Below, piece by piece: positions 1-64,000 of a stretch of DNA of 64,000 nucleotides. Source of the DNA: an uncultured Methanolobus sp. Lineage in GTDB: Archaea > Halobacteriota > Methanosarcinia > Methanosarcinales > Methanosarcinaceae. Each line of letters opens with the position of its first letter. Position 1 is the stretch's first letter. Where the stretch lies: positions 2,496,001-2,560,000 of the forward strand of contig OY776215.1 of the NCBI GenBank assembly GCA_963675495.1, given 5' to 3'. The translations under genes were made by a program, and so were the position numbers. A model generated the notes under the pieces. The model was not told the DNA's origin. It saw only the letters and a program-made list of their open reading frames with translations, and searched no databases.

Positions 1-43
1 TCATTCGTGTGCCTTCTCCGGCAGCAAGTATAACGACTTTCAT
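1..43 (-). CDS. Sugar-phosphate nucleotidyltransferase (GlmU-like), 5' fragment running off the window edge
   Basis: Not in the ORF track. The minus strand reads [14 protein letters not shown], the nucleotidyltransferase signature. Its ATG overlaps the glmM stop (ATGA). Confidence 0.85.
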
Positions 44-1341
44 AGGAGGCACTCCTTTACAATGCTCTCTACTTTTGCATGGAGTTCTTCTACGTTCTTC
101 CTGGCTTCTGCTGTAATTCTTATCTTTGCCTCGGTTCCCGATGGTCTGACAAGCACCCAGCCGTTTTCCATATCAATTCGGATGCCGTCTATACTGGAAA
201 CTTCACCCATTGTCGCAAGCTTTGAGCTGATGTTTTTCATAACTTCATCCTTTCTCGAATTATCACATGCAACTGTGGTTCGGAGTGTAGGATACTGTGG
301 AAGTTCCTCTCTAAGAGCCGAGAGCTTATTCTCCTTGACTATATCAACAAGCAGGGCAGCAGCGTAGATTCCATCAGGACAATAGGAAATTCTTGGGAAG
401 ATCCAGCTTCCGGAAGGCTCACCACCAAAATCAGCTTTCTGCTTCTTCATTTCCTCGGCGACATAAACGTCACCAACTCGTGTGTGGATGATTGTAGAAC
501 CAAGGAGTGCATCATCGACTATCATTGAGGTGTCAACAGGGACTACAACCTTTGGATTGTCTTTGCATTCGTAGCGTGCAAAGATGGCAAGCATTTCATC
601 ACCTGACACGAACACACCGTTCTCATCAACTGCCATCATCCTGTCTGCATCACCATCATGTGCGATACCAAGGTCAGCCTCAAATGCCGTTATCGCTTTT
701 TTCAGCATTCCAAGATTCGAGTCTTTTGGTTCGGGATTGCGTGCAGGGAAATGGCCGTCAAGTTGTGAGTTAAGTGTTATAACTTCACATCCCATCTCAC
801 GTAAAAGGAAAGGGGTTATAGTTCCACCGGCACCGCCTCCACAATCCACTATCACTCTTATGGGTGCACCGGTTGAATGGCTGCGTATCATATCAATGTG
901 GTCTCTGACTGCATTTTCATATGAGGTTAATTCTCCTATCATGTGCCATGGCACATTGACAAAATCCTCTTTCTCGATTATTGATTCTATTTCTTCCTGC
1001 TGGGTGGAATCAAATGCCATTCCATCAGGGTTCCATAGTTTAATTCCCACATCCTGTGCTGGGTTATGCGATGCAGTGACCATCACTCCGCAGTCATAAT
1101 TACGGGTTGCGTATGCAAGTGTGGGTGTTGTTACAAGACCAACACGAACAACATCACAGCCTGCAGACATCAGACCTGAGATAATTGCGTGTTCTATCAT
1201 CTCCCCGGCTACACGAGGGTCTCTTCCGATGACTGCAGTCTTTTTTGATCTGCCAAGAGCCATTCCTACTTTCAGGGCCAGATCAACAGTAACTTCTACA
1301 TTTGCAAGTCCACGGATGCCTGAAGAACCAAATAATTTCAT
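40..1341 (-). CDS. glmM: Phosphoglucosamine mutase
   Basis: N-terminal LFGSSGIRG, catalytic TASHNP, metal loop DGDADR and RPSGTE; lies in an operon with glmS and glmU. Confidence 0.9.
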
Positions 1342-1368
1342 TTATTATCCTCTCTTAAAATAAAAATA

Positions 1369-3198
1369 TTATTCAACGGTTACACTCTTTGCAAGGTTCC
1401 TCGGTTTATCAATGGAACAATTCTTTGCAAGTGCAGTATAATATGAAAGCAATTGCAGCGCAACAGATGACAGGACCGGTGCCAGTAGCTCATGTGAAGA
1501 AGGCACTCGAATCACAACATCCACATACTTTTCTATCTCTGTATCGTCGTCATCAGCTACTGCAACGACGGTAGCATTGCGTGCTTTTACTTCTTTGATG
1601 TTGCTGAGTATTTTTTCGTATGTATGTCCCCTGGTGGCTATTGCAACTACGGGGGTCTCATCAGTTATAAGCGCCAGAGGCCCGTGCTTGAGTTCACCGG
1701 CTGCATAGCCTTCGGCATGTATATATGATATTTCTTTGAGTTTCAGCGCTCCTTCAAGGGCCACAGGGTAATTCAGGTAGCGTCCGATAAAAAAACAATC
1801 CCTTTTGTCTGTGAACAGCGTAGCGCATTCCTTTATTGCATCTTTCCTGTTGAGTATCTTCTGTATCTGTCCTGGAAGTCGCTTCATTGCAACGATAAGA
1901 TCCTTTGCTTCGTTTGCGCTGACAACACCACGTATCCTCCCGAGATGAATGGCAAGCATGTATAGTGCGATCAACTGGGCTGTGAAGGTCTTTGTTGCTG
2001 CAACTCCTATTTCAGGTCCTGACCTGGTATATAATACGCTGTCAGATTCTCTGGTGATGGTACTTCCAACAACGTTGGTAATGGCTATGCTGCGACATCC
2101 GTAGGAGCTCGAACTTCTGACAGCAGCCAGGGTGTCAGCGGTCTCACCTGACTGGGTGATGGCAATTGTCAACTCCTCTCCACAAAGGACTGGATTACTA
2201 TACCTGAACTCTGATGCAGTTTCTATGTCAGTATGGAGTCCTGCAAGTTTCTCAAAAAGGTATTTGCCAAGCGTGCCCGCATTCCATGAGGTTCCACAGG
2301 CTATAATAGTAGCTCTTTTGAGCCGTTTGATCTCTTCACGTTCAAGATAAAGTTCATCCAGTGTAACGGTTCCCTCAAGTTCTGATAGTTTACCTGCAAA
2401 TGTATTCTGGATCGAGGTGGGTTGTTCATGGATCTCTTTCAGCATGAAATGTTCATAACCTGCTTTTTCAGCAGCTTCAAGACTCCATTCTATGGTTTCC
2501 GTGTCTCTGGAAATACTAGTTCCATCAAGGTCAAATATTTCAATAGAGTCTGGCTTTAGAACTCCGATTTCATTGTCGTTGATATAGATTACTTCTTTTG
2601 TGTGCTTTAAAAAAGCAGTGACATCTGATGCAGCATAATTGCTGCCTTTCCCAATTCCTATCACAAGGGGGCTATCTTTTCTGGCAAAAGCCAGAATGTC
2701 AGGCTCTTCAGCACACAGGGCTGCAATTGCATATGACCCATTAAGTTCTCTTATCGTTTCTTTGAGGCCATCAAGCAGGCATTTTTTACCATTACAGTTC
2801 ATATTGAAATGCAAAAGATGTGCTATAACTTCAGTATCCGTTTCAGACTTGAACTCATAACCAAGGCCTGTCAATCTTTCCTTGAGTTCCATATAATTTT
2901 CGATGATTCCATTGTGAACCACCGAGATATTAGCTGAAAGGTGAGGGTGGGCGTTTCTGGTTTCCGGTTTTCCATGTGTTGCCCATCTTGTGTGTCCTAT
3001 GCCATTACTTCCCTGTGTGTCTTTAGGAATTACAGCTTCGAGGTTCTTTATCCTCCCAGCAACTTTGTAGGTTTCCAGTGTTCCATTGAAAACAGTAACC
3101 CCTGCAGAATCATATCCCCTGTATTCCAGCATTTTGAGTGAGTCAAGTATAATAGGTACAGCCTGACCATCACCAATATATCCAACTATTCCACACAT
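1369..3198 (-). CDS. glmS: Glutamine--fructose-6-phosphate transaminase (isomerizing)
   Basis: MCGIVG Ntn-type start (ATG 3198, preceded by GGTGA SD), LEYRGYDSAG, GHTRWATHG, and C-terminal PRNLAKSVTVE. Confidence 0.97.
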   Translation of the reverse strand: MCGIVGYIGDGQAVPIILDSLKMLEYRGYDSAGVTVFNGTLETYKVAGRIKNLEAVIPKDTQGSNGIGHTRWATHGKPETRNAHPHLSANISVVHNGIIENYMELKERLTGLGYEFKSETDTEVIAHLLHFNMNCNGKKCLLDGLKETIRELNGSYAIAALCAEEPDILAFARKDSPLVIGIGKGSNYAASDVTAFLKHTKEVIYINDNEIGVLKPDSIEIFDLDGTSISRDTETIEWSLEAAEKAGYEHFMLKEIHEQPTSIQNTFAGKLSELEGTVTLDELYLEREEIKRLKRATIIACGTSWNAGTLGKYLFEKLAGLHTDIETASEFRYSNPVLCGEELTIAITQSGETADTLAAVRSSSSYGCRSIAITNVVGSTITRESDSVLYTRSGPEIGVAATKTFTAQLIALYMLAIHLGRIRGVVSANEAKDLIVAMKRLPGQIQKILNRKDAIKECATLFTDKRDCFFIGRYLNYPVALEGALKLKEISYIHAEGYAAGELKHGPLALITDETPVVAIATRGHTYEKILSNIKEVKARNATVVAVADDDDTEIEKYVDVVIRVPSSHELLAPVLSSVALQLLSYYTALAKNCSIDKPRNLAKSVTVE

Positions 3199-3208
3199 TT
3201 TAATCACC

Positions 3209-4426
3209 CTAAATTAAGATAGAGTCCGCTGGAACATCTTCTGTGATTGTTCTACCTGAACTAATGCGGCAGTTTGCAGACACCATTTTTCCTGCACGAA
3301 CAAGTACGTTTCCTCCAATTTCCGTATCGTCACCCACGATGGTTCCAAGTTTATCCGCACTGTGAAGATATCTTTCAATCTGAATTAGCATGTCTTTGCC
3401 TTCTTCAGTGATGAAGTTAGGACCAGTTGAAACATTACTTCCCACCACAGAGCAGGATACGTTACTGTGTGTGCCGATACGTACGTCATTCATGAGAATG
3501 CTGTTTTTGATATATGAAAATGAAGCAATTGAAACATTATTTCCAATGCTTGTAGAAGGTAGTATGACGACATTTGGTCCGATGTCACAATTGTCGCCAA
3601 TAACAACTGGTCCCACTATATATGAACCTGCTCTTATGATTGTGTTTTTACCAATGGTCACATTCCCTTTGATATTCACTCCATCTTCTACTTTTCCTTT
3701 GGTAAGGTCAGCTTTCAGGTCGCCAAGTACTATTGTGTTTGCTTCCAGCAGGTTCCATGAGTATACAGCATCAAGCCAATCTGTATTAGTTACTGCCATT
3801 GTCACATCCATTCCGGCATTGATCATTGACTGAAGTGTGTCAGTGATGGCATATTCTCCGGTTGTCGAAATTGATGTTTCTTCTATCATTTCAAATATTT
3901 CCTGTCTGAAAAGATAGGTTCCTGTGTTTATCAGATGACTAACAAGCGTTTTTGGTTTTTCAATGATCTCTTTAACACTTCGTCCTTTTGCAACTATAAC
4001 TCCATAATTGCTAACGTCGTCTTTCTTACATGTAAGGATCGTTGCATCTCCCTGTGAACCATTTATAAGGTCATATATTGCATCAGGGCCTATTATGTTG
4101 TCACCATTCACAACAATAAATTTCTCTTCATTCTGACCGATTATTTGGCGTGCCTGAAGAATGGCATGTGCGGTTCCAATTTGTGCTTTCTGTTCAATGT
4201 ACTCAATTTTAACACCAAAATTGATTCCATCTTCAAAATGATCCATTATACGTTCTTTTTCGTACCCTACTACCAATATAATTTCCTTGATGTCGTTTTT
4301 TACAAGGGCATTGATGACGTGTTCAAGAATCGGTTTATTTGCTACCGGAAGCATTACCTTTGACCTTGCAAGTGTAAGTGGCCGGCATCTTTTACCTTCA
4401 CCGGCTGCGAGAATGATTGCTTTCAT
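3209..4426 (-). CDS. glmU: Bifunctional sugar-1-phosphate nucleotidyltransferase/acetyltransferase (archaeal GlmU-like)
   Basis: MKAIILAAGEGKR motif (start set at ATG 4426) and C-terminal hexapeptide left-handed beta-helix repeats. Confidence 0.85.
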   Translation of the reverse strand: MKAIILAAGEGKRCRPLTLARSKVMLPVANKPILEHVINALVKNDIKEIILVVGYEKERIMDHFEDGINFGVKIEYIEQKAQIGTAHAILQARQIIGQNEEKFIVVNGDNIIGPDAIYDLINGSQGDATILTCKKDDVSNYGVIVAKGRSVKEIIEKPKTLVSHLINTGTYLFRQEIFEMIEETSISTTGEYAITDTLQSMINAGMDVTMAVTNTDWLDAVYSWNLLEANTIVLGDLKADLTKGKVEDGVNIKGNVTIGKNTIIRAGSYIVGPVVIGDNCDIGPNVVILPSTSIGNNVSIASFSYIKNSILMNDVRIGTHSNVSCSVVGSNVSTGPNFITEEGKDMLIQIERYLHSADKLGTIVGDDTEIGGNVLVRAGKMVSANCRISSGRTITEDVPADSILI

Positions 4427-4536
4427 GGCATACAATGCTCTTTAAAACAATTTATAAGTTACCTTCGAAGGTATTTTAAAACAGATATACTTTACAGTTG
4501 AAACTAAGGAATATATAATTAAATAAAAGAGTTAAA

Positions 4537-4554
4537 TTTGGCCTTTCGGCCAAA
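4537..4554 (-). terminator. Hairpin downstream of rps15
   Basis: TTTGGCC-GAAA-GGCCAAA (GNRA loop on the minus strand), followed by a T-rich tract. Confidence 0.5.
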
Positions 4555-4569
4555 CATTGAATTGATTAT

Positions 4570-5028
4570 TTATCTTGTGATCAGCATTTCAGCCGTCTCT
4601 GGTTTATACTTCCAGGTAGCTGGAAGAACCTTTGTGGACTGGTAATATTTGACCAATCTTCTGATCTTTGCTTCGGTGTTCTGAAGGGAACGTTTGTTGT
4701 GAACATCTTTGTGGTTGTTGTTCATATGTTTCCTTAGTCCGATAGCCTTTACAATAAGGTTGTACAGGTCCTCAGGCACGGCGAAATCTTCACCATTCTC
4801 TCTGAGTATCTGTGTGACCTTCTTACCTGTTAATACTTTGACGTCAGGTACACCGTATTTGTCCCTGAGTACCATTCCAATTTCACTTGTGCTGACACCC
4901 TGTTTCCACATGTCATTCACTACAGTTGTCACTTCTTCAGTGGTCATTGTGGACCATGCCGGTGCTTCGGTACGAAGTGGTTTTGTTGGGCCGGAGTTTC
5001 CTTTTTTCCGGGTATGCATTTTTGCCAT
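4570..5028 (-). CDS. rps15: 30S ribosomal protein S15 (uS15/S13e type)
   Basis: [10 protein letters not shown] start, [23 protein letters not shown] and KIRRLVKYY; AGGAGG SD. Confidence 0.97.
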
Positions 5029-5155
5029 AAGCTTCCTCCTGATAATTGTAAATTAAGTTCTGATTTAATATGTATGGGTTTTAGATACTTACCAGATCGT
5101 TGAACTTGGGAGACAATCTGATAATATGTTAATGTGATTGGCGAAGTGCTTCCTA
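5029..5155 (-). ncRNA. Candidate S15 ribosomal-protein leader RNA (5' UTR)
   Basis: Long UTR after a TATA-like element at ~5171-5178. It holds a 12-bp stem, TTATCAGATTGT/ACGATCTGGTAA (5089-5124), with two G-U pairs that work only on the mRNA strand. Confidence 0.5.
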
Positions 5156-5224
5156 TGAATACTATCATCTAATATATATGTTATGATTGATGAAATCGCT
5201 TTTGTGAACTCTATTTTTTAGTTC

Positions 5225-6439
5225 TCACCAGATAATGAGTACAATGTCTGCACCTGCTGGATTAGCTGTTCTGTATATTGCATCGAGCTGGGTGTTGGCA
5301 AGCTCATATCTTGTGCTGTTATCCGTGGCATTACATATGAGTGCGATCGTCTGGTTTATGTCATCACTCTGGTAATCAATGATGTGATCTGAAATGAGAT
5401 CAGTGTTCACATCCATGATTACAGTATTGACAGTGTCTACAATATCCAGACTGACGCTTTGTTCTTCCGGGTTTATTGCTATGTTCAGTCCATAAAGATC
5501 ATTTATTGTGTAGTTCATGCATCCAAGGGCACTCTGTATCACAGGGCTGCTATAATTTGCATCATCCGGACCTGCAAGACATGCTAATTGTTCACTGTTT
5601 ACCGATATCTCAGTAGCATTTAGCGATGAAAGGTAATCATACGGAAAAACAATATCTGTGATTGTTTCTGCACATCCACCTGCTGCAATTCCAATGCTGT
5701 TGTTGAACATATCACGTAGCTCTTTATCCGGCTCAGGAGAATTAATAGCATTGTATATTTTTGTTTCATTGAAAGGATTGTATATCTCTTCTTTTGTGAC
5801 CAAATATGTTACAGGTAGAGATATTCTGGCCTGTTGTCTGATTGCAGTTTCAGGTGCTTTTTCTCCTACTATTATGTCACTTTGTACTTTATACCCGATA
5901 ACAGGCTGCCAGTGGGCTTCAAATCTGTAATTATATCTCTGCCCTATGGTCCTTTCAAGGTGAGCTTCTATCTGTCTTTCAGTTTCGAAGCTTTGCATTT
6001 TTGTCATGGGGTTAAGAGATTTCCGAGTACCGTTCTCTGTCTGGTAAAGGCTCAGTACCAGACCCTCGGCTACAAGGTCCGAAAAGGTGCGATGACGTTG
6101 TTCCTTTGTAAATATTGTCTCCTCTGCATCTTCAAGAATTGAATTTTCCGAGAGGTTGACATCGATACCTGCCAGGTCAGTTGGTTTTAAAGTATATTCG
6201 AATTCATCGACCGTGCTACTCATGATGGTATTCATCAGGCACATGTCCATATCCTGTGCTGAAGTATAAGATGCTGAGCGATACTGCTCATCTGCTGCAA
6301 TGGAAGGCAAAAGAATTACTGCAGAGATTGAAACCAGGATTAGGAACATAATAGCATCGATGCTTGATGAGAATGCGTTCTCATCCCTGAACATTTCAGA
6401 GAGATAACTTTTTTTCCCAGTGGGTTTGGATCGTACCAT
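5225..6439 (-). CDS. Hypothetical membrane-anchored protein with class III (pilin-like) signal peptide
   Basis: FRDENA|FSSSIDAIMFLILVSISAVILL; many N-x-S/T sequons; ends in a hydrophobic beta strand (DIVLIIW). Confidence 0.7.
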   Translation of the reverse strand: MVRSKPTGKKSYLSEMFRDENAFSSSIDAIMFLILVSISAVILLPSIAADEQYRSASYTSAQDMDMCLMNTIMSSTVDEFEYTLKPTDLAGIDVNLSENSILEDAEETIFTKEQRHRTFSDLVAEGLVLSLYQTENGTRKSLNPMTKMQSFETERQIEAHLERTIGQRYNYRFEAHWQPVIGYKVQSDIIVGEKAPETAIRQQARISLPVTYLVTKEEIYNPFNETKIYNAINSPEPDKELRDMFNNSIGIAAGGCAETITDIVFPYDYLSSLNATEISVNSEQLACLAGPDDANYSSPVIQSALGCMNYTINDLYGLNIAINPEEQSVSLDIVDTVNTVIMDVNTDLISDHIIDYQSDDINQTIALICNATDNSTRYELANTQLDAIYRTANPAGADIVLIIW

Positions 6440-6469
6440 GTCGGTCTCCGTTTTTTTATTTCCACTTTT

Positions 6470-6979
6470 TTATTTCCATCTGTTCTGCATGATCTTCACA
6501 GTAATGGTTCCGGGAACGCAGCGTGCACTGCTTCCGAGTTCAATGACGACTGGCACTGATGATGCAATAATATCCCTGCCATTGAGCGAAATAGCTCCGT
6601 CTATAATTGTCCATCTATAATTTCCATCATCTGTTGCTGCTTCAACATAAAAGTCCAGATTTGGGGAAAAACGCTGGAAGAACATATAGCGTTCCTCATT
6701 TACAGAGGGAGTGGAAATCCTGTCAAGTGATTTTGCAGAAATGAGTTCAGGTCTGCTTCCCTGAAGGGGTGGATAGGATGCAATGTCCTGTGCTATCAGG
6801 GCAGCCTGTTCATAGTTTTCAAGTGCCTGCGAATTGTCATTGAATGCAATGAAGGTCTTTGAGAGGATTGCTGCGAATACCACAAATCCAATAACCACCA
6901 TTGCAGTGGCTATTATATCATTGTTAGGCTCAAGAAAAGCTCTTTCATCACTGGTAAACGAGGACATATTCAAGTTCAT
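6470..6979 (-). CDS. Putative minor pilin-like protein
   Basis: FTSDERA|FLEP followed by the hydrophobic helix IIATAMVVIGFVVFAAIL; in an operon with similar genes. Confidence 0.7.
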   Translation of the reverse strand: MNLNMSSFTSDERAFLEPNNDIIATAMVVIGFVVFAAILSKTFIAFNDNSQALENYEQAALIAQDIASYPPLQGSRPELISAKSLDRISTPSVNEERYMFFQRFSPNLDFYVEAATDDGNYRWTIIDGAISLNGRDIIASSVPVVIELGSSARCVPGTITVKIMQNRWK

Positions 6980-7604
6980 TCACCTCGTTTCCGTCTGTTA
7001 CAAATACTTGTGTTTTTTCTATGTTAACTTCTTTACTTATGTTCAAATCAAGTTCTTCTGCTGCGACAATGGACAAAAACTCCGTCAGATCAGTGTGTGG
7101 GAATATTGAATTGACAGGTTGGCTGGCATTTCCATCTGCTGAAAATTCTCCAGTGAGGAGATTCCTGAGGTTTTCGGGACTAAAGGGTATTGTCCTGTAA
7201 TTTAGAGGTCTGACAACAGATAGGTTATTTCCTTCATCTAAAAAAGTGCAGCTTACATATTCTCCGGTGACTGAGATGTTCAATCTGCCACTGTCAATTT
7301 GTTGTCTTGCAGAACTGTCAAAACGGTATATTTTCACTGTATTGTCTGTACCGGAATGAATACTTCCCACCGAATCAATGTTTGATGCCAGGTCAATTGC
7401 GAGTACTTCCAGCTCATTCTTTTTGACCATATCTGCTGAAATGGAAGTCAGGTTATATACTGCGGCAAGGATGACCGCAGTTACGATAATGAGTGCTGTC
7501 TTTGAAAGTATCAGGTCTACCCATGCATTGTTATCATCAGTAAAACTTTTTGTACTAACTAATGATGAAGGATCTGTGGTATTAACTTCTGTCCGTTTTT
7601 TCAT
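6948..7604 (-). CDS. Putative pilin-like protein
   Basis: FTDDNNA|WVDLILSKTALIIVTAVILAAVY; its start overlaps the upstream stop (TAATG). Confidence 0.7.
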   Translation of the reverse strand: MKKRTEVNTTDPSSLVSTKSFTDDNNAWVDLILSKTALIIVTAVILAAVYNLTSISADMVKKNELEVLAIDLASNIDSVGSIHSGTDNTVKIYRFDSSARQQIDSGRLNISVTGEYVSCTFLDEGNNLSVVRPLNYRTIPFSPENLRNLLTGEFSADGNASQPVNSIFPHTDLTEFLSIVAAEELDLNISKEVNIEKTQVFVTDGNEVNELEYVLVYQ

Positions 7605-8098
7605 TACAACTGGGACTTATCACTAAGTGTGATAAAAATTTTTCTATTTTGGTCGCGAACACTTTCTATATTAATTATGTGTGGTCCGGGGCTAAGGACT
7701 ACACAGCCACTAAGAGTGGAATTAGAATAAGATGCAGCAGACTCTCCAATGACCTGCTTCCCGTTGACCTCTATGTAATAGTTCCGGGAATCGGAAGGCC
7801 AATAATCCTCTTTTCCAGGGACAGCTCCCATTACAAGTTTTGCATTTGAAGGAACATTAATGTCAAGAGTTATATTGCTGCCAATTCCTCTGAATGACAT
7901 CTGGTCAGCATGACCTTCTATTTCCGATATCACAGCTTCAGCAGCATGCATTTCTTCTTTTTCAAGCATAGAGGATAATGCTGTTGAAAGCAGAAGCAAC
8001 AATGCTCCTATGGCGATGACTGCAACTATCATTTTCATAGGGAGAGCATCTGCTGCCCTTTCATTTCTTATGATGCTTGTCGGGGATTTTTCCATCAT
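7604..8098 (-). CDS. Putative pilin-like protein
   Basis: IRNERA|[22 protein letters not shown]; ATGA overlap with the hisS stop. Confidence 0.72.
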
Positions 8099-9330
8099 TT
8101 GTTTGTAAGTTTTTGAATGACATCTTCAAGAGTCAGAAGTTCCTGCTCACCGCTTTTCATGTCCTTCAAGGTAACTTTTCCGGCTTCAACTTCCTGTTCA
8201 CCGATTATTACCACATAATTGGCACCGATGTTATTTGCATAGGATAACTGAGCTTTGAAATTCCTCTTCATCAGGTCATTGTAGACTGGCATGTGTAACC
8301 TGAGTTTAGTAGCAGCTTTCACAGCATCCAGACGTGTACTGTCCTTTGCAATTATAACGACAGGTTTGTCATCAGGTGCTTCCAGCTCACAGACCTCCAT
8401 TATCCTGTCAAATCCAAGGCCGAATCCTGTGGATGACACATCTCCGCCGCCAAATATTTTGATAAGATTGTATGAACCGCCTCCACATACCTGGTTCTGG
8501 GCGCCAAGTCCCTCGGCATATATCTCAAAGACCGTGCCTGTGTAGTAGTCAAGTCCCCTGGCGATTCCAAAATCAATGGTATATTCCACTCCGTAGGTAT
8601 CCAGAAGGGTCAAAAGTTCCTGGAATGTCTCTATTTCAGGAATGTCGCCCACAAGTTCGCGTGCTTTTGTAACTGCTCCTTCTCCGGTAAGACATATCAG
8701 TTCAAGGAGCTTCATGCACAGGTCCGCAGGTGCATTAATTTCTTCAAGGAAATCATTGAGTCCTGTATCATCTTTCTTATCAACAAGTCTCATTATTTTG
8801 CTCTGGTGCTCGGTTTCCAGAACGCTTAGAAGGTTTCTGATTACACCAAGATTGTTAACGTGAAGGTCACCTTTGACACCCACAGATTTGAGCATCTCAG
8901 TTGCAAGTGCAATGACTTCAGCATCAGCATCTGCTCTCTTGCTGCCAATGAGCTCCACACCGAACTGCCAGAATTCTCTAAAACGTCCTTTCTGGGGTCT
9001 CTCATACCTGAAACAATTCTCAAAATAGAATAACTTCAATGGCTGCTGGAATGATTGCATCTCATTGACGTACATCCTCATGACAGGAGCGGTCAGTTCC
9101 GGACGCAGTGTCATTTCCCTGTCTCCCTTGTCTTTGAAGTTGTAGAGTTCCCCTACTATTCCTTCGCCGGATTTGAGCGTGAAAAGTTCCAGATTCTCAA
9201 ACGTGGGGGTGATTATCTCGTTGAATCCCCAATTCTTAACGACCTGGCGTAGTATGTTCTCCACGTATCTTCTTTTCTTTGTGTCTTCCGGGAGGAAATC
9301 ACGTGTGCCTCGTGGTTTGCTTATCTTCAT
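8095..9330 (-). CDS. hisS: Histidine--tRNA ligase
   Basis: [39 protein letters not shown] and GGGSY motifs. Confidence 0.98.
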
Positions 9331-9727
9331 TTTTTGTCAACCTGATAATATGAATGATCTATAATTGGTATATGATAATTGTTTGAAAGAATATTCTTCC
9401 TTCTTTCGATTAATTCTGTCTGCTAGTATAAATGTAGTATATTTTACAGTTTCGATTAGTTCTCATTAATTTCTGATGATATACTATCGATTTTTGGTAT
9501 TCTGGATAGTTGAGTGTGATTTGCTATTAGCAATATACTTCGACAGTGTATCTTTTTGAAATATAGTATCCCTTACTCAAGTGCTTGAAGACTTTTTCAT
9601 TATTGGGCTAAATGATTATTGGTGCTTGATTATAATTTTTTGATTAAAAAAGAACAAAATAACAAAGTTTAAATAATCTTCTGTCCTGCTTTGCTCAGTT
9701 CACACCAGCATCAAAAAAGGTTAGTTA

Positions 9728-12700
9728 ATGAATTCAGATATCGCGAACAAAAAACGTTGCTTTAGTCAGGATACCCGGGCTTACATTCCTTTTGCGGTGA
9801 TTGGTATGTTCATTCTTCTCTTCGCTGTAATAGCATCCGTATACATAGCGAAAACAGATTATGATCTGGCAGAGGTAATCTACACTACTAACACTGCTGA
9901 TATGGAGGAAAAAGCTGTTGAATTTGCATCTGCCGACCTTGCACGCTGTCTTAATTATGCGGGAATGGAAGCTCTTGTATGGCAGGGTGAACATCCGGTA
10001 ATAAAACCTGAAACCATTACAAATGAAATTATGGAATCTGATGATTTCTCCGTATCATCCGATAGTCGTGACGTAGAACCCGGTGATACTGTCAAGGTGT
10101 CCGTATCTCTTCCATCTGATGCATTCAAATTCATTTCATGCCTTTTTTCAGATAAACCAAGGACACTTGTCGTAAAAAGCGATTCGAGGACGGTATACAA
10201 GACGATAGACTACAATGAATCCCATTCATTCTGGAGCAGCTCCAGTTTCGAGGAGGAGATCATTATTCCTGAAAATGCTGAATATGGCTATACTTACCTC
10301 ATTCTGGAATATGACGGCGAGACAAAGGCAGTGAACTGGTTCCATGTAGGCAGCAGTCCCCTGAAGGATATCACTGCGGAGTATTTCAATGAATATCTGC
10401 AGACATCCTATCAGGAGAACCAGCATACTTTCAACAATTATGCAATTAACATAGAACCGAATATTGATCCTTCGCAAATAAGAATAGATAAGATCAACGG
10501 AACCCTGAAAAGAGAGATTAGCAGGTCAGCTTCAGATGATCCAGATTATCCTATATATTACACTATGACCGTCCATGATCTGGATTATACTCTGGTGGAC
10601 CTTGCAACGAATACATCAAGAAATGATTGCATGGATGTGACAGCTATCATCACCTCCAGAGAACCTTTGCTAGAGCAACTGGTCAACGAATACGAAACCG
10701 AGTTAAGCGGTGGAGTTACCTCTGATATTGTACTGGGTGCTACCAATATCCGAACTTTCACCTATGGTCCTTGGCAACATTACCTGAACGGTCCCTTGAA
10801 CATCGTGACAGGCCCATCGTTAACGGCTTCTGTAAATGCTGGTACTCTCTATGCCCAGAAACGTATCTTTGATTCTGTGGACCCATGGGCTCTCACATAC
10901 ACTACTTATTACAACGGAAAAGTGCTCTACGATGATGTCAAGCATGATACAACTACTTATGACGAGGACAAAGGAAGTAACCTGAGCACTACATATGATA
11001 GTCTTTCAGATGAAGGCACTTTCAATATCAGTGTCTCAAAGGGGATAAACGAGTCCATGAAAGATGCCAATACCACTCTGGAAGAAGTCGCCAATAATTC
11101 AAGGATAGTGGTTTCTGTTTCCAATTTCACAAATGAGGTGTATAGTAACTGGGTATACAATGACGATGATGTGTGGAAAAGCACAGAATATCCAGACCTG
11201 CTGCATGATGTTACACACGAAGTGTATAGTGGTACGATACAGGGACAGGTCTTCAGGGATGGATTCAATACTTCTACTCCTTATGATTTGCAGGTCGGAC
11301 CTACAAGTTACGGATCTGTTACATGGCAGGGTGGGAACTCAAAAACTGGTAAGGACATTAGGTGGACAGCCCATTATCCTGTCAACATTTCCCATACCTG
11401 TGCTCTGACACCTGATTACAATTTTAGTGGCATATTAGATGTAAACCACAAGGTGAATATCGATGCTTCGTCCCACAAATGGTATTATAAATCTGCCAAA
11501 GTGGACCATGTATCCACAGACATAGTCTGTGAAGGAGTGGATGTTAGCTATGAATACCTCGGAAATGACACTGTAACGAATCTTGAACGAACGGACGGAT
11601 ACCTGTCCGGCGAAAACCATAGTTTTGACTGGAAGGTAACGAACAACATCAAATTCAGGATCAAAACACGCTGGGACATCGATTATACATATCACTGGTC
11701 GTACATGACCTATAATTCATATACAGGCAATCGTAAATATTTCAATGGCGACTCTTCCGGATCATTGGAAAATTACCCCCTTACAGACTATGAAAAAGCA
11801 TCCCATACACAGACAGAAACTGAGAATTTCAGCGTTGTCTATCATCAGTTTTTGCCCTCCGGCGGCTACAGTGGCCTGAGTTCCTACAATTCTGGAAGTG
11901 CCAATGATTACAAAACAAGCACTGTAATTGTCGACGGAGTTCCAATTAACGATAAAGGCTGCAGTGATGCAGCAGACAAGTATCGCGAACAGGAAATCGC
12001 ATCCAAACTACCACTTATACAGGGTAACTACCTTGCTTACGCCAGCGGAACACTGCTCCCTGTGGAAAAGGTTTATTGCGATGTTCCTGACTGGCTCCAT
12101 TATAAAATGGCAACCGAAATGGAGGAGATGTTCAGTGCTATTAACACAGATGATCCTACCAGGGAGGTATCCTTACTTGGCGAAAATCTTGGCAAAAATC
12201 CTACAACGCTGATACAAATCGCATCTCTGGACCTTGCCGCAGAGATGGGGGGAACGTCAAAACGAGAATCCTTCATCCAGCAGGCTCAATATATTGACAC
12301 AAGCCAGTTCACTACAAGTAGTGATGCATGTCGCGCCATTGCAAAGAACGAAGCCTACGAACGCCTGCTCATAGAGCTCAAGGAGAGAAACAAAAAAGCA
12401 GAAGGCTCATTTGATCAATACGTTGACAAATCTTTTGAAGAGGAACAGGGTCATTCCCTTCTAAGTCTTTTGAAGAACAAAGTCTCTACTGATGTACTCT
12501 TCAATAACCCTGCCATGGACAAAGCTTCTATAGCCCTTGGCGCAGAAATGGGCATTATAGAAACTATGGAAGTTGTAGGAATGCCAGACAGTAAATACAA
12601 CTGGAGCGAAAACCTCACTCTTGTGGTGGACCAGTACCCTGACTACCTCTACCATGATCCATATTTCGATTTGCAAAGCCAGTATAAATGGACTGATATA

Positions 12701-13786
12701 TCCGGAAAGGAAGTTTATCCGCTGGCTGTACGCAATGTCTGTGTATTCTCCACAGGAATAGGTGATGATATTGCGGGAATGCTTGCTGATGCTTCTGCAC
12801 CCCTGAAAGATGTAGTTTCCCAGTCCATGAGCCAGAGTCTTGCCGATGCAAATGCTGAAATTGATTCCCTGCTTGAAGATATCGGGAGCAACAGCGCAGA
12901 ACTAATCGTGAAAGGTGTATCAACAGATACAGCTCTCATCGAAGAGAACCGCACTAAAATGATGGATGCATACAGCGATGCCATCAGACAGCAGGTGCCT
13001 CTGGTAATTGTCAGCGAGGTTGCAAAAGACCCGGTTCTAAGCACATGGGTCAGCAGTGCAGATGTGAACCAGATTACAAAAGATTACCTTGCAACTCTAT
13101 CAGATGCTGAACTTGTAAACATGAGCGCAAACAACAATCTTCAGGATGAGATTTTTGCTCAGGTCAGCCAAAAGATCATAAATGACAACCCTGCAATAAC
13201 CTCCAATGAAATTGATGTGGCACTATACCGCCTTGAAGCAGACATGCAGATCGGCGTGACAGAAGGGGTATGCGTAGCCATACAAAGTTGTCAGGCAGTC
13301 ATCGACCAGTGTTTTGCAAACATTAATAATGAGTTACAAAATAAACTGGATGAATCAACCGATAAACTGACAGGACAGTTTGCCGAAAAAATGGAAAAGA
13401 GGTTGCAGAAGTCGATGAAAATGGTTCCATGTGGACTGCCTGTGCTGCCACCTAATTGGGTGTGTACGGTGAATGTGTGGGAGTATGAAGTGAAGGGTGC
13501 TTATAAGGAATTTGAAGTTATTGATAACGATAATGAATGCATGTTCAATCCTTATTTTGGACATGATGCACAATCTTATATTCGTAAAAATGAGAGGATT
13601 GTTCATCTTACGAAAAGAGGAAACGATGGGGGCTTGATTGTTATTGGAAGTAATCAGCGAATTGTATTTGGTTTTTCAGGTTATGCAGCAACTATTGTAG
13701 GCCCCGGTCCAAAAGGTGTCGGCGATAAAGTAGGAGAGAGGGATGAAAAGTCTATTGCTTATGATTATTTTGAATCACAATTTTGA
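9728..13786 (+). CDS. Large (1352 aa) surface protein with class III signal peptide; function unknown
   Basis: FSQDTRA|YIPFAVIGMFILLFAVIASVYI; beta-rich Tyr/Ser/Thr middle; helical acidic region; C-terminal PCGLPVLPPNWVCTVNVW motif. By recall it resembles the euryarchaeal DUF7286-type family (unverified). Confidence 0.8.
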   Translation: MNSDIANKKRCFSQDTRAYIPFAVIGMFILLFAVIASVYIAKTDYDLAEVIYTTNTADMEEKAVEFASADLARCLNYAGMEALVWQGEHPVIKPETITNEIMESDDFSVSSDSRDVEPGDTVKVSVSLPSDAFKFISCLFSDKPRTLVVKSDSRTVYKTIDYNESHSFWSSSSFEEEIIIPENAEYGYTYLILEYDGETKAVNWFHVGSSPLKDITAEYFNEYLQTSYQENQHTFNNYAINIEPNIDPSQIRIDKINGTLKREISRSASDDPDYPIYYTMTVHDLDYTLVDLATNTSRNDCMDVTAIITSREPLLEQLVNEYETELSGGVTSDIVLGATNIRTFTYGPWQHYLNGPLNIVTGPSLTASVNAGTLYAQKRIFDSVDPWALTYTTYYNGKVLYDDVKHDTTTYDEDKGSNLSTTYDSLSDEGTFNISVSKGINESMKDANTTLEEVANNSRIVVSVSNFTNEVYSNWVYNDDDVWKSTEYPDLLHDVTHEVYSGTIQGQVFRDGFNTSTPYDLQVGPTSYGSVTWQGGNSKTGKDIRWTAHYPVNISHTCALTPDYNFSGILDVNHKVNIDASSHKWYYKSAKVDHVSTDIVCEGVDVSYEYLGNDTVTNLERTDGYLSGENHSFDWKVTNNIKFRIKTRWDIDYTYHWSYMTYNSYTGNRKYFNGDSSGSLENYPLTDYEKASHTQTETENFSVVYHQFLPSGGYSGLSSYNSGSANDYKTSTVIVDGVPINDKGCSDAADKYREQEIASKLPLIQGNYLAYASGTLLPVEKVYCDVPDWLHYKMATEMEEMFSAINTDDPTREVSLLGENLGKNPTTLIQIASLDLAAEMGGTSKRESFIQQAQYIDTSQFTTSSDACRAIAKNEAYERLLIELKERNKKAEGSFDQYVDKSFEEEQGHSLLSLLKNKVSTDVLFNNPAMDKASIALGAEMGIIETMEVVGMPDSKYNWSENLTLVVDQYPDYLYHDPYFDLQSQYKWTDISGKEVYPLAVRNVCVFSTGIGDDIAGMLADASAPLKDVVSQSMSQSLADANAEIDSLLEDIGSNSAELIVKGVSTDTALIEENRTKMMDAYSDAIRQQVPLVIVSEVAKDPVLSTWVSSADVNQITKDYLATLSDAELVNMSANNNLQDEIFAQVSQKIINDNPAITSNEIDVALYRLEADMQIGVTEGVCVAIQSCQAVIDQCFANINNELQNKLDESTDKLTGQFAEKMEKRLQKSMKMVPCGLPVLPPNWVCTVNVWEYEVKGAYKEFEVIDNDNECMFNPYFGHDAQSYIRKNERIVHLTKRGNDGGLIVIGSNQRIVFGFSGYAATIVGPGPKGVGDKVGERDEKSIAYDYFESQF

Positions 13787-13795
13787 GGAAAGAGT

Positions 13796-14395
13796 ATGAA
13801 TTGTAAATTAGGTATTGTATGTATTGTATGTCTTTTAGTACTGTTTTCGACGCCATCATCATCAGAAAGTTCCAACCTTAAGATTGATGTTTTTTATAAT
13901 GACCAATTGTATCCTGGAGCATCAACCCCAAAACCGCTTTTGAAAATTGGCGAACCATTTAAACTGAGATTTGAAGTAACTTGTTACAAAAGGAACTTTC
14001 TGTCGGCAATGTTAACTTCTATTGGTGAAAATGATTTTGACATAATTGAAGGACCAACATCATATTTAGGAGACTTTATAGATGAAACAATAGAAGCAAA
14101 TGAGACAAGGGTTTTTGAATGGACAGTTGCTCCAAATGAAGAGTGGGCTGGAGGCAGTGCACCAATTGACTTTTACTACCAAATGACTGATTTGGAAACT
14201 GCAAAAACGATTACAAGTGGTGAATTCACCGCCGCCTACGTCACAATCTCTGAAGAGTACTACGATGGTCCAGAAACTGCGACAGTGCCCACAGGTGACT
14301 CAGAAAGCCAAAACGATACACCCACAACTCCGGCATTCACAGCTTTGTTTGCGGTGTTTGCCTTGGCAGCAGCAGTCATCCTAAGAAAAGAGTAG
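13796..14395 (+). CDS. Sarcinarray-type (MAST domain) surface protein with PGF/PEF-CTERM-like sorting signal
   Basis: Signal peptide, DVFYNDQLYPG..PKPLLKIGEPF motif, Thr/Pro-rich linker, then PAF + TM helix + RK. Confidence 0.75.
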   Translation: MNCKLGIVCIVCLLVLFSTPSSSESSNLKIDVFYNDQLYPGASTPKPLLKIGEPFKLRFEVTCYKRNFLSAMLTSIGENDFDIIEGPTSYLGDFIDETIEANETRVFEWTVAPNEEWAGGSAPIDFYYQMTDLETAKTITSGEFTAAYVTISEEYYDGPETATVPTGDSESQNDTPTTPAFTALFAVFALAAAVILRKE

Positions 14396-14526
14396 ATTCA
14401 ATTCACAGAATCTCCTCTTTTTTCAGTCATTTTTCTTATGCTTGCATAAATCAAAACCGTTAAATACATTGTCCAATGTACTGAATTATACATCAATGAA
14501 TTTACTTTTTCTACAGAGGTATAACT

Positions 14527-15825
14527 ATGGATCATACAAAGATTTTACTTGATGAAAATGAAATGCCAAAACAGTGGTATAACATACTTGCAGACCTGCC
14601 TGTTGAGCCACCACTCAATCCGGCAACCAACGAGCCAATGGATCCCAAGGACCTTGAGCCTATATTTGCAAAGCAGCTCATTCAACAGGAAATAAGCACT
14701 CAGAGGTATATTGACATTCCTGAGGAGATCAGGGAGATATACACTCTCTGGAGACCATCACCTTTGCACAGGGCACACAGGCTTGAGAAGGCATTGGGAA
14801 CTCCTGCAAAGATATACTACAAGAATGAAAGTGTCAGTCCAGCAGGAAGCCACAAACCAAACACTGCTATTGCACAGGCATACTACAATATGAAGGAAGG
14901 TACTGAAAGGATCACTACCGAAACCGGTGCAGGCCAGTGGGGCAGTGCATTATCACTTTGCTGTAATTACTTTGACATGGAGTGTAAGGTCTACATGGTA
15001 AGTTCAAGCTTCTACCAGAAGCCATACCGCAAGTCCCTCATAAATCTCTGGGGAGCAAACGTAGTGCCTTCCCCGAGCACAGAGACACAGTTTGGAAGAA
15101 AGATCAGGGAAATGTATCCTGATACATCAGGTAGTCTTGGTATTGCAATCAGTGAAGCAATTGAGGAAGCCGCTCTTAATGACAACACCAAGTATGCGCT
15201 TGGCAGTGTCCTAAACCATACCAGTCTGCACCAGACTGTAGTAGGTCTTGAGACCCAGGCACAGTTCGATAAGACCGAGGACTATCCGGACATCGTTATT
15301 GGATGTTGTGGTGGTGGAAGTAACCTTGCTGGTGTCGCTCTCCCATACATCAGGGACAATCTTGCAGGCAAGACAAACACAAGGTTCATCGCAGTAGAGC
15401 CTTCTGCATGTCCGACCCTTACAGCAGGCGAATTCAAGTATGACTTCGGTGACATGGCAAAAATGACGCCTCTGCTTAAGATGTACACACTTGGTTCCGA
15501 GTTCATACCACCTGCAATTCACGCTGGCGGTCTCAGATATCATGGTGTTTCACCAATCATTAGTAAAATTGTTTCAGAAGGTCTCATGGAAGCAACCACC
15601 TACCACCAGATAGAGATATTTGATGCAGCAGTGACATTCGCACGCAGTGAGGGAATTGCCCCTGCTCCTGAATCAGCTCATGCTATCAAATGTGCTATTG
15701 ATGAAGCACTCAAATGCAAGAAGACAGGTGAAGAGAAAACAATTCTGTTTAACCTCAGTGGTCATGGTCACTTTGACATGGGCTCCTACGATAAATATTT
15801 CAGTGGCGAGCTGAGCAACGACTAA
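14527..15825 (+). CDS. trpB2: TrpB-like PLP enzyme (tryptophan synthase beta 2)
   Basis: [11 protein letters not shown] (PLP lysine), [14 protein letters not shown] and NLSGHG; stand-alone gene. Confidence 0.93.
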
Positions 15826-15918
15826 ATGCAATAATTAATTAAAATAGGGTTTAGTGGTATGTTTCGCATGCCACACATTTATTTCTTATTTTTGTTTTTC
15901 GAAAACTTCAGTTTACTA

Positions 15919-16806
15919 TCAGTTTGAGTTAGATTCCATATCCTTTTTGTAAACAATGGTTCTGTATGGGAATGGTATCTCAATACCTTCTGCATCGAAT
16001 CTCTTTTTAATAGCTTCTCTTATATCGCAGCCGTTATCATATGCTATGTCCCTGTCCTCTACCCATAAAAGTAGCCTGAGTATTACTGCAAAATCTCCCA
16101 GTTCCCTGACACGGACACTTATAACATCTTCTTTTTTAATATCGGGGTGATGATTCCTGAGTTGACTTAAAGTCATCACATTACTATTCTTTCTGGCCTC
16201 ACATATCATAATACTCCTTGCTTTGTCAATATCAGAATCATAACTGATCCCAATATCAATTGGCCAGTTCACAGTTGGATCCTCAATAGACCAGTTGATT
16301 ATGGATTCCTCGCTGATGACACTGTTTGGAATGATCAGTCTTCTGTTGTCCCATGTTCTCACTACTGTATGCCTGAGTGTGATGTCTGTAATTCTTCCAT
16401 ATTCATCCCTGATGGTAACAAGGTCTCCAACCCTAAAAGGCCGAAACGCTGCAAGTGAGATACCGGAAATGATGTTTGAGAGTGTACTCTGGGCCGCGAG
16501 ACCAAGCACAATACCGGCAAACCCTGCACTTGCAAAGAGTGTTATGGAAAGTGCTTCAAGGGAAGGTATCAGGTTTACGACAATAGTGGCACCTAGGAGG
16601 TAGATAGCAGCAACCGCAGTATGTCTGACGACCCTGTAACTTGTTTGGTCAACATTCATTTTCTTACTTACAATTTTGAGCTGCCTGGAAAGGATGTGGT
16701 CAACAGACCTTGCAAAAAAAACAGTCAACAGTATTGTAAGTACAATAAAGATTGCATTCACAATCTCCCAGGTTATCCATGCTGGTATAGTTATCAGGTT
16801 TTCCAT
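15919..16806 (-). CDS. mscS: Small-conductance mechanosensitive channel
   Basis: TM3 motif AGFAGIVLGLAAQSTLSNIISG, PFRVGD, IPNS and GIEIPFP; start set at ATG 16806. Confidence 0.9.
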   Translation of the reverse strand: MENLITIPAWITWEIVNAIFIVLTILLTVFFARSVDHILSRQLKIVSKKMNVDQTSYRVVRHTAVAAIYLLGATIVVNLIPSLEALSITLFASAGFAGIVLGLAAQSTLSNIISGISLAAFRPFRVGDLVTIRDEYGRITDITLRHTVVRTWDNRRLIIPNSVISEESIINWSIEDPTVNWPIDIGISYDSDIDKARSIMICEARKNSNVMTLSQLRNHHPDIKKEDVISVRVRELGDFAVILRLLLWVEDRDIAYDNGCDIREAIKKRFDAEGIEIPFPYRTIVYKKDMESNSN

Positions 16807-17079
16807 ATTAACTCTTAAACATATTAGCAATTGAACGAATATGAGTTTATTGTTTTTACTTAATACTTCGAACAATTTATTCAAGTTTCGAAATGTTTAT
16901 TTCGTATCATCTCTTTATATGATATGGAGTGAACAAATCTTTCGGACAGGGAGTGTATGTTGGGTATAAACCCGGGAGCATTAGCCGTAGGTGAATAAAG
17001 GCCTTCTGTTTCTTTTGATTTATTTTGTTGCACCTCTGCCAGGTATACTTGTGCACTTTCAAGTAACAAAGGGGTCAAT

Positions 17080-18555
17080 ATGAACGAAATATATGATAAA
17101 ATGGCAACAGAAGCCATGAATGCACAGAAAGCTGTTGTAAGTACTATAAACAAGAAAAGAGGAACTGCATTTAAAGTTGAGGATGCAAAAGCATACGTGG
17201 ATGCAGTAAATAAAATGGAGCCAAAAGGTGCTCAATGCAAAGAAGTATTCGATTTGCACGTAAACTCGGTAAATTCGCACTATGATACACTTTCCGGCTT
17301 AACTGACAGTGTGCGCCCGGAAGATGACCCATATGTCGAGCATTATCAGACACCACCAATATTGGACATATTGTATGAGGAAGATCCTGCTTTTAGGGCA
17401 TCAGTGGAGAAATTCATTGACAGAATTGGCAGATCAGAAGCTCTTATCGGTAAAGAATCAATTCGAAGATACGGAGGTTTTTATGGTCCGACCTGCGTGG
17501 TTGACTTTGCCTTTGTTCCTGGAAGCACAAGTAACGTGGTTAACAGAATATTGCAGAAAACAGATATTCCGGTAGACCACAAGCGTGCAATACTTTCTTC
17601 TAAGTCATGGGGAATGAACACATCATATGGTGTAGGCGCTAAATTCCAGATGGCAATTGAGAATGGTAAGACTCCTTCAGAGGCCATCAAAGAAGAGATC
17701 GAAATGCTGCAGATGGTCTACGACTCTCCTATATCAGCACAGGTCAAACTTATGGACGAGGCTGGTCACACATCATTCGATGTTAAGAAATATATGAACC
17801 AGTACAAGCAGAAGATGAAGCCTACTATCAAGGCCGCAATGGATGCTGATGTCTTCTATGGTAATATCGTAACGGTTCCTGCATATGGTGTGGGTGACGT
17901 TGCCCATCACATATCCCAGTCAATGTTCAATATGACAAAAGATGATGTCATCATGGAAGTTATCAATGCCGTAAGCGATGTCATGGAAGGGACAATGAAG
18001 AATGGTATGGGTAAGTTCAGAGATGAATATTCACCTCTGACCATTGCAACCGATGCTGCTGCTGCTGCAACGACAAAGATACTCTGGATGGATGGTTTCA
18101 CAACCATGATGGTCATTGACCTGCTGGTCAAGAGATTCCACAATCTTGTGCTCACCAATCCAACAAGGGGAGCTGCAGCTGAGCTTCATAACGTTGACTT
18201 TATCGATCTTATTGAAAAGGGAGAACGTATCATTGACCACAAACCAAGGGGTATGGGTGGTGTTGTTCAGGGAATACCTGTTGACATGAGTCCAATTGAG
18301 AAGAACGAGGTGCTCAATAACCCACAGCGTTACACCTATCCTGCATGTGCTATCACTGTCAGGTTCTCAGCACTTATGCGGCTGGCTGATTTCCCATGCC
18401 TGCTGACAAGTGAGCCTGTTACAGCTACAATGCTGACAAACATCATAGCCCTGCATAAGACAGAACCACATTCACCAGCACGTACCTGCAAGTTCTGCGC
18501 AGCCAACTACTTCGATTACAAGTGCAAGGATTGTAACTGGACGGAGGCCGTTTGA
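17080..18555 (+). CDS. DUF2193-family conserved methanogen protein
   Basis: Recognised from the RPEDDPYVEHYQTP, SWGMNTSYG and ELHNVDF motifs; C-terminal CxxC...CxxC. Confidence 0.75.
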   Translation: MNEIYDKMATEAMNAQKAVVSTINKKRGTAFKVEDAKAYVDAVNKMEPKGAQCKEVFDLHVNSVNSHYDTLSGLTDSVRPEDDPYVEHYQTPPILDILYEEDPAFRASVEKFIDRIGRSEALIGKESIRRYGGFYGPTCVVDFAFVPGSTSNVVNRILQKTDIPVDHKRAILSSKSWGMNTSYGVGAKFQMAIENGKTPSEAIKEEIEMLQMVYDSPISAQVKLMDEAGHTSFDVKKYMNQYKQKMKPTIKAAMDADVFYGNIVTVPAYGVGDVAHHISQSMFNMTKDDVIMEVINAVSDVMEGTMKNGMGKFRDEYSPLTIATDAAAAATTKILWMDGFTTMMVIDLLVKRFHNLVLTNPTRGAAAELHNVDFIDLIEKGERIIDHKPRGMGGVVQGIPVDMSPIEKNEVLNNPQRYTYPACAITVRFSALMRLADFPCLLTSEPVTATMLTNIIALHKTEPHSPARTCKFCAANYFDYKCKDCNWTEAV

Positions 18556-18605
18556 TGACAGATGTGCCTCTCTGAGGTACATTTTGTTTTCAGGCAGGTG
18601 ATCTT

Positions 18606-19355
18606 ATGTCAGAACCGGGTCTATTCAAAAGATCCATAGCCGAACTAATCGGGACCTATGTTCTGGTGTTCCTGGGAACAGGCTCTGTAGTAACTACCGT
18701 CCTGTTGGTCCAGGGTGCCAGTCCAATTCCTGGCAACACTTTCAATGTAGGTATAGATATCGCAGCATGGTTTGCCATTGGTATCTCTTTTGCCATAGCG
18801 ATAATTGCCATGATATACGCTTTCGGTCACATATCGGGAACGCATATCAATCCGGCAGTTAGTATTGCATTGTGGGCGACCGGACGTTTCCCTGCAAAGG
18901 ACATGTTTGGTTATATCGTTGCTCAGTTGATTGGTGCAAGTCTTGCATCGTTCACAATTGTAGCGATATTGGGTTCCAGAGCTGTTGACACTGGCCTTGG
19001 CGCAACGGCAATGTTCGATGGTGTGAGTTATGGCCAGGCAATTCTTTGTGAAGCAGTTGCAACTTTTTTCCTGATGCTGACAATTATGGGATCAGCAGTG
19101 GATAAAAGGGCACCTGCAGGTTTTGCAGGGTTGGCCATTGGCCTTGTGGTTGCAGCAGACGTCATCGTTGTGGGAAACATAACGGGTTCATCGCTTAATC
19201 CGGCCCGTACTTTCGGTCCGTATCTGGCGGAGTTTGTCATGGGAGGTTCTAATCTCTGGTGGCAATTCCCTATATACATTATAGGGCCAATAGTTGGTGC
19301 TCTGGTTGCAGCTTTGCTTTATGATTACGTGTCAGGGGCAAAGGATCTGGATTGA
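18606..19355 (+). CDS. aqpM: MIP family channel (AqpM-like aquaporin)
   Basis: Two NPA motifs (HINPAVS, SLNPARTFG) and six hydrophobic helices. Confidence 0.9.
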   Translation: MSEPGLFKRSIAELIGTYVLVFLGTGSVVTTVLLVQGASPIPGNTFNVGIDIAAWFAIGISFAIAIIAMIYAFGHISGTHINPAVSIALWATGRFPAKDMFGYIVAQLIGASLASFTIVAILGSRAVDTGLGATAMFDGVSYGQAILCEAVATFFLMLTIMGSAVDKRAPAGFAGLAIGLVVAADVIVVGNITGSSLNPARTFGPYLAEFVMGGSNLWWQFPIYIIGPIVGALVAALLYDYVSGAKDLD

Positions 19356-19506
19356 TGGGAGCAGTTATCTGCTCCTTTTGTTTTCAAGTATTATCACGCA
19401 AGAAGTGTCTCTATAGAATTTCTCATTTTGATAAAAGTAATTACCATAACATACTGAATCCTGAAAACAAAAGAATATTTCAATCAGATATACGTTAGCA
19501 TGTATT

Positions 19507-20187
19507 GTGAAAATTGTCAATGATTTACTTTCCAATCCTGCCAAAAGAAAGACAGTTGAAGCTTTCAGATTAATCCTGCAATTGACCGGGCTGTCAATCT
19601 TTGTTTATTTTGGCAGCCAATCCACAATATACATTATACTTTTAAGTGTACCTCTGGCTTTGCTTTTAGGACCTGTTTATTGTGGTTGGATGTGCCCAAG
19701 AGGACTTTTCCAGGATATTTTTGCGAGCTTGGGGCGGAAAGTCCTTGGCAAAAGATACAATACTGCAGTTCCCAGGAAATTCCATCCCTGGCTGATATAT
19801 TCAAGATATATCCTGATGGTGTTTGTTCTTTTGACTTTGATACTTTCAGAATTTACTTATCTTCCTGAGTCCACAGAAATTCTCGTACTTGAAGGACTGG
19901 TAGCCATAATGATAGTTTCAATACTGCTTTCATTTTTTGTAGACCGTGCAGCATGTAAGTATTTCTGCAAGGAGGGAGCTGCTGCCGGACTGTTGAATCT
20001 TGTCAGTAGGGGGAAGATCAAAAGGGATAATTCCCTGTGTAATTCATGTGGTATTTGTGACAGGATCTGTCCCATGTGGATAGAGATATCAAAAAAGGAT
20101 ACTGTGATAGATCATTCCTGCGTCTGTTGCTTCAAGTGTGTACAGGTTTGCCCGGTAAATGCACTCTCTATCGATGATCGATTTTGA
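19507..20187 (+). CDS. NapH/YccM-like membrane 4Fe-4S binding protein
   Basis: YCGWMCPRG and CKYFC motifs, TM helices and two CxxCxxCxxxCP motifs. Confidence 0.85.
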   Translation: MKIVNDLLSNPAKRKTVEAFRLILQLTGLSIFVYFGSQSTIYIILLSVPLALLLGPVYCGWMCPRGLFQDIFASLGRKVLGKRYNTAVPRKFHPWLIYSRYILMVFVLLTLILSEFTYLPESTEILVLEGLVAIMIVSILLSFFVDRAACKYFCKEGAAAGLLNLVSRGKIKRDNSLCNSCGICDRICPMWIEISKKDTVIDHSCVCCFKCVQVCPVNALSIDDRF

Positions 20188-20541
20188 TTTTTTGGAACTA
20201 TAAGGCAAAACCAAGTAGCAAAAATCGGAATTGTGAAAGCATCAGTGCCGCAATTCATTCTATTGGAATTGCAATTAACTGGCGGAAAAATTGCTATTCT
20301 CTGATTAAATTGTTTTTCAGGGGGAGGAAGCTATAGTAAACGCAAATTAGATGATTGTTTTTGTTACATATTACAAATTTTGGAATGTTTCCCTATTAAA
20401 TAGATCTGTTAATCAGATTAAGAACATGTAATGCTGAACAAGCAAACGTATTATTTCCAGATGTCAACAATTTACTATTTTTTGATTGATGCTTAAGTTC
20501 GGGTAATTTTATAAGATATTTAATCCTTTTATTTCGATACT

Positions 20542-22785
20542 ATGAAAATTGAATCACTGGACCTACCAGGTGAAGTTATCCGTTTCTACCTTGATTCTGG
20601 CATAGAAGAACTCTATCCCCCTCAGGCAGAAGCTATTGAAAAAGGATTACTTGATGGTAACAATCTGCTTGCAGCAATTCCAACGGCTTCCGGGAAGACC
20701 TTACTTGCCGAGCTTGCAATGCTAAAATCTATAGCAAACAGCGGCAAAGCACTTTATATCGTTCCACTGCGGGCTCTTGCAACTGAGAAGTTCGAAAGGT
20801 TCAGGACATTCTCTTGCGTCTCTGTAAAAAATGGAGGAAGCGGTGGAGTAAAGGTTGGTATCTCCACAGGGGATTTTGAAGCCAGGGATGAATGGCTTGG
20901 TTCCAATGACATTATCGTTGCAACATCTGAAAAAACCGATTCTCTATTACGTAATGAAACTTCCTGGATGCAGGAGATAACCACAATTGTTGTAGACGAA
21001 GTCCATTTGCTTGATTCAGCTAACAGGGGTCCAACACTGGAAGTCACTCTTACCAAACTAATGAAACTTAATCCCGGATGCCAGATAATTGCTCTATCGG
21101 CAACCGTTGGAAATGCCTACGAAGTTGCAGACTGGTTAAAGGCCAAACTTGTGCTCAGTGAATGGCGCCCAACCGACCTGCACGAAGGAGTTTATTATGG
21201 TGGTAACATCAATTTCAGGAGTTCACAGAAACGCATTGATGCTCCGACCAAGGATGATGCGGTCAACATACTACTGGACACATTGGAAGATGGCGGACAG
21301 TGCCTTGTCTTTGAAAGCAGCCGTAAGAATTGTGTTTCCTTTGCTAAAAGAGCAGGTGTAAAGGTTTCAGAGACTCTTGACAGACCCACACGCAATTTAC
21401 TGGATGAGCTTGTTGAGCAGATAATCGAAAGTGGCGAGACTGAGGCATCTAATGTGCTGGCACAATGTGTGAGAAATGGAACTGCATTTCACCATGCAGG
21501 ACTTAACTCGGCACATCGTAAAATCGTGGAAGATGGCTTCAAGGCCAACAAGATCAAGATGATATGCAGCACTCCTACCCTTGCGGCAGGCCTGAACCTT
21601 CCGGCAAGAAGAGTAATTGTCAAAAGTTACAGACGCTATGATCCTAACTATGGAATGCAGCCAATACCCGTGCTTGACTATAAACAAATGGCAGGCAGAG
21701 CTGGAAGGCCGCATCTTGATCCTTATGGTGAGTCGGTTCTAATCGCTCGTTCATATGACGAGATGGCAGGGCTTTTTGACAACTATATCGATTCCGATGC
21801 TGAGGACATATGGTCCAAGCTTGGAACAGAGAATGCCCTGAGGACTCATATCCTTTCAACCATCGTGAATGGTTTTGCAACCACAAGGGACGGACTAATG
21901 GAGTTCATTGAGGCTACGTTCTTTGCCCACCAGAATGATACATGGGGTATAGTGGAAGTGGTTGACGAATGTCTTGACTTTTTGAGGGACAAACGGATGC
22001 TTGAAGGTGATGATACTTTATTGCCCACGGTCCTTGGAAGGCTTGTATCTACTCTTTACATCGACCCACTTTCGGGTGCTTACATTGTTGACGGCTTAAA
22101 GAAAGCCGAACATATCACAGACCTTACCCTTCTGCACCTTATCTGCAAGACGCCTGATATGAGGCAGCTTTACATGAGGTCCAATGATTATGAGATAATC
22201 AATGATTTTGTCATAGCTCATAGTGAAGAATTCGCTGAGGTTCCGCCCCGTTCAAAGGAACTTGATTATGAATGGTTCCTGGGTGAGGTAAAAACTGCTC
22301 TTTTGATACTTGATTGGATAGGTGAGAAGTCACTTGACCAGATTACCAAGAAATTCAATGTTGGTGAAGGCGACGTGCATGCGTTTGCAGACATTGCGGA
22401 ATGGCTTATGCATTCTACTACAAGGCTCGCAGGTCTCATTGCTCCTGAGATGACCATAGATGCTGCCAACAAGGCTGTAATGCTGGAAAAGAGAATACAT
22501 TACGGCGCTTCACCTGAACTTATCGAACTTGTTAGTATACGGGGTATTGGACGTGTACGTGCCCGCAAGCTCTATGACAATGGTCTTAAGACTGTGGAAG
22601 ATATACGAAAATCAAACCCAGCTACGGTCTCAGCTCTAATTGGTCAAAAGACAGCAGCAAAGCTGTTTAGTGAGATAGGCATCCACCTGACACTCAGTTC
22701 CGATACATCAGGAAATATGAGTCCAAAGACCATGGGTTCATTAATGGAAAATGAGCAGAGGACTTTCAGCGATTTTGAAAAGTAA
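20542..22785 (+). CDS. hel308: ATP-dependent DNA helicase Hel308
   Basis: Q motif [27 protein letters not shown] and C-terminal HhH (GIGRVRAR). Confidence 0.95.
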
Positions 22786-22933
22786 ACTTTAATTCTGTTT
22801 ACAGTGTTAGGCTTTAAGCATTATTTAAGCATTATATATATGATGAACAGGTATAAGCATCAGGAAATAATCATAATCATTTACTAATGTCAGTTAAATA
22901 GCAATTTTACATTATCCATTCCGGGGAAATATC

Positions 22934-24211
22934 ATGCTTTACAAGAAACTATCCGAACTTACCGATGAAGAGAAAGGCAAAATAATTGGTCGTGGTGGAG
23001 AACTTGCAGATGTTGGTGCTACGGTTGCCTCTATCATTAAAGATGTAAAGCAGAATGGTGATTCAGCCCTGCGTGAATACACTCAGAAATTTGATGGTGC
23101 CGAAATTGACGCAATCGAAGTCTCAAAGGAAGAGATCGATGGGGCTGCAAAAAGTGTAGATCCTGCTCTTCTGGAGCATCTTGAATTCGCTGCCGGTAAT
23201 ATCAGGAAGTTCCATGAAGCACAGATGCCTCAAAAGATATGGTTCATTGAGCTTTCACCGGGTATTGAACTTGGGCAAAAGATTACGCCACTTGAAAGTA
23301 TAGGTGCATATGTTCCAGGTGGAAGAGCCTCATATCCTTCTACTGCCCTTATGACAATAGTTCCTGCAAAGGTTGCAGGTGTCAAGAATGTTATAATGTG
23401 CACTCCCCCGGGCAAGGACGGAAAGGTCAATCCTCTCACACTTGCGGCAGCAAAGGTGGCTGGCGCAGACCATGTTTATAAGATAGGCGGCGTACAGGCA
23501 GTTGCCGGTATGGCATATGGTACTGAAAGTGTTCTGAAAGTAGACAAGATCGTAGGTCCTGGTAACGTCTTTGTGACTGCGGCAAAAATGCAGGTGAGGG
23601 ATATGGCAGAGATCGATTTCCCTGCTGGCCCAAGTGAAGTTCTTATTATAGCTGATGATTCCTGTAATGCCAGGATGGCAGCATCAGATATGATCGCTCA
23701 GGCGGAGCATGATCCTAATTCTGTGTCTGTTATTGTAACGACTTCTGAAAAGCTTGCAGAGGATGTAAGAAATGAGGTCATTAAGCAGGCTAAGGAAACT
23801 CTCAGGACCGAGATAGTTAACACTTCCCTTGAAAACGCTGCAGTACTGGTGGCTGGTTCCATGGATGAATGTATCGCATTTTCCAATGAGTTTGCCCCAG
23901 AGCACCTTGAAATAATGGTTGAAGATTCTGATGATGTTCTTGAAGATATAGAACATGCAGGCTCTATATTTGTGGGCAACTATTCTCCGGTTCCTGTGGG
24001 AGACTATGCGTCCGGTACCAACCACGTATTACCTACGGCAGGTTATGCAAGGATTTATTCTGGCCTGAATCTTGCTCATTTTATGAAATCTTCAAGTATA
24101 CAAAAAATAAGTAAGCAAGGACTTGAAACATTAAAAGATTCTGTTATTTCAATTGCCGAAAAAGAGGGTCTGAAGGCGCATGCGGATTCTGTTCGGACTA
24201 GATTTGAATAA
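22934..24211 (+). CDS. hisD: Histidinol dehydrogenase
   Basis: YVPGG, KIVGPGN, PAGPSE, QAEHD, APEHL and [13 protein letters not shown]. Confidence 0.98.
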
Positions 24212-24314
24212 TATACCCTTCTATTTTTTTATACGATAAATCGGTAATTATTTAATAGGTGAGTACATACATTATTTTAATAAGTTCTCTACGAACTGGA
24301 GGTGAGGGAGTCTC

Positions 24315-24713
24315 ATGAAAATAAGAGTTGTAAGTTCGCGAGAAGAAATACCGCAGTTAAATCCGACTGAAAAGGTAATTCATCTTGCTTTCAGGCCATC
24401 GAACAAGGATATTTTTTTACTGGTTCAGACATGTCCAAAAGTGGAAGTCATCCAGATTCCTAGTTCTTACAGGCGCACAGTTTCTAAGTCTATTGAGATG
24501 TTCATGACAATGCAGGACATCAAGCTCGTTGAGGGTGATGTATGGGGTCACAGGAAAGATATTAATGAATACTATAGTATCGCTCCGGCATTACTTGACA
24601 AGATCAAAGAGCTTAAATCAGAAGGCATGTCTGATGAAGACATAGTGAACAAACTGGAACGTGAAGGAAAGTTGAACAGGGAAATGCTGTTCTACATATT
24701 GAGCAAAAAATAA
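24315..24713 (+). CDS. DUF1699-family protein
   Basis: MKIRVVSS..HLAFRPSN..GDVWGHRKDINEYY, a Methanosarcinales-typical family recognised by motif. Confidence 0.8.
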   Translation: MKIRVVSSREEIPQLNPTEKVIHLAFRPSNKDIFLLVQTCPKVEVIQIPSSYRRTVSKSIEMFMTMQDIKLVEGDVWGHRKDINEYYSIAPALLDKIKELKSEGMSDEDIVNKLEREGKLNREMLFYILSKK

Positions 24714-24966
24714 CATTTCATAATTTAAGACGAAGTGCGCTATCGGATGATACGCACTTTATTTGTATTTAGCTAACGTTCACTTTTTGTTTTAGGATTC
24801 GTTTTGATTAGTTTTAGTGTATTAATAGTGTTATTAATATTATACATTTCATATTTTTCTTCGAATTATAAAGTTGCCTTGTTTTCATCATGTCTTCGGG
24901 ACGATGCATATTTATAACTTGGTAAGTTCATTACCATCTAAAAAAGATATACAGGATTTCATTAAC

Positions 24967-25734
24967 ATGGCCCAGAAATATGGTAAAGTCTATTTGGTTG
25001 GTTCAGGCCCGGGTGATCCGGAACTATTAACGCTCAAAGCACGCAGGCTTCTTGATACTGCTGAAGTTGTTGTATATGACCAGCTTCCTGGTAAAGCTAT
25101 AATCGATTCTATATCTGCCAACGCTGAAAAGATAGATGCAGGTAAACATGCAGGAGAGCATACGCTCACTCAGGATGAGATTAACGCTGTAATTATCCGT
25201 AAAGCAAAGGAAGGAAAAGATGTAGTTCGTCTCAAAGGTGGTGACCCCTACATGTTCGGTCGTGGAGGGGAGGAAGCTCAGGAACTTATTGCTGAGGGTA
25301 TTGGATTTGAGGTTGTACCTGGCATAACATCAGCTGTTTCTGCTCCTGCTTATGCAGGCATACCTGTTACTCACAGAGACCATGCTTCTATGGTCACTTT
25401 CATTACAGGACATGAGGATCCTACCAAAGAGGAAAGTGCTCTTGATTGGGAAACACTTGCAAAATTCGATGGAACTATTGTCATTTTCATGGGTGTGAAA
25501 ATGCTTGGCAGAAATGTCGGTGAACTTATGAAATACGGCAAGGATCCTAAGACTCCTGTTGCTCTTATAGAAAGAGGTACAAGACCTGATCAGCGCGTGA
25601 CTACAGGTGTTCTTGATAATATTGCTGAGATTGCAAAAGAAAGAGGTGTAAAAGCACCTGCTATCACAGTGGTAGGAAGTGTTGTTACACTTCACGATAT
25701 ACTTGGTGAGCAGACTTCAGGCAGCTTAGAATAG
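24967..25734 (+). CDS. cobA: Uroporphyrinogen-III C-methyltransferase
   Basis: VYLVGSGPGDPELLT, RLKGGDP and VPGITS; start set at ATG 24967; ends in TAG. Confidence 0.95.
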   Translation: MAQKYGKVYLVGSGPGDPELLTLKARRLLDTAEVVVYDQLPGKAIIDSISANAEKIDAGKHAGEHTLTQDEINAVIIRKAKEGKDVVRLKGGDPYMFGRGGEEAQELIAEGIGFEVVPGITSAVSAPAYAGIPVTHRDHASMVTFITGHEDPTKEESALDWETLAKFDGTIVIFMGVKMLGRNVGELMKYGKDPKTPVALIERGTRPDQRVTTGVLDNIAEIAKERGVKAPAITVVGSVVTLHDILGEQTSGSLE

Positions 25735-25746
25735 AAGGTATTTCCT

Positions 25747-26544
25747 ATGGCAGAACAACTCAAAAGGCCGGTATTGGCAATAATGAGGCCGCAGCGCTAT
25801 CTGGAAGAGTCTGCTAAGCTCGCAGATTCCATGGGTTTTGAACCACTGGCAGTTCCTATGATAGAATTGGCCGATATGAAGGATGAATACTTCGATGGTT
25901 TCGTTGAAAGAGTTCTTTCTGGTGTTTCAGATTATGTTATCATTACCAGTGCTAATGGTATTGATTTCACTCTTGGGAAAATCCCTTTAAGTGACCAGGA
26001 TAAGTTCATTGAGGCACTAAATGCTACTAAGGTCATAGCCATCGGTCCAACTACCCGTAAGTCACTGGAGGATCTGGGTATAAATGTAATTGGAATGCCT
26101 GGTGTTTACAGTTCTGAAGGGCTGGTGGAATTCCTCTGTCCTGATATAAATGGGAAAGTTATTGATACAGCAAGAAGTTTCTATGGTTCTTCCCTTCTCA
26201 TAGAAGGTCTGAAGAAATGCGACGCTGAAGTGCATGAGACCAAAGTATACACGCTCGCCAAACCTCAAGGTACTGAGCAGGATGATTTTATACGCAGGGT
26301 TCTTGATGGTGATGTCGACGTATTCGCGTTCACAAGTTCTATGATGGTGCGCAATTTCTTTGAGGATGCTGTAAGCCAGGCTACAAAAGAAGAAGTTATT
26401 GGTATTATGAATAATTCCATTGTTGCGGCTATAGGTATACCCACAGCACAAACAATTGAAAGTTATGGGGTGAAGGTTTCAGTTACTCCTGGTAAATTCA
26501 CATTTGAAGATATTCTTAAGAAAGTTCTGGAACTGCTTGATTAA
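25747..26544 (+). CDS. hemD: Uroporphyrinogen-III synthase
   Basis: IITSANG, AIGPTT and FTSS motifs; directly follows cobA. Confidence 0.9.
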   Translation: MAEQLKRPVLAIMRPQRYLEESAKLADSMGFEPLAVPMIELADMKDEYFDGFVERVLSGVSDYVIITSANGIDFTLGKIPLSDQDKFIEALNATKVIAIGPTTRKSLEDLGINVIGMPGVYSSEGLVEFLCPDINGKVIDTARSFYGSSLLIEGLKKCDAEVHETKVYTLAKPQGTEQDDFIRRVLDGDVDVFAFTSSMMVRNFFEDAVSQATKEEVIGIMNNSIVAAIGIPTAQTIESYGVKVSVTPGKFTFEDILKKVLELLD

Positions 26545-26664
26545 GTATTTCCTGAACAATCCTTTTTTTGTTTCATCTACCATAGGTGTAATATAGGATG
26601 ATGGTATAGAGTTCGCACGTATTAGAACGATCTTCTTTTATTCTTCTATTTCGGAGTCCTGATC

Positions 26665-27867
26665 ATGATAGGTATTTCAAAACTTTATTGCAGAACCGTC
26701 GAACCCTCGGATGCGCTTCGCTATGGGCGCGACTCTAAAAAACTTCCATCTCATTTGCTTCAATTCTCAAAGGATAAGAAACCAGTTGTAGTATGGAATG
26801 TTACTCAGCGATGCAATCTTCGTTGCGTTCATTGCTATGCACATTCTAAAAATATTGATTACAAAAATGAGCTTAGCACTGAAGAAGGTAAAGCTCTCAT
26901 AGACGACCTTGCTGAGTTTGGTTGTCCTGTAATATTGTTCTCAGGAGGTGAACCTCTTATGAGGAAAGACCTTCCTGAACTGGCAGAATATGCAACCTCT
27001 AAGGGAATACGTGCAGTAGTATCTACCAACGGAACACTGATCACAGAAGATATGGCCCGTACCCTCAAGAAGATAGGGCTTTCTTATGTAGGCATATCTC
27101 TGGATGGAATGCGCGAAACCAATGATAGTTTCCGTGGGATAGAAGGTTCTTTTGACAAGGCAATGCAGGGTCTCCATAACTGTCAGAAAGAAGGTATAAA
27201 AGTAGGCTTGCGATTTACTATCAATCGTCATAATGTTCATGATATTCCGGCAATATTTGACCTGATGGAGCGGGAGAATATCCCTCGTATATGTTTCTAT
27301 CATCTTGTTTATTCAGGCCGTGGTTCGGAAATGATAAATGAGGACCTCTCCCTTGAGGAAAGTCGTAAGACTGTGGATATGTTGATAGATAAGACAAGGG
27401 ATCTCCACAGCAAAGGTAAAATGGTAGAGGTATTGACAGTTGATAATCACTGTGATGGTCCGTACATTTACCTGCGTCTTCTGAAAGAGGATCCGGAAAG
27501 AGCTGCAGAGGTTCTGGAGCTTCTGAACATGAACCGGGGCAATTCAACAGGAATTGGGTTTGGCTGTGTTTCATGGGATGGTTCAGTTCACCCTGATCAG
27601 TTCTGGAGGCATTACTCCTTTGGGAATGTCAGGGACCGTAAGTTCAGTGAAATATGGAGGGATACCAATGACGAACTTATGGCAGGGCTCAAGGACCGTA
27701 AACCTTTGATAAAGGAAAATGCTGACAGGTGTGCTGTATGCAAGTGGTTTGATGTATGCAATGGTAATTTCCGCGTACGTGCCGAGTCTGTTTATGGCAA
27801 TATTTGGGCAGATGATCCTGCATGTTACCTGAGTAATGAAGAGATTGGTTACGACGATTCCCGGTGA
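26665..27867 (+). CDS. ahbC: Radical SAM 12,18-didecarboxysiroheme deacetylase (alternative heme pathway)
   Basis: MIGISKLYC...LRYGR N-terminus, CxxxCxxC, SPASM-type C-terminus ending DPACY; tetrapyrrole gene context. Confidence 0.85.
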   Translation: MIGISKLYCRTVEPSDALRYGRDSKKLPSHLLQFSKDKKPVVVWNVTQRCNLRCVHCYAHSKNIDYKNELSTEEGKALIDDLAEFGCPVILFSGGEPLMRKDLPELAEYATSKGIRAVVSTNGTLITEDMARTLKKIGLSYVGISLDGMRETNDSFRGIEGSFDKAMQGLHNCQKEGIKVGLRFTINRHNVHDIPAIFDLMERENIPRICFYHLVYSGRGSEMINEDLSLEESRKTVDMLIDKTRDLHSKGKMVEVLTVDNHCDGPYIYLRLLKEDPERAAEVLELLNMNRGNSTGIGFGCVSWDGSVHPDQFWRHYSFGNVRDRKFSEIWRDTNDELMAGLKDRKPLIKENADRCAVCKWFDVCNGNFRVRAESVYGNIWADDPACYLSNEEIGYDDSR

Positions 27868-28099
27868 CCATTCTTTTTTTAATTGTGCATGTTGGGGATT
27901 ACGTAATCCACTAGTATATACGCCATGATCAACATAATTATGGCAAGGAATGTAAATTTAAATATAAGCTTTACAAGCATACTGTCACCTCTTAACTTTC
28001 ATATCTTCGAAAGACACTTCCACATAATGGTGGGGATGAACAGGTATAAAAAAGATGTGGCAACTGATGCCACAAATTACATATTTTTTATTGATACGT

Positions 28100-28450
28100 T
28101 CAGACTTCTACGCAGTTTTGCCAGACTCCGTGAACATTACAGTATTCAAGAGCACAGAATGCTTTGAAATTATCGATGTTGTTCACGTGGAAGGTTGCAA
28201 CCGGGTCGGTGTGGACTGGCTCAAAGGTCATTTTTCCGAAGTTAATTGTTTTCCCTTCTTTTGTAATGCCGTAGAGTTCTACCCATTCTATGTGATGCTC
28301 TACTGTGTTAGGGTGTGGAACTTCCTTTCCAACGACCACGCGTACAAAGTCAGCTTTTGTCTGTCCATGTCCTCTGATCATCTCTATTTCAGGAACATGT
28401 TTCTCTTTACCTTCAACTTCCTTTCCTTTTAGTATTTCCCCGAATTCCAT
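28100..28450 (-). CDS. sor: Superoxide reductase (1Fe-SOR/neelaredoxin)
   Basis: EKHVP, HPNTVEHHIEW and CNVHG iron-ligand motifs; start set at ATG 28450. Confidence 0.92.
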   Translation of the reverse strand: MEFGEILKGKEVEGKEKHVPEIEMIRGHGQTKADFVRVVVGKEVPHPNTVEHHIEWVELYGITKEGKTINFGKMTFEPVHTDPVATFHVNNIDNFKAFCALEYCNVHGVWQNCVEV

Positions 28451-28489
28451 ATTTTCACCTTTTGTATATTGCATAATTATTGTTCACTC

Positions 28490-28996
28490 TTATTCAGCAG
28501 ATGGATTGAACGCTCTTGCTTCAAGTTCCTTGTCGATCATGAAAAGGCCATTTCCATCTTTGCCTACGAGCTTGAGCTTTGCTATCATTTCATTGTCATT
28601 TGCTTCTTCCTCTATTTGTTCAGTGACGAACCATTGGAGGAATATCTGGGTTGCATAATCCTTTTCCTTATTTGCAAGGTCTACAAGTCCATGTATTGAC
28701 TTTGTAATGAATTGTTCATGCTTCAATGTTGCCTCAAACATCTCTAATGGAGTTCCAAAAGTGCCAGGTGGTTTTTCGATAGCATCAAGAACTATTTTTT
28801 CACCCTGGTCATTAACGTAGTCATATATTTTCATGGCATGACTCATCTCTTCATGGTACTGGACCATGAACCAGTTGGCAAAACCATTAAGTCCTACGTA
28901 GGTACAGTGTGCTGACATGTCCATGTAAAGAAATGCAGAGTACATCTCCTTATTGATCTGCTCGTTAAGGGCTTTTGTCATCTTTTCACTTATCAT
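28490..28996 (-). CDS. ftn: Non-heme ferritin
   Basis: LNEQINKEMYSAFLY, EEMSHA and FLQWFVTEQIEEE ferroxidase-centre motifs. Confidence 0.95.
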   Translation of the reverse strand: MISEKMTKALNEQINKEMYSAFLYMDMSAHCTYVGLNGFANWFMVQYHEEMSHAMKIYDYVNDQGEKIVLDAIEKPPGTFGTPLEMFEATLKHEQFITKSIHGLVDLANKEKDYATQIFLQWFVTEQIEEEANDNEMIAKLKLVGKDGNGLFMIDKELEARAFNPSAE

Positions 28997-29026
28997 TTCT
29001 TATCTCCAATGTTTAATCTTCGATAA

Positions 29027-29377
29027 TCAGAATACTACTATCTCATAGCCTTCATCAATATATCGTGCCATGCTAGGATGTCCAAACATTTCATCGCACA
29101 ATGTGAGATTCTGTTGCTTTACGCTTTCAAGGCTCTCCATTTTTGCTGCACAAGCTCTGCATACACAGTCTATCAACCCTGCTTCCTTTGCTTTTATATA
29201 AAGGTTTGAAAAAGGTTTTTTTTCGTCTTCCGCCTCTTTAATGAGACGTGTTGCAGGACCTTCTATTATCATCTTGACGTCATAGCCTTTCTCTTTCATA
29301 TCAAGTGTATTCATCAAAGCATGGATGAAACACAGTTCCTCTCCGTTAAATACAAAAAGAGCTATCTTTCTGGACAT
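29027..29377 (-). CDS. DsrE/DsrF-like protein
   Basis: CFIHAL..., VCRACA and GHPSM motifs; first gene of the cluster with ferritin and SOR. Confidence 0.7.
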   Translation of the reverse strand: MSRKIALFVFNGEELCFIHALMNTLDMKEKGYDVKMIIEGPATRLIKEAEDEKKPFSNLYIKAKEAGLIDCVCRACAAKMESLESVKQQNLTLCDEMFGHPSMARYIDEGYEIVVF

Positions 29378-29887
29378 AAGACCACCTTATCTGACATTTA
29401 TTTGCCTCCGCTTCCCCTTTCTAAAAAGGTATAGATTTCTATAAAGTGTTTTCGGTTTCCTGCCATTTTTATTCAGAATGCGGAGGTACTGTGTTCTGAT
29501 TATTTTATTTAACAGAGAACAAAATAGTAAACTTGATATACTAAATTCTCTTCACATGACGTGGCTTGTCTTCTGCACGCAGCTGGTCAAAGAATAGGGC
29601 ATATGTTCCAGACGGTATCATCACCCATTCGTCAGGGAAATGTTTGCTTTCGATCGTACACCAATGACCTTTTGTCCAGTCGGGATTTTCTGCAAGATAT
29701 CTTTGTTGTGCAGGGGCAAACCTCTTTTGAAAACATGCGTTATTTACGTTTTTTATTTTATGTTTCTTATCCTTTCTAAACGTTTGAGCATCTTCGTTTC
29801 TAACCAGATAATTTAAATAATCTAACACCACTTAGGATAAAAAACACAATCAATACATTAATTGATTATACTTATCGGAGAGTCACA

Positions 29888-32479
29888 ATGACCGTCCCAA
29901 AAGAATATGACCCACACATTATAGAGCCTAAATGGCGTGATTCATGGAATATGTCCATGTATCATTTTGACTGGAAAGATGAAAGCAGGCCCCAGTTCAT
30001 AATTGATACGCCACCACCATATCCAACGGGAAATTTCCATATAGGTAATTCCCTTAACTGGTGTTACATCGATTTTGTTGCAAGATACAAACGAATGTGC
30101 GGGTATAATGTAATGTTCCCTCAGGGGTGGGACTGCCACGGTCTTCCTACTGAAGTGAAAGTTGAAGAGATCCATGGTATCACAAAGAACGAGGTTCCAA
30201 GAGAAGAGTTCAGGAACATGTGCCGTGAACTAACGGTTGGGAACATCGAGAAAATGAGGAACACAATGCTAAACCTCGGTTTCTCAACTGACTGGAGCAA
30301 TGAGTTTGTGACAATGGAGCCTGAATACTATTCCAAGACCCAGATGTCTTTCAGGAAGATGTATGATATGGACCGTCTTTATCAGTCCGAACATCCTGTT
30401 AACTGGTGTCCAAGATGTGAAACGGCAATTGCTTTTGCAGAAGTAGAATACGATTCCAGGGAAACGAAGCTCAATTACCTGCATTTTGATGATCTTGAGA
30501 TCGCAACCAGCAGACCGGAATTACTTGCAGCTTGCGTTGCGGTTGCCATCAATCCTGAAGACGAGCGGTATAAAGTGTATCTCAATTCAACTGTCAAAGT
30601 ACCTCTTTTTGGTCATGAGGTCAAGGTCATCGGTGACAAGGATGTAGATCCTGAATTTGGTACCGGTGCAGTTATGATATGTACTTTCGGTGATAAGCAG
30701 GATGTCAGATGGTGGCTGGAGCACAGTCTTCCACTGCGCAAGGCTATTGACAAAAGTGGTCTTATGACCGAGATTGCCGGCAAGTACAAGGGTATGTCTA
30801 TTCCTGAATGCAAGAAAGCCATCATTGAAGACCTTGAAAAGGAAGGTTATCTCTTTGAGCAGAAACCACTTGAACAGAATGTAGGTATGTGCTGGAGATG
30901 CAGCACTCCTATTGAGATTCTTTCCGAGCGCCAGTGGTTCATTAAGATAGACACTGATGAGGTCTCAAATGCATCAAACGAGATCGAGTGGCTGCCGGAG
31001 TATATGAAGGTCAGGCTTGACAACTGGACAAATACAATGGAGTGGGACTGGTGTATATCCCGCCAGAGGCTCTTTGCAACACCAATACCTGTGTGGTACT
31101 GCAAACATTGTGATGAAGTAATGGTTGCAAAGGAAGAATGGATGCCTATTGATCCTACACAGCAACAGCCACCAGAAGCCTGTCAATGTGGAAGCACAGA
31201 GTTTGAGGCAGAAAAGGATGTTCTGGATACATGGATGGATTCATCTATTACAGCACTTCATGTTTCAGGCTGGCTCACGGACCACGAAATGAGGCTGCCT
31301 GCACAACTTCGTCCACAGGGTCATGATATTATCAGGACCTGGGCATTCTATTCCATATTACGTTCCATGGCTATAACAGGCAAGAAACCATGGGATGCTA
31401 TCCTGGTTAACGGTATGGTGCTTGGTGAAGATGGTCACAAGATGAGCAAATCACTTGGTAATGTCATAGCTCCTGAAGAAGTGATAAAAGATTATAGTGC
31501 TGATTCATTCAGGCAGTGGGCTGCAATTGGCGGATCTCCTGGGTCTGATGTGATGTTCCGCTGGAAAGATGTTGTTTCAGCATCAAGGTTCTTCACAAAG
31601 ATGTGGAGTATCTACAGGTTCGGTATGTCCCATCTTGAAGAGTATGAGCACTGCGATATTGATGTTTCACAGCTTACGATCGTTGACAAATGGCTTCTTA
31701 GTAATCTGAACCGACTTATCATGTCAGTTACTCAGTCTATGGAGGCCTACCAGTTTGATGAAGCATTCAAAGCTGTCAGAGGTTTTACGTGGGATATCCT
31801 TGCAGACAATTACATCGAGCTTGTAAAAGCACGCCTCTATGGTGAAGATGAATCTGGAAAGCAGGCTGCAAGATATACATTATATGTTGCGATCGATGCT
31901 CTTTCCCGTTTGCTTGCGCCATTTGCACCGTTCTTTGCAGAGGAAATGTTCTCCCGTATAGGCGATGGCAGTGTTCATGTTAAGGAATGGCCAAAAGCCT
32001 GCGAGTCTCTGATAGATGCTGATATTGAGCAATCCGGTGAATTCATAAAGGATGTTGCAAGCAGTGTAAGGAGATACAAATCCGAGCATGGCATGGCACT
32101 TAATGCCCCTCTTGCAAAAATAGAGATATATGGCAGTCTTGCAGACATCACCGACGTACTTGGTGCCACGAATTCTCCAGTTGAGGTAATTGCAGGAGAG
32201 CCTGATTTTGAGCATGTTCCTGTGAATGTCAAACCCAATATGGGCGTTATCGGTCCTAAATTCAGGGGACAGGCAAAGGATATAATCAATGCACTAATTG
32301 AAGAGAATCCCAGGAAAATTGCTGATGAGATCGCAAAAGGAAAGATAACTGTAAAAGTTAATGGCGATATTCTTGAACTTGAACCCGAATGTGTTGGGAT
32401 AGAGAAAGAAGTTGTCTCTGCAGGAAGGGCAGTTGACGTTCTTGATATCGGCGGAGTTCCTGTTGTTATTGTGAGGTAA
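29888..32479 (+). CDS. valS: Valine--tRNA ligase
   Basis: [15 protein letters not shown] (HIGH-type), [16 protein letters not shown] and KMSKS. Confidence 0.97.
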
Positions 32480-32640
32480 AGTTATTATGGGTGCGGTATG
32501 TGGGGTCTCTCCTCATAAACTTTAAAAGCATCCATTACTTATTTTACCAATGTAACTACCTTGGAAATAATGCAGGGTAATACTATCGGGATAGTACCAT
32601 TAATAATCAAATAATATTTATCTGCTTGACAGGTGATTAG

Positions 32641-33123
32641 TTGAAAATAAAATCCAGAGTACAGCTAAGAAAATCAGCAAAGAATCAACTCTTGAGTGAT
32701 GTAACCTCTATTTTTGGTGAAGCTGTAAAGCAACTTGAAAAGAGCAAGTTTGAAACGGCAAACATAGATGATCTGTCGCTTGTACTTGTTGACGGGGAAC
32801 CGTTGCTATTCCAGATAAATGGCTTTTACTTCCCTACTGTAAAAGGAGTCTTGAATCTCGGTCTGACGAAAAACGTGGTAAAGGTTGATTCCGGTGCGGT
32901 TCGTTTTGTTGTAAACGGTGCTGATATTATGTGTCCGGGAATTGTTGGTGCTGATTCTGATATAGGGGAGAATGACCCTGTTATCATTATTGAAGAGGCA
33001 CATGGCAAACCTTTGGCCATTGGCACGGCTTTGATGCCAGGGGCTGATATGGTGGGAAATAAGGGCAAAGCTGTAAAGTCCATACATTACGTAGGTGACA
33101 AGCTCTGGAATCTGGACATCTGA
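32641..33123 (+). CDS. PUA-domain RNA-binding protein (Tma20/MCT-1-like)
   Basis: VDSGAVRFVVNGADIMCPGI and GKAVKSIHYVGD; TTG start after AGGTGA SD. Confidence 0.9.
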   Translation: MKIKSRVQLRKSAKNQLLSDVTSIFGEAVKQLEKSKFETANIDDLSLVLVDGEPLLFQINGFYFPTVKGVLNLGLTKNVVKVDSGAVRFVVNGADIMCPGIVGADSDIGENDPVIIIEEAHGKPLAIGTALMPGADMVGNKGKAVKSIHYVGDKLWNLDI

Positions 33124-33252
33124 AAGAAATCATTAAAATAGGATGAGTTTTAATATAAATAGCAGCAACAGTTTATATTAACAGTCCGGTAACATTTTAA
33201 GTAGTAGTGATATTATTATATAACAAAGTTTTTGAATACATGAGGGCGAATT

Positions 33253-33633
33253 ATGGCAAACATCGTGAACAAATTATTTGGTAGCAGCAACAAAAGCTCA
33301 ACCACTGAGGATGAATATACAGAACTTGACCTCACTAAGTATGAAGAGGTAATGGATGATGAACCTGCAGAAACCTACATACGGGTTGCAGAGCTCACAA
33401 ACCTCAATGAGCTGACCTCACTCAAAAAAGAGATATATGACGGTAATATCGTAATGATCGATATATCCAACATCAAGGTGGACAAGTTGTTGCTTGATCG
33501 TGCTTTGAAAGACCTCAAAGAGGTCGTAATGGATGTTCATGGCGACATTGCCGGCATCAAGGAAGACCAGGTCCTTGTAACACCGATGGGTATCAAGATC
33601 GATAGGTCAAAGTTAACTGGTGGCAGATATTGA
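33253..33633 (+). CDS. sepF: Cell division protein SepF (archaeal)
   Basis: N-terminal amphipathic helix, EIYDGNIVMID and GDIAG..VLVTP; conserved PUA-SepF-ZPR1 gene order. Confidence 0.85.
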   Translation: MANIVNKLFGSSNKSSTTEDEYTELDLTKYEEVMDDEPAETYIRVAELTNLNELTSLKKEIYDGNIVMIDISNIKVDKLLLDRALKDLKEVVMDVHGDIAGIKEDQVLVTPMGIKIDRSKLTGGRY

Positions 33634-34268
33634 ACGGTAGAGAATCCTGCCAGAGTTTTGAAACGAGAACGTCATGTCCTCTTTGCCATGAAGATCTGGT
33701 AATAAAGTGGCAGGGTGACGATATCCCTTATTTTGGCGAGGTGATGCATATTACTGCATTATGTAAATGCAGTTTCAGATTTGCTGATACCTTAATTCTT
33801 TCGCAGAAAGAACCAATGAGGTATGTATTGAAGGTGGAGGGTCCTGAGGATCTCAACAGCAGGGTAGTACGTTCCACTTCTGGTACCATCCACATACCTG
33901 AGCTTGGGATTGACGTAGAACCTGGTTCAATCTCAGATTCTTACATTACAAACATTGAAGGGGTTCTTGACAGGATCTACAATGTGGTCATCACTGCTAC
34001 TAAATGGTCGGTGGATGATGAAGAGAAGCACTCTCGCGGACTTGAGGTTCAAAAAGCACTTGAAGAGGCAATTGAGGGAAAACGGTCTCTTACCGTTATC
34101 ATCGAGGATCCTTTTGGTAATAGTGCTATTATTTCTGATAAAGCTGAATCCTGCGCGCTTTCTCCGGAAGATTCTGCAAATCTAAAAACTGGGATGATAG
34201 TCTTTGATATGAATTCTTCAGAGATGGAACTTGATGCATCTGACTCCGAGCATCAGTTAAAGGAATGA
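33630..34268 (+). CDS. ZPR1-type zinc finger protein
   Basis: CPLC...IPYFGE...CKC, VVRS, NIEG and DPFGNS; TTGA overlap with sepF. Confidence 0.9.
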   Translation: MNGRESCQSFETRTSCPLCHEDLVIKWQGDDIPYFGEVMHITALCKCSFRFADTLILSQKEPMRYVLKVEGPEDLNSRVVRSTSGTIHIPELGIDVEPGSISDSYITNIEGVLDRIYNVVITATKWSVDDEEKHSRGLEVQKALEEAIEGKRSLTVIIEDPFGNSAIISDKAESCALSPEDSANLKTGMIVFDMNSSEMELDASDSEHQLKE

Positions 34269-34366
34269 TCTTCCATCCTTGCTCCTTTTTTACTTTGATA
34301 AACTTTAAGTATTTATTTGCTTAAAGTGTATTATTATACATATATTTTACAAAAGGGGGAAGTTAT

Positions 34367-35119
34367 CTGGAAGAAGAATCACTTAAAGAGCCTGGAATAC
34401 CATTAATTGGTGATGATGCACCTGCCTTTAAAGCCAGAACTACTTTGGGCATGGTAAATTTCCCGGAGGACTATAAAGGGAAATGGATTATCTTTTTCAG
34501 TCATCCTTCTGACTTCACTCCGGTCTGCACTACGGAATTCATAAAATGTGCTACTATGCAGGAAGAACTAAGATCGCTTAACACGGAGCTCATTGGTCTT
34601 TCTGTTGATAGTATCTATTCTCATATCGCATGGCTTAAGACTATACGGGACAGGATTGACTACAAAGATTTCAAGAACATAGATGTGATGTTTCCGGTTA
34701 TCGAAGATCAGAGGATGGAGGTTGCACGTAAATATGGCATGATCCATCCAAATGCTCATTATACCCCCGAGGCGATTCTCGAGAAGTTTGAACGATCTGG
34801 TGGAGTTTTACCAATAGAAGAATTTACTACAGAGACGATACGTGCTGTTTTTATCATTGACCCCTTGGGTAAAATAAGAGCTATGCTCTATTATCCTTTC
34901 TCAAATGGAAGGAGCATGGATGAGGTAAAACGTCTATTAATTGCGATTCAAAAATCGGACAGTGAAAATGTTTCAACCCCGGAAGGCTGGTTGCCTGGGG
35001 ATGACGTAATTGCGCCATGTCCTGTTACATGGACTGATGTAAAGGAAATATCTGATAGGTCAGGTGATGATATGAAATGTATTGACTGGTTCCTTTGCAT
35101 GAAAAAAGACAGGCAATAG
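34367..35119 (+). CDS. Peroxiredoxin (Prx6/archaeal type), probable CTG start
   Basis: FSHPSDFTPVCTTE active site and C-terminal CIDWFLC. The conserved PLIGDDAPAF segment lies upstream of the track's TTG start (34445), so the start was moved to the in-frame CTG at 34367. Confidence 0.85.
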   Translation: MEEESLKEPGIPLIGDDAPAFKARTTLGMVNFPEDYKGKWIIFFSHPSDFTPVCTTEFIKCATMQEELRSLNTELIGLSVDSIYSHIAWLKTIRDRIDYKDFKNIDVMFPVIEDQRMEVARKYGMIHPNAHYTPEAILEKFERSGGVLPIEEFTTETIRAVFIIDPLGKIRAMLYYPFSNGRSMDEVKRLLIAIQKSDSENVSTPEGWLPGDDVIAPCPVTWTDVKEISDRSGDDMKCIDWFLCMKKDRQ

Positions 35120-35257
35120 GTTTTATCTATACATTATTTTCTATTTTTCTTCATTTTACCTTTTCGTACTTTAGAGCCTATTCAATCTAGGAAAGGAAAT
35201 GCCTATAAGCAATGTACTTGTTAATGTAGCCAAAATCAGTTATAAGCAGGTGAATAT

Positions 35258-36694
35258 ATGGCAGAGCAAGAAAAAGAGGCTGCGCTTCCTTCAAAAGAGA
35301 ATTTCAGTGAATGGTATAATGACCTTCTGTTGAAAGGTGAGATTATGGACGTACGTTATCCTGTCAAAGGATTATATGTATGGTTCCCTTTTGGTTTCAA
35401 CATCAGGAGAAATGTTTACGATATCATTCGTAAGTTGCTTGATAAGGATCATCAGGAGACATTGTTCCCACTTCTTATTCCGGAAAATGAGTTTATGAAA
35501 GAGGCCGAACACATAAAGGGCTTTGAAGAAGAGGTTTATTGGGTAACGCACGGAGGTACTTCTCCGCTGGATGTTAAACTGGCACTCCGTCCTACAAGTG
35601 AAACTGCTATCTATCCTATGTACAAATTGTGGATAAGGTCCCATGCAGATATGCCTCTTAAGCTATACCAGATAGTTAACACATTCAGGTATGAGACTAA
35701 GCATACACGTCCTCTTATCAGGCTGCGTGAGATTACCTCTTTCAAGGAAGCACATACTGTTCATGCAACCTGGGATGATGCAGCTGCACAGGTGGATGAA
35801 GCCATTAGGCTTTATACTGAGTTCTACCGTCAACTCGCAGTTCCTGTTCTTGCATCTAAAAGACCGGACTGGGACAAATTCCCTGGTGCGGACTACACGA
35901 TAGCTACTGATGCCCTGATGCCTGATGGCAAGACCTTACAGGTAGGCACGGCTCACCACCTTGGTGACAATTTTGCGAAGACATTTGACATAACCTATGA
36001 GGATGCAGAAGGTGAGCAGGTTTTCGCTTATCAGACATGCTATGGTGTTTCAGAACGTTCCATAGCTTCCATGATATCCATTCATGGTGATGATAAGGGC
36101 CTGGTGCTTCCTCCTGCGGTTGCTCCGGTACAGGTCGTGATAATCCCTATCGTTTTCAAAAAGCCTGAAGGTGTCCCTGAAGCATGTGAGAAAGTAATGA
36201 GTGCTCTTGAAGCAGCAGGTATTCGTGTAAAGATGGATGCGAGCGACAGCCGCCCTGGTGCTAAGTACTATAAATGGGAAATGCGCGGGGTTCCTGTTAG
36301 GCTGGAACTTGGTCCAAGGGACCTTAAAAATAATGCTGCCATGCTTGCACGCCGTGATACTGGCGAAAAACTGCAGGTATCTCTTGACAATATCACAGAT
36401 GAGGTTTTGTCCCTGCTTGATGGAATTCATGAGAATTTGTATGAAAAGGCAAAGGCAAGTGTGCAGGAACGTATTTTTGACTGTGATGACCTTGCTGTCA
36501 CTAAGGAAAAACTCACAGAGGGTATTGCAAAGGTCTTCTGGTGTGGCAATAAGGAATGTGGCTTGAAACTTGAGGAAGAGATTGGTGCGGGCATACTTGG
36601 TATACCTACTGAGCAAACAGAAGGTTGCTCCGGCAAATGTCCTGTGTGTGGTTCAGATGCAGATACTCAGGTGTATGTTGCCAGGACTTATTGA
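35258..36694 (+). CDS. proS: Proline--tRNA ligase (archaeal/eukaryal type)
   Basis: [36 protein letters not shown], and C-terminal Zn site ending ARTY. Confidence 0.97.
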
Positions 36695-36748
36695 CGTTTG
36701 TCTGGAAACTGTCATATACTCCCTGTAAAATACATCTAGGCGATTGGT

Positions 36749-37825
36749 ATGGATACATTAGCACCCGAAAAAGTCCGGTTACCTGAAAAACCGTTGTTTG
36801 TATGTGTTCTAGGAAACACAGAAACTGCTTATATCGAAGGTCTCTCCGCTGCAGGCAAGACTGCAAAACTTACAGATTATACTCCAGCAGGCGATGCGGA
36901 AGTCCTTGAGACAGGAACTATCATAGACGTTCCATTCCTGCCAATGACTCCGCCGTATGATACGCCTACGCCTGCACTTATTACTCGCGCAGCGTTGTCA
37001 ATTACGGGTATTCCGCATGTTTTTGTAAATGCGGGCTTAAAAGTTCTTCCAGCAAAACAGGTGCCACTTATTGACATCGGTGGAATGCCTGGCGATGATA
37101 TCAGAAAACCGACTGCTGTACACAATGTTGAAAATGCATTCAAAAATGCCTTCAAGCTTGGTGAGGAGCTCGCAAAGGACCATGATCTCATTGTGATTGG
37201 AGAGAGCATCGCTGCAGGGACCACAACTGCCAACGCAGTGCTTCAGTCATTGGGTTATGATGGTAATGTTAGCAGTAGTTCCAGTTCAAATCCTTTGGAT
37301 CTCAAAAAACAGGTTGTAGATGATGCTTTAAAGTCATCCTCTATTACTTTTGGTTCTCTGGGTGAGGACCCCCTTAAAGCAGTAGCTTCAGTTGGGGATC
37401 CAATGATGGTTGCTGTTGCAGGAATTGCCGCAGGTCTTGGGGATACCCCTGTTATTCTTGCAGGTGGCACTCAGATGGCTTCTATATTTGCTGTTATCAA
37501 GCATCTGGGTTACTCTACAGGTAATATTAAAATTGTTACTACCACTTACGTCGTGCAGGATGAGTCTGCTAATTTCACAGAACTTGCAGGTGAGATTGGT
37601 GCTGTTTTTGAAGGTGTTGATCCTGAATTCGGTAAATCCGCATTCAAGGGTTTGCAACAGTATGAAGCTGGTTTTGTCAAAGAAGGTGTAGGTGCGGGTG
37701 GAGCTATCTATCTGGCGGGCATGTTCGGCTATTCCATGGAAGAACTACGCTTAAAGATCGAAGAACTTTGTGATGAGTTGTGCAAATTCGGAGATATTGA
37801 TAGGATAGCTAACGAAAATATGTAA
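36749..37825 (+). CDS. cobT: Archaeal nicotinate-mononucleotide-dependent phosphoribosyltransferase CobT
   Basis: TPTPALIT, GESIAAGTTTA, GDPMM, LAGGTQM and KEGVGAGG. Confidence 0.88.
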   Translation: MDTLAPEKVRLPEKPLFVCVLGNTETAYIEGLSAAGKTAKLTDYTPAGDAEVLETGTIIDVPFLPMTPPYDTPTPALITRAALSITGIPHVFVNAGLKVLPAKQVPLIDIGGMPGDDIRKPTAVHNVENAFKNAFKLGEELAKDHDLIVIGESIAAGTTTANAVLQSLGYDGNVSSSSSSNPLDLKKQVVDDALKSSSITFGSLGEDPLKAVASVGDPMMVAVAGIAAGLGDTPVILAGGTQMASIFAVIKHLGYSTGNIKIVTTTYVVQDESANFTELAGEIGAVFEGVDPEFGKSAFKGLQQYEAGFVKEGVGAGGAIYLAGMFGYSMEELRLKIEELCDELCKFGDIDRIANENM

Positions 37826-37894
37826 CATCAGGGTAATAGTACCGCTAAATATATCTTTGATAAGATGTATTCTGGGGGTACTGCCCGAATTTAT

Positions 37895-38090
37895 GGGGCT
37901 GTGGCCTAGCCCGGCATGGCGATGGGCTCCAGCGGATAAATGATGAACAACGGGTCTACTGAGACTAACCCGACGGGGTTGGTTTGTGAGGAACCGTTGG
38001 AGCACTGATATGTGCTCATTAACTGAATGCTGTTTTTTGCAGCTGTTCGGAGAGACCCGTCGATCGTGAGTTCGAATCTCACCAGCCCCA
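37895..38090 (+). tRNA. tRNA-Trp(CCA) with a 122-nt intron at position 37/38 (37933-38054)
   Basis: Acceptor stem GGGGCTG/CAGCCCC-A, anticodon stem ATGGG/CCCGT, anticodon CCA at 37929-37931, T arm GTGAG-TTCGAAT-CTCAC; CCA end not encoded. Confidence 0.96.
37933..38054 (+). ncRNA. Intron-encoded box C/D guide RNA for 2'-O-methylation of tRNA-Trp C34 and C39
   Basis: C box ATGATGA 37940-46, D' CTGA 37959-62, C' GTGAGGA 37986-92, D CTGA 38005-08; both guides are complementary to the pre-tRNA itself. Confidence 0.9.
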
Positions 38091-38292
38091 CATTAATTTC
38101 TTGCAGTGTTTGTCATTTCTGCAAGGTTAGTTTCTATGCCTAAACTATATATGTAGATAGAACTATATAATTAACAGTAAAAATAATTCGATTAATTTAT
38201 GCTTAATTGTGTAACAAGGCGCAATGCTCACCAGCAGATTTATATTGTAATATATTTATTTAATTTACGTGTAAACAGGGAGCCTATGATTC

Positions 38293-39069
38293 ATGTCAAA
38301 TAGGGATAAAGTACTCATTGTTGATGACGAACAGGCCATAGTTGAATTAATGGGCCTCTACCTTAAGTCAGACTATGAAGTAATTCCTGCATATAGTGGA
38401 CAGGAAGCGCTGGATAAGGTCAAAAGTGAAAAGCCCGACATAATTCTGCTTGATGTGATGATGCCTGATATGAATGGGTATGAGGTTTGCAGGGTTTTAA
38501 AAACATCTGTTGAAACCCAGTTCCTTCCTGTTGTTATGGTTACTGCATTATCCGGCAAAGATGACCGTATCAAAGGGATAGAGGTGGGAGCTGATGAGTT
38601 CCTTGGCAAGCCTGTAAACAGACTTGAGCTTGTTACTCGGGTCAAATCTCTTTTAAGAATGAAGCATCTCCAGGATAAGATCCTTGCTGAAAGGAATGAA
38701 GCAATGAACTATCTGGATATTGCAGGTTTTATTATTTTTGTCCTTGACGGAGATATGAAGATCAATCTCGTTAATTCAAAAGGCAACGATATTCTTGGTT
38801 ACGGTGAATTTGAACTGATAGGCCATGACTTTTCTAAATTACTTGTTCCTGAAGTGCTAAAGGAAGATGTCAGGGGAAAGTTTGAAGGGGCTTTAAGCGG
38901 TGAATCCGGGCTGCCGGAATTCATAGAGCACCCTGTAATTGCAAAGGATGGAAGGGAAGTTCCAGTGCGCTGGTATAATGTTGTTCTAAAAAATGTGGAT
39001 GGTAATATTACTGGTATCTTATGTTCTGGTGAGGATCTAAGTAAATTCCAGCAAGGTATTCGTTTTTGA
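38293..39069 (+). CDS. Response regulator receiver + PAS domain protein
   Basis: VLIVDD, LLDVMMP (phospho-Asp) and KP, then a PAS/PAC domain; no output domain. Confidence 0.88.
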   Translation: MSNRDKVLIVDDEQAIVELMGLYLKSDYEVIPAYSGQEALDKVKSEKPDIILLDVMMPDMNGYEVCRVLKTSVETQFLPVVMVTALSGKDDRIKGIEVGADEFLGKPVNRLELVTRVKSLLRMKHLQDKILAERNEAMNYLDIAGFIIFVLDGDMKINLVNSKGNDILGYGEFELIGHDFSKLLVPEVLKEDVRGKFEGALSGESGLPEFIEHPVIAKDGREVPVRWYNVVLKNVDGNITGILCSGEDLSKFQQGIRF

Positions 39070-39084
39070 AGTGCTCTATATATT

Positions 39085-39387
39085 TTAAGGATCTTCAATG
39101 GGGCAGTTGTTGTCTTCTTCCTCATTCTTGAAAAGATTCTTTGTTGTACAGCATATCCACTTTTGATGTAGTATCAGGTGTATCCCTGTAAAAAATGTCA
39201 TCATAATTGCCGATCTGGTATGTATCAGTGTCCACATGGCTTTTGTTATTCCTAGATATTCCTGATATCTTCCCTTTGGAACTCCTGAAGGTATCATAAG
39301 GTACATAACAAATCCCGTGACTGCAGCTATCATGAATAATATTGTCAATATGGCATCAATTAAATAGTTCAATTTTGTTCGGTTCAT
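39085..39387 (-). CDS. Small membrane protein, DUF4405-like
   Basis: Two TM helices with W..IH...IHLILH.KW, the His pattern typical of the family. Confidence 0.7.
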   Translation of the reverse strand: MNRTKLNYLIDAILTILFMIAAVTGFVMYLMIPSGVPKGRYQEYLGITKAMWTLIHTRSAIMMTFFTGIHLILHQKWICCTTKNLFKNEEEDNNCPIEDP

Positions 39388-39548
39388 TATTCATTCTCTT
39401 ATTTGCAGGTATTATTCTTGCATTAATGCAATACATTGGTTTTTAATGCGGTATATCATTTTTAGACTTATGGTTTGTTTGAAATTTTTTGTTTTTCTTT
39501 GCTGGTTGGTGCAAAGGTTTAAATTCAATTGCGTTAAGTAGTAGTCCT

Positions 39549-39608
39549 GTTTCATTGTCGGGATAAGTCCCGTGGGAATGTAGCTTTACAAAAGCTGAAC
39601 CGTGAAAC
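39549..39608 (+). ncRNA. Candidate eL15 ribosomal-protein leader RNA
   Basis: Multistem GTTTCA...TGAAAC enclosing the hairpins CGGGA-TAAG-TCCCG and AGCTTT-ACA-AAAGCT; lies between a TATA box (TTTAAA ~39518) and rpl15e. Confidence 0.6.
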
Positions 39609-39633
39609 TAGAAATGAAACTTAGGTGAATAAA

Positions 39634-40224
39634 TTGTCAAAATCATTTTACGCATACGTAAGAGACGCATGGAAAGACCCGGACGCAACATATGTCCATG
39701 AACTAAGATGGGAAAGACTTCAGGAATGGAGAAAGGAAGGATCTGTTACAAAGATCAGACGTCCAACCCGTATAGACCGTGCTCGCTCCCTTGGATACAA
39801 GGCTAAGCAGGGTATCATTGTAGCTCGTGTACATGTACGCAGAGGTAGTCTGAGAAAGTCCAGGTATATCCGTGGAAGACGTACCCAGCGCATGGGTAAG
39901 AACAAGATCACTGCCGGAAAGAGCATTCAGAGAATTGCTGAAGAGCGTGCTGGCAGAAAGTTCCCTAACATGGAAGTTCTCAACTCTTACTGGGTTGGTG
40001 AAGATGGTAAACTTAAGTGGTACGAGGTAATTCTTGTAGACCCAAGCCATCCTGTGATCAAAAGCGACAAGAACCTCAACTGGATATGCAACAACACCCA
40101 TAAGGGACGTGCAAACCGTGGTAAGACCAGTGCAGGCCGTAAGGGCAGAGGAATGATGTCACGTGGAACAGGTACTGAGAAGAACAGACCAAGTATCAGG
40201 TCAAACCTTAACAGGGGCAAGTGA
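39634..40224 (+). CDS. rpl15e: 50S ribosomal protein L15e
   Basis: [30 protein letters not shown] and EVILVDP; TTG start at 39634 after AGGTGA SD. Confidence 0.97.
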
Positions 40225-40676
40225 TCCATTATATTAACTTGCGCGTGATCGCGCACTCAACTGAGGATATTTCCAGGGTACGTAATGCCCTGGACTTCTT
40301 TTTACGGAATGCCATAGGCAGATCATGTGATGCTGTTACTGACGAACTTGTAGATGTAACGGATATTGAAGGTCATTATGGCAACTCTTCTGTGATGCTC
40401 AGTTCGCAGATCACTCGCAAATCTGACACTGTAAAGATTGCCAGTTTCATCCGGGAGAATATGTCTCTTGATGATGTTGAGCTTCTTCGCAGTGAGATGC
40501 CTGACAGGCTGGATGGCGATCAGTTATTCCATATGAGGTTTGATAAACAGTCAGCTTCTTTGGGGAAGCTGGAATTGAGTTCCTCTTCCGATGCTATCAT
40601 CATAAAGGTAAAGATAGCTACTTATCCTAAGAACCGTGTTCAAGCGGGACAGATTGTGGAGGAATTGTTTGGCTAG
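40221..40676 (+). CDS. Predicted RNA-binding protein (DUF54 family)
   Basis: HSTED, EGHYGN and RFDKQ motifs; conserved position in the superoperon. Confidence 0.8.
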
Positions 40677-41409
40677 GTCCAATTTCTACGATCTGAACAT
40701 CTATTCTGAACCTGAAGGTAAAAATACGATTGAAGAAATGGCTACTCTTTCAAAGCATTTTTGCTATAAGGGTATTGCTATTACCAATTCTTCAAAATCG
40801 TGTTCTCCTGTAAGGTCTACTTGTTTCGGTGACTTTGAGGTTTTCAGTGGAGTTGAACTGAATGTGGATAATGCTTCAAAGTTGCATGGACTTATAGGCA
40901 AATATCGAAAAATGGTCGATGTTATTATTGTCCATGGTGGCAGTGAAAGCATAAACCGGGCGGCTGTAGAAAATTCTAATGTAGATGTCCTTTCTAATTT
41001 TGGATCCTTAAAGGACAATGGATTTAATCATGTACTTGCCAAGTCTGCAAATGAGAATGATGTGGCAATTTCTTTCGATCTCGGTGACATCATAAGTTAT
41101 CGTGGTGGTAGAAGGGTAAAGGCATTGTCTAATTTCAGAAAGGACCTGAAACTTGTACGCAAGTATGATGTTCCTTTTTTGCTCACCAGCAATGCAAGGT
41201 CATGTTATGACTTGCGTGCTCCTCAAGAGTTGATTGCCCTTGCTGGGCTTTTTGGCATGACGCGTGAAGAAGCTATTTGTGGCCTTTCTGCTACTCCGGA
41301 ATCTATTATATCAAGGAACCGTCCTTCTGCTAATTACGTTTTTGAAGGCGTGGAAATCGTCAGTGACCACTTAGGTGCTTCTTTTTTGAGTGACGGTGAT
41401 GATGTATGA
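40669..41409 (+). CDS. rnp3: RNase P protein component 3 (Rpp30)
   Basis: FYDLN, NRAAVE, NHVLAK and LTSNA..YDLRAP; start set at TTG 40669. Confidence 0.9.
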   Translation: MARSNFYDLNIYSEPEGKNTIEEMATLSKHFCYKGIAITNSSKSCSPVRSTCFGDFEVFSGVELNVDNASKLHGLIGKYRKMVDVIIVHGGSESINRAAVENSNVDVLSNFGSLKDNGFNHVLAKSANENDVAISFDLGDIISYRGGRRVKALSNFRKDLKLVRKYDVPFLLTSNARSCYDLRAPQELIALAGLFGMTREEAICGLSATPESIISRNRPSANYVFEGVEIVSDHLGASFLSDGDDV

Positions 41410-41771
41410 AGGTACTCCCTCCTACAATGCGGGAAAATAAAAGGTATCTTGCATTTGAACTTATAGCTGAGGGCCAGGTGACTAGGGACGAATTGATAAG
41501 GGAGATATTCTCCGCGTCAGGCAGTTTGCTTGGTGATCTTGGTTCGAGTGAATGTAACATATGGCTTTTTGCCTTCGATGACCTTAAAGGTGTAGTCAGT
41601 TGTGAGCGGGAACATGTATGGCAAACACGTGCTGCTCTTGCTACAATTACCAACGTAAAAGGGAAAAAAGTCAGTTTTCATATTCTGGGTGTGTCGGGTA
41701 CGGTTCTTGGAGCAACAAAAAAGTATTTAGAGGGTGTAGATGTATTTACCCCGAAGAACAGTCACATATAA
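41406..41771 (+). CDS. rnp2: RNase P protein component 2 (Pop5)
   Basis: LPPTMRENKRYLAFE and GVSGT motifs. Confidence 0.92.
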   Translation: MKVLPPTMRENKRYLAFELIAEGQVTRDELIREIFSASGSLLGDLGSSECNIWLFAFDDLKGVVSCEREHVWQTRAALATITNVKGKKVSFHILGVSGTVLGATKKYLEGVDVFTPKNSHI

Positions 41772-41850
41772 ATGAATAGAAAGCATATTTCAGTTAGTTA
41801 TCGTATATATTCTATTATTATTCATAAATAAATTAGGAGATGAAGTGAAG

Positions 41851-42639
41851 ATGCAAATGACACCACAGATGGGATATGATCGTGCCATTACTGTTTTTAG
41901 TCCAGACGGACGTCTCTTTCAGGTAGAATATGCAAGAGAGGCAGTTAAGAGGGGTACAACCGCAGCAGGAATCAAAGCGAAGGATGGTGTGGTATTGCTT
42001 GTGGACAAAAGAATCACAAGCAGGTTGATAGAAGCTGAATCCATTGAGAAGATCTTCCAGATAGATGATCACATTGGTGTTGCTACTTCAGGACTGGTAG
42101 CAGATGCTCGTGCTCTTGTAGACCGGGCAAGGGTAGAGGCTCAGGTAAATATGGTATCATATGATGAGCCAATAGGGGTTGAAGTGATTGCCAAGAAAAT
42201 TTGCGATCACAAACAGACATATACTCAGTATGGTGGTGTCCGTCCTTACGGTACTGCTCTTCTGATAGCAGGTGTTGATGATTCCAGACCACGCCTGTTC
42301 GAAACTGATCCAAGCGGTGCATTGCTTGAATACAAGGCAACAGCTATTGGGGCTAGTAGAAATGCCTTTATGGAAATATTTGAGTCAGATTACCAGACTG
42401 ATATGGATATTGATGCTGCTATCATGCTGGGTATGAAAGCGCTCTACACTTCAACAGAAGGAAAGATAGATGCATCTACTCTGGAACTTGGTGCTGTGAC
42501 CCTTGATGATCGTCAGTTCAGAAAGCTGTCTGAAGAAGAAGTTGAAACGTATGTTTCAAGAGTTCGTGAAGAACTTAAAGGTACAGAGGAAGAAGAAAAG
42601 AAAGATGACCCTGAAAGTCAGGACGAAACCACTGAATAA
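41851..42639 (+). CDS. psmA: Proteasome subunit alpha
   Basis: [21 protein letters not shown]; acidic C-terminal tail. Confidence 0.98.
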
Positions 42640-42671
42640 ATCTAGTATTTTATGTCATGGGGTGAATTAAT

Positions 42672-43364
42672 ATGGTATCACTTGATGAGTCTGTGATCGC
42701 AAGACTCAAGAAAGGAAAGAATCATTTCGAAGTCTTTGTTGAACCTGAGGGTGCATTTGCCTTGAAAAGGGGCGAGAAACTCGATATGGGGAGTATAATC
42801 GCTGTAGAGACTATATTCTATGATGCTCATCAAGGTGACCAGGCTGGGGAATCTGATATTGTTAATACTTTTGGTACTAATAATGTACTGGAGGTAGCTG
42901 AGCAGATCATTTTGCACGGTGAGCTACAGCTGACCAAAGAACAAAGAAAGCGTATTTTGGAAGAGAAGACAAGGCAAGTCATAACTTTTATTGCGCAAAA
43001 TGCTATTAATCCCCAGACAAAAGCTCCCCATCCACCTGCCAGAATTGAAAAGGCAATGGAAGAAGCTAAAGTCCATATAGATCCTATCAAAGGCGTTGAT
43101 GATCAGGTAAATATTGTCATGAAAGCCATTCGTCCGATAATACCTATAAGGTTCGAAGAAGTCGATGTTGCTGTAAGGATTCCGGGTGAATACGCAGCAA
43201 AAGCTTATGGGGACATCGCTAAATTTGCAACCCTTATCAAGAATGAATGGCAAAGTGATGGTTCATGGGTGGCAGTTGTAAAAATGCCTGCAGGTCTGCA
43301 GAACGATTTCTATGGCCTTGTCAATCACCTCTCAAAAGGGGATGCTGAAACTAAATTATTATGA
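42672..43364 (+). CDS. Ribosome maturation factor SBDS/Sdo1
   Basis: GELQLT.EQR, INPQT..PHPP.RIE and IPIRFE motifs. Confidence 0.93.
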   Translation: MVSLDESVIARLKKGKNHFEVFVEPEGAFALKRGEKLDMGSIIAVETIFYDAHQGDQAGESDIVNTFGTNNVLEVAEQIILHGELQLTKEQRKRILEEKTRQVITFIAQNAINPQTKAPHPPARIEKAMEEAKVHIDPIKGVDDQVNIVMKAIRPIIPIRFEEVDVAVRIPGEYAAKAYGDIAKFATLIKNEWQSDGSWVAVVKMPAGLQNDFYGLVNHLSKGDAETKLL

Positions 43365-43373
43365 GGCTGCATA

Positions 43374-44150
43374 ATGGAACGTGAAATTGTAATTCCAGGA
43401 CAGCTATTGTCCGAAAACAAGGCTGATTCCGGTCCGGGTACCTATGTAAAGGACGGAAAGGTCTATTCCCTTTTATACGGAGTAAAGAATACTAAAAACA
43501 GGATGTCTGTAATTCCTTTTACCGGGAAATACATTCCATCTCCCAGGGATTATGTTATTGGTACGGTTATTGGGGTAACTCCTTCTAACTGGATATTCAA
43601 TATCAGCTCTCCATATGATGGCCTGTTGCATGTGTCGGAGTATCCCAGACGTGTGGAATCTGACAAAATGTCGGGAATTATGGGTGTTGGTAGTTCGGCT
43701 TTGCTTCGCATAAAAGATGTAAATTCATCCATGAAGGTAGAATTAAGCATGAGAGAACGTGGTCTGAGGGCTCTTGATATGGGCCGGGTTATAGAAATAA
43801 CTCCTACAAAGGTTCCGCGTATTATAGGGCATGGTGGTTCTATGGTCTCTATGCTTAAGAAAGAAACAAATTGCGAGATATTTGTAGGTCAGAATGGAAG
43901 GATATGGATTAATGGTAATGATGCTGAAATGGACCTTCTCAATGAGGCTATTGAGCTTATAATGAAACATTCTCATACTTCCGGTTTGACGGAGAGGATT
44001 TCTAATTTCTTGAAAAATGAGGATGATATTGTTTCTGAGAAGGATGAAACTGTTTTGGATGATGATCTCGCTGTGGATACGGAAGATGAATGCGAGATCA
44101 GGGAAGAAACCTGCAGAAAAGTTGATGCACTGCTGGATGATGATAATTGA
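43374..44150 (+). CDS. rrp4: Exosome RNA-binding protein Rrp4
   Basis: VIPGQ, S1 domain, KH motif KVPRIIG..GSM and VGQNGRIW. Confidence 0.93.
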   Translation: MEREIVIPGQLLSENKADSGPGTYVKDGKVYSLLYGVKNTKNRMSVIPFTGKYIPSPRDYVIGTVIGVTPSNWIFNISSPYDGLLHVSEYPRRVESDKMSGIMGVGSSALLRIKDVNSSMKVELSMRERGLRALDMGRVIEITPTKVPRIIGHGGSMVSMLKKETNCEIFVGQNGRIWINGNDAEMDLLNEAIELIMKHSHTSGLTERISNFLKNEDDIVSEKDETVLDDDLAVDTEDECEIREETCRKVDALLDDDN

Positions 44151-44207
44151 TCCAGATGTGCCTCTTTTTTATCAACAGGGAAAATGTGCAAACATTGGAG
44201 AATTAAT

Positions 44208-45191
44208 ATGAGTGATAAACCTGAAAAGTTCATTGATGAAAATGGATTGCGTCTCGATGGAAGGCGTATTAATGAGATCAGGCCTATGAAAATGGAGATC
44301 GGTGTTCTCTCCAGGGCTGACGGTTCATGTTATTTGGAATGGGGTAAAAACAAGGTTCTTGCGGCTGTTTATGGTCCAAGGGAACTCCATCCTAGAAGAT
44401 TGCAGAAAGCAGATTCTGCATTGATAAGATATCGTTATAATATGGCAGCTTTCTCTGTGGAGGACCGCATAAGGCCTGGTCCAAGCAGAAGGAGTATCGA
44501 AATATCAAAAGTAAGCCGCGAGGCATTTGAGCCTGTTGTTCTTACACATCTTTATCCTGGTGCTGTTATTGATGTCTTTGCTGAGGTGCTTCAGGCAGAT
44601 GCCGGAACCCGTACAGCAGCTATAAATGCAGCTTCTTTGGCACTTGCAGATGCCGGTATTCCTATGAAGGGGCTTATTTCTGCATGCGCTGTAGGTAAGG
44701 TCGATGGCCAGCTGGTGCTTGACCTTAATAAGCCTGAGGATAACTATGGTGATGCTGATATCCCGATGGCCATGACTTCTGATGGTGAGATCACCCTTTT
44801 GCAGATGGATGGTGATGTTACACAGGAAGAATTCAAAACAGCAATTGAAATGTGTAAAGATGGATGTCGTCAGATCCTTGCAATGCAGCAGGAGACTCTC
44901 AGGAACAAATTTACCAAACTGGAAGAAGTGGAAATCCCTGATGATGAGGAAGATGTCGATGTTTCTGCTATCGTTGAATCTGCATTGGTATCTTCAGAAG
45001 GAAATGAAACGTCTGGTGGCCTTGAAAGCATAGAAGAAGGCGAAATGGAAGATGATATAGAAGATGCCGATACAGAGGATGAAGTTGAATCTGTGGAAGA
45101 GCAAGAGGATTCTTTCCAGGACGTAGATGAAGAGGATATTCCTGAAGACAATGATGAGGATGTCCCCGAAGATGATGAAGAGACTATCTGA
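44208..45191 (+). CDS. rrp41: Exosome exonuclease Rrp41 with long acidic tail
   Basis: RLDGR, ADGS, YGPRE, QADAGTR and EDNYGDAD; start set at ATG 44208. Confidence 0.95.
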   Translation: MSDKPEKFIDENGLRLDGRRINEIRPMKMEIGVLSRADGSCYLEWGKNKVLAAVYGPRELHPRRLQKADSALIRYRYNMAAFSVEDRIRPGPSRRSIEISKVSREAFEPVVLTHLYPGAVIDVFAEVLQADAGTRTAAINAASLALADAGIPMKGLISACAVGKVDGQLVLDLNKPEDNYGDADIPMAMTSDGEITLLQMDGDVTQEEFKTAIEMCKDGCRQILAMQQETLRNKFTKLEEVEIPDDEEDVDVSAIVESALVSSEGNETSGGLESIEEGEMEDDIEDADTEDEVESVEEQEDSFQDVDEEDIPEDNDEDVPEDDEETI

Positions 45192-45205
45192 GGGATGTGG
45201 TAATC

Positions 45206-45988
45206 ATGAGTAATGAATCAATGTCTATACTTAAGAAAGATTATATTTACAACCTTATGCTCAAAGGGAAACGTGATGATGGCCGTAGCTTTGATGAAAT
45301 AAGGGATATAGATCTCAGGACCAATGTAATTGACAAAGCAGAGGGTTCTGCATGGATCAAACTGGGAGATACAGAAATTCTTGTCGGTGTTAAAGTTCAG
45401 ATCGGAACTCCGTTCCCTGACTCTGCTGACCAGGGTGTCATTATCACAAGCATGGAGTTAAATCCAATTGCTTCTCCTAATTTTGAGGCTGGTCCTCCAA
45501 AGGAGAATGCAATAGAGATGGCTCGTGTGACTGACCGGGGTATCCGTGAATCAGGCGCAATTGATTTAAGTAAGTTGTGTATTACGAAGGGAGAAGAAGT
45601 TTGGATGGTATTCATCGATATCCATGTTCTCAATAACTGCGGGAACATTCAGGATGCTGCCTCTCTAGGTGCAATTGCTGCCCTGTTGACCGCCACTGTT
45701 CCTGGTGGACGTGAAGGACGCGGAGAGGACGTGCCTATGCCTATCAGAGATATGCCTGTTGCCATTACACTGGTAGATATCGGCGGCGAGATGATGCTTG
45801 ACCCTGGTCTTGATGAAGAGACTGCATGCGATACCCGCATAACGATAATCTCAAATCAGGATGGTTCTATATCGGGAATGCAAAAGAGCGGTGACGGTGC
45901 ACTTACTGAAGAGCAACTGTTAAAGGCCGTATCCTTGGCATGCCAGAAAGCATCAGAACTGAGGGAAACTCATCTGTTGAATATCTAA
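45206..45988 (+). CDS. rrp42: Exosome subunit Rrp42
   Basis: [27 protein letters not shown] and QKSG. Confidence 0.94.
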
Positions 45989-46040
45989 ACAGAAAGATTC
46001 AATATCATTAATTTCACACCATTTCAAGGAGATAAGATTC

Positions 46041-46328
46041 ATGGCAAAAAAGTATACGAGAAAAGGGCGAGTGTCCAGATCAGCTGGTAGGTTTGGTACA
46101 CGATATGGTAGGAAGGACCGTAAATTAGTAGCGGACCTTGAAGAAAAGATGCGTATGCCTCACAAGTGCTCAAAATGTGCACGTCCTACCGTCAAGAGAA
46201 TAGGCACAGGTATATGGAAATGTACAAAATGTGACTATACCTTTGCAGGTGGAACTTTCCTGCCTCAGACCAATGTAGGTAAGACAGTTACACGTTCAGT
46301 TAAGAAAGCAACAGAAGCACTCGAGTAG
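46041..46328 (+). CDS. rpl37ae: 50S ribosomal protein L37ae (eL43)
   Basis: GRFGTRYG and a CxxC...GIWKCxxC zinc ribbon; ends in TAG. Confidence 0.96.
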
Positions 46329-46334
46329 GTGAGT

Positions 46335-46472
46335 ATGGCCTATAAATGTACAAGATGCAAAAGAAATGTTGAGATCGATTATGAGTATACTGGTATCCGC
46401 TGCCCATACTGTGGACACCGTATTCTTGTGAAAGAACGTCCAACATCCATCAAACGCATCAAAGCAGAGTAA
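46335..46472 (+). CDS. rpoP: DNA-directed RNA polymerase subunit P (Rpo12)
   Basis: Not in the ORF track (45 aa): [45 protein letters not shown]; AGGTGA SD. Confidence 0.95.
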
Positions 46473-46478
46473 GAAGCG

Positions 46479-46952
46479 ATGTTAATCACTTCTTCTCGCA
46501 AACCTTCTGCCAGCACGCGTACATTATGTAAGCATCTGGCATCTTTTTTCGGTTGTGAATATGCCAACCGTGGTAAGATGGGTATGGGAGAGGCTTTAGC
46601 CCTTTCTCATTACACTCCTCTGCTCATAGTAGGCGAATATCACGGCAACCCAGGTAGTATGGTTTTTTATGATCATGAGGGTTACTGTGTATTGTCACTT
46701 CATATTTCGATGTTATCTGCGGTTTTTTCATATCCTCGAAAGTCCGGTGTAATTCCTTCAATTAGGGGGGATGGCGAGCTTGTATCAGTTGTATCTGACA
46801 TTCTCTATCCTGATTGCCCAAAGGATTCTTCGGTTTCATTATCGATGGATATTTCCGGGGATAGAATAAATTTTAAAGAACAGGAAAAAGTGCTGTTCAG
46901 TCTGAGGATAAAAAGTCATAGAATATATAGTGGTGATGAAAATTGCTCTTAA
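46479..46952 (+). CDS. Brix-domain ribosome biogenesis protein
   Basis: MLITSSRKPS..TR, NRGK and HGNPG. Confidence 0.88.
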   Translation: MLITSSRKPSASTRTLCKHLASFFGCEYANRGKMGMGEALALSHYTPLLIVGEYHGNPGSMVFYDHEGYCVLSLHISMLSAVFSYPRKSGVIPSIRGDGELVSVVSDILYPDCPKDSSVSLSMDISGDRINFKEQEKVLFSLRIKSHRIYSGDENCS

Positions 46953-47179
46953 TCACCAATTCTGTATTTGAAACGCCTGCAGCTCCGTTTATTTATCGTT
47001 CCCTGAAGCCTGAACTTGAGACAATGATAACTGACCGGTCTTCTGTTGATATACTCTTTGAAGGTACCTCTCTTTATCTCACCGTTAGATCTGACGACCT
47101 TGTTTCCATGCGCTCAACTCTTAACACATGGCTACGCTTAATTCAGGTTGCATCTGAGACAGCATCCTGTCTGGTATGA
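46943..47179 (+). CDS. pcc1: KEOPS complex subunit Pcc1
   Basis: SLKPE...DRS...DLVSMRSTLNTWLRLI; conserved gene position. Confidence 0.82.
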   Translation: MLLITNSVFETPAAPFIYRSLKPELETMITDRSSVDILFEGTSLYLTVRSDDLVSMRSTLNTWLRLIQVASETASCLV

Positions 47180-47320
47180 TTAGATTTGACTAATATGTCC
47201 CTTCATTTTTCGCTTTCTATTTTGTATGTGTATCATCTCTTTACATCGTTGTTTATTGCTTCTATGTACATAGAAACATTAAAATCACTTTAGGTTTATT
47301 GATATGCCAGGTGAAACCAA

Positions 47321-47674
47321 ATGAGTACACAAATACCCCCACAGATACAGAACCAAATAGCTCAGTTGCAGCAGGTTCAGCAGCAGGCGCAGTCCTTGGC
47401 TATGCAAAAATCTCAAATAGAGTCCTTGCAAAAAGAATCTGAAATGGCACTGGAGGAGCTGGATAAACTTCCTGAAGATGTTGTTGTTTATCGCAGCATA
47501 GGTGAATTACAGATAAAGTCCAGCAAGGAGGAATCCGTTTCTAAATTAAACGAAAAGGTCGAGACACTTTCACTCAGAATACAATCAATTTCAAGGCAGG
47601 AAGAAAGAGTCTCTAAACGTTTCACACAACTTCAGGAACAGATTGAACAATCTATGGGGAACCAGGCTCAATAA
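47321..47674 (+). CDS. pfdB: Prefoldin subunit beta
   Basis: IPPQIQ, Gln-rich coiled coil and VYRSIG beta hairpin. Confidence 0.93.
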   Translation: MSTQIPPQIQNQIAQLQQVQQQAQSLAMQKSQIESLQKESEMALEELDKLPEDVVVYRSIGELQIKSSKEESVSKLNEKVETLSLRIQSISRQEERVSKRFTQLQEQIEQSMGNQAQ

Positions 47675-47735
47675 GCCTATTTCCTATGCTGATGACATTA
47701 TCACTGTAAAAGGGTGATAATGTTCAGAGGTTTCC

Positions 47736-48734
47736 ATGCAAGTTGAAGAAACGGAGTTTTTTAATAAACTTCTGGATTACAATAATATTCTTTATCTTTG
47801 CCATCGGAATGCTGATCCAGATGCAGTGAGCAGTGCGTTTGCTCTTTCTGAGGCACTGGGCGGGACAATCGGTCTTGTGGATGGATGCAACAGGGTTGCT
47901 TCACTTATTATAGATAAACTCAACATTGATGTTGTTGAAAAACCCGATCCATCTGAGTATGATATTACTTTGGTAGTTGACACTTCTACTAGTTCGCAGC
48001 TCAATGATATCAAGCTTGGTAAATATTGTGTGATCGATCACCATGCTACTACAGCTTTAATTGAAAATGCCGAATTCTATCTTCATCGTCATGCAACATC
48101 CACTGCAGAAATGGTATTCGGTATTCTGCAATCCATGGGTGCTCCCATCATGCGTCGCACTGCCATGGGTCTTTTGACCGGTATAATTACTGATACAGGA
48201 CACTTTAAACATGCCACACAGGAAACTTTCAAGACGGTTTCCGAGATAATAGCTGCCAGCGGAGTGGAGTATGCTGATGTACTGGAAATGATGGCTGCAA
48301 CTCCTCAGGATATATCAATGCGCATCGCAATGCTAAAATGTGCAACAAGAGCAACCATTGAAAGAGTTGATGACTGGCTGCTAGTTGACTCTCACGTAAA
48401 TTCATTTGGAGGTGCTGCTTCATCTATGTTCCTTAACGTTGGTGCAGACGTTGCCCTCATCGGTACTTCACGTGATGCCAATATAAGGGTCAGCGGAAGA
48501 GCTAAGCGTGAAGCAGTTGCAGCAGGTGTGAATCTGGGTAAGATAATGGAAGATATTAGTAAGAACTATGATGGTACCGGAGGAGGACATGCAGGAGCTG
48601 CTGGCATAGATGTAGTTGCTGATATGGATACCATTATTTTTGAATGCAAATATAGGATACGTGATATCCTCAGAGGGAAAGCTAACCCTTCGATATGTGA
48701 TTCATTGAACGAAGAATCTCAAAAATCAGAATAA
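47736..48734 (+). CDS. DHH/DHHA1 phosphoesterase
   Basis: HRNADPDA, VVDT, IDHH, DTGHF and GGGHAGAAG. Confidence 0.92.
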   Translation: MQVEETEFFNKLLDYNNILYLCHRNADPDAVSSAFALSEALGGTIGLVDGCNRVASLIIDKLNIDVVEKPDPSEYDITLVVDTSTSSQLNDIKLGKYCVIDHHATTALIENAEFYLHRHATSTAEMVFGILQSMGAPIMRRTAMGLLTGIITDTGHFKHATQETFKTVSEIIAASGVEYADVLEMMAATPQDISMRIAMLKCATRATIERVDDWLLVDSHVNSFGGAASSMFLNVGADVALIGTSRDANIRVSGRAKREAVAAGVNLGKIMEDISKNYDGTGGGHAGAAGIDVVADMDTIIFECKYRIRDILRGKANPSICDSLNEESQKSE

Positions 48735-48753
48735 TCTAATAAAGGGCGATTAG

Positions 48754-50058
48754 ATGATAGAGTACTGGAACCCATTGGTTGAAAGGATGCCAGTTGAAGA
48801 ACTGGATAGAATGCAGGAAAAGAAACTAAAAAATCTGGTAAGTTATGTGTACCAGCATTCGGATTTCTATAAAAAGAAATTCGATGATGCAGGTGTTAAG
48901 CCTGAGGATATCCAGTCAATGGATGATCTGAATAAGTTACCATTTACATATAAATCAGACCTCAGGGACACATATCCAACAGGTATGTTCTGTGTGCCCA
49001 ATGAACAGCTCGTTCGTTTCCATGTTTCTTCAGGAACAACCGGGAAACCTACGGTAGTCGGATACACTCGTAACGACATCAATGAATGGGCTACATCTCT
49101 TGCAAGGGCACTTACATCAATTGGTGTCGGACGCGGTGATGTTGTCCAGATAAGTTATGGATACGGCCTTTTTACAGGTGGTCTCGGCTTGCACTATGGT
49201 GCTGAAGAGGTAGGTTGCACAGTTCTTCCGACAAGTTCCGGAAACACTGAAAAGCAGTTGGATCTCATGCAGGACCTTAACTCCAGTGTAATGGCATGCA
49301 CTCCTTCTTACTTCCTTTTCATGAATGAGGTTGCAAACCAGAACGGTCTGAGCATAAAGAATGATACTCAACTTCGTGTGGGTATATTTGGTGCAGAGCC
49401 CTGGTCCGAGGAAATGCGAGCCAGAATAGAGGAAGCTACGGGTATCAAAGCTTATGATATATATGGTACATCCGAACTCAGTGGACCTCTTTGCACAGAA
49501 TGTCAATATCAGGATGGTATACATATCTGGGCAGACCAGTTCCTGATCGAGGTCATTGATCCTGAAACAGGAGAGCAGCTTGCAGAAGGTGAGCGTGGAG
49601 AGCTTGTGATTACCACACTGGCCAAAGAAGCACTTCCACTTATTAGGTATCGTATCGGTGATATTACAGTTATCAATAAACAGCCATGTGAATGTGGGCG
49701 TACTCATCCTCGTATCATGAGGGTTCTGGGGCGTGCAGATGATATGCTTATTGTCCGTGGTATCAACGTTTTCCCTGGACAGGTGGAATCCGTTCTCATG
49801 AATATTCCGGAAGTTGGCGAGCATTTCATGATAGTTGTTGACAGAGTCAATGAACTTGATATCATAAAGGTTCAGATCGAGATGACTGATGAGGCGTTCA
49901 GCGATAAGGTCAATGATATCATCTCACTGGAAAAGAAAGTTGGAGCCGCACTGAAAAATGTGCTCAATCTTGCTGTGAAGGTGGAACTTGTTGAAAAAGG
50001 AACTATTCCAAGATCAATGGGTAAAGCCAAGAAAGTAATAGACAACAGAAAGTTATAA
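48754..50058 (+). CDS. paaK: Phenylacetate--CoA ligase family protein
   Basis: SSGTTGKP, YGLFTGG, GAEPW, DIYGTSE and GRADDM. Confidence 0.9.
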   Translation: MIEYWNPLVERMPVEELDRMQEKKLKNLVSYVYQHSDFYKKKFDDAGVKPEDIQSMDDLNKLPFTYKSDLRDTYPTGMFCVPNEQLVRFHVSSGTTGKPTVVGYTRNDINEWATSLARALTSIGVGRGDVVQISYGYGLFTGGLGLHYGAEEVGCTVLPTSSGNTEKQLDLMQDLNSSVMACTPSYFLFMNEVANQNGLSIKNDTQLRVGIFGAEPWSEEMRARIEEATGIKAYDIYGTSELSGPLCTECQYQDGIHIWADQFLIEVIDPETGEQLAEGERGELVITTLAKEALPLIRYRIGDITVINKQPCECGRTHPRIMRVLGRADDMLIVRGINVFPGQVESVLMNIPEVGEHFMIVVDRVNELDIIKVQIEMTDEAFSDKVNDIISLEKKVGAALKNVLNLAVKVELVEKGTIPRSMGKAKKVIDNRKL

Positions 50059-50104
50059 TATTTACTAGGACAACATAACTTTTAATAAAATTGCAGGTGC
50101 TAAT

Positions 50105-50542
50105 ATGGAAGAGAAGATCATCAAACAAATATCCCTTTTTGCTGAGAACAAACCTGGCCGTCTTGCGAACATCGCAGAGAATTTCAGAAAGGCTGGCATC
50201 AATATCAGGGCATTCACCATAGCCGAAGCAGGAGACTTTGGAATCATCAGGATGGTCGTTGATAAACCGGATGCAGCACATGAAGTTCTTCATGATGCAG
50301 GTTTCACTGTTTCCGAAACCAATGTGATGGGTGTGGAAATGCAAGACATACCTGGTGGTCTGGGGAAAATAGCAGATGTTCTTGGTGAGCAGAGTATAAA
50401 TATTGATTATGCATACGCTTTCGTCACAAAGACGGAGAAAGCTCTCCTGATTCTAAGGGTCAGTGACATCGAGGGAGCTATCAGGATTCTTCATGATGCA
50501 GGTGTCAAGCTTATAGACATGGCTGATATTCAGGAGATATGA
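50105..50542 (+). CDS. Tandem ACT-domain protein
   Basis: QISLFAENKPGRL...GINIRA and D.PGGL..INIDYAY; a usual neighbour of paaK. Confidence 0.9.
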   Translation: MEEKIIKQISLFAENKPGRLANIAENFRKAGINIRAFTIAEAGDFGIIRMVVDKPDAAHEVLHDAGFTVSETNVMGVEMQDIPGGLGKIADVLGEQSINIDYAYAFVTKTEKALLILRVSDIEGAIRILHDAGVKLIDMADIQEI

Positions 50543-50721
50543 TATCCTGAATATTGTTCTTTATTTTATTCTTTTTACTATCTTTAATAGGTCTACAAAA
50601 TTATTGCTCATTTTAGATTTTAAACAAGATTCAATCCCTATATTTATCTCTCAACTTTTCAGTGATGTTTATAAACTTCAACCACCACAATTTTATAGTA
50701 TCTGCTGACATTCCCCTTGAA

Positions 50722-51069
50722 ATGACTGATACTATCAATGCAAATGGGGTTAATAAACCGAAATCCAAACTTGGCGGTTCCCATAGTACCATAATTGGTG
50801 GTCGAAGTGGTAAGAAGGTAGTATCTATGTTGAGTCAGCATTCTGAGATTAAAAAGATAATACCTTCGGTTATTACTGTAAAAGGAAAAGGTAATTCAGG
50901 AGGTATGCTGACTGCCCGCGTGCAAAGACCTGATGACCGGGGTAATCTGAGGCTGCTTCTTTCTCGTGGTACTTCCTTCCAGGAACTGCGCTTAGTAACT
51001 ACTGTTGGCAGTTTTACAGAAGGGGAGCGTATCATGGAAGAACTCAATTTATTATTGATTGATGATTAA
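50722..51069 (+). CDS. DUF2103-family protein
   Basis: KLGGSHSTIIGGR..G, IKKIIP and QELRLVTT; start set at ATG 50722. Confidence 0.75.
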   Translation: MTDTINANGVNKPKSKLGGSHSTIIGGRSGKKVVSMLSQHSEIKKIIPSVITVKGKGNSGGMLTARVQRPDDRGNLRLLLSRGTSFQELRLVTTVGSFTEGERIMEELNLLLIDD

Positions 51070-51081
51070 AGGTGGTATATT

Positions 51082-52095
51082 ATGTTCGTTGGAATTGATC
51101 ACGGTACAACTGCAATGCGTTTTGCTGCATTTTTTCCAGAGTCTGGAAAAGTGCTGAAACTGGAGATTCCACGAACTAAAGCAGCGGATATGACTAAGTC
51201 CCAGCTGGTGTCATCAATTGAAGAAGCTTTCGGTATCAGTAGTGTTGATATCTCTCTTATGGCTGTGACATATTCCATGGGTGATGGTATTACAGATATT
51301 GAGGACATACGAAGTGTCAATAACAGGGGTGTCAAAAGTATCGAGGGAGCTGGAAAGAAAACAGGTGGTGGAAGTCGTGTTTTTGATTCAATTGCATCAT
51401 CTGGGATTCCAGCAGTTGTTATACCTGGCATCCATAATGGGAGTAATACGGATTCCCGGCTGAATATTTTCTCTCATTCCACCAGTCCGGAGAAAGTAGG
51501 GATTGCTTACCATGCATTTTCTCTTGGTTTTAATGATTTCGTTCTTTCTGATATAAGTTCTAATACTGTAACAGTAGGCGTTGCAGCTGGCAAACTTATT
51601 GGTGCTATAGATGCCTGTATATTTGCACCTGGGTTGCAGCATGGTCCTCTTGATGTGCAGGCACTGAGGGATGTGGATGCCGGTAAGATAAGTGCAAATG
51701 AAGCATTTGTGCATTCTGGTGTTCTCAAGAACACTCCTTTTTCAGACAGGCATGATCTTATTAAAGCAGCTGAAAACAAGGACTCAAAAGCAATTCATGC
51801 ACTTGATAGTATAGCTCTCTTTGCTGCCATGGAAATTACAGGTATGCAAATTCTGCTGAAGGATTACGATTCAGCAGGTGAGGTAATTATAGAGGGCTCA
51901 GTTGGTGAGATTCCCTATGTTGTAGAAAAGATCGAAAAACATCTTGATGTAAAGGCTCATGTACTTGATAGGTGGAGCGCTGCTGTTGGATGTGCTGAGA
52001 TTGCAAAGGCTATATATTCAGGTTCACGGGATATTCTTGGCTTGAATGTTAACTTCTCAAAGCAATTGTTTGACATTTCAAATTTGAAATTATAA
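51082..52095 (+). CDS. Methanogenesis marker protein 12 (ASKHA fold)
   Basis: MFVGIDHGTTAMRF, YSMGDG, GAGKKTGGG and SDISSNTV. Confidence 0.85.
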   Translation: MFVGIDHGTTAMRFAAFFPESGKVLKLEIPRTKAADMTKSQLVSSIEEAFGISSVDISLMAVTYSMGDGITDIEDIRSVNNRGVKSIEGAGKKTGGGSRVFDSIASSGIPAVVIPGIHNGSNTDSRLNIFSHSTSPEKVGIAYHAFSLGFNDFVLSDISSNTVTVGVAAGKLIGAIDACIFAPGLQHGPLDVQALRDVDAGKISANEAFVHSGVLKNTPFSDRHDLIKAAENKDSKAIHALDSIALFAAMEITGMQILLKDYDSAGEVIIEGSVGEIPYVVEKIEKHLDVKAHVLDRWSAAVGCAEIAKAIYSGSRDILGLNVNFSKQLFDISNLKL

Positions 52096-52151
52096 ATATA
52101 AAACGATAAATTTCAAACATCAAATTTATTGCAACACTATGCCCCGAAGGT

Positions 52152-53693
52152 TCAATACAGTGTGCATTTTCCTTCGATATATATCACAGAAACTCCTTTT
52201 ACCTCTAGTTTTTCCCGTATCATATCTTTAATTATGTTCTGGGTTTTGACCGAACCTTCTGAACTGATACTAGTATCAATATCCAAAATGATCGTATCCG
52301 GTACAAGAGCTTTTACAACATCATGCAGGCCAGGTGTGTCCTGCCCACCTGTCATTGCAGCGATCTCATTCTGGAGTATAATGACAAGAATGTCGAAATC
52401 ACCCGCCACTGCATTTATGAGTCCCACAATTCCTGAGTGTGCAAGTCCAAAATCTCCAATAACTGCTATTCCTTTTCCTGGAAAACCGCATGCTGTTGAA
52501 ATAGCACCTCCAAGTGCAAACCCTGTGTTAACTGCATTGAGTGGGTCAGGTGCTGTGCGTATGGAGCATCCCATATCTCCTGCGACCGGCTCTATATCGT
52601 GCAGTACGTTGTAAAGTGGTATGAAGGGACAATCGCTGCAGATAGGTCTTGACCCTCTGCTGGCAATGGTCTGGATATCTGTGTACCTTGTGACCTCATC
52701 CCTGTCGATATTCTCAAGGGCAAATTCCACATGTTCGTTTTGAATCATGCCTACAGGAAGATGTCCGCTCTTTTTTCCAAGAACATTGTTACAGGTGCTA
52801 ATATACGATTCTATGACAGCTTCGCTTTCTTCCACAACAAGTATGCGTTCGTGGTTGCTTATGAACTCCTTTACAATGTTTTTGGGAAATGGTGACATGA
52901 TGCCAAGTGCAAGGTGTGAATAATCAGAACATGCTATCTGGGTGGACAATATTTCATCCACTATTGCTGAAGGGTAACCTGAAGATATTATTCCTACCTT
53001 CTCTCCATTTAATGAAATGCGATTGAAGGATGAATTCTCAGCCTCATGGGTAAGAAGTGGTTCGGATTCTATGTGGAAACGCTGGTGTTTCCCGTGCATG
53101 GTGAGTTTCCAGATGTCTCCATCAAGTTTCTTTTCGGGCACGTTGGCTTCTCTATTGATTAATGTTCTGCTGAAATTATCCTCTCTCTTTTCCAGTCTGT
53201 CAGTAATCCTCATAATGACCGGAACCTTCGCTTCTTCTGAGAGTTCAAAAGCCCGTTGCAATGAGTCGTAAGCATCTTTCGGTGTTGCCGGGTCAAAAAC
53301 AGCGGTTTCTGACAGTGCTCCGTAGAATCTGGAATCCTGTTCATTCTGTGAAGCCTTTGCCCCGGGATCATCTCCCACAAGTATGACAAGTCCTGCACCT
53401 ATCGTATGCATCATCGCTGTCATAAGAGGGTCTGAAAGCAGGTTCATGCCCACATGCTTGACCAACACCATGGACCTTCGTCCGGTGACCGATGCTCCTA
53501 ATACGGCTTCCATGGCGGCTTTTTCGTTAGTGAACCAGTGGATATCGTAGTCGTTGGAATCTTTTTCCTTAAAAAAGTAGTCTGCAACTGCAGTCATGGG
53601 ATATCCGGCGACAGCAGTAATGAACCTTACATTGTTGTCAATAGCTGCAAGGTAGATAGCTTCAAGGCCGGTTATATCCTTATTATCTGTCAT
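52152..53693 (-). CDS. TPP-dependent enzyme, indolepyruvate:ferredoxin oxidoreductase alpha-like (no C-terminal ferredoxin domain)
   Basis: GYP, NEKAAME, KHVG.N, SQNEQDSR, GDMGC and the TPP motif GD...N..AMTGGQ; start set at ATG 53693. Confidence 0.85.
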   Translation of the reverse strand: MTDNKDITGLEAIYLAAIDNNVRFITAVAGYPMTAVADYFFKEKDSNDYDIHWFTNEKAAMEAVLGASVTGRRSMVLVKHVGMNLLSDPLMTAMMHTIGAGLVILVGDDPGAKASQNEQDSRFYGALSETAVFDPATPKDAYDSLQRAFELSEEAKVPVIMRITDRLEKREDNFSRTLINREANVPEKKLDGDIWKLTMHGKHQRFHIESEPLLTHEAENSSFNRISLNGEKVGIISSGYPSAIVDEILSTQIACSDYSHLALGIMSPFPKNIVKEFISNHERILVVEESEAVIESYISTCNNVLGKKSGHLPVGMIQNEHVEFALENIDRDEVTRYTDIQTIASRGSRPICSDCPFIPLYNVLHDIEPVAGDMGCSIRTAPDPLNAVNTGFALGGAISTACGFPGKGIAVIGDFGLAHSGIVGLINAVAGDFDILVIILQNEIAAMTGGQDTPGLHDVVKALVPDTIILDIDTSISSEGSVKTQNIIKDMIREKLEVKGVSVIYIEGKCTLY

Positions 53694-53700
53694 ATCTTTG

Positions 53701-54612
53701 TTATTCTGATTGTGCAGTCCGCTTAACAGAATCATCAGGTTGTGCGAACCATGCCAGTGCTGCAAGTGCTCCTATGACGCCGTTGCCGTCAAGCCATACA
53801 TCAACGCCGTTGTCCTTTGCATTTTGCATGGCGTACTCTTTCGTTAGCTCACCATTGCGGCATTCTTTACTGTACTTGTTCATCTTCTTAGCGTCAAAGT
53901 CTGAGAGGACGACCATTCCTGTCTCATCAGAGACGCTGTATTTCAGAAGCGCTGCTTTAATGCTTTCAAGAAGTTCCTGTTTAGCTTCTTCATTCACACA
54001 TCCGAACTCCAGTACAGTTGATACACAATTCTGTGTCCTTGCTGATACCGGGAAAAGCTGTACAAGTGAGTGGGAAAGGTAAACAGATTCACTGCAATCC
54101 AGTTCCTTAGCCATGTTATGGGTAAGTGTCCATGTGGCTCCTTCTTCCTTAGTATCGGTATCATCGATACCTATGAGCACTCTCTCTCTTTTAGGAACTA
54201 CGACAGTCCCCTTTGCAGCACGCCCGCCACCGGATACGGTATAGTTACAACACAACACACCTTCTGCAAATGCCCTGCACTTGGTGGCGCCTACTCCGCC
54301 CCCGCCAAGCCCTGCATATGTTATATGAACCTCATCTCTTTCCACAACAACCGATTCAATTCCTGCAGCAGCAGTGGATGGCTTAAGCTCAAGGGTGGAT
54401 GTGCCTGTTTTTACTGTGTACCTGATCATATTTCCAATAGAGCGCGTGTTCAGGATGAGCGGTGAATGTGAATAATGGAACTTTGACCATGCGGCACCGC
54501 CATAACAGTTCGTATGCTCGATGATATCTGCATATTCGTTGTTCCTGTCGCATATTGCATATATGCCCCTGTATGGAGTTGTGTAGGGGTCATTAAGTTC
54601 TATATCTTTCAT
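53701..54612 (-). CDS. Methanogenesis marker protein 11
   Basis: DPY..Y.GI, YAGLGGGGVGA, GIDDTD and VQLFP..TQNC. Confidence 0.85.
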   Translation of the reverse strand: MKDIELNDPYTTPYRGIYAICDRNNEYADIIEHTNCYGGAAWSKFHYSHSPLILNTRSIGNMIRYTVKTGTSTLELKPSTAAAGIESVVVERDEVHITYAGLGGGGVGATKCRAFAEGVLCCNYTVSGGGRAAKGTVVVPKRERVLIGIDDTDTKEEGATWTLTHNMAKELDCSESVYLSHSLVQLFPVSARTQNCVSTVLEFGCVNEEAKQELLESIKAALLKYSVSDETGMVVLSDFDAKKMNKYSKECRNGELTKEYAMQNAKDNGVDVWLDGNGVIGALAALAWFAQPDDSVKRTAQSE

Positions 54613-54684
54613 TTGTGTGCTAATTGCTGGTTAATCCCTTAAATGTTTTGTTTGTAATGGTGGGGACTGTTATAAAAAATGTAA

Positions 54685-54711
54685 TCAGGATATTGTCAGA
54701 GAATATCCTGA
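54685..54711 (-). terminator. Hairpin downstream of lemA
   Basis: Perfect 10-bp inverted repeat TCAGGATATT/AATATCCTGA, followed by a T tract on the minus strand. Confidence 0.5.
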
Positions 54712-54730
54712 GCAACAATTCATCAAGATA

Positions 54731-55285
54731 TTAAAAGTGAACCTTTGGAACTTCTCTTTCTCCGGGTGGTGTTTCAAACAATTCTTTTTTATCAAATCCT
54801 GTTATGCCTGCAACGATATTATTTGGAATTGTCTGAATACTGATATTGTATTTCATTGCAGTATCATTGTAGAACTGTCTTGTATAGGCAATTTTATCTT
54901 CCGTTTCTGCTAATTCCGCTTGCAGCTGAATGAAGTTCTCGTTTGCCTTAAGCTCGGGATAGTTCTCTACAACAGCAAAAAGTGATTTTAGTGTAGAGGA
55001 CAGCATATTGGAAGCCTCTGCGGTTTCATTCACACCTTTTGCAGTTGCCATTGAAGCCCTGGCTTTCGTTACATTTTCAAAGAGAGTTCTTTCATGTTGG
55101 GCATATCCTTTAATCGTTTCCACAAGGTTTGGAATCAGATCATTACGTCTTTTTAGCTGGACCTCTATCTGGGCCCATGCATTTTCTACACGGTTACGTT
55201 GTTTTATTAGATTGTTGTATATAACTACAATAACCAACCCCAAAATAACCAGCAATGCGAATAAGATTATCATTTCTACTATCAT
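54731..55285 (-). CDS. lemA: LemA family protein
   Basis: N-terminal TM helix, [19 protein letters not shown] and [11 protein letters not shown]. Confidence 0.95.
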
Positions 55286-55312
55286 TTAATCATCTCTTGT
55301 AAATGTATGTCT

Positions 55313-57127
55313 TCATCTGGCACCACCCCCACCGCCGCCAAAGCCGCCACCGGCACCTCTTACTCCGCTACTACTGCCGGATGACTTATGATCTGGAGTT
55401 GAAGCACTGACGGCACTCTTGAAACCTTGATCGATCATGTGTTTATTATGGTGCATTGTATAGAACCTGCTTCTCCTGAATTGCTCGGTTGGGACTATGA
55501 GGGACATATTCTCGATAACTTTCTCCGCAACACCCAGAGTTACTGCATAAACCATGTAGAAGTCCCATATCTTTACAGATTCAGGAGGATGTTCTTTCAG
55601 TGCTGAAAAATCGGTCAGGTATTTCCTGAAATTATCCCAGCGTTTCTGGAATAGCCTACCTTCGACCGTCCATTTTCCGAAACTTCTTTGCTTGGTGATT
55701 GCAAAAATAAATAGTGCAATTACGAAAGCTGCAGTAACCATGAATAGAATTCTAATATTTGCCACAACCGGAAATAGTTTGACTGAAAATACACTAAATA
55801 GTATATTATAAGCACCAAATCCTAAAATCACACTTAATATGCAAAAAATGTAAATGTAGGTATTACCTTTTGAAATGAACAGTTTGTTCATTTTTACATG
55901 TCTTGCAACTTTCAGATACCAACTGTTCATAAAATTATAGAATTCAGTCCCCTTGCTAAGTTCTGTAGTTAGCTGGCTCCAGGATACAGTGCCAGATGGG
56001 GCATGCTTTTTTAACAAATTATAAGCATCAAGTTCGAAGTCCAGGAGTTCATCTACATTTCCTTCTTCAGTGATTTCAATTAGAACATCTTCCTTTTCAC
56101 TTTTGAACAAAACCGTGTCTTTATTTTCAGACACCGTATCACGAAGGTTGATGTAATTTCTGTTTACCAGGTCCATTATAGTTCCGGTAAATCCATCCAT
56201 GTCAGGAACACCTATTGCACCTCTCAGTAAAGCATTGACTATTGCGGGCTTTGAATCTGTAGGTGGGTCTCTTTCATATATTGCGTCGTAATCGATTTTT
56301 GATTCTCTGCCATATATGAAATAGATAAGAATGGGAAATATAATTACTAAGCATACCAGCAGAATGGTAATTTTAAAAAGCAGATGAGCTATTTTTTGTT
56401 TAGCAATATATTCTTCTTCAATGTCTAGTATTTTATCCAGAGCATCCTCTTTTTCTATTGAAACATAATTCGGGTCAGGAGATTCAATTCTTGGAAAGAC
56501 AGCCCTAATTTCATACCAACTCTCAGCTGGAATGTTCTCTGCTTCTAAGTAAATGATGTTACTCTCCATATATGATGTCTGGGTATGATCATCCGGATGT
56601 ATCCAGTAATATACTTCGTCTCCCGTATCAGTTGGGAGCGTTATAGTTGCAGTGAATCCATTGAGTGTTTTTTCCCACTCATCGCCCCATAATTTGAAAT
56701 GGAGTTCTGATAGATCATTGTAAACCTTTGTTCCCCCATAATAATCGTAAGAAACAACAAAGTTTACTTTTTCAGGTGTCGACTGAGGGAGCTTGCCAAT
56801 CAATTCATAGCCACCTGTAATGGTTTTCACATGGAAAGTACATGCACCATTGTCACAATATCCTTGAATATTTTCAATGGATCCTCCTTCGGGTGGATAG
56901 ACTCTGCGGTAGATTTCTGAGTATGTTCCTTCAAAGGAGTAAGATATTGATTCTTCGACATGCACTATGCCTTCTGGACTGACTGTGACATGTGCTGTGG
57001 CGCTATCAAGAGAATAATCGCGTGCACTGGCACAGGATGTAAGTAATAAGAGCAATGCCAATAAGACTATAGATGTTTTAACAAATGAACTAAGTACATG
57101 TTTCTTCTTACTGAAAAATGATAACAT
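55313..57127 (-). CDS. DUF2207-family membrane protein
   Basis: Signal peptide, extracellular domain, TM helices, W..F..YL.DFS, W..Y.VYA..LG and a Gly-rich GGGGGGAR end; adjacent to lemA. Confidence 0.85.
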   Translation of the reverse strand: MLSFFSKKKHVLSSFVKTSIVLLALLLLLTSCASARDYSLDSATAHVTVSPEGIVHVEESISYSFEGTYSEIYRRVYPPEGGSIENIQGYCDNGACTFHVKTITGGYELIGKLPQSTPEKVNFVVSYDYYGGTKVYNDLSELHFKLWGDEWEKTLNGFTATITLPTDTGDEVYYWIHPDDHTQTSYMESNIIYLEAENIPAESWYEIRAVFPRIESPDPNYVSIEKEDALDKILDIEEEYIAKQKIAHLLFKITILLVCLVIIFPILIYFIYGRESKIDYDAIYERDPPTDSKPAIVNALLRGAIGVPDMDGFTGTIMDLVNRNYINLRDTVSENKDTVLFKSEKEDVLIEITEEGNVDELLDFELDAYNLLKKHAPSGTVSWSQLTTELSKGTEFYNFMNSWYLKVARHVKMNKLFISKGNTYIYIFCILSVILGFGAYNILFSVFSVKLFPVVANIRILFMVTAAFVIALFIFAITKQRSFGKWTVEGRLFQKRWDNFRKYLTDFSALKEHPPESVKIWDFYMVYAVTLGVAEKVIENMSLIVPTEQFRRSRFYTMHHNKHMIDQGFKSAVSASTPDHKSSGSSSGVRGAGGGFGGGGGGAR

Positions 57128-57280
57128 ACAGTAACAACCCCCTCAATTTATATGTTGTGTCCTTAAATATTTAAAGTTTAGTATGCTCAATTTCTGACAT
57201 GATGTGGAGTTTTATGAAATGAATCTATGTACAGTGTAAAATGAGGCTTATGTTCTTTAAAAGTACAATTAATGTGGATG

Positions 57281-57970
57281 CTATTTAACAAACCCCTCAT
57301 CCTTCAGGCTAACATATCTTCCATCTCCAATTACAACATGGTCCAGCACGTCTATACCCAATAGCTTACCACCATCTACAAGTTTCTCGGTAACTGCTAT
57401 GTCCTCTCTGCTTGGTGTGGGGTCGCCGGACGGGTGATTGTGTGAGAGTATGACTGAGGCACAGGACTCCATGAGTGCTGCTTTGAATACTTCTCGTGGG
57501 TGGACTATGTTCGCGTTCAGGCTGCCGATAGAAACAACTTCTTCGCGTATCACATGGTTTTTAGTATCAAGAAGCAGTGCCACAAGTCTTTCACGTTTGT
57601 GTTCACGCATACGGGGGTAGAGCAATGAATAGACATCTGCAGGTGATTTTATCTTCCTTTTAGGGTCATCGGTGAATCCTTCAAGCTTGCGGGCAAGTTC
57701 AAATACAGCAGCTATTTGTGCTGCTTTTGCATTCCCGATGCCGTGGATCTGTGTGAGCCGGGAAATATTTGCGTGGCTCAGTTGTTTGATGTTGTACTCT
57801 GAGAAAATACGACTGCAAAGGTTGATGATATTCTCCTTCTGCGTTCCTGTTCTGAGTATGATGGCAAGAAGTTCCGCATTGGAAAGTGCGTCAGGGCCGT
57901 ATTTAAGCAACCTTTCACGTGGTCTTTCCTCTTCCGGCATATCGTGGATACTTATCTTGTAATCACTCAT
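57281..57970 (-). CDS. radC: RadC/JAB-domain protein (UPF0758)
   Basis: ERPRERL..G..ALS.AELLAIILRTG, HhH, VHPREVF, HNHPSGDP.PS.ED and LDH. Confidence 0.95.
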   Translation of the reverse strand: MSDYKISIHDMPEEERPRERLLKYGPDALSNAELLAIILRTGTQKENIINLCSRIFSEYNIKQLSHANISRLTQIHGIGNAKAAQIAAVFELARKLEGFTDDPKRKIKSPADVYSLLYPRMREHKRERLVALLLDTKNHVIREEVVSIGSLNANIVHPREVFKAALMESCASVILSHNHPSGDPTPSREDIAVTEKLVDGGKLLGIDVLDHVVIGDGRYVSLKDEGFVK

Positions 57971-58116
57971 TGCAATTGGTACAAATCAGCAGGATATAAA
58001 TTATTCGTAATTATTCTATTATAAATTTCATTGAATCTAAAAAATGATTTCTATGATTCGTACTGCTTTCTATTCGCGTTGTGTACTTATATGATGACTC
58101 CTCATAAGCTCATTTC

Positions 58117-58947
58117 ATGAAAGTCATTTGTGTTGCAGGCTACAAGAATTCCGGCAAAACCACATTGGTAATGCGTCTTGTTGAAGCACTTTCCAAAAAA
58201 GGGTCAGTCGGGACTGTGAAACAGATGCTGCATCATCGTTTCAATCCTGAGAATACTGATACTGGCAAACACTTCGATGCAGGTGCTGATCTGGTTGCAG
58301 CCATAACAGATACTGAACTTGTAACCATTAAACGAAATCCAACACTGGAAGATGCGCTGGACGCACTTGCTGATAACGGTGCCGACTTCGCCATTGTTGA
58401 AGGTGCAAAGAGCAGTGAGCTTCCCAAAATATTCCTTGGTGATGTCGAAGATTCTGATGACGTAGTCAATATTCTTGTTCAGTTACCTGAAAGGTCGGAT
58501 TGGGATATAGATGCGCTTGTGAAGGTCATTCTTGACCAGGCAGAATGGTTAACACTTGATTCTCTTATCAATAAGGTCCGGTCAAATCCTGATATCTGTT
58601 TATCCGGTGGAATCGCAACATTTACAGGAATTGTAAGGCGTGTGAATGATGATTTGGAAACAACTGCCATTGACTTTGAAAAGTACGAAGGTGTTGCTGA
58701 CAGAGCTATAGAAAAGATCTGCTATGATCTGAAGGAAAAGGACGACATCATAGATGTGCTCATCCATCACAAGACTGGTCTTATCAGATCAGGTGAGGAT
58801 ATAGTCTACATTGTTGTTGCTGCTGCCCACAGAAAAGAATTGTTTGAAACACTTGTGGAAGCGCTTGAACGCATTAAGGAAGATGTGCCAATATGGAAAA
58901 AGGAATTCACTATTGAAGGTGATTTCTGGGTTCACGACAAGATCTAA
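58117..58947 (+). CDS. MobB-MoaE fusion (molybdopterin synthase catalytic subunit)
   Basis: N-terminal GYKNSGKTT P-loop with TVK and VEG; C-terminal F.G.VR, HR and K..VPIWKKE. Confidence 0.88.
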   Translation: MKVICVAGYKNSGKTTLVMRLVEALSKKGSVGTVKQMLHHRFNPENTDTGKHFDAGADLVAAITDTELVTIKRNPTLEDALDALADNGADFAIVEGAKSSELPKIFLGDVEDSDDVVNILVQLPERSDWDIDALVKVILDQAEWLTLDSLINKVRSNPDICLSGGIATFTGIVRRVNDDLETTAIDFEKYEGVADRAIEKICYDLKEKDDIIDVLIHHKTGLIRSGEDIVYIVVAAAHRKELFETLVEALERIKEDVPIWKKEFTIEGDFWVHDKI

Positions 58948-58977
58948 TAGTAAAGTAATTGTTTATTGTGGGAGGCT

Positions 58978-59388
58978 TTACCTGTTGCGAAGTCCCATTT
59001 GCTCATCGATCTCTTCTGCCATCTCTTCCAGTTCCTGGAACATGCGCTCTGAGTCTTTTCTCATTTCCTGGACGGCAGCTTTAAGGCTTCCTCCTCGAAG
59101 ATAAAGTGCTCTTTTTTGTCTGTAGACCAGACCTGCATTGATAAGGTTTCTTATATGGTGGTTAACCCTTGAAATATTCACATCCAGATTATCTGCGATG
59201 GCATCTGATGATATCCTGTCTTCTCTCTTGGAAATCTGCTGCAGCAGGTCATGAATGATCTGTGTTGCAATATTCTCAGTATCTCTTCCGGAAGATAGTC
59301 CGAAACTGTTGCAGAACCAATGTATGTCTTCTTCAAGTTTTTTCTCTCTGGGCTTTTCCAGATTTATCAGTATTATTTGCTGTGGCAT
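58978..59388 (-). CDS. Winged helix-turn-helix transcription regulator (ArsR-like)
   Basis: SSDAIADNLDVNISRVNHHIRNLINAGLV HTH, then a C-terminal coiled coil; divergent from clpB. Confidence 0.8.
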   Translation of the reverse strand: MPQQIILINLEKPREKKLEEDIHWFCNSFGLSSGRDTENIATQIIHDLLQQISKREDRISSDAIADNLDVNISRVNHHIRNLINAGLVYRQKRALYLRGGSLKAAVQEMRKDSERMFQELEEMAEEIDEQMGLRNR

Positions 59389-59484
59389 AAGATTTATTTA
59401 TTGTACTGGGTGTATATAATATTTCCTGCATAATGTAGATATCATTTCGATAAAAATGATAAAAAAGCTATAAAAGTGAAAACA

Positions 59485-59539
59485 TTTATATATAAGTTTT
59501 GCACTATTATTATTAAGTTAACTGGAACTATTCCGGTTA
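59485..59539 (+). promoter_or_regulatory. clpB promoter TATA box plus inverted-repeat operator candidate
   Basis: TTTATATA at 59485-59492; TAACTGGAA-CTA-TTCCGGTTA at 59519-59539 (8 of 9 positions symmetric). Confidence 0.5.
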
Positions 59540-59626
59540 TTTGCAACGTATCAAAAGTAATTTAAACAAACATCCTAAATTAAAATGACGGGATAATGGG
59601 GATATTGATCCCGGGGAGTCTATAAT

Positions 59627-62242
59627 ATGGATCTTAACAGTTTTACACAGAAAGCTCAGGAAGCCGTTCAGGGCTCAAGTACAATTGCTGCAAGGTATAG
59701 GAATCAGCAGATTGATTGTGAACACATGTTCCTTGCATTGCTTGAACAGAGTGGTGGGCTTGTAACTACATTACTGCACAATATGGATGTTCCGGTGGAT
59801 CGGCTGATGCAGAAGGTTGAAGCCCAGCTTAAAACCCTTCCACAGGTTTCAGGCCCGGGTGGCGAACAGGTCTACATGACACAGACAATGAGGCGCATTC
59901 TGGATTCTGCCGTGCAGGAAGCCGGAAAGATGAAAGATGAGTATGTGAGCGTTGAGCACCTCCTGCTTGCAATGGTCGGGGAAAAGGACAGCCAATGTGG
60001 CAAGATCCTTGCAAGCGAAGGTGTTACACGTGATAGAATTCTTGATGGCATCAAACAGATAAGGGGGGATAGAAAAATTACTTCAGAGAATCCGGAAGAT
60101 ACAATGGAGCCACTTAAGAAGTACGGGATCGATTTCACAGAGCTTGCTGCTCAGGGTAAACTGGATCCTGTTATTGGCAGAGATCAGGAAATAAGGCATT
60201 CCATAGAGATCCTTTCCAGACGCAGAAAGAACAACCCTGTACTTATTGGTGAGGCTGGTGTCGGTAAGACTGCAATAGTCGAGGGACTTGCTCAGCGTAT
60301 TGCCAAAAGGGATGTACCCGATGCAATGAAGGACAAGCGTATCATTGCTCTTGATATGGGCTCTCTTATTGCCGGTGCGAAGTTTCGTGGTGAATTTGAG
60401 GAAAGGCTAAAGGCAGTTCTCAAGGAAGTCGCTGATTCGGAAGGTCAGATAATTCTCTTCATAGATGAGATCCACACCATTGTGGGTGCCGGTGCTACAG
60501 AAGGTGCCATGGATGCAGGAAATCTCTTAAAGCCCATGCTTGCGCGTGGTGAATTGCACTGTATCGGTGCAACAACTATCGATGAGTACCGCAAGTACAT
60601 CGAAAAGGATGCAGCACTTGAGCGCAGATTCCTCCCGGTGTTTGTAGAAGAACCGACTGTAGAAGATACCATTTCTATACTACGTGGTCTGAAGGAGAAG
60701 TATGAGGTCCATCATGGTGTTCGTCTGAAGGACTCGGCACTCGTTGCTGCTGCTGTGATGAGCAGTCGTTACATTGCAGACAGGTTCCTTCCGGACAAGG
60801 CCATTGATCTTGTGGATGAGGCTGCTGCAAAGAAGAGAACTGCCATTGACAGCAAGCCCGCAGAACTTGATGAGGCTGACCGCAAGATAATGCAGCTTGA
60901 AATTGAGCGTGAGGCACTTAGAAAAGAGAAGGATGCAGCTTCAAAGGACCGTCTGGGCGCCCTTGATAAGGAACTTGCCGACATCAGGGCAGAATCCGAT
61001 GCCATGAGGGCCAGATGGAATCGTGAGAAGGAAGCTATCTCAAAGCTCGGTGCCCTGAAACAACAGATAGAAGAAACCAAGGTCCAGTATGAACTTGCTG
61101 AAAATGAGAATAACCTTGAACTTGCATCCCGATTGAAGTACGGAACGCTTGCTCCTTTGGAAAATGAATATAGAGAAGAAGAAAAGCAACTCCAGGAGAT
61201 GCAAGGTGAGATGCTTCTGAATGAGGAGGTCGGTGAAGAGGATATCGCTGAAGTTGTCAGTCAGTGGACCCACATACCTGTAACAAGGCTCATGGAGGGT
61301 CAGCGTGAAAAGCTTGTTCATTTTGAAGATAATCTCCACAATCGTATCATCGGTCAGAGTGAAGCTGTAAAGGCAGTGGCTGATGCTGTCATACGCAACT
61401 ATGCAGGCATCAAGGACCCGGGACGTCCAATTGGAAGTTTCATATTCCTTGGTCCCACAGGCGTTGGTAAGACCGAGCTTGTAAAAGCACTTGCAGTTGA
61501 GTTGTTCGATAATGAGAACAACATGGTTCGTATTGACATGTCCGAATATATGGAAAAGCACACAGTTGCAAGGATGATAGGCGCACCACCTGGTTATATT
61601 GGTCATGACGAGGGCGGTCAGCTCACAGAAGCAGTACGAAGGAGGCCCTACTCAGTTGTGCTTTTCGATGAAATAGAAAAGGCACATCCGGATGTGTTCA
61701 ATGTCATGCTTCAGATACTTGATGATGGCAGACTTACTGATTCAAAGGGAAGGACTGTGAACTTCAAGAACACCCTGATAATCATGACCTCTAACATCTT
61801 TGCAGGTGATCTCACTGAAGTGCTAAAGACCAGTGAAGATGAGAAGGACGTGGATTATGCAACGCTTCAGATGCGCGCAATGACCGAGCTAGGTAAGTAT
61901 TTCAGACCGGAGTTCCTTAATCGTGTTGATGAAATAGCTCTCTTCCACGCATTGAAACCGGAAGAGTTGGTGAAGATCGTTGATATCAAGGTTGCAGACC
62001 TTGTTGGGAGACTCAGGGAAAAGCGTATCGGTCTTGATCTTACTGATGCTGCAAAGGCATATCTTTCAAAGGCAGGATATAGTGAAACTTTCGGTGCAAG
62101 GCCTCTTAAAAGGGTCATTCAAAATGAAGTTGAGACAAGGATCGCCAAGCTAATCGTCGCAGGTGAAGTGCCTGAAGGTTCCACTGTGCGTGTGGACAGC
62201 AATGGCGCAGAACTGCTTGTCAATGTCAGTTCAGCAGAATAA
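59627..62242 (+). CDS. clpB: ATP-dependent disaggregase ClpB
   Basis: Clp N-domain, LDPVIGR, two Walker A motifs ([16 protein letters not shown]), long coiled-coil M-domain, GAPPGYIG and GARPLKR. Confidence 0.96.
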
Positions 62243-62320
62243 ATAAAAAAAACCATAGTTCAAAAATGAGAGGACAGGTTGCTTTACGAGCAACCAGCCT
62301 TCTTTACTTTGTTTATGTGG

Positions 62321-63970
62321 TTAAAATCCAAGTGCCATTCTTATTAGGACTATAAATCCTACGAAGAGGTCAAGGACAATAAGTCCTCCAATGATCACGC
62401 CACCCATTTTCAGATATTTAGTGTCGAAGTCCAGTATAGACAGGGCATTTTTCACAGAATCCAACGTATCATTGGCCTTTTCAATGGTTCCTTTCGTTTC
62501 GACCATGATTGCATTGACGTTGTCAAGTAAAAGGTCGATACGTGGCTGTTCTTCTGTCCTTACATTTTCCAGTACACCGTGAAGTTCATCCAGTGTCTTT
62601 GGAATTGATCCCGGCTCTTCGATCCACTGGTTTGACAGAAGTTCGTATTTCCTTTCCATTTTCATGGACTGCCTGAAATAGAATGCTTTCTGGGCTTTCA
62701 TCAGATCATAGTTTCTCTGGTAACCATCAAATTTGGTACTGAGGGCTGCTGAGATCTTTGCACCATGTGGTTGCATTGCAGACATTGCATATCCTGGTGA
62801 CTTGTTAACTGCAGTTGCCATCCTTGCCATGTCTATTGCGGAAACGTTCGTAGCATCTACTTTAATGTCTGTTGGACTAGTCGCACTAGCGGCACTTGTT
62901 GCAACAGTTGATCTGGTGGCAGGCTGGGGGCTTGCGAGGTTTCGTACAGTACTGCCACTTATACTTGGATCTGCAGTTCTGACTGAATCCCTGATTTTGA
63001 CGTTATCTGACAATTTTTTCTCTTCAGCGACATTATCTGTTCCTGCATTCACATTGATATCTTTGTCATTAAGAGTATCTGCAATACTTATGTCGATATC
63101 ATGTATACTGGCTGCATCCATTACTTCATCAAGAACACTGCTGGTGTAGATACTCTCTTTTGGGACTTTAATAGCTCCTGCAGCTATCTCAAACTTGTTT
63201 TTAGGGTGGGTTTTTATTATATCGCCCAATTGTGCTGTAATTGTGTCCTTTCGTGAGATAAGTTCCTTATAGTAGAGTTTGTCCGTCTGGATCAATTCCA
63301 GTTGATCTCTTATTGAAGGACTGAGTTCTGTAATTGAAACAGGTACTTTTTTCTTTGTGATAAAAAGTTTCTTTACTTCCTGGAGTACCTCTTCACTCAC
63401 GTCGAGATTATCGTCAAGTGATGCGAGTATATCTTCTACCATCGGCTGTTCAATGGTATTGAACCGTTCAAGAACTTCTTTTGCATTATAAATGCCAGTG
63501 GTGAGTACGCCAGGTTCCTGATAGAATATGTCATGTATCTCCTTGTTCACAGCTGCAAGCTTTGCTAGCAGCATGAACGTTTCCATGATATCGTCAAAGC
63601 TGGAGATAAGATCCCATAAATTAAAATCGAAAACACCAGTTTCGTTTATGCCTTTTTCCTTGAGTTTGTTTTCAAGCTTTGTCTTTTCATGTTTCAGGGA
63701 ATCAAGCCTTGCTTTTTCCTCATCCCACAGATCAGCTTCACTTCTGGGGGTAAGTCTCTTTATGGTCAGAAGTTCTTCTGCTTCCTCTAATGTTGATTCG
63801 AGCTGTTCTCCCACTGCCTGCATGGTCGAACCAATCACTGCTAATGCTATTCCTACTTCTTCAGCAGCATTTCCTGCTGATTCTGCCGCATTTCCTGCCT
63901 GATAGATAGCTTTTCCAACTGTATATAAGCCACCTGTGGCAACGCCAAGTACAATGTCATGCCATGCCAT
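62321..63970 (-). CDS. Hypothetical coiled-coil protein with C-terminal TM anchor and internal duplication
   Basis: Long ORF (549 aa) with an AGGAAG SD-like element, an apolar Gly/Ala-rich N-terminus, a repeated EPG..VLE..T.EQP motif and a C-terminal hydrophobic helix. Confidence 0.8.
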   Translation of the reverse strand: MAWHDIVLGVATGGLYTVGKAIYQAGNAAESAGNAAEEVGIALAVIGSTMQAVGEQLESTLEEAEELLTIKRLTPRSEADLWDEEKARLDSLKHEKTKLENKLKEKGINETGVFDFNLWDLISSFDDIMETFMLLAKLAAVNKEIHDIFYQEPGVLTTGIYNAKEVLERFNTIEQPMVEDILASLDDNLDVSEEVLQEVKKLFITKKKVPVSITELSPSIRDQLELIQTDKLYYKELISRKDTITAQLGDIIKTHPKNKFEIAAGAIKVPKESIYTSSVLDEVMDAASIHDIDISIADTLNDKDINVNAGTDNVAEEKKLSDNVKIRDSVRTADPSISGSTVRNLASPQPATRSTVATSAASATSPTDIKVDATNVSAIDMARMATAVNKSPGYAMSAMQPHGAKISAALSTKFDGYQRNYDLMKAQKAFYFRQSMKMERKYELLSNQWIEEPGSIPKTLDELHGVLENVRTEEQPRIDLLLDNVNAIMVETKGTIEKANDTLDSVKNALSILDFDTKYLKMGGVIIGGLIVLDLFVGFIVLIRMALGF

Positions 63971-64000
63971 ATTTTTACTTCCTGTCGCAGTTCTATAATA

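Follow-up and report, generated by a model that had tools for sequence, protein, structure and literature searches.

A polymorphic two-gene cassette, probably exchanged by recombination among related methanogens, at the 3' end of a giant DUF7286 gene of Methanolobus

The Rhs and CDI (CdiA-CT/CdiI) loci encode a long constant protein body with a conserved motif before its variable C-terminus, and a co-varying small gene lies directly downstream. These loci also contain tandem orphan modules, 5'-truncated but with a homology arm in common with the expressed gene; the variable module is markedly more AT-rich than the body. In the pilE/pilS system of Neisseria, one expressed pilus-related gene is accompanied by silent copies that lack a promoter and the 5' end, cover its variable 3' part, and share conserved flanks, and the variation falls in the exposed C-terminal part of the protein. 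Phage tail-fibre tips and their cognate assembly proteins form cassettes, such as the G segment of Mu, that undergo site-specific inversion by a dedicated invertase.

Among archaea, a comparable case is VARTIG of Thermococcales. In this module, recombination between species has made the C-terminal domain of a large surface protein hypervariable, and its C-terminal region can be aligned with smaller genes that lie downstream; the organization is compared to that of polymorphic toxin systems, and the function is given as unknown (Makarova et al. 2021, PMC8416519). According to the same paper, no counterpart was found outside Thermococcales, and the recombination sites could not be defined (PMC8416519). 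As cited there, a variable pilin region of the Ups pili of Sulfolobus sets species-specific aggregation, the reported ligand being a surface glycan (PMC8416519).

We analyzed a stretch of 64,000 nucleotides (the window) from the genome of an uncultured Methanolobus species. One of its segments is probably the sole resident copy of a polymorphic two-gene cassette that is swapped by recombination among related methanogens. The cassette would comprise the hypervariable half of the C-terminal tip of a giant, N-terminally anchored pilin-like DUF7286 protein and the Ig-like ectodomain encoded by the next gene, whose product, a sarcinarray/MAST protein, is predicted to be secreted and fixed to the membrane by a sorting-type anchor at its C-terminus. 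The features of the locus are as follows (window coordinates, strand, description, evidence).

5225..8098, minus strand: four N-terminally anchored pilin-like genes of 164, 218, 169, and 404 aa (ORFs, N-termini)
9728..13786, plus strand: giant ORF of 1352 aa, DUF7286 (ORF; Pfam PF23957)
12778..13350, plus strand: constant region, equivalent of the 5' homology arm (100% identity of expressed gene and orphan in genome G024; normal third-position C content, C3, of 0.18-0.32)
13313..13582, plus strand: transition zone, conserved stalk end and conserved N-terminal half of the tip (C3/GC3 profile)
13403..13783, plus strand: C-terminal tip domain, aa 1226-1352 (homolog alignment, AlphaFold model)
13583..13672, plus strand: hypervariable part of the tip, aa 1286-1315 (column entropy, dN/dS)
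13583..14200, plus strand: core of the putative swappable cassette, with the hypervariable tip half, a 9-nt spacer, the signal peptide, and the MAST ectodomain (identity profile, GC3, breakpoints)
13796..14395, plus strand: sarcinarray gene, 199 aa (TIGR04209; AlphaFold model)
14201..14392, plus strand: 3' constant region, equivalent of the 3' arm, with the ectodomain end, linker, and membrane anchor (C3 of 0.3-0.35)

DUF7286 (PF23957) is the only Pfam match of the giant (134.7 bits against a gathering threshold of 27, aa 958-1345). The strong match is limited to profile positions 649-1000, positions 1-75 being matched weakly at the N-terminus. The protein has a single N-terminal hydrophobic helix (a pilin-like anchor) and no C-terminal anchor, and its orthologs are present in 20 of 24 genomes of the same genus. 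The giant and the products of its four neighboring genes each show a leader and a single hydrophobic helix at the N-terminus; the first 90 residues of the giant gave no match to NCBIfam pilin models. The four genes, which are divergent from the giant and co-directional with and overlapping hisS, include a 404-aa member of DUF7284 (PF23955, 48.6 bits), and their products are probably partners of the giant in one putative surface apparatus. The genome encodes an A24 prepilin peptidase and seven matches to T2SSE-type ATPases, none of the latter inside the window.

The downstream protein belongs to the sarcinarray family, as it covers the whole NCBIfam model TIGR04209 (positions 1-144) at 158.9 bits with a cut-off of 45; its score against TIGR04204 (MAST_ArtA_sort), 144.5 bits over model positions 2-181, falls slightly short of the cut-off of 150. 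The AlphaFold model (pLDDT 83.7) shows a signal-peptide helix (aa 3-16) and an Ig-like beta-sandwich (aa 28-155), followed by a disordered Thr/Pro linker (aa 162-179) and a hydrophobic helix (aa 180-198) that ends in RKE. Foldseek searches with this model returned just generic Ig-like sandwiches (MG domains, a fimbrial subunit, cohesin) at E ~2e-5 and TM 0.3-0.47. The tail is ordered PAF, hydrophobic helix, RKE; its last 50 residues matched no PGF-CTERM model at E <= 10 and other C-terminal sorting models weakly, and archaeosortase A (TIGR04125, 265.9 bits) is encoded in the same genome.

The initial annotation of the window, made from the sequence alone, had predicted that the two families would be linked in other genomes, and this is what we observed. 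The tip domain is found directly upstream in 28 of 30 loci seeded with sarcinarray, and a sarcinarray gene lies downstream of the giant in 18 of 20 loci of the same genus; one of the same-genus giants (G002:C17) has no sarcinarray within 1.5 kb. Among 201 genomes of the class, 72 contain both families, 122 neither, one the tip only, and six sarcinarray only, the last being five genomes of genus g18 and one of genus g13 (G042) whose sarcinarray match is cut by a contig end. Some arrays also hold sarcinarray genes without a tip fragment. The control genome of Methanosarcina acetivorans was positive for both DUF7286 and sarcinarray, and that of Haloferax volcanii was positive for DUF7286 and negative for sarcinarray.

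In other genomes, spare 5'-truncated cassettes of tip and sarcinarray stand in tandem behind the giant gene, with arms of 85-100% DNA identity; sarcinarray arrays thus follow the giant, and orphan copies of the giant's 3' end lie between their genes, as had been anticipated. Genome G025 carries three alternating units of a DUF7286 C-terminal ORF and a sarcinarray gene (family membership confirmed), which share 85-100% identity in the 5' arm, 35-70% in the cassette, and 93-100% in the 3' arm. G024, a genome of the same genus as the window, carries an orphan fragment of 337 aa from the 3' end with a second sarcinarray of a different type, and its expressed gene and orphan share a 560-nt arm of 100% identity (the unit positions 146 to ~700-745 were projected onto the window by equating aa 970 with nt 12635). 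In G096, G103, and G085 the orphans begin at aa 847-1111 of the giant, and identity returns to 66-86%, mainly above 75%, in the 3' arm. Expressed and orphan copies of the transition zone are ~85% identical in G024 and 73-100% identical in the latter three genomes. In G233, nine same-strand sarcinarray genes follow the giant; of the eight downstream ones, seven have a tip remnant in front of them, whether full, partial, or ~27 aa long, and one has none.

The borders of the variable segment are alike in four other genomes, where the identity of array units plunges 165-180 nt past the tip start (window ~13,570-13,585) and is regained ~830-890 nt past it (window ~14,235-14,290). Ectodomains from cassettes of one array are 39-65% identical. 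Misassembly was ruled out as the origin of the arrays, which occur in the single-contig genomes G096, G166, G227, and G233. The genome of the window has one cassette and no spare copies or remnants; hence no switching is possible within it, and the evidence for switching comes entirely from other genomes.

These observations suggest a mechanism in which the conserved arms, the 5' arm being the stalk end with the conserved tip half and the 3' arm the ectodomain end, linker, and anchor, would allow homologous recombination to replace the tip and its partner jointly. Newly arriving cassettes may push out older ones, and the displaced cassettes would stay downstream, each reduced to a 5'-truncated tip fragment with an intact sarcinarray gene behind it. 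This would explain the 'sarcinarray' arrays as displaced cassettes attached to the 3' end of the giant gene.

Such a layout, with one expressed pilus-related gene and 5'-truncated copies of its variable 3' part sharing flanks, resembles pilE/pilS. However, the methanogen cassette spans two genes, the second of which is intact in the spare copies, and the carrier is a 1352-aa giant rather than a major pilin; variation in Neisseria proceeds by non-reciprocal gene conversion from silent copies into the expressed gene, a mode of exchange that would be conjectural for the methanogen loci. As in the Mu G segment, a long fibre-like protein with a constant N-terminal part exchanges its variable C-terminal part together with an adjacent small cognate gene, but the methanogen units are directly repeated, and the surroundings of the window locus showed no recombinase gene. 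The likeness to VARTIG is one of organization only: an archaeal large surface protein with a hypervariable recombining C-terminus and smaller downstream genes. VARTIG proteins are arCOG07710 multi-Ig proteins of Thermococcales, whereas the methanogen giant matches only DUF7286 and comes from another lineage, and thus is not a VARTIG member; its locus also differs from VARTIG in that the homology arms are discrete at the DNA level, the cassette has a fixed makeup of two genes, and the base composition provides a signature. Ups pili, in the account cited above, are likewise type IV pilus-related archaeal surface structures with a variable region, which there sets self versus non-self recognition; unlike the DUF7286/sarcinarray loci, they are not known to have a two-gene cassette or orphan arrays, and their reported ligand is not the product of a neighboring gene.

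Exchange of the tip domain together with the partner ectodomain by homologous recombination, the central proposal of the initial annotation, is supported by the arms and orphans described above and by several comparisons between loci. The expected drop of DNA identity to the closest relative was found, to 77-86% at ~13,570 to ~14,050 and to 77-81% at 14,244-14,319; identity is 94% at 14,094, between the two dips, and 85-95% in most windows elsewhere (with lows of 83-84). The expected tree incongruence was found as well: in AU tests, whose clades were picked with the trees already in view, the topologies of cassette and gene body conflict in both directions (p from 4e-3 to 1e-79 one way and <1e-4 the other way). 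In locus L006 the breakpoints fall inside both genes, at window ~13,480-13,510 and ~14,170-14,200, close to the exchange limits of 13455-14220 proposed earlier. One species has an expressed cassette that is 89% identical to an orphan from a different species. With one genome per species, no recombination event was caught in progress.

The tip and the ectodomain co-vary beyond phylogeny. For 12 loci of the same genus, the partial correlation of tip and ectodomain given the gene body is 0.81 (Mantel p = 1e-4), and for 67 distinct pairs the partial Mantel r of 0.585 was matched by none of 2000 permutations. Nearest neighbors in the ectodomain agree with those in the hypervariable region of the tip for 31 of the 67 pairs and with those in its conserved half for 12 of the 67.

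These data bear on the possibility that the tip and its partner form one exposed receptor varied against viruses or other surface-binding enemies, swaps being an escape similar to antigenic variation and the two parts co-varying merely through being swapped together. We consider it rather unlikely. Silent 5'-truncated copies behind one expressed pilin-like gene, as in pilE/pilS, are what it predicts, and it is in accord with allele classes common to several species and with variation restricted to surface loops. On the other hand, the residual correlation of tip and ectodomain after control for both arms is stronger than linkage alone would give, although co-transfer could contribute, and ectodomains are under purifying selection within classes. 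Segment-wide dN/dS is 0.13-0.60 in the hypervariable region of the tip (peak 0.5-0.6), 0.07-0.17 in the ectodomain, and 0.11-0.12 in the gene body. Since it exceeds 1 in no segment of the locus, giving no sign of positive selection at this level, the allele classes look old and conserved rather than rapidly diversifying, a point that also counts against the main reading of a swapped cassette.

Resemblance to the Rhs and CDI loci raises the alternative of a polymorphic toxin and its immunity protein, with the tip as an envelope-acting toxin delivered on contact by the giant and sarcinarray as the immunity protein acting outside the cell; as in Rhs and CDI loci, the arrays would serve as stores of orphan immunity genes whose toxin tips have decayed. 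All the features of those loci listed above have counterparts here, including the constant body, the variable C-terminus, the co-varying small downstream gene, the arms, the AT-rich cassette, and the 5'-truncated orphans (the orphans only in relatives). Moreover, decaying tips adjoin intact sarcinarray genes, as selection for immunity would yield. Nevertheless, we regard this alternative as unlikely. All tips of 53 homologs represent one homologous domain with 16 invariant residues and a conserved core, and their variation is confined to one stretch (column entropy of 1.7-2.4 bits against 0.8-1.2 in flanking blocks), unlike a set of unrelated toxin folds. The tip aligns to the C-terminal end of the DUF7286 profile itself (positions 894-1000), and the presence of DUF7286 without sarcinarray in H. 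volcanii suggests a structural role. The domain is predicted to be all-beta by a moderate AlphaFold model (pLDDT 77.9, pTM 0.53). With this model as the query, Foldseek against PDB gave nothing at E <= 0.001 (best E ~1), and a wide VIA-align search gave a best Z of 2.2; a protein atlas search of the tip gave a best score of 0.83, under the usable range. Neither Foldseek nor VIA-align found a toxin or enzyme fold for the tip, although one may be present. The partner, a secreted and membrane-anchored Ig-like sandwich, also differs from most immunity proteins and from the small downstream proteins of Rhs and CDI loci, and the carrier, an archaeal pilin-like giant, is neither a YD-repeat nor a two-partner-secretion protein.

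Matched surface recognition is the most likely function of the cassette, in preference to toxin and immunity. The two variable surfaces may touch or act as one matched specificity unit, for example by docking of the tip on its partner, which might serve cell-cell or self recognition or adhesion. A more specific version, which we offer tentatively, is archaeal allorecognition: the variable tip of the pilus-type giant would have to match an adjacently encoded variable, lipid-anchored Ig-like receptor, and the pairs of alleles would be of ancient origin, common to several species, and swapped as a single cassette. If so, the 'sarcinarray' arrays would preserve earlier alleles in the genome, as a record by which cells stay compatible with older kin.

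Our literature search found no published description of the two-gene module, though the supplementary tables of two papers by Makarova and coauthors may list its genes under arCOG numbers; it found no papers on DUF7286 giants and one on sarcinarray proteins, where they appear as a count in a table only. The present analysis gives a concrete reading to both uncharacterized families and would add to archaea a second polymorphic surface module, with defined arms, a two-gene cassette, and cross-species allele classes, an anatomy much sharper than that of VARTIG. Some of the array-carrying relatives belong to the Methanosarcina acetivorans group, for which genetic tools are known, so self/non-self recognition, aggregation, and contact-dependent antagonism in methanogens are testable by cassette swaps.

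The cassette also stands out by its base composition. The initial annotation reported an abrupt switch of base and codon usage inside the 1352-aa ORF, and the switch is real and highly significant relative to the genome; all four of its hand counts of C per 120 nt (26, 13, 16, and 39) proved exact on recount, and the ORFs confirm that both frames are intact and both switch points lie within coding sequence. Counted in frame, C3 is 0.259 in codons 1-1200 of the giant ORF and 0.072 in its final 152 codons (13328-13783); it is 0.083 in the first 120 codons of the sarcinarray ORF (13796-14155) and goes back up to 0.30-0.35 after them. In the genome background, a crude set of our own with 1986 ORFs cut into 5272 non-overlapping windows of 120 codons, C3 <= 0.075 occurs in just 0.76% of windows and GC3 <= 0.25 in 3.9%. 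At two-fold pyrimidine-ending codons, C/(C+T) in the segment is 0.119 (10/84), compared with 0.403 in the genome and 0.443 in the remainder of the giant; values <= 0.12 are found in 0.05% of 1943 genes of the genome.

The borders of the shift differ in part from the 13455..14220 first assigned to it. The start needs correction, as C3 falls from ~13,313-13,330 and full GC3 depletion sets in at ~13,583; both are over by ~14,155-14,200. In the intervening transition zone (13313..13582), third positions lose C and gain G, leaving GC3 unchanged (38-locus mean C3 of 0.10-0.19 and GC3 of 0.38-0.53), and GC3 in the cassette core is ~0.2-0.3. An internal promoter or transcription-linked mutation bias is disfavored as the cause of the shift, since C3 recovers within the sarcinarray gene.

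The shift in composition characterizes the cassette throughout the family and does not mark a recent event in this genome. Over 39 homologous loci of the family and order, C3 of the tip is lower than that upstream in 35, and C3 of the ectodomain is lower than that of the tail in 37; C/(C+T) pooled over 40 loci drops from 0.49 upstream to 0.23 in the cassette and returns to 0.51 in the tail. Twelve same-genus orthologs keep the same shift despite saturation of synonymous sites in most pairs. The abrupt intragenic change of composition might point to a foreign segment recently imported by horizontal transfer, but this was rejected and is extremely improbable: the block has the same place and composition in these 12 orthologs and, beyond the genus, in most loci from other genera and from a second family, and cassette identity to the nearest species is only moderately below that of the flanks.

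A cause at the level of translation, such as slow T/A-ending codons pacing the folding or export of the tip and its partner, would agree with conservation of the shift across genera despite saturated synonymous sites, with its start ~250 nt ahead of the hypervariable part, within conserved protein sequence, and with avoidance of C-ending codons in the window below the neutral intergenic level. But averaged over 38 loci, the GC3-poor block extends from window-equivalent 13,583 to ~14,200, and its ends coincide with the points where array repeat units cease and resume likeness, so that full depletion begins and ends at cassette borders set independently by DNA identity. Orphan tips, which are untranslatable, are equally depleted, and we consider this explanation very improbable. 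Under the preferred reading of an exchanged cassette, low GC3 may stem from the separate history of the cassettes as a pool of alleles that is long-lived, in part untranslated, and exchanged.

Simple drift to mutational equilibrium is an incomplete explanation of the low GC3, because C/(C+T) in the window copy of the cassette (0.12) is far below the intergenic expectation of ~0.32, whereas G/(G+A) is 0.36 and not under the intergenic level. In the tentative allorecognition version, the loss of C and of GC at silent sites of the cassette, which in the window exceeds what neutrality predicts, might come from a dedicated process, for instance a strand-biased mutational or recombinational one, and not just from relaxed selection. 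The compositional signature itself can be used to find further cassettes.

The window covers positions 2,496,001-2,560,000 of the source genome, a complete archaeal genome of 2.87 Mb on one contig, which encodes one giant DUF7286 protein and one sarcinarray protein according to a six-frame HMM search. The locus is organized as follows:

8095-9330, minus strand, hisS, upstream of the giant gene
9728-13786, plus strand, giant ORF of 1352 aa, matching Pfam DUF7286 at aa 958-1345 (134.7 bits)
13796-14395, plus strand, sarcinarray ORF of 199 aa, matching TIGR04209 (158.9 bits)

The spacer between the giant and sarcinarray ORFs is nine bases long. No cassette remnants, i.e. further copies of the hypervariable half of the giant's C-terminal tip (aa 1226-1352) or of the sarcinarray ectodomain, were detected in the source genome by the HMM search or by blastn of the region.

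The initial annotation placed an abrupt codon-usage switch at about 13,455, and its hand counts of C proved exact on recount. The frequency of C at third codon positions (C3) is 0.259 in giant codons 1-1200, 0.072 in the last 152 codons, 0.083 in sarcinarray codons 1-120, and 0.30-0.35 thereafter. The shift exists and is far beyond chance, since C3 of 0.075 or less occurs in 0.76% of 5272 120-codon windows drawn genome-wide from our own crude ORF set, and C/(C+T) at two-fold pyrimidine-ending codons of the low segment (10/84, or 0.119, versus 0.403 genome-wide) is that low in just 0.05% of 1943 genes. The same ratio is about 0.32 in intergenic DNA. The onset of the shift, at about 13,313-13,330, is earlier than proposed.

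This composition shift is not local to the source genome. A search of 24 genomes of the genus recovered giant orthologs in 20, and 12 full-length ones (50-90% protein identity) retain the C3 drop at the same codons, although codon identity at conserved residues falls to 40-60% in every species except the closest and several pairs have saturated dS. Among 39 loci spanning this family and a second one, C3 of the tip is lower than that of the preceding 150 codons in 35, and C3 of the ectodomain is lower than that of the sarcinarray 3' part (tail) in 37. Pooled over 40 loci, C/(C+T) is 0.49 upstream, 0.23 in the cassette, and 0.51 in the tail; the corresponding G/(G+A) values are 0.51, 0.30, and 0.30. 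The average profile of 38 loci contains two nested zones: an outer one (window-equivalent 13,313-13,583), where C3 decreases and total G+C at third positions (GC3) stays at about 0.4-0.5, and an inner one (13,583 to ~14,200), where GC3 itself drops to 0.19-0.30. The exchange of C for G at third positions of 13313-13583, with GC3 unchanged, is seen in the window as well as in the average of the 38 loci, and makes a separate compositional zone ahead of the GC3-poor cassette. The low GC3 may plausibly owe something to periods without translation and to a separate allele pool subject to exchange, but these two factors account neither for the window's C deficit relative to intergenic DNA nor for the replacement of C by G in the conserved zone.

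Examination of related genomes revealed spare copies of this block. The array of G025, which belongs to another family in the order, is made of three alternating units, each pairing an ORF of 230-310 aa that ends in the DUF7286 C-terminal domain with the sarcinarray gene that follows it. Units 2 and 3 lack a proper start; they open inside sequence almost the same as that of unit 1, with homology extending into 'intergenic' DNA. Inter-unit DNA identity is 85-100% over a 5' arm of ~330 nt, 35-70% over a variable part of ~850 nt, and 93-100% over a 3' arm of ~150 nt. A gene for an MntA-type nucleotidyltransferase antitoxin lies directly behind this array (L021, G025:C8, 4939-5547, minus strand). 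G024, from the window's genus, carries behind its expressed giant and sarcinarray genes a 3' orphan fragment of 337 aa and then another sarcinarray gene, of a different type. The orphan is 100% identical to the expressed unit over ~560 nt, ~85% over the following ~200 nt, and 38-80% past that; the 100% arm ends at window ~13,330-13,380, coinciding with the C3 drop, and the variable part begins at ~13,558. The same pattern, with arms of 0.45-1.1 kb, was observed in G096, G103, and G085, where identity drops sharply 165-180 nt past the tip start (window ~13,570-13,585) and is regained at ~14,235-14,290.

The largest arrays (G233, G227, and G166) all lie directly downstream of a full-length giant gene on the same strand. 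That of G233 contains nine sarcinarray genes, and a full, partial or ~27-aa tip remnant precedes seven of the eight downstream ones and is absent before the other; those of G227 and G166 combine orphan tips with sarcinarray genes that have no tip. As anticipated, sarcinarray arrays elsewhere trail the giant gene and are interleaved with orphan copies of its 3' end. The arrays are thus stacked cassettes attached to the giant's 3' end, and the low-GC3 block is itself such a cassette. Separately, one genome carries two complete loci of giant plus sarcinarray gene 19 kb apart (L066/L067, G048:C2, ~351,600 and ~370,450), and L062 (G092:C1, 8704-9687) joins part of the giant (aa ~1142-1222) and a sarcinarray gene in a single 328-aa frame.

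The presumed linkage of the two families holds well beyond the window. A sarcinarray gene lies downstream of the giant in 18 of 20 same-genus loci, the exceptions being one locus at a contig end and one on G002:C17 with none within 1.5 kb. The giant of the latter locus (L013) is complete, and another contig of the same genome starts with a tip fragment and a sarcinarray gene (L026, G002:C16:1-923). Conversely, the tip is directly upstream in 28 of 30 sarcinarray-seeded loci; of the two exceptions, one is truncated at the end of its contig and the other has no tip. A survey of 201 genomes in the class assigned both families to 72, sarcinarray alone to six, the tip alone to one, and neither to 122. 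Five of the six sarcinarray-only genomes belong to genus g18, where the gene is isolated among unrelated genes and no giant or tip was found in these five genomes; it is also longer there, 222-235 aa (L053 in G047, 1348-2016, minus strand, and four other genomes). One giant ortholog (L003, G016:C35:177141-181178) contains a single in-frame TAG, which may mean that the gene is broken or that the codon is read through; its lineage is known to read TAG in some genes.

Several lines of evidence support the initial proposal that the tip and the partner ectodomain were exchanged jointly. Tip distances (aa 1251-1352) track ectodomain distances in 12 same-genus loci after removal of gene-body distance (partial r 0.81, Mantel p = 1e-4), and the correlation holds in 67 distinct pairs when both arms are controlled for (partial Mantel r 0.585, matched by 0/2000 permutations). 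Nearest neighbours agree between the two variable parts in 31/67, compared with 12/67 for the conserved tip half. The trees built from the gene body and from the cassette disagree at three places; for clades picked after the trees were seen, AU tests on cassette data reject the body clades (p from 4e-3 to 1e-79) and those on body data reject the cassette clades (p <= 8e-5). In particular, the nearest relative of locus L006 changes at giant aa ~1250-1261 (window ~13,480-13,510) and reverts at sarcinarray aa ~125-136 (~14,170-14,200), i.e. inside both genes. The expected local drop in identity is present against the closest species: 77-86% at ~13,570 to ~14,050, versus mostly 85-95% elsewhere with lows of 83-84. 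Ectodomains in a single array are 39-65% identical to one another, and the expressed cassettes of G166 and G227 each match a different G085 orphan at 89%. With dN/dS at 0.11-0.12 for the body, 0.07-0.17 for the ectodomain, and 0.13-0.60 for the hypervariable stretch of the tip, the allele classes give the impression of being old and conserved.

There is good support for a genetic mechanism in which the two-gene cassette is replaced by homologous recombination within the conserved arms, displaced copies being retained downstream. This organization matches that of Rhs/CDI orphan modules, pilE/pilS, and the archaeal VARTIG system, from which it differs in the protein families, the two-gene cassette, and the discrete arms. 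The VARTIG authors report no counterpart outside Thermococcales (PMC8416519). No description of the present module was found in the literature searched.

The 127-aa tip is predicted to be all-beta (pLDDT 77.9) and matched no solved structure in fold searches. Sixteen of its residues are invariant across 53 homologs, and variation is concentrated at aa 1286-1315. In the sarcinarray model, a signal helix precedes an Ig-like sandwich (aa 28-155, pLDDT >90) whose likeness to macroglobulin, fimbrial, and cohesin-type domains is only generic; a disordered Thr/Pro linker then leads to a C-terminal helix. The sarcinarray tail (PAF, then a helix, then RKE) resembles an archaeosortase signal; no PGF-CTERM model is listed for it, and archaeosortase A is encoded in the genome. 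The exposure and co-variation of both products, the place of the tip as a conserved structural element in a family of pilus-associated giants, and the Ig-like binding-type domain of the partner lead us to infer that the cassette is most likely a matched surface specificity unit, serving cell-cell recognition or adhesion, or docking of the tip on its partner. Less likely readings are a pairing of toxin with immunity protein and receptor variation that counters viruses.

Following hisS, on the strand opposite to the giant, are four genes of 164, 218, 169, and 404 aa, the last being DUF7284. Each has a single N-terminal hydrophobic helix, as does the giant, and the four look pilin-like. The genome encodes an A24 prepilin peptidase and has seven T2SSE-type ATPase matches, none of them inside the window. 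The hisS gene overlaps the first of the four by 4 nt (7604-9330, minus strand), so that a tRNA synthetase with a housekeeping role and genes for surface proteins appear to share a transcript.
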